Assembly: GCA_053919585.1 (NCBI GenBank)
Contig: CM132788.1
DNA: 57,207 bases
Strand: one strand, 5' to 3'
From: Euprymna scolopes
Taxonomy: Eukaryota
The notes beneath the pieces were generated by a model, which was given only the letters and a program-made list of their open reading frames with translations, searched no databases and was not told the DNA's origin. This document shows, piece by piece, positions 1-57,207 of the stretch (the first letter of the stretch is position 1; each line of letters opens with the position of its first letter). The translations under genes and the position numbers were made by a program.

Positions 1-13543: not shown

Positions 13544-14064
13544 CATTGGCCTCTTGCACCAAATTCTCCACTCATATACATGGTGGCATACTTGACCATG
13601 ATCATTCCAAGGCTGCATCTTTGTAGATGCCTACTCCTTTCACAGACCATTTTATTTACTTTGATCTTTATTTTTTCTGTAAACTGTACATATACAAGTT
13701 TTTGGAAATCACATTTTCTATACTTACATCTGCATTCAAGCCTTCGCAGGTATCACGATAAGTATCCACATTTATGTATATCAAACTACTTATTGCCCTT
13801 AAAAGTTCAACGAAGTGCATTGCCTAATTTACGCATCAACATACATTGTCTATATCATTGATCTAAAGAAAAATTCTAGTCCTTCAGATTTCTGTAAGTT
13901 ATTTCCAAAATTGGACATCTCTTTTTTTTTAAAAAAAAAAAAAAACTTGATGCTTTGGATTTTTATAAAACTTTTCTGAAAAAGTTTCAACTAAATGATT
14001 TTTATAATTTTAGTTGTAATTCATAATTCTTGGGTGTGCCCTAGGGGCTCTTTTAGGGCTAATA

Positions 14065-14065
<1 letters not shown>
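11270..14065 (+). mobile_element. Helentron/Helitron2-like remnant (PIF1 helicase, possible C-terminal endonuclease)
   Basis: PIF1 motifs EVSM, RLQ.IK...PF.GVSII..G.F.QL, ML.TNLDI.D.LVNGS.G, RKQYPL.LA, QG.T. Sub-terminal inverted repeat 11288-11300 / 14039-14051 and a GCCCTA-N10-TAGGGC hairpin followed by TAATAAT. Confidence 0.65.
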
Positions 14066-14110
<45 letters not shown>

Positions 14111-15289
14111 CCTCTTTTTTAGGACTTAGCATATTTGTCCCAAATTTTCTGTGCATATCTATTTAACAGTTTTGCATGGTGCAGAACTCAAATTTATATA
14201 TGTAAAGGCCTAAAACTGTATGCATGCGCCCCCCCCCCGTCAGTATATCCGACTTACCTATTTCCAAATGGTTGAGTCAAGCATTCCTTTCATTTATTCA
14301 ATTTAACCTATACATACACATATCCAGCCATGGAGTTATTACTCGATTGTGCTGGTAAACATCTGGCATATCAACCCTGATTTTGGAAACTCCCAAATGT
14401 CAAGCCATTACTTAGCATGATCATCTGAACTTTCTATGAGGCTTAGAATCTGTAAACAAAGAAATTTAAACAATTTCTTTGTTTACAAATTCTAAGAGCT
14501 CAATAAACTGAGGATTCCATTTGTTTTTATTTAATATAGACAGGGAACCAAATTGTCTTCACAAGCGAAAAAATGTTTCACTTAAAAACATTACATTAAC
14601 CAGGAGATTTACAACTACATATACATCTCCCTTATCAATCCATCTATAATAGAAAATGAATAAAGCATATACTTTAAAGTAATCAGTGCTATGCTTAGCA
14701 ACAGTGCGTTCATAAACACTGCAGAATATGCCTTGCGGCCCATTTACCCACAAAATACAACAAACCACAATAAACGATACTTATAAACAACACTATCAGA
14801 ATGCAGATAATCAGAGATAAACTTTGAAATGCAAGAGATCTAAAATTAGATTTTTGAAACCACATTACGAACATTGATTTATGTTGAAATATAAAAGTAT
14901 AATCTCCCATTTAATTCTAGTAATCACTTTATTTTCATTACACTAGATCTGTGAAGGCAAGGAGTCTTGTGGCCTCCTAAGGAATTGCAACCACAAGGGA
15001 ACTTGCATTCCATCCTGAAAGTAGTGTAGTGAAGAGTTGCAAGTCCATCTTCAACAACTGATGGCTTTCTTCAAATCCTGTACTTTTGCAGGTACACATG
15101 TCTATACCAACATTTTCCACTTATTAACTCCAATGCTTATTAGAGACCAAAAAAGTAAATTTTTCAAGAACACAATTACAGTACAAGATTGTCCCAGATA
15201 AGCTAAAGTTTTTGGAAGAGTGTCCCCTGTGCGTCCAAATCGATTTGAAAGTTTTGGATATGCAATCAGATATGCTTTCAACACAACAG

Positions 15290-17310
15290 CAGGGTTACTG
15301 TCCTTAAGAAAATTGACTTCATCCTGTCTGCTCATCCTTTGGCTACCATTCACATTTGCGGCGACTTCAATGTCCATAATGTGGAATGGCTGACCCACTC
15401 AAATAAAACCGATGACGAGGGGAGGTTTTGTCATGATTTTGCCATTGCCTATGACCTCACTCAGATTGTTCACGAACCCACCCGTGTGCCCGATACTACT
15501 GGTCAGTATGCAAACCTTCTAGACCTTTTTCTCACAACTTCCCCTGAGCTTTGTTCAGGTTCCGTTCTATCTCCTCTAGGATCCTCCGATCACAGTTGTA
15601 TCAGTTAAGATAAAAATGATATTCAATAAGTCTTCAGATGTACCTCTCCACCGTACTGTATATCGATACTCTATCGCTGACTGGGATAGCTTCCATACAT
15701 TCATATCTGATCTACCTCTGCATTCCATGTTTAAAAAGGATGTATCCTCTAGTATCAGACCTTACTGAATGGTTAATTGTAGGCATAGACAGATTCATAC
15801 CATCAAAAAAATTCCAACAAAATCCTAACAGCCAGCCATGGTTCTCCCTAGAATGTGCTGCTGCCATTGAGCACAGAAATCACATTCCATAGCTACTAAC
15901 GTAATAGATGTACTGAGACTAAAACTGCCTTCAGGACTGCCAGCAACCACTGTAAAAGAGTAATAAAAAATGCAAGAGAGCTATATGCTCAGTCCGTCAA
16001 ATCTAAAATAGCTGAGCAGCGGCTTGGTTCCCACCAATTTTGGCAAATAGCAAACAGGATCCTGAACAGAAGCGTGCGTTCCATCCCAACCATCATCAAT
16101 TGACCTGGGGTTATCTCAGCATCAGACAAGGCCAAACTATTCGCCAAGAACTTTGCAGCTAACTCTACCCTCTGCGACGAAGGACATCAACTCCCCGTAT
16201 TTCCTCCTACAACAGACAACATCTTATCCAACATACAAATATCTGTGCACGAGGTCGCCAAATTAATCAAGAAACTTGATCCCAGTAAAGCAACTGGCCT
16301 AGACGGCATTCTAATTATAGTGTTGAAAAAGCTTCAACCAGAACTTGCTCCCATACTTACAAAATTGTTTAAGCGTTGCCTTAAGGAAAACCTTGTCAGT
16401 ATGCCCTGTATTTGAGAACTCAGGTGATAAATCATCCCCCTCTCAGTACAAACCAATAAGTCTTTTGGGTCATGAGTAAGTTACTGGAATCCATATTAAA
16501 TAAAGTAGTCAACCACCTCAGCAGAAATAACCTCCTTAGTAACATGCAATATGGTTTCCGTTCATCTAGATCTACAGTTGATGTGCTAACAGTTATATCC
16601 CATAGGATTAGTGAATCTCGACAAAGGCTTCCTTTCTAGGGCAATTGCTCTTGACATATCAAAGGCCTTCGATAAGGTTTGTCATAAGGGCCTACTTCAT
16701 AAGATTTCCAGCTACGGTATAACTGGAAATGTTTTCTCAATAATTAAATCATTTCTCTCTGATAGGTTCATAAGAGTAGTGGTTGATGGCTAGTAATCAG
16801 AGGCCTAGAGTATTAATGCTGGAGTCCCTCAGGGGGTCCATCCTGGGCCCAACTCTCTTCCTGATCTACATCAATGATCTCCCAAAACACATGATTCATT
16901 CGTTGACATCTATGCTGATGACACGACCATCTATGGCAACACATCAAAGGCCGTAAAGGACAAAGCTCTGATTCCCTCTCTGATCTTGAGCGAGTCGTTC
17001 AGTGGGGAAGAGATGGCTGGTTACTTTTAATGCATCTAAACCCAAGCTCCTAACTTTACATCAATGCTCTGTACCTCATCTAGTATCAATTGAAATGGAT
17101 GGCTCTCGTCTTGAGGAGGCTTCATGTTTTGACAAGCTCCTGGGTTTGACCTTTACTCCTGATTTGAAATGAACATGTATATAAAGTCTGTTGCTCAGGC
17201 CACTGGGAAAATGGTAGGATTCTTTTACCGCTCCAGAAGACATCTCACTACTGAAGCAATTCTCTCTCTAAAAGCCAAGTATGTCAAAATATGAAGTACT
17301 GCTGCCACTG
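15290..17310 (+). mobile_element. CR1-clade LINE ORF2 remnant (AP endonuclease and RT)
   Basis: GDFNVH..W, LDLFLT, PLGSSDH, PWF, QYGFR..RST, ALDISKAFDKV.H, AGVPQG, LFLIYINDL, YADDTT. Confidence 0.9.
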
Positions 17311-17849
17311 AAGCTTTGAAAAAAAAAAAAAAAAAAAAAAAGGCAGACTAACCTTAACTTCCCAGAATACTCATTAGATCATAGAATTGAACTTAAGACT
17401 TTAGTTTCCAGTTAGGAACTTCCTGGTGGTTGGTCTCCTAGGCCACTACAATGTTTAGACATAGCACAAAGTAAAACAATGAATATTGTCTAAGAAAATT
17501 TCCCCACATCAATTGTATCTATAAAAGAGGTATAGATTTTTGCTTTCATTTTAATTCAGTTGAAGTTCTCCAAAATCAAGGGGTCCCTTCCTAGGGACTA
17601 ACTAATTTCTATATGAGATGCATAGATATTGGAATATTCTATTAAGCCTCCTTTATCTCTCAACTGTTGGGTTGAGAAAATTAAAATTTTCCATTCTCCA
17701 ATTGACCAATTCATTTTGTGGTCTCTTTGTATTACTGAATTCCAGGACAATTCATCTCGTCTGGTGGAGTATCCAACTTAGTGATGTTACTAAGGCAACA
17801 TCACTTTAAGGTGCACCTTTCCTAAAAAAAAAAAAAAAAAAAAATTTTT

Positions 17850-18750
17850 AAAAAGAGTGGGTTAGCCATATCAAGACCTTATTTGAGCTGTGAATACTGT
17901 GATTTTGAATATTTAGTTAAGGTTTACTTGTAGGGAAAAGTAAATCCATGACAGATCGTCCTGACAAACCCATGTACTGAAAGATCTTAGATACTCGAGA
18001 AAGTGGCCAGCAGGCATTCAGCTTGTGCAGTATGTTTTGTTAGGGAATGAAGGACCTGCAATTGTTAGATGCTTAATCAGAGGAAGGAAAGTAACGCTGG
18101 GATCAACCTTTGTGGTTAAAAGTAGCTTTGCTCACTGGGCTCCAGATTAAACTCATGAAAAGACCGTCTGAATTTTATCTTTTGGTCAACCTCTGTTGCT
18201 GAAGTAGTGACCAACAAAAGGCCAGAAGCAGTCAAGGGTGAAAAGATTTCAAGGGATGGAAAGGGCAGTCAGAACCAGGCTTGGCAGAGCAGAGAGAGTG
18301 GGAGAAATGTTTGAAACAGGCAGTTGGTTATCAGGAGAGTTATCAAGCAGTTAAGCCAAGGTGCCTCTCAGGGCTGGATGGCTTCCTTTGGGGGAGAGGG
18401 TCTCACTAAGCGACTGCTTAAAATGTTTTTCAGTTTTGGTCAGGCAAACACACCATTCTGCAAACCTGCCATTCAACCTAGTGCCACTTATCCAAAACAA
18501 GCTTCCCCTCACCCACTTAAATAACTTTTTGCATCTTAGCATGCTTTTAAAACATGCTGTGTTTATTCTATATTAAACGTTTATAGACTGAACTTTTGTA
18601 TTGCTTGAGATGCAGCTTTGCTGAAACAGACTGGATGGATCAACAAACTTTGGCCAGACACCTGTAGATCACAACCAGATGAGTGTCCAGACTATCTTCA
18701 AAGAGGGTTCTGCCGGGCAATAGCTAACACTGATCGCTAGGTCATTTTTT
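17850..18750 (-). mobile_element. Highly degenerate LINE fragment, probably CR1-like
   Basis: GC-richer block whose reverse strand weakly resembles the FIP.K...PW region of CR1 ORF2. Confidence 0.3.
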
Positions 18751-19553
18751 TTTTTTTTTTTTTTTTTTTATTATTGAGCATGTTTTATTTCCTGTTGATA
18801 ATTTTAAATGTTGGATTTTTAAAAAAAATTGTTTTCAATTGGAAAAGTAAAATTAAACTATTCAGCCTCAATAAAATGATCTGTTGATGGGACAAGACAC
18901 TAAAATTGATCTAGTCACGAATGGCTATTCCAACAATGAAAATAGAAAAAATATTTTGTTTTAAAATGGAGACAAAACCACACAGCATTATCTGGTGAAC
19001 AGATAGTAAAGGGAGACTATTTAGGAGAATTCTCAAAATGTCAATCACCAATATTTAAAACAATTTTTAATAAAGTTTTTTTTTTTTCATTTTCATGCAG
19101 CATCATAATTTGCTTCCCCCTATCAGGAAATCAAGGTCAGTATACTTAATGTAAGGAACAAAAAGCTTTCTGGACAGACAAATTTAGAAGTCCTTCAGGA
19201 CTTGAGCAATTTGAGGATAGAACAGATACCACATTTAAATTCTATCCCATTAGATATTATGACGTTAATATTAATTGTAAGAATATTAAAAATGCTGATC
19301 ACTTAATTTGCTACATCTTATTTAAAATAAAATTAAAGACTTGGTACTAAAACTAGCTTAAAAACAATTAAAAATGTCCAATACATTTACAAATATTTTA
19401 TTGCAAAACCAAAGTAAAAATACACCCGGACAATACTGAATTGGGACAGCTAGTCTAAAAGACCCGGTTTATTTCTCAAAGTATCATTGATTACTACAAA
19501 ATACATAGATCTGTGTTGAACAATAAGTCTGATTACCTTTTAACAGTTCTTAC

Positions 19554-19713
19554 GATTTTTATTCCAATCCATTTTAATGATTTCAATACCAATCGATTTT
19601 GATTTTGGAAGAGACAGTATTTGTCTGCAGAGAAACTTATCACTAAAAAGATTAAAATAAATTCATTAATATTTACTTGCATCTTGATGCTTTGTACATT
19701 AAGATTTAAGAAC
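19554..19713 (-). CDS. Candidate exon 2 of an unidentified gene (FLNLNVQSIKMQVNINEFILIFLVISFSADKYCLFQNQNRLVLKSLKWIGIKI)
   Basis: Acceptor ctattttcag|, then 53 open codons in very AT-rich DNA. Donor C|GTAAGA (phase 0) or AAG|GTAATC with the exon ending at 19537. Confidence 0.4.
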
Positions 19714-19819
19714 CTGAAAATAGATGGTTAAATAATAGAAACTAAAAATTCTGGATAATTACAACTTTGATATAAAAAATACTGAAGTACACAACTGTCA
19801 TTCGAGTTATTCAGACAAT

Positions 19820-20190
19820 CGACAATGACAGCTAAAACTTACCAAAATTTTGCAGTTCAAATAAGTTTCTGCACAAGACATCAAGAATTCACAAGATGTT
19901 TTGCTCAAAGAAAAGGAGCTAGTTTATTGCAATGACATTAGAATTTCTGACATTTAAGGATATCAGAACACAAATTAGCAAACTGGCAAATTTGACAGTA
20001 AAAGGTCTATGAAGAGCTAGTAGCAAGCATTTTAGTGGCCTTTAGGAATCTTGGCTGCAATAGGAGTATAAAAAATTTGCACACATGGATTGCTTTCCCA
20101 AAAATCTTGCTTATCAAGAGCCAAAAGTTGCAAGAAATCAAAATATGCTACCAGGGCAGGTGGGATGTAGTGATGGCAGACTGATTAACA
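19820..20190 (+). mobile_element. Chapaev3-like (CMC superfamily) transposase fragment, deleted
   Basis: LVYCNDI, LGC..S.K, H.DCFP.NL, YQGRWDV.MAD match the recalled Chapaev3 C-terminal motifs. Confidence 0.55.
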
Positions 20191-23100
20191 AAAAGAAACT
20201 TTCGGATAATTTTTAATACTAACAGCGTTATTCATAAGCAGTATAACCAGATTAAACTTATTTTATCAAAATAAAATATGCAATAGATTTTATCTCTAAC
20301 TGGACAATACCAGCAGTGTTATAGTTTTTATCAAAATCTATTACATAAGGCACGTTTATTTGTATAAGATTTACCTCTAAACTAATTAATCGTTATCAAT
20401 TTCAGAACACAGCCATTAGGCATAAGGGTGTGTAATATGATTGTAATTGTCAGATATTGATTCAGTAATACAGAGTTCGCTGGATGTTTATGGTGGTTAT
20501 TGATATTTATAAAAAAATATATATCAGAAAGAATGTAAAAGCAAAATCAATTTTTACAGATAACATTTTTGGGAACTATTTGGAAAATTTTAACTTTGCA
20601 AAAAAAAAAAAAAAAAAAAATCGGATGGTCCACCTTTACTTATTTGTGCCTTGATTTCATGGAGTAAATGAGATGGCTCAGTAATACACGTAATCAGAGT
20701 TTAGAAAGACTGGAAAAGTTGAACAAGTTAAAAGATCTTCACATTTTTAAAGCTGGGAGAAATGCAACTTTAAGTGTAGAAAATTACGTCTTGCAGCATA
20801 GATGGGAAGTCAATATTACAAATACATAACCTATTGTTTCATTTCCTTTGGAGGAGATGAACTTGAATAATGAAGAGACGAAGACAATGATGCATGTTTT
20901 ACCCGTGCGCTACAGACTGAATGTTAATGAACCGTTTGATTATGTGATACACATACAATAGAATATTTTAACCTCTAGATCGCAATGTTAAAGAGAATCC
21001 GTTAAATAGACAGCACAAGGAGTGGAAGCCCTACATGAAAAGCTTTAAATTTAATATTTTCTAAAACAAAATCTTAGAATTTTTACCAAAATTGGAATAA
21101 GGATTCCAGATTAGATTTAGTAGCATTTTTAATTCCAACACTAATGCTTCAAAGCAATGAAAGAACTTCTGGTGTCACAGGAGTTATAGCCCTTTGGACA
21201 TCCTAGTTTTATGTATCTCAGAAAATCTACAAACAGAAACGAGTGTTCGCTTTTCCATCTTTTAATCAAGACCCGTTCTGCTGTCTCACCATGGTAGTAA
21301 TAGATATTTAAAATAACTATACCAAATACGACACTTGTTTGGGAATTTTTATTCATTTTATCAAACGGTTTTATATAGTTCTAAAAATTGTATTTTATAC
21401 AATTATTCAGACTTCTGAAGTACAGGTCATTTAAGATTTGTTGCCTATTCTAACATCTCCCTCCAATTGATTGCCCCCCCCCCCACACACACACACACAC
21501 ACTTAAGGAGAAAGATATATTTTCAGATAGTCCTAACTTTAGTGTCTAAGATAAGAGAACATATGCAAGGTAGGCCCACTGGAAATAGAAATTATAGTGC
21601 CAAAGAAAACCTGAAACCTTTGCTCTAAGTTCTTGGTGCTTTTGTAGAAGAGTAAATCAACTTCCTTCAGGCTGCTAATTACCATATTTGTCCACCTCAA
21701 GCAAATACTAGATAAAGCCAAGACCATAGGATACCATTTAATGGTCAGGAAGGACGTTGCATCCTAGTTAAAATACTGCAAGGAAATGGATAGAAATAGA
21801 ATCAAGGATGTTACTAGGCCTACCCTCTGAGAAAGTCCCGTGCTGATATCCCAAAAGAATGGGTGATGTACAGAGATGCATTTACATGAGAAAAGCAAAT
21901 TAAACCATTTAAAGCATTAAATATTCCATGCTAACCAAGAACATTTCGATTGCAGATTTAAACTATTCAGCGTTTAATAAACTGGATCTGTCAAGTGTGT
22001 ACTATTAGTGAAAAGCTAATGCATCATTTTGCTTTAAGTGGTTTCATGGTTAAATGCTTAATTTGCACATATCAAATTAATTTTCTAAATTTGATGTCAA
22101 AGCTGATTGATTTACACATCCGGAGAGTGAATTTCAACAACTAACAGTTCAATCTTATGATAGTTACTGCTTTCAGAGATTACCATTTGGATGGGCCATT
22201 ACAAGATGGTTTTTAAAAGATGGACCAGAAACTTTAACAAGTTTATGGCACAGTAAGAATCACCAACAACATTGTCCATGCCAAATCAGAAGAACACATG
22301 ATTGAATATGAAGTACACAATTCGCTATTACAATTAAAATGTCATAATTTTGAGAAAATAGATTTGATAAAGATAAACTGAAGTTTCACTAATAAACCCT
22401 GAAAACGTTTTAAAAAGGAAAAATAACTAAACTCATTTTTGTCTTAAAATTCAAATTAGAAAAATAATTTGGACCTCAAAAAAGCAAAATGTAATTTCCA
22501 ACTTCTACACAACAAAAATATAAATCAGTTGTAAAACATCACTCCTTTCAAAAAGGATTTTTTGGTTGACCTTGACCGTGTTAGAATCAATATAACCAGA
22601 TAAAATTGTAAGTTTAATCACAATAGAATGTGATAGCTTTAGAGGGACTATTACAAGATATTTCTTAAAAGATGGACCAGAAAAAGAATAACGTTGTCCA
22701 TGCCAAACCATAAGAAAAATTCTACATGGGACCATGCAAATAGCCGAGAATGGTCTTCAGTTTAATTCAACAAAAATGAAAAAATAAAGTCAAAAAGTAT
22801 ATCTTTCAGTGAAAATGGCATCAGAAAGTATCAAAGACTTGCTAAACATTTACCAAACACGGGAGTTAAAAGAATTCTTATGTATTATCACATACTATCT
22901 TTCACTTCTAAGACATGAGGACTAAGATATACTTTTCTGTGGGAACATCACAGGGAATGTTTTGTAAAACTAGAAACATTCATCAGCAAAGCCTTCATGT
23001 TAACATTTTAGCACAGCTGAAATCGTGATGCAAGTTTGAAAGAACCGAGCAGCACCAATACAAAACCGAACCCCTCCCCATCACATGCATCAAAATCTAA

Positions 23101-24021
23101 GACACTGAAAAGCATGATGTATGCATAGAAAGAACTTCTAGCACAACTGAAAAGTTACAGCTACATAACACCCCATATATATATATATATATATCACAAT
23201 CATTGACACCAGATCACTGAAGTAAAACATTGAGCCTTACAAGTATCAGATGGGTATCCACTTGGGAAGACTAGGCACTGTATGTACCACGCCATGGAAA
23301 TTTCCAGTTGGTATCTGGAGGCACACTAATTCACTGGGAGGTGCACCCCCAGTCTTCAGTAAGACATGTATCTAGAAGGAAACTGATGTAAAAACCTGCG
23401 GTCTACTGTATACTCTGTCCTATGGTAGTCATCTGCACTGACAAAGGTTAGCAGTAATACAAAAAATTGGTTCTACACAAAGCCTTCACCATTATAAACA
23501 ATGGAGTGTGGATTTCCGAGCAACTTGTGACAGAAGCTCATACATCGAAATCAAATGGAAGAGTCCATCATATAGATGGACATGGTTTAAAGTACTAACC
23601 AACCATAAGCCACTAGTTATGATCGTACAAAAGCCATTGACGAATGCATCCCCTAAATTACAAATGACAAGATGCAAACAGTATATACTAGGACAGGAAA
23701 TGATTAGCTGATGCTCTAAGAAGCCACTCGAGCACTGAAAACGGTGGTGACAATAATTAATGATACAGACAAACAACCTGTGTGTCAAGTTTGAATCCAG
23801 GTTGTTTTTCAAACATTTACAGTTAGCCTTGATATTTCAACTACAAGGAAACATAACAGGATGAGGCTTAAGGAACTACCACAGGCAATATGGCCATATT
23901 GACTAAAGGGACGAATTGTATCAATGATTATGAAGGGAACAAGAATTATTCCAGAGATCCAACAAAAGTTCTTTTGACCAGCCATCAAGATGTTAAACCT
24001 TCAAACCAGAAATGTATACTA

Positions 24022-26426
24022 TACCTTTTCCAGTTCAAAATGGGATACTCCTGTTCAAAATAAATTTAAAATAAAAATTTCAATTTATAAATATCTTTGG
24101 TGCTACAAGATATTGATTTAAATTTTTTAGCCTAATGGTTAGGTCAACTGAAAGTCACGATAACAGAAGTACGAAAGCACACATCTTGGAGGTATACAAG
24201 ATGGAAATTGTAAAGCCATAGTGGAAAATCTATTCCAAAAACCACTGTCACTGGATTAGTAAGAGAAATCAACCTGATACAAGAGGGCCTAGAAATTGTA
24301 AGGTTAGACTGGTTCATACGGATTTTATTCGAGCACTAGTGGAGGAAAAATCCTAGGATCACATTAAATTGAAGCCCAGTTTGGGTTTAAATTGTCCAAA
24401 TCTACAGCAGCGAAGCATCTAGATATGATGACATGCTTAAAGCTGTAAGATTTGTGCCAGAGAGCAAATTCAATTGAGAATAAAAATAAACGTTTATTTT
24501 GTTCAAAATTATTGAATTACCAATTAACTGGGAACCCCATTTTATTTATGGATGAAACAAACTTTAATGTTCATATTTCCAGGAGAGATGAGCATTCTCT
24601 AAAGGGTAGGCAGTGTAACTTAGTTTCAGCCAGTACTCAGGGTGCCAATATTCACGTTATTGGATGTATCGGTCCTCATGGCCTCGTGTACCATGAAATT
24701 CAAAGAGGATCTTTTCAAAAAGAAAGTGCACAGTCTTGAATGCGAGAATGTTTGAGAGCTGCAAAGAGACAATATTAGGGTTCAGTTGTGATGGTTGTTG
24801 ACAGTGCCCCATGTCACTCAAACATGAAGTTTTTAGTGAAGAATTTCTAGGATGTGAAGTGCTTAGGTCGAGACCATACAGTCCAATGTTTAATCCTATT
24901 AAACAAGTGTGGTCTTTAATCAAAGCCTACGTCAAGCAGGAATTGGCTTCTAAATTGTGAGTATACTTGCAATGGAGAGAAGAGATGGTTTGTCAATTAC
25001 TGAACAAAGGGCAAGAGCTTTGACTTCATTGAAGAATTGGGAAGGGTTACACCAGAAGTTTGCAATCGTTTCATAGATGGGGGAAAAAAAAAAAAAATTC
25101 CTGCAGCTGTTGTATTAGAAGAGGTGTTCTAATAAATGACTTGAAAGTTTTTATTTTATAAAATGTAAATTTTATTGCTAAAATTTAAAATATTTTTCAT
25201 ATTTATACTAATATTCCCATTTTGAAATGAAACTATTCCCATTTTGAAATGAAACTATTCCCATTTTGAAATGAAACTATTCCCATTTTGAAATGAAACT
25301 ATTCCCATTTTGAAATGAAACTATTCCCATTTTGAAATGAAACTATTCCCATTTTGAAATGAAACTATTCCCATTTTGAAATGAAACTATTCCCATTTTG
25401 AAATGAAACTATTCCCATTTTGAAATGAAACTATTCCCATTTTGAAATGAAACTATTCCCATTTTGAAATGAAACTATTCCCATTTTGAAATGAAACTAT
25501 TCCCATTTTGAAATGAAACTATTCCCATTTTGAAATGAAACTATTCCCATTTTGAAATGAAACTATTCCCATTTTGAAATGAAACTATTCCCATTTTGAA
25601 ATGAAACTATTCCCATTTTGAAATGAAACTATTCCCATTTTGAAATGAAACTATTCCCATTTTGAAATGAAACTATTCCCATTTTGAAATGAAACTATTC
25701 CCATTTTGAAATGAAACTATTCCCATTTTGAAATGAAACTATTCCCATTTTGAAATGAAACTATTCCCATTTTGAAATGAAACTATTCCCATTTTGAAAT
25801 GAAACTATTCCCATTTTGAAATGAAACTATTCCCATTTTGAAATGAAACTATTCCCATTTTGAAATGAAACTATTCCCATTTTGAAATGAAACTATTCCC
25901 ATTTTGAAATGAAACTATTCCCATTTTGAAATGAAACTATTCCCATTTTGAAATGAAACTATTCCCATTTTGAAATGAAACTATTCCCATTTTGAAATGA
26001 AACTATTCCCATTTTGAAATGAAACTATTCCCATTTTGAAATGAAACTATTCCCATTTTGAAATGAAACTATTCCCATTTTGAAATGGAACTATTCCCAT
26101 TTTGAAATGGAACTATTCCCATTTTGAAATGGAACTATTCCCATTTTGAAATGGAACTATTCCCATTTTGAAATGGAACTATTCCCATTTTGAAATGGAA
26201 CTATTCCCATTTTGAAATGGAACTATTCCCATTTTGAAATGGAACTATTCCCATTTTGAAATGGAACTATTCCCATTTTGAAATGGAACTATTCCCATTT
26301 TGAAATGGAACTATTCCCATTTTGAAATGGAACTATTCCCATTTTGAAATGGAACTATTCCCATTTTGAAATGGAACTATTCCCATTTTGAAATGGAACT
26401 ATTCCCATTTTGAAATGGAACAGGTA
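24022..26426 (+). mobile_element. IS630/Tc1-like DDE transposon, decayed
   Basis: TIR TACCT(T/G)TTCCA(G/T)TTCAAAATGGGA with a TA TSD in a CTAG context. Motifs FMDETNFN, HVIGCIG, VVDSAPCHS, PYSPMFNPI..VWS (about 24136-25130). Confidence 0.85.
25212..26421. repeat. Tandem array of 55 x 22 bp TATTCCCATTTTGAAATG(A/G)AAC
   Basis: 1210 bp = 55 units exactly. 39 A-variant units (25212-26069), then 16 G-variant units (26070-26421). No spacers. Confidence 0.97.
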
Positions 26427-26580
26427 TAGAAGTGAAATAATGCCGATATTGAAAATATCAGCAAGAAATGTCTAATATGACAACCTTCCAGCACAAAACA
26501 TTAGCCATTTAATATCCACAACAGAACATGGTAAATTGTCAGACTTATTTAACAGCAATGACCATGAATACCTGATAATT

Positions 26581-27158
26581 GCCAAGGCTGCTGCAAAGAA
26601 GGTGAGCGCTCTACCGTGCTAGAAAGCTACTTACTCCTGAAACTATCCTGTACGTCTATAAGGTCACCATTTGCCCATGTATGGAGTACTGTTGACACAT
26701 TTGGGCTGGTGCATCTACTAGTCTCATTCCTGAACAGGGTTCAAAAAGTCACCAACCTGATGGGTCCTGAACTGTCATCTAAGCTTCAGCCTGTCCCATC
26801 GACGAAATGTTGCATCCCTCTGCCTGTTCTACAAGTATTTTAAATGTTGAATGCTCTGCCAAACTACAAGCACTTGTACCTCTTCAATGTAAATACCTCC
26901 AACAAACAGCTAAATCCCACCCCTACACTGCAGAAATCCCTAGATGTAAGAAATCCTACTCCAATAGTTTCTTCCCCAGAACTGCTAGACTTTGGAACTC
27001 CTTTCCGGGATTCTGCTTTCCCAGCTGTACTGACATGCAGAAGTTCAAGTGTAATGTGAACAGACATCTTGTTAATCTCCCTTCATAATATCCCTGCAGC
27101 TTCTGTCCCCAATAGAACCCTACTTCAAAGTGGAAGTAGGCCTTGTTTAAGCTGAAAA
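26581..27158 (+). mobile_element. 5'-truncated CR1-clade LINE 3' end
   Basis: PCMEYC.HIWAGA, RRNVASL, HPY, SFFPRTARLWNS.P, FKCNVNRHL, then a short A tail. Confidence 0.8.
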
Positions 27159-27236
27159 AATTTAATTCAAAATTTTTTTAAGTAAAAAATTGCCGATTAG
27201 AAGTTTCCCAAGTATATGGAAAATAACTGACGCGAC

Positions 27237-27267
<31 letters not shown>

Positions 27268-27659
27268 TAATCTTAATGAAGCAGAATCTCTGAACATGTT
27301 ATTCTCACTAGAGTAGTTAATGGACCATAATATTCCAGTGAGGTATTCAATGACCACACCGCATTACAAGAAGGATACATTAACAAACAATATCTCAGAA
27401 CCCCAAAACAGTCAACATCTTACAAGTGGCCGTGGAATACTTAGGTCAAAGATAAGTACATAAACAAATATCAGAACAAGTTTTCTTTATCTTGTAAGGG
27501 GAGGAGATGTAATATTACCGGAACTACTTTACTATGCATAAAAACATAGGACCTCATTACACATAGATCTGCCTAATACTTGTTTTCATGAATATATTTT
27601 TTGGAAAGTTTTAAGTGATATTTAGTATGGTTTTGTTTTTCATTCAACTGTTCATCTTT

Positions 27660-28015
27660 TAACCGAGCAGCTGTCTGTTTATGGTTAATTCAGGAGAGGA
27701 TAGGGTCAGGGTGTTCAACATTTCCAAGGCATTCAACAGTGTGGCATTCACCATAAATTTCAGTGTTATGGTGGTGAGATTCTATTCAAAGATTGAGAGT
27801 CACTCTAGATGATATCACTTAATTTTTTCTATCAATGCTGATGTTCTTGAGGCACAACTTATTTCAATGATCTTCCAGGGAGTATTAATTATAGATTAGC
27901 TGCATACTTCAATTGATTTTTGAAGTTGGATTCAGTTGTCGATTGGGAAACTACTCGTTTTGTTTAACCCTGTAAAAAACTGTCCCCCACCCAAGGTTCT
28001 CATTAACAGCTCTGC

Positions 28016-28054
<39 letters not shown>

Positions 28055-28570
28055 CAATGAAGTTTCAGATCTTTCCAAATCTTTCTTGGTGTTCATATGT
28101 TAGATCCATTGTTCTTTCTGCTTCTAAATGCCAGTTTTCTATCGCTCTAAGCACTTTTTCACACACAAGGCTAGTCTTTATTTCCACAAATCTATCAGAC
28201 CATATATGTACCATCATTATATTTAGGTTGGTGAATCCAGCCCATTTGAAGGTGCATCCTGTTTGTAGCTAGTCACAGTCTTTTCTATGGATACCATTAT
28301 GGCACGTGTTCTTCAGAATTGTCAGATACCCCTTGCTTCAGCTTGATTCGTTAGTAGAGCGGTTTATAATTTGCTGTTTGGATACAGCATTGAATAGAGC
28401 TTCCTATTTCAGTTTCTTTCCAAGAAGCTGAGACTTGTGGAATTTCCTGCCAATTGTTTCCTCCTACCTATAGCCTGGATCTTTGAGAAAAGATCAGAGA
28501 CTCCTCCCATTTTTTGAGAATCATTTGTTAGCTCTGTACATCAAGTGGCTTCACACCTTATCTGGAGCAA
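27660..28570 (+). mobile_element. Highly degenerate CR1-like LINE 3' fragment
   Basis: Remnants of ISKAF, NDLP and SFFPR...LWN.LP, and a CR1-like 3' end. Confidence 0.5.
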
Positions 28571-28859
28571 TTTCAACTATACACAATAAAAAATATATAA
28601 ATATAGTAATTTAAAATATTGCTATATATATATATATATATATCAATCCCGCACCCACCTACATAAAAGCCTACATAAAAGAAAATTGCTCCTGACAATA
28701 GGATGCACTGATTGGATGCGCTTAATATGGCAAAACAAACTCCTGGGCGCCATAATATACAGCATGCCAACAGAAATAAAAAATCACTCAGCGAATTGAA
28801 GTTGTTCAACAAAATTGGAAGAACTCCATCGTGTTAAGACATAATTGAAAATTATATAT

Positions 28860-29471
28860 TGTGGCCAATGTGAGTGAAGATTAGCAAGTGGTACTTATGG
28901 TCAGGAATGGGAGTAGAAAGTGGGTAGAGGATTACAAACCTATGTCTTCAGATTCTCATTTTTCTTATGAGATTAGACCATTGGTTCTTTGTTCCAGCAA
29001 AAAAATTTGTTATCGAACACTGATGGGTAGGTCGCTTAAAGAGCATTTGTGGCAAAAGCTGTGAAAATGAGGGCTTACCATTCAAACAACCTAGGTGTGA
29101 GTGTGTGCTTTGTCATCACTGCGAAGCTAGGATAAGAAAAGAATTCCAAGATGGCGCCGACAGCGTTTTGTAATGGTATGATCTCGAAAACTCGCAAAAT
29201 CTCGTGCATATATGCAAATCAGTTGGTCTTCAACAACTATAAATTCAGGTCGTTTTGGAAGGCAAGGGTGAGGAAAGAACGGCTGGTTGGTAATTGTGTA
29301 CACTGGATCGTGTTGGTGGCGTATCACCGTGTGTGCGTGTACTGATCAAACCGCTTTCCTGTCCTTTGCACATTGGACTTTGAATTCGTTTACATTGGAC
29401 TTCAACTTCAGCATTTTATTTGCATTGCTTGCTCAGTTTTGATTAGCGACCTCCAACCCTTTTGACAACCA
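28860..29471. mobile_element. Probable solo LTR (612 bp)
   Basis: TG...CA termini, near-TSD TATAT/TATAA, TATAAA box and raised GC. The end resembles that of the 3355-3686 LTR. Confidence 0.55.
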
Positions 29472-29492
29472 TATAATAGATGAGCGTTTTAC

Positions 29493-29698
29493 TGAGAGTT
29501 GAAGAGAAACTGAGTAACATTCCTCTTTCTCATAAAGGTTGGAAGCGAGTATAGATCTGTTAGGGTTGTCATCAATGCCTGTGCTAGAAGCTTATGGCAC
29601 TCATCCTCATCTCCCACTAAAAAACTACTCTTTGTAAACAATACAATGTGTTTTTGTTCAAGTATTAAATCATCTGATTTCAGTAACATCAGAAACAT
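29493..29698 (-). CDS. Candidate exon 1 of an unidentified gene (..DDLILEQKHIVLFTKSSFLVGDEDECHKLLAQALMTTLTDLYSLPTFMRKRNVTQFLFNS)
   Basis: 69-codon protein-like ORF. Weak donor CA|GTAAAA (phase 2) is compatible with exon 19713. Acceptor at 29699 or 29674. Confidence 0.35.
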
Positions 29699-30319
29699 CT
29701 TTCAGTACATTAAATATTTTAAAGGATCACGAGTTTTCATTTAACAGTAATTTGCAAAAGAGTAGAAGTTGGACAATTTAAGATATGTAGTGAAGGGACA
29801 TTAGTTATCTCCCTTTGAAAGGGATTAGTTCTCAGGCTAGCATTATGCTTAAACTGTTTAAAAAAGGTTCTTTTCAGAATATATCTAACTTGTAACAGTT
29901 ACATAAGAGATCTATCTTATATCAATGTAAATGCAATCATTAGCTCCGTTCGTATTATACATGTGTGAAAAAAGATTAATCCTAGTAGAAACGTCTTGGC
30001 ACCATCAGGCTGGAATAAAATCCGGGGGTGGGGGTAATGAAAGACAAGCCCCAAATTAAGCATTTTTAATGTTTTACTTTAAATATGTAAGAACTGCATT
30101 TTTTTGAACATTGAAATCCAAATTCACAAACAAAATTTAATAGACATTCAAAATAAAGATTTTAAAAATTTGTTTCTCCTGGGAATCTGTTGGTTATAAA
30201 GATTTTCAAAAATTAAATTTACTTGAATATTTTCCCCAATGAGTGATGAGGTGTACATTCAGGCAGCATTCTTTGAAGTATATTTTATTGAATAAAATAC
30301 ATTTCATGTTTAGTAGTTC

Positions 30320-32950
30320 GGGTTTGAATCCTTTTCAACTTATTTTCTTGCTCTGGCAGATGTAGTCACCATATTTACTGTAGACTAGTACTTTGAAAGC
30401 CGTCTGGGTTCAGGGATAATTAACCAAACCAGTTCTGAACAATTTGAAGATTTAATATGTGTATATTTATTTAAAAACAAATATACGCAAACAATGCTGA
30501 TATAATGCAAAACTTCCCAAATTGCTTGTATAGCAGTGTATATAAAACATACTATTGTATCATATGATGCAACTCAAGACATTTGTTAGTGTATCAGCCC
30601 TTTACAAAACTTGGCATGTCAACACTGAATGAGAACATGTATGCTACATAGTGTGTGTATACGATCCAGCATATTCTTAACCGTGCATGTATAATTTTAT
30701 GCGCCATTTCTTCTGCATGTGTATGGACGAGTGTTTAACGCCATCAATAAAATAAAGTAAAAAGGCAGGTATGTATAAACATCCTTGTCTGGATGATGCA
30801 CAGAGAAAGGGAAAGGTAGGAATACCTTATTTTATAGTTCCTTTGTTCTTCAGTTTGCACCCGATTGAAACTGCAAGTAACAGTAGAACTCAATTTTTGT
30901 TGTAGCTTTATTTTCAGGTCTTAATGTTCAGAGTCGCAACCATGTAATAGCTGTTTCTACATATTAACTGTGGCATCCTCGAAGCTTGCAGGACACAAAC
31001 AGGTGACTTAGTCTCCCCATACTGGCATTCCTCTCCAGTCTGGAAACTTTCTCCCAGATATAATATTCCTACTCGTGTCTATAATATTTTAATTCCTTAA
31101 AGTATTTTCGATCAACAGGTCAACTTTGTTAATGCAAATATTTTCCATTTAATTTATTGTAAAAATCCTTCCTGGTCTTAAAACTCACCTTTAACTTGTT
31201 TTGCTGAATGAAGCTGTCAAATCTTCACTTTAATTTTTTTTTTTATTCAAATATTAAAAGTATGCGAACTAGTTAACACAAGACTTCATTTTGCAGGGTC
31301 CTAATTTGCAACAATTACAAACCCAGATATTTATGAGACAGTAAAAACTCACAAGCCTAATTTTCCTTCGTGCTTTATTTCCCAAATAACTACCTCCCAC
31401 TTATAAAGTTTTTGAAATCATTAACCAAATAATATCTGCCTTTCTTCCCAATAGATTACTAAATTTAACTAACTTATTGACACTCTTATGAGTAAGAAAC
31501 CGGACACAGAGGTAATTGCTTCCTTAGATGTTAAAACTATTTACCAACGTTCCAATAATAGACATTGGAAATGTATAATTGTTATATTTTCAATTGTTGA
31601 CATTAAGTTGTAGATCACATTGTGCAAGGCAATACCTCCACACGTAATGTTGGAGATTGCTTTTTTGTCTGTTGAGGCAAGCATGACTTTCTCTGCATGG
31701 AGAACTGTCCAAGGTGGTTCTCATTGCAGATTCAAAGTTATTTCATTTACAACTAAGTTGAACCTTGGTGGGCACCGACAATAATACTGAAGTTCTGACT
31801 GTGCTACACGTGCAAATTAGGTTTCTATGCAACTTGATCAAGTTGACCAACTCCCTGGAAATTTTGTGGTAGCGTAAAGCATACCTTACGAGTTCATGCA
31901 GACAATCACTGCCTCCTCCTTAAAATTGACTCCAACACCGTGTGTAAAAGTGTTGGCCTGTACAACAGAAATCTCACTTTATGATCATGGCAATATGTAC
32001 AAAAAGGTGTTACCATAGGTTCTGTTAGGACCAACATTTAGTAATTTTTAGATTTTCAGCTTAGATTTTGTTTTTTTGTAGTATCAATAAAAGTATTTAG
32101 TTTATGTTGATGACATTCTAATTATTAAAAAGATCTGGCAAACAATCTTCCAAAATAACTCTGTACTTAAGTTCACCCATGAATTAAAATTCCTCTTTTT
32201 AGAGATTTCAGTTGATGCAAACAATGAATTCTCCACTTACTCTTCCAACTATTTTGCAACTTAAATTTACTAATAAACAAATTCTAACAAGTTCCCTAAC
32301 CATATCATCAACTAATAAAGTAACCAACTGAAAAATATTCAAAATTGCAGAATGTACGTGTTAGGTGTAAGTTTTCAACTATTTTATTGGAATTAAATAC
32401 ACAACTATAGTAAACAAAGCATTTCAATTAGAAGCTTAAAACCTAGACTCAAAAAAAAAAATAAAAAAAATAAAAATCATATAAATTTAAACCTCAACTC
32501 ATCCCCCTCAACTGGGTTGGATAGAACAAACCTGGTATATGAATTCAAATGCCCATTGAAAAGAATGCAAGTTCGACTACCACAACATTGCCAAGGACAT
32601 TATGCATAATTCTGAAAAATGCTAATGCTAAACACTCAATCAACATTCTGATCTCCATTCCAATTCAAAACACTAATAACTAAACTGAAATTACAAGCAT
32701 TATTAAAATTAAAAGGAAATTTCAAATAGTTTTTACTATTACTGATAACATCTTAAAATGGTTGTAAAGTGAAAAGAATAACTTATGCATGTTATTAAAT
32801 CAGTGAAATAAAATTTACAAATACATTTATTAAAAAATTGTTAATCATCCCTGATGATGAATGAAGACAGATTTCAAAGTACCTGGCCCTACAATATGGT
32901 GACTACATCAGCCAGAAGGAAGATAATTAGGCTAGGAAGGATCCAAACCA
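30320..32950 (+). mobile_element. Decayed Penelope/Poseidon-type PLE with an inverted partial terminal repeat upstream
   Basis: VKTHK, IASLDV, FTNVP, G.LGPTF, YVDDI, NLVYEFKCP. The 3' region 32848-32950 is mirrored on the minus strand at about 30320-30415. Confidence 0.65.
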
Positions 32951-33239
32951 AGATTAGTAGCCATGAAACTTATGTTATTCAATAAAGTGTTTTCTTTGGA
33001 AAGAAAGAAAATTTATAGAAAAACTATGCACATACTTTCAGTTTTGGGGAGTAGATTATGGAACGGCATCAAATCTCTTTAGCTATAGAGGCAGAACTTC
33101 ATTGAAAATTTTAATATTCTTTTCACTTATAGAAGTCATAAAATTTCAGGGAAGACAATAGTTGTTCAAAATCTATGTGCTCCTTTCAAGAGCAGAAAGC
33201 CTTTGAAACTTAGATTTATATCCCATTTTAAATGTATGT

Positions 33240-33471
33240 TGTAGACCCGTGCTAAGGGTTACAAATGAAAGCAACCACAAGTAGTATAAAGTGTATAAAA
33301 TATACGTATTTATCATAAAGAATACAGGAGCCACTAAAGTGGTCCGAGAGGAATGTGTTCGTAGCATGTGGTTAAACATGGTATGAAGGTCTTCATTTTG
33401 TTCCTGAATCAGTTGTATTTATAGGACTAGTTGATTCCACTTCTGAAAAAGTGATTTGTACCCCCATAACA
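33240..33471 (-). repeat. 3' LTR of the Gypsy element; PPT GGGAGGGGGTG at 33482-33472
   Basis: TG...CA termini, direct repeat of 39100-41031, adjacent polypurine tract. Confidence 0.85.
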
Positions 33472-36006
33472 CACCCCCTCCCGAGCTTTTCATTCCCTTG
33501 GGATGATCGTATAGCTCTTTCTGGGGTTGATCTATCAGGTCGGTCATTTTCCTTTTCCTGGAGGATCAGCATTGTCTAGCTACTCCTGATGTTACCAAGT
33601 CAAACATGTCATTTCTGATCCATTACTACTTGTTCAGCAGGCGGTTATCTTTCGTCATCGGTTATGTTTCCGAATTTGGTTTAAAATGTTTCTTGTGCGT
33701 AAATCTTGGATCTTTGATAATGTAGACCATCTGCCCGATCCTTTTCTGAACCTTTCCTAGTTCCCACATGCTATTATTTTTGTGTACCTGGAAAAAATAC
33801 ATTTTCAACAGGTGAATATCTCCTTTTAGGAACTATAGTATTTAGCGGTTTCACACATTTTGGTAAGTTTCGAAGACCGGCCTAATTTTCCTTGCAAACA
33901 TTAACTGCCGGCGACATCTTCGATGGAGTCCTTTCATTTGACATAATTTGGTAAACTTGTAACGCCTTTTCTGAGGGTATTCCTTTAGCCTTCTTCAGGG
34001 CTCTTTTCAGTGTCTACAAACCTCTCTGCTTGGCCATTCAATCAGGGATGATAGGTTAGCATCATGTGGTTAACCTGAAAATCCTCACAGAAGCTTTTAA
34101 AATCTGCTTTAGTGAATTGTGTGCTATTGTCTGGCAGTAGACAATCTCAACCACACCAAACAAGTCGTGAAGAGCACCGATTGTAAAGTCAGTTATTGGA
34201 CCGTCATCGAAATACCTTGGGTCATTTTGAAAAACTGCCTGCCACTATTAAATAGAGTTTCTATCCAGTGGGCCTGCGTAATTTACATGTATTCTTTGCC
34301 ATAGGTGGTCCGCTTTAGGCCACGGGCTAAATTGTATTGGGGGACACTTTCACAGCCAATGCACATCCTTACACGACTTTATCATGCCTTCTATATCAGT
34401 GTCCACATTCTTCCAATAAACATAGGACCTCATGAGGCTCTTCATTCGCATAGCCCCATATGAGAATCCTTTACAATTTTTTGTAGTGTAGCTGGGATTA
34501 CTACTTTCCCAGTAAAACAGTACCTCATTGCACATAGAATAAGCTTCCACTGCCGATTCATCCGATTTGTTTCATTTCTTTGATGAAACCATATCAGCCT
34601 CCCTTATATCTTCCAAAGGGACTGGTAGTTCCTTGATCGTATTGCATAATATTTGTGTATAGTCCTTTTCACTTTGTAGTGACGCTATTACTGGTCTTCT
34701 AGCAGTTCTCTTGATTTCGGGATTCATCGCAGCAATTCGTCTGTGTGACTTAACTTCGCAGATGTAAGAAATTCCATGCTAAATTCGTAATTCAGTAGAA
34801 TGGTCCCCCATCTTTGCAGTCTGTTGGCTGTGTAAGTTGGCAGACCCTTTTTTTTTTTTTTTTTTTTTAGAGCCAAAGCGGCTTATGGTCAGTTTGCAAT
34901 TTAAATTTATGACAGTGAAAAAAAAAAAAAAAGTGGAACTTTGTAACACCGAATAGGATTCCTTTTCGATTTGGGAGTAATTCTTCTCGGCAGGAAGTAA
35001 AGTTCTTGACGCATAGGCGATTGGCTTAGTGGATCCACCAGGCATCTTGTGTATAATGCATGCCCCGATCCCATAAAAACTTGCGTTAGTTGCAACAATA
35101 ATCTTATTTTGGATTGAGGAGTCAGGGATAAATCTGACATTAATACATCTTGATTTCTAAAACGCTGCCCCGCACTCAGGCATCCAGTACCATTTTGTCT
35201 TTTTAACAGTACATTCAATGCCACACACAATTCATGCATGTTAATAGTTCGTGATCCCTAAAAACTCTGCAATGTAGTTACATTGAGGTTCTGGCATGTC
35301 TTACAGTTATGGACCTGCCTGGATCAGGTTTCCTCCTGTCCTTATCTATGTTATGACCCAAGTATTTAATTCGTAAAAAAAAAATTTGCATTTTTCTTCC
35401 TTCAATGTGAAGCCGTATTCTTTTCTGTCAAACACTTGAAATACATGATCTCTATATTATTCAACATTGAATACGCATAAGAATATCGTCCAGATAGCCT
35501 ATTTTGAAATCCAAACCGCTTAGCAAAAGTATCAATTACCTGTTGGAAAATTGCAGGTGCTACTTTTATACCAAATGCTAATCTATTGACTTTATAAAGT
35601 CTTTTGTGCGTGGAGATACACAAATGTTTCTAGCCATCTTCCTCTACTGGTATTTGTAGGTACACCTCACTGAAGTCTATCTTGTAAAATTTTTTTCCAC
35701 CATTTAACTTAGCGAATATTTCGTCTGGGTCTGGTTGCAGATAATGATAGTTCGAGCTCCGCATTCAATCCAGTCGAAAAGTCTGCGCATACCTTAATCT
35801 CTAGATTTTTTTTTCTTTTTCCTCGTATACAGTGGGGGCTGTTCAGTCACTATAGTTAATAGGGGTTAAAATCCCAGTGTTAACTAGTCTTTCCAATTCT
35901 TTTTCAATTTTTTCCCCCTCAAAGCGAATGGTACGCTCCATGGCTTTTTGAATATTGGTTTTGCTTCGTCCAGCAATTCGAATCTCGCCTTTATTTTTGT
36001 GCAGCA

Positions 36007-36277
36007 TGTAGTACTTAACAATTCAAACGCCCACGTGTTTGTGCCTTGTATAGGCATGCGCGACAACAAAACTTGGGTTTTTATAAGCGGAAGTCTCGAG
36101 GTTGTCAGGAATCTACAGGCGCATGCGCAAGAGAAGGGATTGAGATAGTGGTATAAAAGGCAGGTTGAGTGAGAAGGTTGTTGTCATTGGACGTTACAGT
36201 GACGCGTGCATTAGCAGGTGATTAAGAGGCTGTTTTTGTGTGTCAAGTCGTGCACCTCGGTGAAGGTGAAGGTCATA
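36007..36277 (+). mobile_element. Solo LTR (271 bp) inside Gypsy pol
   Basis: TG...TA termini, 5-bp TSD CAGCA and a TATAAAAG box. Removal restores VFSEKLECCTKIKARFEL. Confidence 0.75.
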
Positions 36278-37524
36278 CAGCATTCAAGCTTTTCAGAGAA
36301 AACACTAAGATTTTGAGATCCTTTTTGAATTTATCGGCTTCGGGCATTAGGTTTTTGACCGACAAAAATCACTAATTGGCAAGTCTCATAATTCAAATTC
36401 CTGAATCCAATCAGTCCTGAATGAGTTTGTTGTGTTCCTTAGAACAAACACTTAGCTTTTTGTCATTCTTTTTAGTGACACATTAATAACTAACTCACCC
36501 TCAAAATTTATTTTTTCACCAGTTACCGATCTTGCGACTTTATTCGTTCATTTTCCTATTCTCTTCCACGTGTGAAAATTTATAATTGATAAATCCAACC
36601 CTGAATCGAGCTGCAGTTTTACTTTATTTCCGATTTTCACCGTAACATTTCCTTATGTTCTAATGGTGAAGGGTCAATTTTTGCAGTTTTTACATCTTTG
36701 TTGCTACTTTTGCTCTGCAATATGAGGCCTTGTTCCCTGCTCACTTACATAGGGCACATGTTATTTTCCTTTGGTACTGACATGCATTGTACCCATGAGG
36801 TCCCCCCACATTTGCTACAAGGGGTCCTAGGATTTTGTCTATCCTGATAATTTTGTGAAGGGTTCTTTTTGCCTCTTAATTGGTAATTGCTGGCAGGTGG
36901 GTTTCCTTTATTTTTGAAGCATATTTTTTTAATGCGAGCGATACCTGCTTCCTGTTTTGGGAATCTTGCATCATTGTCACAAACCACTGACAATCTTCAG
37001 CCAGTTTATGAAGCATCAAATCAGGTTCTAATTGCAAATTATTTAGAGCACGACGTCTTATATTGGCGTCTTTTGGGGCTATCAAACCTTGTCATTAACA
37101 GTGGACAATTTCAAATGCTTAATATCACAATTTGAAATCGGCCCATTGCTTATTAACTATAGTTGCAAATGTTGTATAGTCCCGACTCCTTACGTGTAAG
37201 ATTCATGCATTTCCATCTTTTATGAAAAGGGCTTCTTTTTGAACAGTATAACTCCATTAATAGTTTGACTGCCTCGTCAAACAACAATTCGTTAGTTTTT
37301 CTTGGTAAAATATGCTTCACAAATTTATTATATTCGGATGTACCCAACTTGCGTAGCCATAAACGAACCTTTTGATCCATCCATGCACTGCAAGCAATTT
37401 TAAAAAGATCTTCAAATCTGAAATATGCCTCAAACGTTAGGTCTTCCTCAGGAGCATAGTGAAATGTATCAATAGTTAACCAGATCGCATTTTGGGGAAA
37501 AAGCCAAGCTGGTTTCTTCTCAGC

Positions 37525-38490
37525 TGTCCTTATTTACTAAAACTTATTTTAAATTGATTAAAATCTGATGTTTTTAATTTGTGCAAATACTCACTTTAGC
37601 CAATAAAATTTATTTACTTTTGTATTTGGAATTTGTTTTTAAAATAAGCCTTATTCAAGGCCGTTTCTGCTGACATTAATTTCATGGCAGAATTAATTTT
37701 TCTTTTAAAAAAATCCCTGTTAAAAACTAAGGCCCTCACACCCTTAATCTGCTTAAAGTCATTCATTTTGTTTAACGAAAGATACCTACACAAATTTAAA
37801 AACACAGAAAGGAAAGAAAAAAAAACAAAAAAAGGAGAAAAGGATGGGCAAAACTTAACCTCTACAATCCTAGTAGTAAACACCAAATGGGATGGGTGCA
37901 TATATATGTTCCTTCCTCTTGTGACGTCACGTTTTGGTATTAATTATTCTACGTGGTTCTTTTGCCAATTAATTTACATAAATCTATTTCATGTAAAATT
38001 AACTCATGTACGTTTCTCTAAATTGATTTACACAAAATCTGCTTTTGCAAATTATTGGAAAAATTTCCCAACTATAAACGGTAACAAAAATAAAGTAACG
38101 TCAACAATAAGGAAGAAACACAAATGTAGTTATAAGAACTTGTATTAATAGGAAAGAAGGAAGAATGTTTCTTTGCAAAAGCAGTCGCTTTGCCGAACTT
38201 AACTATTGTTCGTCCTTTTAACGCCGTTTGTTTCCTGTGGAGTTTGGCCAGGTTGAGGTAAAAAAAAAAAAAAAAAGAAAAAAAAAAGGAAGCCTTGTAT
38301 TCTCGTGCTGCAGTTACTGTTGAAACTTCTCCCTCGTGTCCGGTATGAATGGGGGAGAAGACTGAAAAACATGTCTTCAGGGGGTCAACAAGCAAAAGAG
38401 GAAGAGAATTCGAAATAACTGCTCGAGGGATTGGGAGGAATCTAAAAAGGGAGGTTTGTGATTGGTTGTTTTTCATCCACTCACAGGACA
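37525..38490. mobile_element. LTR-like insertion (966 bp) inside Gypsy gag
   Basis: Perfect inverted termini TGTCCT...AGGACA. Removal restores an open gag frame (GIKESLTG|AEKKPAWLFPQNAIW). No clean TSD. Confidence 0.55.
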
Positions 38491-39099
38491 CCCCGTTAAT
38501 GACTCCTTAATTCCACTATTAGCAGAAGTTCCCCCCCCCCAATGCTAATGCCTTTTAACCATAAGACATTAGCAAGATATGCTTTTTAGAACAGTTTTTT
38601 GTACTTACTGAAAACTTGGTCTCATAAATTCAGTAATAATTCTCCACATAATTCGTCTTAGGAGTTCTGTTTCAGCTCATAGTTTACGTTTTAGTAGCTT
38701 TTTTTTAACAGCAAGATAAGGTTTTTTGAGGATGTCTTTGTAAAATCCTTTTTCGGCAAGAATCGTCCTTTTCGAAGTGTTCTTTATCCCATATTTGTGG
38801 ATTTACATGCTCGAATGTTGGTTCCCCCCCCCCCAACTTAGACAACTAGTTTTTTCCCCCCCGTTCTTCAAACTTTTTAAAAAATACTTTTGAAGTTTCG
38901 AATTTTCCTTAGTTTTGAAAAAAATTATTTCGAATATCGGCATGTTTTTTCTTGAATCCTTTTGGTCATCAAATGCTGTCTTCCAATGGCTGTTTTATTT
39001 TTAGAGTGAATTCATTGCTCGAATGTTAGTCATTCAGTTGTTAGCAATTATTGTAAATTGATCCGGAAAGTTCTTGAACCGTCCTAGTCATCCAGTTGG

Positions 39100-39675
39100 T
39101 GTAGACCCGTGCTGGGGGGTGGGGGGTCACAAATGAAAGGAACCACAGGTAGTGTAAAGTGTATAAAATATACTACCTCCAGTCGGAAATAGTTGGTGCA
39201 GAATTAAAACTGAAATGGTGCGCGACAAAACCTAAAACGTGGACAATATTTTAGGGGGTAACTGGATGGGGTAACTGGTAGTACTTTAGAGCGTGCTTAA
39301 TTGAAAAAGAACAGTTTTCGTTCTAAAAGTCATTTAGAGTTTAATCTACGCACATTACTTTGTTGACTTATATAATCTATTTTTAAAAATACCCGCAGTG
39401 GCTATATAAATATGGAAAATGTAGTTGATGTCAATGTGGAAAGTAAAAACAGAAGTGATAAGAGTGAATTGACAAATTCAAGATGAACAGTAGTTCTGCA
39501 AGCATTGCTACAAAGGTCTAAAGGGCGTATTCTAGAACGAGGTGCAATCAAAGATGTTGCCACAAAATTCGGTATAGGAAGAAATACTTTAGGTAGAATT
39601 TAGTCACGAACACTAGACAGTTCGTCCGATATATCGGTGCCAATGCATTCTTTGAGCTGTAAGTTTCTGTGGCTG

Positions 39676-39708
<33 letters not shown>

Positions 39709-52983: not shown

Positions 52984-54660
52984 CAGGTGCTTGTGCCAGA
53001 CGAATGGGAATGCCTCAAAGACCGTAAAGAACTGTCTTTTTAAGCTTGTCGGATGAGAGAAGCAGAGTTATCTCAAACTCCTCTCAGTATTGTCGGATAC
53101 GGGTTTAGATATATTCTAATTCATTTATCTGCCCTCACTATAACAGTGCTGCCTTTATAAAACGTAAAGTGTTTTTGTGGGCTCACCCCCGCCCAGAGTG
53201 ATTTGTTGGAAAACTTATCCCACAAAGATCTTTCATAAAATTTAAGAGTTTGTGGCATGAGGAATATCTCCTTGGATTGAGGGAGCTAACTCACAACTTG
53301 TATCAGGCCGATTTTGATGTGGCAATTGATATGGTTCTCAAAAACCCTGCCAAATCTCACCTGTACTGGTCTATGGGCAGAGTGATTAAGGTTACCCGGG
53401 GGGGGGGTGCACGCATGCAAGATCAGCCCTCATTAAGAAGGCTGATGGCACTACTCAGGAGCATTCACTTCAGCATCTCTTTTCTTTAGAGTTGTCTATT
53501 ACTCATTCTCATCAGACCTGAGCCCGCGGAAGAGGGTTCCGATTTAAGAGATTCACTAGGAATTCCAGGTGATACCATCAATGGTTGATTCCAGGCCTCG
53601 TAGGAATCTTGTGAGAGTTAGTGACAGGAATGAGGATTAACTGTGGTATTAAGCTGAATATGTGTTATTGGGTGAACATCCTAGTTGAGTAGTTTTCCCC
53701 TTTGCTCCCAAAGAAATTTTTTCTTGTCGGAAATTTATTGACAGTCGTGGAAGGCGATGCAGGGCAAATGGGAGGTCAGTATTTTGTTCAGCCTGTAGCA
53801 TGCCTGTTCCCATCCACTTCTCATACTGGCCCATTATCTAGCAGTCGTTGAACTGAAGGACTTTTCAGCTGGCGAACGTGTGCGTATGTGTCTCGCAGAT
53901 GTTTACCATGTGTTCTCGTTAATGATTGGCCAATTCTGAAATCAATCTCTGGAACCCCTTTTTTCCTAGCACTTTTTTTGAGTTAGTTCCAGAAAAAATG
54001 TATTGAGAGAAAGACGCGTTTTTTGGGGCTCAGTCATGCAGATAGACAAAACATTCAACCACCTGGAAAAACGCCTTTATTGAATGGTTGATATTAAAGT
54101 TTTACAAAACACCATTTGAAGAAAGCAACACCTTTCAACGAAAGACTTATTGCTAAAGAGAAGATAACCCTTTCCAGAGGAAAGGATCTACATTCAGACT
54201 GCTCTTGGGCGAGAGAGAGCCCAACCTTCAGACCCTTTGAAAGTTTCATTTGTCCTGAAGAAATGACAAAAGAGACTAAAAAAATTTCAACATTTCGAGA
54301 ACTTTCATGTTTTTTTTTCACATCCAGACCTTTTCAAGTAAGCCTTTCTTTAAATTGCAAGGGATACAAGAACGCCCCCCCCTTTTAAGGTCTAATTTCG
54401 TGACTTCATTGTAAAACTTTTTCCTTAGTATTTCTTTTTCTTCGAGTTGTAATATGTTGGTTAAAATTTGTTTATGTAAATGTTGCCATTGCTTTTTGGA
54501 AGCAAAAAGCAATCCACCACTTTCTTTCCAAATAAACTTCAGAATTTTAAATTAATTCAAGGTCTTTCATTTTTTTTCTTGTTGCATAACTATTTTCCCC
54601 TTTTTTGTTCAAGTTACACTACAAAGTCGAATTTTGGTGACGACCCCGAAAATTTCGATA
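49765..54660 (+). mobile_element. BEL/Pao LTR retrotransposon remnant (RNase H and integrase only)
   Basis: IFCD.S..AFG..AY, LVFSKA.VAPL, TLP.LEL, DNP.DLIT, W.GP, RTRGRL, HPILLP, GIDFTG, MYILLFTC, RALHLEL, WHEEYL..LRE. LTR2 is 53725-54660 (TGTCGGAAATTT...AAATTTCGATA). LTR1 is about 49765-50750 with an uncertain start. Confidence 0.85.
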
Positions 54661-54770
54661 GTACATGTTTGTCCCACCATTCTTAGATTTTTTCATCTGT
54701 GCTTCATGTCAAATGTATATATGGTTTTGCAATTGACTTTAGTCATATATATATATATATATATATATAT

Positions 54771-55530
54771 CACTGGTCTTTATCTCAGTTGGGATTCCTT
54801 TGCACCCACAACCAGGAAACTTAATCTTATTAGAAACCTAACCCATCGGGCAGTTATTTGTTCCCCACCTTTTGATTCGGAAATTAACATTAAAAGGATT
54901 TTCATTATGAATGGATATCCGCCTCCATTAGTTAACAAAGTTATTAAGAAAATTCAATCCTTTTCTGAGCTACCAAAATATGGTCCATCTAGACTTCCAG
55001 TATACCTTAAGTTACCCGGGATTGGACCTTATGGCCAACTTATTGGCAATAAGATTTCCTCTCTGGTGTCTAATTTTGGTGCTCTATCCCTCCGAATTGC
55101 TTTTTCCACAAAATCCGCCTTTCCCTCATTTCGTAAGGATGTCTTGCCTATCTCTCAATCAAGCAATATTGCTTACAAATTTCAATGTGTAGTGTGTAGT
55201 GCCGTCTATATAACCAAGACGGCCCAGCGTCTTCAGGTTAGAATCGCCCAACATGTTCCCCGCTCCATCCGAGACCATCAACCTACTATCAGAAGGTCTC
55301 AATCGGTAGAATCGTCTTGCATTCTCACTGGAGTGTTTTTCTGTTTTGCACCGAGGACGTACAAAGTTCCACCTGTATCCTCGAGGCAGTGAGGCAGAGG
55401 CACTCGCCATCATTTCCAGCCTCCTACTTTGTGCAAGCAGAGAAACCTCCGGCTTCAATTAGAATTATTTAGGTAGTCAGTTTTTGTTTTTTGTACCTCT
55501 CCTCCGCTCTTACTCCATCCACTACCTAAT

Positions 55531-55568
<38 letters not shown>

Positions 55569-55600
55569 GACATACCCTTGAAAAGTTAGTCTGAACGAAA
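54771..55600 (+). mobile_element. 5'-truncated Penelope/Poseidon-type PLE (RT thumb and GIY-YIG), starting after (TA)n
   Basis: TGLYL.WDSF.P...K.NLI..L..RA, NGYP, VYLKLP, KD.LP, NIAYKFQC..C.A.YI.KT.QRL..RI.QH. Confidence 0.85.
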
Positions 55601-56352
55601 AGCGCTTCGGCTGTATATATGTTTTTTAATCGACTTATTTTACTGAATTGTACATTTGTTACATGTAACTTCCCATTTTTTTTTCTTCACTGTTTTCCAT
55701 CTTATTTTAGTCGACTGAATTTCCGCTAATTTCTTTACAATTATTTTTACATTTTGCCAATCATATATTCCTGTCTGTTCACAATTTGATTAATATATAC
55801 AAAAGTTTCCTAACTTTACGCTTTCATTTATTTCTATTGTTTTAAGTGTTCTATTTAAAATTATTCAATTTTTTTTTAAACTATATCGATAACATTTATT
55901 TGGAATTATTCCAACAGATATTAATTTTTTTTAGACTATTTGCCCCTAAAAATTTCCGAACATTCCATTTGTTATTCTTTAAACGGCTATACAGAAATCT
56001 AAATTTTTACGATGTGACCCAGCGTTGTTTGACACCTAGAAAGTAAAAAAAAAAAAAAAAAAATAAATAAATAAATAAATAAATTTTAAAAAAAAAACTT
56101 CTGCCCCCCCCCCCGCCCTCTAAATTCCACAATTTAGAATTCTTTTCACGTTAATCTTATCAATTACAAACTTAAATTTCTAATTAGAAAAGAAGAAAAA
56201 AGGGTAAATTTTTCCGTGACCTCAAGTACTATTTAAGTGGCTTTCTATTTGATAGTTTACTGCCGAATTTGTCAAGTTTCGAACAGAGTAATTGATTTTT
56301 TGGTGCAAGTCTATAAATGGTCCACAAGTAATCTTTTTTACTATAAAAATAG

Positions 56353-56750
56353 TAAAAAATCTTTATAATGTACGTACTTGTCACTGCATGAAAATGTCAT
56401 ATTCCAAAAATCACGTAAATCGATCAAGTAGTTTTATTTGTTTTTAAGAAAATCAAATATGAGACATTTTATCGAAGAAAAACTTCGACATCTTATTTCT
56501 GAATTATACACTACCAGCGACACCTATTGGAAATGTTTGGAATATAAGACCAGAAAGGGGCAGACAATCTACTTTCCACACTAGAAAAAACTTGGATAAT
56601 TAAGACATTTAAGTTTTTGAGGATGTTGAAAACGAAAATAACGTTTAAAACTCCAGCAAACGAGTAGTTTCCAAGATATGAAGAATTTTGCGTAAATTCT
56701 TCTACTCCAACAAAAATTCGGCAAATGTGTATTTCAGCAGCGTAAATTCA

Positions 56751-56788
<38 letters not shown>

Positions 56789-57207
56789 TAGTGGTGGCCA
56801 TAAAGTGGATGATCATTATACGTTTAATTATAGAAAAGTGATAACCCACTTTCTTTAAACTAACATTTCTTCATATCTTGGAAACTACTCGTTTGCTGGA
56901 ATTTTAAACGTTATTTTCGTTTTCAACATCTTCAAAAACTTATGTCTTAAATTTTCCAAGTTTTTTTCTATAGTATGGAAAGTCGACTGTCTGCCCCACC
57001 TTTCTCGTCTTATATTCCAAACATTTCCAATAGGTGTCGCTAGCAGGGTATCATTCAAAAACAAGATGTCGTGAAGTTTATCTTCGATAAAATGTCTCAT
57101 AATATTTGATTTTCTTAAATAAAAAAACTACTTGAGCGATTTACGTAATTTTTGGAATATGACATTTTCATGCAGTGACAAGTACGTACATTATAAATAT
57201 TTTTTCA
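56353..57207. mobile_element. Long inverted repeat (foldback or MITE-like), running off the window
   Basis: Arm 56353-56685 is a close reverse complement of 56867-57207, with a 181-bp spacer and no coding motifs. Confidence 0.85.

What the first reader, a model, noticed from the sequence alone, without database searches (positions are those of the whole stretch)
24022..26426. Minisatellite born from a transposon TIR: 55 x 22-bp expansion of the right end of an IS630/Tc1-like element
Seen: the reverse complement of the repeat unit matches the motif in the left TIR (TTCCAGTTCAAAATGGGATAC), where it occurs only about 1.5 times. On the right it is amplified to exactly 55 copies and runs straight into the terminal AGGTA|TA. 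The transposase is heavily decayed, yet the array is perfectly homogeneous apart from one variant. Known: TIR and subterminal repeats of Tc1/mariner elements are transposase-binding sites, and some satellites derive from TE ends. Inference: a recent expansion long after the element died, possibly a nascent satellite, a transposase-binding decoy array or a small-RNA source. The unit is partly palindromic (CCATTT-TG-AAATGG), which could promote slippage.
Basis: partly seen in the sequence, partly recalled or inferred. Interest (0 to 1): 0.75.

Follow-up and report, generated by a model that had tools for sequence, protein, structure and literature searches.

The report
Transposon-end repeat grown into a minisatellite
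A long-dead jumping gene whose ends are naturally built from a few 21-base repeats has, at this one locus, recently grown its right end into 55 perfect 22-base copies; other copies of the family did the same independently, so this is a clean but ordinary case of tandem repeats arising from transposon ends.

Summary
Window 25212-26421 is a gap-free 22-bp x 55.0 array: 39 units ending GAAAC, then 16 ending GGAAC. It runs into the terminus AGGTA and a TA duplication, inside a decayed IS630/Tc1-like (Pfam DDE_3) element at 24022-26426.

The interpretation needs correcting. The array was not born from a motif present about 1.5 times. This family's inverted ends are natively short tandem arrays of a 21-bp unit, typically 2.5-3.6 units per end. 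In 29 other genomic copies, 13 of 35 detected ends hold 6 or more units and 3 hold 40 or more; an extra fetched array reaches 82. Expanded copies are scattered over a star-like tree, and most amplified unit variants are high in one array only. I therefore read the growth as independent and in place.

The window array stands out in three ways:
- It has a 22-bp register that occurs as tandem copies nowhere else in the 5.9-Gb assembly.
- It has no private substitutions, against about 85 expected at the element's 7% divergence.
- Its unit is hairpin-prone as single-stranded DNA.

An intact sister family in the same genome also has ends built from about 7 tandem 20-21-bp units.

No evidence supports a decoy or small-RNA role. 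Read-level support could not be obtained. Verdict: real, well explained, a known kind.

The parts
24020..24021 (.). left TA target-site duplication (preceded by C)
   Evidence: Read directly from the sequence. Family-wide the 5' flank is C-TA in 16 of 27 copies.
24022..26426 (+). whole decayed IS630/Tc1-like (DDE_3) DNA transposon copy, 2405 bp; canonical copies are about 1306-1360 bp
   Evidence: The termini TACCTTTTCC... and ...GGAACAGGTA match the termini of 29 other copies. The internal part has at least 44 genomic matches at 79-86% identity.
24022..24066 (+). 5' inverted end: a 9-bp terminus plus one good and one degenerate 21-bp unit (about 1.5 units)
   Evidence: Inverted repeat with 26403-26429, 93% complementary. 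Other copies carry 2.5 or more units at this end.
24135..25132 (+). remains of the transposase gene (from ATGGTTAGG... to the ...EEVF stop), with frameshifts and at least 6 stops
   Evidence: tblastn of open pieces from other copies onto the window shows frame changes and stops. Window pieces score 25.6 and 23.6 bits to Pfam DDE_3. A better preserved copy (L009) scores 46.6 bits against a cut-off of 28.6.
25133..25211 (+). AT-rich 3' non-coding segment that precedes the end repeats in all copies
   Evidence: Aligns with the same segment in L018, L021, L023 and L069.
25212..26069 (+). 39 identical 22-bp units TATTCCCATTTTGAAATGAAAC
   Evidence: Tandem dimers of this variant occur only at this locus in the genome.
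26070..26421 (+). 16 identical 22-bp units TATTCCCATTTTGAAATGGAAC, hairpin-prone as single-stranded DNA
   Evidence: Unique to this locus. Six units fold at -25.5 kcal/mol, z = -5.5.
26405..26426 (+). 3' terminus CCATTTTGAAATGGAACAGGTA; the family form is CCATTTTGAACTGGAAAAGGTA
26427..26428 (.). right TA target-site duplication (followed by G)
   Evidence: Read directly. Family-wide the 3' flank is TA-G in 20 of 26 copies.

Best explanation
The element is one copy of an old, extinct IS630/Tc1-like DNA transposon family. A canonical copy is compact, about 1.3 kb, and inserts with a TA duplication. Its inverted ends are not single sequences. They are short tandem arrays of a 21-bp unit, most likely repeated transposase-binding sites two helical turns apart (inferred).

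After the family's single burst of transposition, these built-in arrays behaved as length-unstable minisatellites at individual insertion sites. They grew and shrank by replication slippage and/or unequal sister-chromatid exchange, independently at either end.

At this locus a 22-bp register arose. The likeliest route is a tandem duplication between two GAAC microhomologies, one of them created by a private A-to-C change in the terminal GGAAAAGGTA (inferred). That unit replaced the original 21-bp units and expanded to 55 copies very recently. One G/A substitution was itself amplified, which gave the 39 + 16 block structure.

The near-palindromic core lets adjacent units pair as single-stranded DNA, which may have favoured slippage (inferred, weak). 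No transposase is needed, and no function is implied.
For: Shown:
- Array anatomy and uniqueness of the 22-bp register.
- 21-bp tandem units at both ends of nearly all of 29 other copies, from 2.4 to 72 units. Further arrays of 48, 55 and 82 units.
- A star-like tree of internal regions (pairwise K2P 0.08-0.15), with expanded copies scattered rather than forming a clade.
- Of 19 amplified variant unit types, 8 occur in a single array and most others are high in one array only. Mean identity is 0.903 within arrays and 0.873 between arrays.
- The window's internal region is 7.0% (K2P) from the family majority, which predicts about 85 substitutions over 1210 bp. The array has 0 private variants. 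Other large arrays have 1-12 private variants and 0-26 shared ones.
- No intact transposase of this family appears among the top genomic matches.
- A young intact sister family (377-aa ORF, DDE_3 at 62.5 bits) has 135-nt inverted ends built from about 7 tandem 20-21-bp units. Its pattern hits usually come in pairs, one on each strand, about 1498 bp apart. Tandem-unit ends are therefore the design of this clade, and the unit number is stable while copies are young.
- The window's units are hairpin-prone as single-stranded DNA, while the 21-bp arrays tested (L067, L069) are not.
Against: - Reads spanning the array could not be examined, so the exact count of 55 rests on the assembly.
- The hairpin idea rests on one locus. 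The less hairpin-prone GAAAC unit is the more numerous (39 against 16), and non-palindromic 21-bp arrays grew even longer.
- The order of events (GGAAC founder, then GAAAC) is inferred from the terminal sequence only. The opposite order is possible.
- One amplified variant (GAATTG) is shared by two long arrays, L021 and L067. Some expansion before transposition therefore cannot be excluded for other copies.
- That the 21-bp unit binds transposase is untested.
Confidence: 0.8

Rival explanations
1. Assembly artefact: the true locus has only a few units, or a very different number, and the assembler inflated or mis-sized a perfect repeat.
For: The array is perfectly homogeneous, which is the hardest case for assemblers. 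No second haplotype contig exists for comparison.
Against: - A 1.2-kb array is far shorter than modern long reads.
- The ordered two-block structure (39 then 16) is not what a collapse or expansion error usually gives.
- Nine other arrays of 13-82 units, with ordinary accumulated mutations, exist at ends of the same family. Long arrays at these ends are therefore real biology in this genome.
Confidence: 0.06
2. The long array was already present in a transposition-competent master copy and arrived with the insertion, so it is a native long end rather than in-place growth.
For: All family members carry tandem units at their ends. Two long 5' arrays (L021, L067) share an amplified variant unit.
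Against: - The 22-bp register exists at this locus only.
- The array has 0 private substitutions while the rest of the same copy is 7% diverged.
- Expanded copies do not cluster on the tree.
- The young intact sister family mostly shows one perfect unit dimer per end, at a constant end-to-end spacing.
Confidence: 0.04
3. The array is functional: a transposase-binding decoy, a small-RNA or hairpin-RNA source, or a regulatory or chromatin element kept homogeneous by selection.
For: - The units are probably derived from transposase-binding sites, since both this family and the intact sister family show the tandem-unit end design.
- Adjacent GGAAC units can pair into 14-bp stems.
- There are weak miRNA-model hits.
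- A living, distantly related transposase (32% identity) exists in the genome.
Against: - It is a single locus, 1.2 kb long, lying between other repeats.
- The Rfam hits are far below threshold (29 against 56 bits).
- The sister family's units and termini differ in sequence.
- Similar arrays at other copies are visibly decaying (79-96% matches), which is the signature of neutral DNA.
- No expression data could be obtained.
Confidence: 0.05

Closest known systems
Tetris foldback transposon and its TIR-220 satellite in Drosophila virilis (PMC4079207)
   Same: The inverted ends natively contain internal tandem repeats in variable number. The same repeats are found expanded into longer arrays, which arose inside element copies.
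   Different: Tetris is non-autonomous and foldback-like, with about 220-bp units and kb-size satellite arrays in beta-heterochromatin. Here the element is a compact transposase-coding IS630/Tc1-like family with 21-22-bp units. Arrays reach at most about 1.7 kb and stay attached to element ends. The 22-bp variant is confined to one locus.
Galileo / Foldback elements with long inverted ends holding multiple transposase-binding sites (PMC3688188)
   Same: The repeated units inside the ends are, or are likely to be, multiple binding sites for the element's own transposase.
   Different: Galileo is a P-superfamily element with a THAP domain and ends hundreds of bp long. Binding was shown experimentally there and is only inferred here.
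Xenopus TIR- or MITE-derived tandem repeats (Xstir from Xmix; the Tc1/mariner MITE miDNA4), as listed in PMC9659126 and PMC12628747
   Same: Tandem repeats are linked to ends or interiors of class II elements, including Tc1/mariner derivatives, with variable monomer number.
   Different: Those are abundant dispersed families or satellites. miDNA4 is proposed to have captured a pre-existing repeat. Here the repeat is the element's own end unit, and each expansion is local.
Intact DD35E IS630/Tc1-like family of the same genome (L071; probably the family noted in s1-272138 and s1-295807)
   Same: DDE_3 transposase with 35 residues between the second D and the E. A CCTTTT-type terminus. Inverted ends built of tandem 20-21-bp units.
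   Different: Only 32-33% protein identity and a different unit sequence. It has about 7 units per end with little length variation and an intact 377-aa ORF. It is a sister family, not the same one.
Traveler (DD35E/TR) family of Tc1/mariner (PMC7093834)
   Same: The same 35-residue spacing in the catalytic triad, a TA duplication and a size of about 1.5 kb.
   Different: Traveler has short ends of 13-68 bp finishing in CAGTC or CAGCC, and is reported from vertebrates only. This family ends in TACC...GGTA and has tandem-unit ends. Membership was not tested by phylogeny.

Membership tests
IS630/Tc1/mariner superfamily DNA transposon | DDE/D transposase of the DDE_3 / Tc1 type | tested here: met
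   Pfam DDE_3 scores 46.6 bits (cut-off 28.6) on an open piece of copy L009. The window's own pieces score 25.6 and 23.6 bits, in two frames. tblastn maps them in order along the element.
IS630/Tc1/mariner superfamily DNA transposon | TA target-site duplication | tested here: met
   TA lies on both sides in the window. The 5' flank ends in TA in 20 of 27 copies and the 3' flank begins with TA in 25 of 26. No empty site was available for direct proof.
IS630/Tc1/mariner superfamily DNA transposon | terminal inverted repeats | tested here: met
   27 nt, 93% complementary, in the window. Conserved termini in 29 copies.
IS630/Tc1/mariner superfamily DNA transposon | N-terminal paired-like helix-turn-helix DNA-binding domain | tested here: inconclusive
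   Only sub-threshold hits on pieces of other copies: HTH_32 22 bits, HTH_Tnp_Tc3_2 20 bits, HTH_Tnp_IS630 15 bits.
Traveler (DD35E/TR) family | 35 residues between the second D and the E, plus monophyly with TR and CAGTC/CAGCC termini | tested here: not met
   The 35-residue spacing can be read in the L009 and L008 pieces and in L071. The termini, however, are TACC...GGTA, not CAGTC (PMC7093834). No phylogeny was made.
Transposon-end-derived tandem repeat (minisatellite/satellite born from a TE) | monomer homologous to a defined part of the parent element | tested here: met
   The unit is the family's 21-bp end unit plus 1 nt, and is the reverse complement of the left end.
Transposon-end-derived tandem repeat (minisatellite/satellite born from a TE) | copy number well above that of the canonical element, arisen in place | tested here: met
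   55 units against a median of 3.6 at 3' ends. The register is locus-specific. There are no private substitutions. Expanded copies are scattered on the tree.
Satellite DNA proper | long arrays at several loci, free of the parent element, forming a genomic repeat family | tested here: not met
   The 22-bp variant is at one locus only. The 21-bp arrays fetched are at most about 1.7 kb and still carry an element terminus. Perfect 21-bp dimers occur at only about 20 places.
Hypervariable minisatellite (VNTR) | length polymorphism among individuals | not testable with these tools
Foldback-type element | very long inverted ends made of tandem repeats that form most of the element | tested here: not met
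   Canonical copies are about 1.3 kb with ends of about 60-85 bp. Long ends are secondary and usually one-sided.

The most novel reading that the evidence does not exclude
The tandem-unit ends of this DD35E clade may be more than passively unstable. They could be actively destabilised, or used. The living sister-family transposase might still nick or bind the dead family's units and so drive repair-linked expansions. Alternatively, the hairpin-forming 22-bp array might be transcribed into small RNAs that act on the clade. Either way this locus would be a young transposase decoy or silencing trigger rather than neutral DNA.
Probability: 0.05. Interest if true: 0.6.

Novelty: new member of a known kind. 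Interest (0 to 1): 0.3.

Why it matters
This locus gives a clear, datable view of how a minisatellite grows from a transposon end. The progenitor state (2.5-3.6 units), many independent intermediate states (6-82 units, 79-96% homogeneous) and a very young state (55 perfect units) all sit in one genome. A living sister family shows the unexpanded design.

It also shows that elements whose ends are tandem binding-site-like units seed length-unstable loci wherever they insert. That matters for repeat annotation, for marker development in this large, repeat-rich genome, and for reading 'satellite birth' claims. It does not change what is known about the origin of tandem repeats from transposable elements.

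Tried and rejected
- **Reads.** Neither the assembly check nor small-RNA or expression mapping was possible.
- **Empty site.** A 31-nt pattern joining the two flanks, with up to 3 mismatches, found nothing. The immediate flanks are unique (about 440 bp on the left, 157 bp on the right) and lie between other repeats. There is no paralogous empty site and no alternative haplotig.
- **Genome letters.** Only five arrays and one sister-family copy were fetched afterwards. The other array sites listed were not inspected.
- **My own error, corrected.** Loci from the genome search are not re-oriented, so alignment A1 compared the window's 5' end with 3' ends of minus-strand copies. All end counts were redone on oriented copies.
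- **Rfam.** Only sub-threshold mir-890 hits inside the GGAAC block. Rejected as chance hairpin resemblance.
- **Palindrome as the cause.** Kept only as a weak contributor, because 21-bp arrays that do not fold grew longer.
- **Large protein searches.** Not used. Pfam already placed the transposase, and the claim does not rest on the absence of relatives.
- **Majority rule.** A majority rule over aligned copies was used only inside scripts to measure divergence.

Full report
**What is there.** TRF reports one strong array in the finding's range: 25212-26421, period 22, 55.0 copies, 99% matches, no indels, score 2308. Cut in phase, it is 39 identical units TATTCCCATTTTGAAATGAAAC followed by 16 identical units TATTCCCATTTTGAAATGGAAC. 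There are no other differences. The array runs into AGGTA and then TA. The ends 24019-24045 and 26403-26429 are a 27-nt inverted repeat, 93% complementary. The left end holds one good and one degenerate copy of the reverse-complemented unit. The element spans 24022-26426 with TA on both sides. The only correction is that 'one variant' is really a two-block structure.

**The element.** Between the ends lie the remains of a transposase gene.
- Pieces match Pfam DDE_3 at 25.6 and 23.6 bits, in different frames.
- tblastn with open pieces from other copies shows frame changes and at least 6 stops.
- A better preserved copy (L009) passes the DDE_3 cut-off at 46.6 bits against 28.6.
- In the better copies I count 35 residues between the second D and the E (pieces printed).

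The window lies in a 5.9-Gb assembly of 925 contigs. Earlier notes of this scan call it a squid, cephalopod or mollusc genome, which I did not verify. The internal 1190 bp has at least 44 scored matches out of 132 candidates, at 79-86% identity. No intact copy of this family was seen.

**The family's ends are natively tandem.** TRF on 29 other copies, each with 1.5-kb flanks, finds a 21-bp unit in tandem at the ends of nearly all of them. Consensus forms are CATTTTGAACTGAACTATTCC and ...GAAATGAAC.... The loci are not re-oriented by the tool, so I re-oriented them by the strands given and recounted.
- 5' ends hold 2.4-72.3 units and 3' ends 2.5-25.5 units. The 3' median is 3.6. The commonest values at both ends are 2.5-3.6.
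- 13 of 35 detected ends have 6 or more units, 7 have 12 or more and 3 have 40 or more.

Perfect 21-bp dimers occur at about 20 further places. I fetched four of them:
- a full copy with 48 units at its 5' end (L067);
- a solo end with 55 units (L068);
- a 5'-truncated copy with 82 units at its 3' end (L069);
- a segmentally duplicated array (L070).

A canonical copy is 1306-1360 bp. It reads: TA, then TACCTTTTC, then (21 bp)n, 5' leader, transposase, an AT-rich segment, (21 bp)n, GGAAAAGGTA, then TA. The starting material was already a short tandem array, and the window's left end is merely about one unit shorter than usual.

**Growth happened in place, repeatedly, after insertion.**
- A maximum-likelihood tree of 31 internal regions is star-like, with pairwise K2P of 0.08-0.15 and a mean of 0.113. 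Copies with long arrays are scattered over it. For example L011 (25 units) pairs with L002, which has no expansion.
- Amplified variant units are largely array-specific. Of 19 variant types present three or more times in some array, 8 occur in one array only, and most others are high in one array and single elsewhere.
- Mean unit identity is 0.903 within arrays and 0.873 between arrays.
- Arrays span a range of decay, from 79% to 96% TRF matches. They carry 1-12 private variant states and 0-26 shared ones. This is as expected if expansions happened at different times and then aged.

**What is special about the window's array.**
1. *Register.* The unit is 22 bp, not 21. Tandem dimers of either 22-bp variant occur only at this locus in the whole assembly (38 and 15 hits, all here; controls 0).
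2. *Age.* The internal part of this copy is 7.0% (K2P) from the family majority, against 4.1-8.2% for other copies. A 1210-bp stretch of the same age should then carry about 85 substitutions. The array has none that is private to a unit. With zero observed, the last homogenisation lies within roughly the last 3-4% of the copy's lifetime (my arithmetic: 3/1210 per site against 0.07).
3. *Folding.* As single-stranded DNA, six GGAAC units fold at -25.5 kcal/mol (z = -5.5) through 14-bp stems between neighbouring units. Six GAAAC units fold at -14.1 kcal/mol (z = -2.7). The 21-bp arrays of L067 and L069 do not fold better than shuffles.

The origin of the 22-bp register can be inferred from the terminus. 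The family terminus is ...GAACTGGAAAAGGTA, and the window has ...GAAATGGAACAGGTA. The private A-to-C change creates a second GAAC exactly 22 bp after the GAAC of the preceding unit. A tandem duplication between these microhomologies gives the GGAAC unit. A later G-to-A change, itself amplified, gives the GAAAC block. This order is an inference and the reverse is possible.

**A living relative with the same design.** A search with a catalytic piece also found a second family at 32-33% identity, with dozens of uninterrupted 378-codon frames. One copy (L071) has these features:
- a 377-aa ORF, with DDE_3 at 62.5 bits and HTH_32 at 28.6 bits, below its 33.7-bit cut-off;
- 35 residues between the second D and the E (read);
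- 135-nt inverted ends made of about 7 tandem 20-21-bp units, with a CCTTTT-type terminus.

A perfect dimer of its unit occurs 394 times in the genome. In the listed part the hits usually come in pairs, one on each strand, about 1498 bp apart, and rarely more than two hits stand in a row. Tandem-unit ends are therefore the native architecture of this clade, and the unit number is stable while copies are young. This supports two ideas, without proving either. The units may be functional parts of the ends, most plausibly repeated transposase-binding sites about two helical turns apart. Long arrays may be a by-product of time since insertion.

**Mechanism, with status.**
- Shown: the array derives from the end unit, is locus-specific and is far younger than the copy. 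The family is dead, and the same kind of growth occurred independently at many copies and at both ends.
- Inferred: growth was by replication slippage and/or unequal sister-chromatid exchange without transposase. The 22-bp register arose by microhomology. Hairpins contributed.
- The hairpin contribution is weak, because the less foldable unit is the more numerous and non-folding 21-bp arrays reached 82 units.

**Rivals.**
The ordered two-block structure, and nine other arrays of 13-82 units at ends of the same family, make it unlikely.
- *Arrival with the insertion.* Contradicted by the uniqueness of the register, the lack of divergence and the tree.
- *A functional role (decoy, small RNA).* There is no support. 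The only hits are sub-threshold mir-890 matches at 29 bits against a gathering score of 56. It is a single locus between other repeats, and sister arrays are visibly decaying.

**Comparison with what is known.** Reviews list inverted ends and other repetitive parts of transposable elements as common sources of tandem repeats (PMC9659126, PMC12628747).
- The closest described case is Tetris in Drosophila virilis, whose ends contain internal tandem repeats that also form longer arrays (PMC4079207).
- Galileo has multiple transposase-binding sites in repeated parts of its long ends (PMC3688188).
- The present case differs in superfamily (IS630/Tc1-like), in unit size (21-22 bp) and in scale (at most 1.7 kb, attached to element ends). 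It is not a satellite family.
- It is not Traveler, the named DD35E family, whose ends finish in CAGTC or CAGCC (PMC7093834).
- Earlier notes of this scan report several other single-locus arrays grown from dead transposons in this same genome. Unrelated arrays of 22-38 units (periods 23-26 bp) lie in the flanks of 4 of the 29 loci fetched here (L002, L003, L015, L028). Minisatellite growth therefore seems common in this genome.

**Verdict.** A real and well-resolved example of a known process. Interest is modest. The family-level picture (native tandem-unit ends, recurrent independent expansions, a living sister family with the same design) is the more useful result.

Noticed in passing
L071:810-2427 (G000:C2:37409409-37411026): An intact IS630/Tc1-like element of a different family. 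It has a 377-aa ORF on the minus strand (980-2113), DDE_3 at 62.5 bits, DD35E spacing and 135-nt inverted ends built from about 7 tandem 20-21-bp units. Its unit dimer occurs 394 times in the genome, usually as pairs of hits about 1498 bp apart, which suggests roughly 200 very uniform and possibly active copies. It is probably the family noted in s1-272138 and s1-295807.
   Followed up: partly
ends of L002-L030 and window 24019-24021 / 26427-26429: The family's insertions sit in C-TA...TA-G far more often than chance (C-TA in 16 of 27 copies, TA-G in 20 of 26). This suggests a preference for the palindromic target CTAG beyond the usual TA.
   Followed up: partly
L070:1700-2760 (G000:C19:117261199-117262259): An end array of 9-12 units, together with about 500 bp of flanking DNA, is itself duplicated in tandem with a period of about 740 bp. 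This is a higher-order repeat that includes the element terminus.
   Followed up: no
L002:215-814, L003:3413-4047, L015:1-959, L028:313-1123: Unrelated minisatellites (26 bp x 22, 23/46 bp x 27/14, 25 bp x 38, 26 bp x 31) lie within 1.5 kb of four of the 29 fetched copies. This hints that minisatellite arrays are very frequent in this genome.
   Followed up: no
window 26578-27200 and 23300-23578: Both sides of the insertion are bordered, after 157 bp and about 440 bp of unique sequence, by very abundant repeats (13011 and 5384 first-look candidates, at 81-88% identity). The right one contains a LINE-like reading frame fragment.
   Followed up: no
window 26090-26426: Sub-threshold Rfam mir-890 matches (28-29 bits against a gathering score of 56) tile the GGAAC block. 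They reflect the 14-bp inter-unit stems and are not a real miRNA family match.
   Followed up: yes
window, many sites (e.g. 2288, 9708, 13507, 14067, 27237, 28019, 39676, 50329): At least 17 pure or nearly pure A or T runs of 25-43 nt occur in 57 kb. These are presumably tails of retroposed elements.
   Followed up: no
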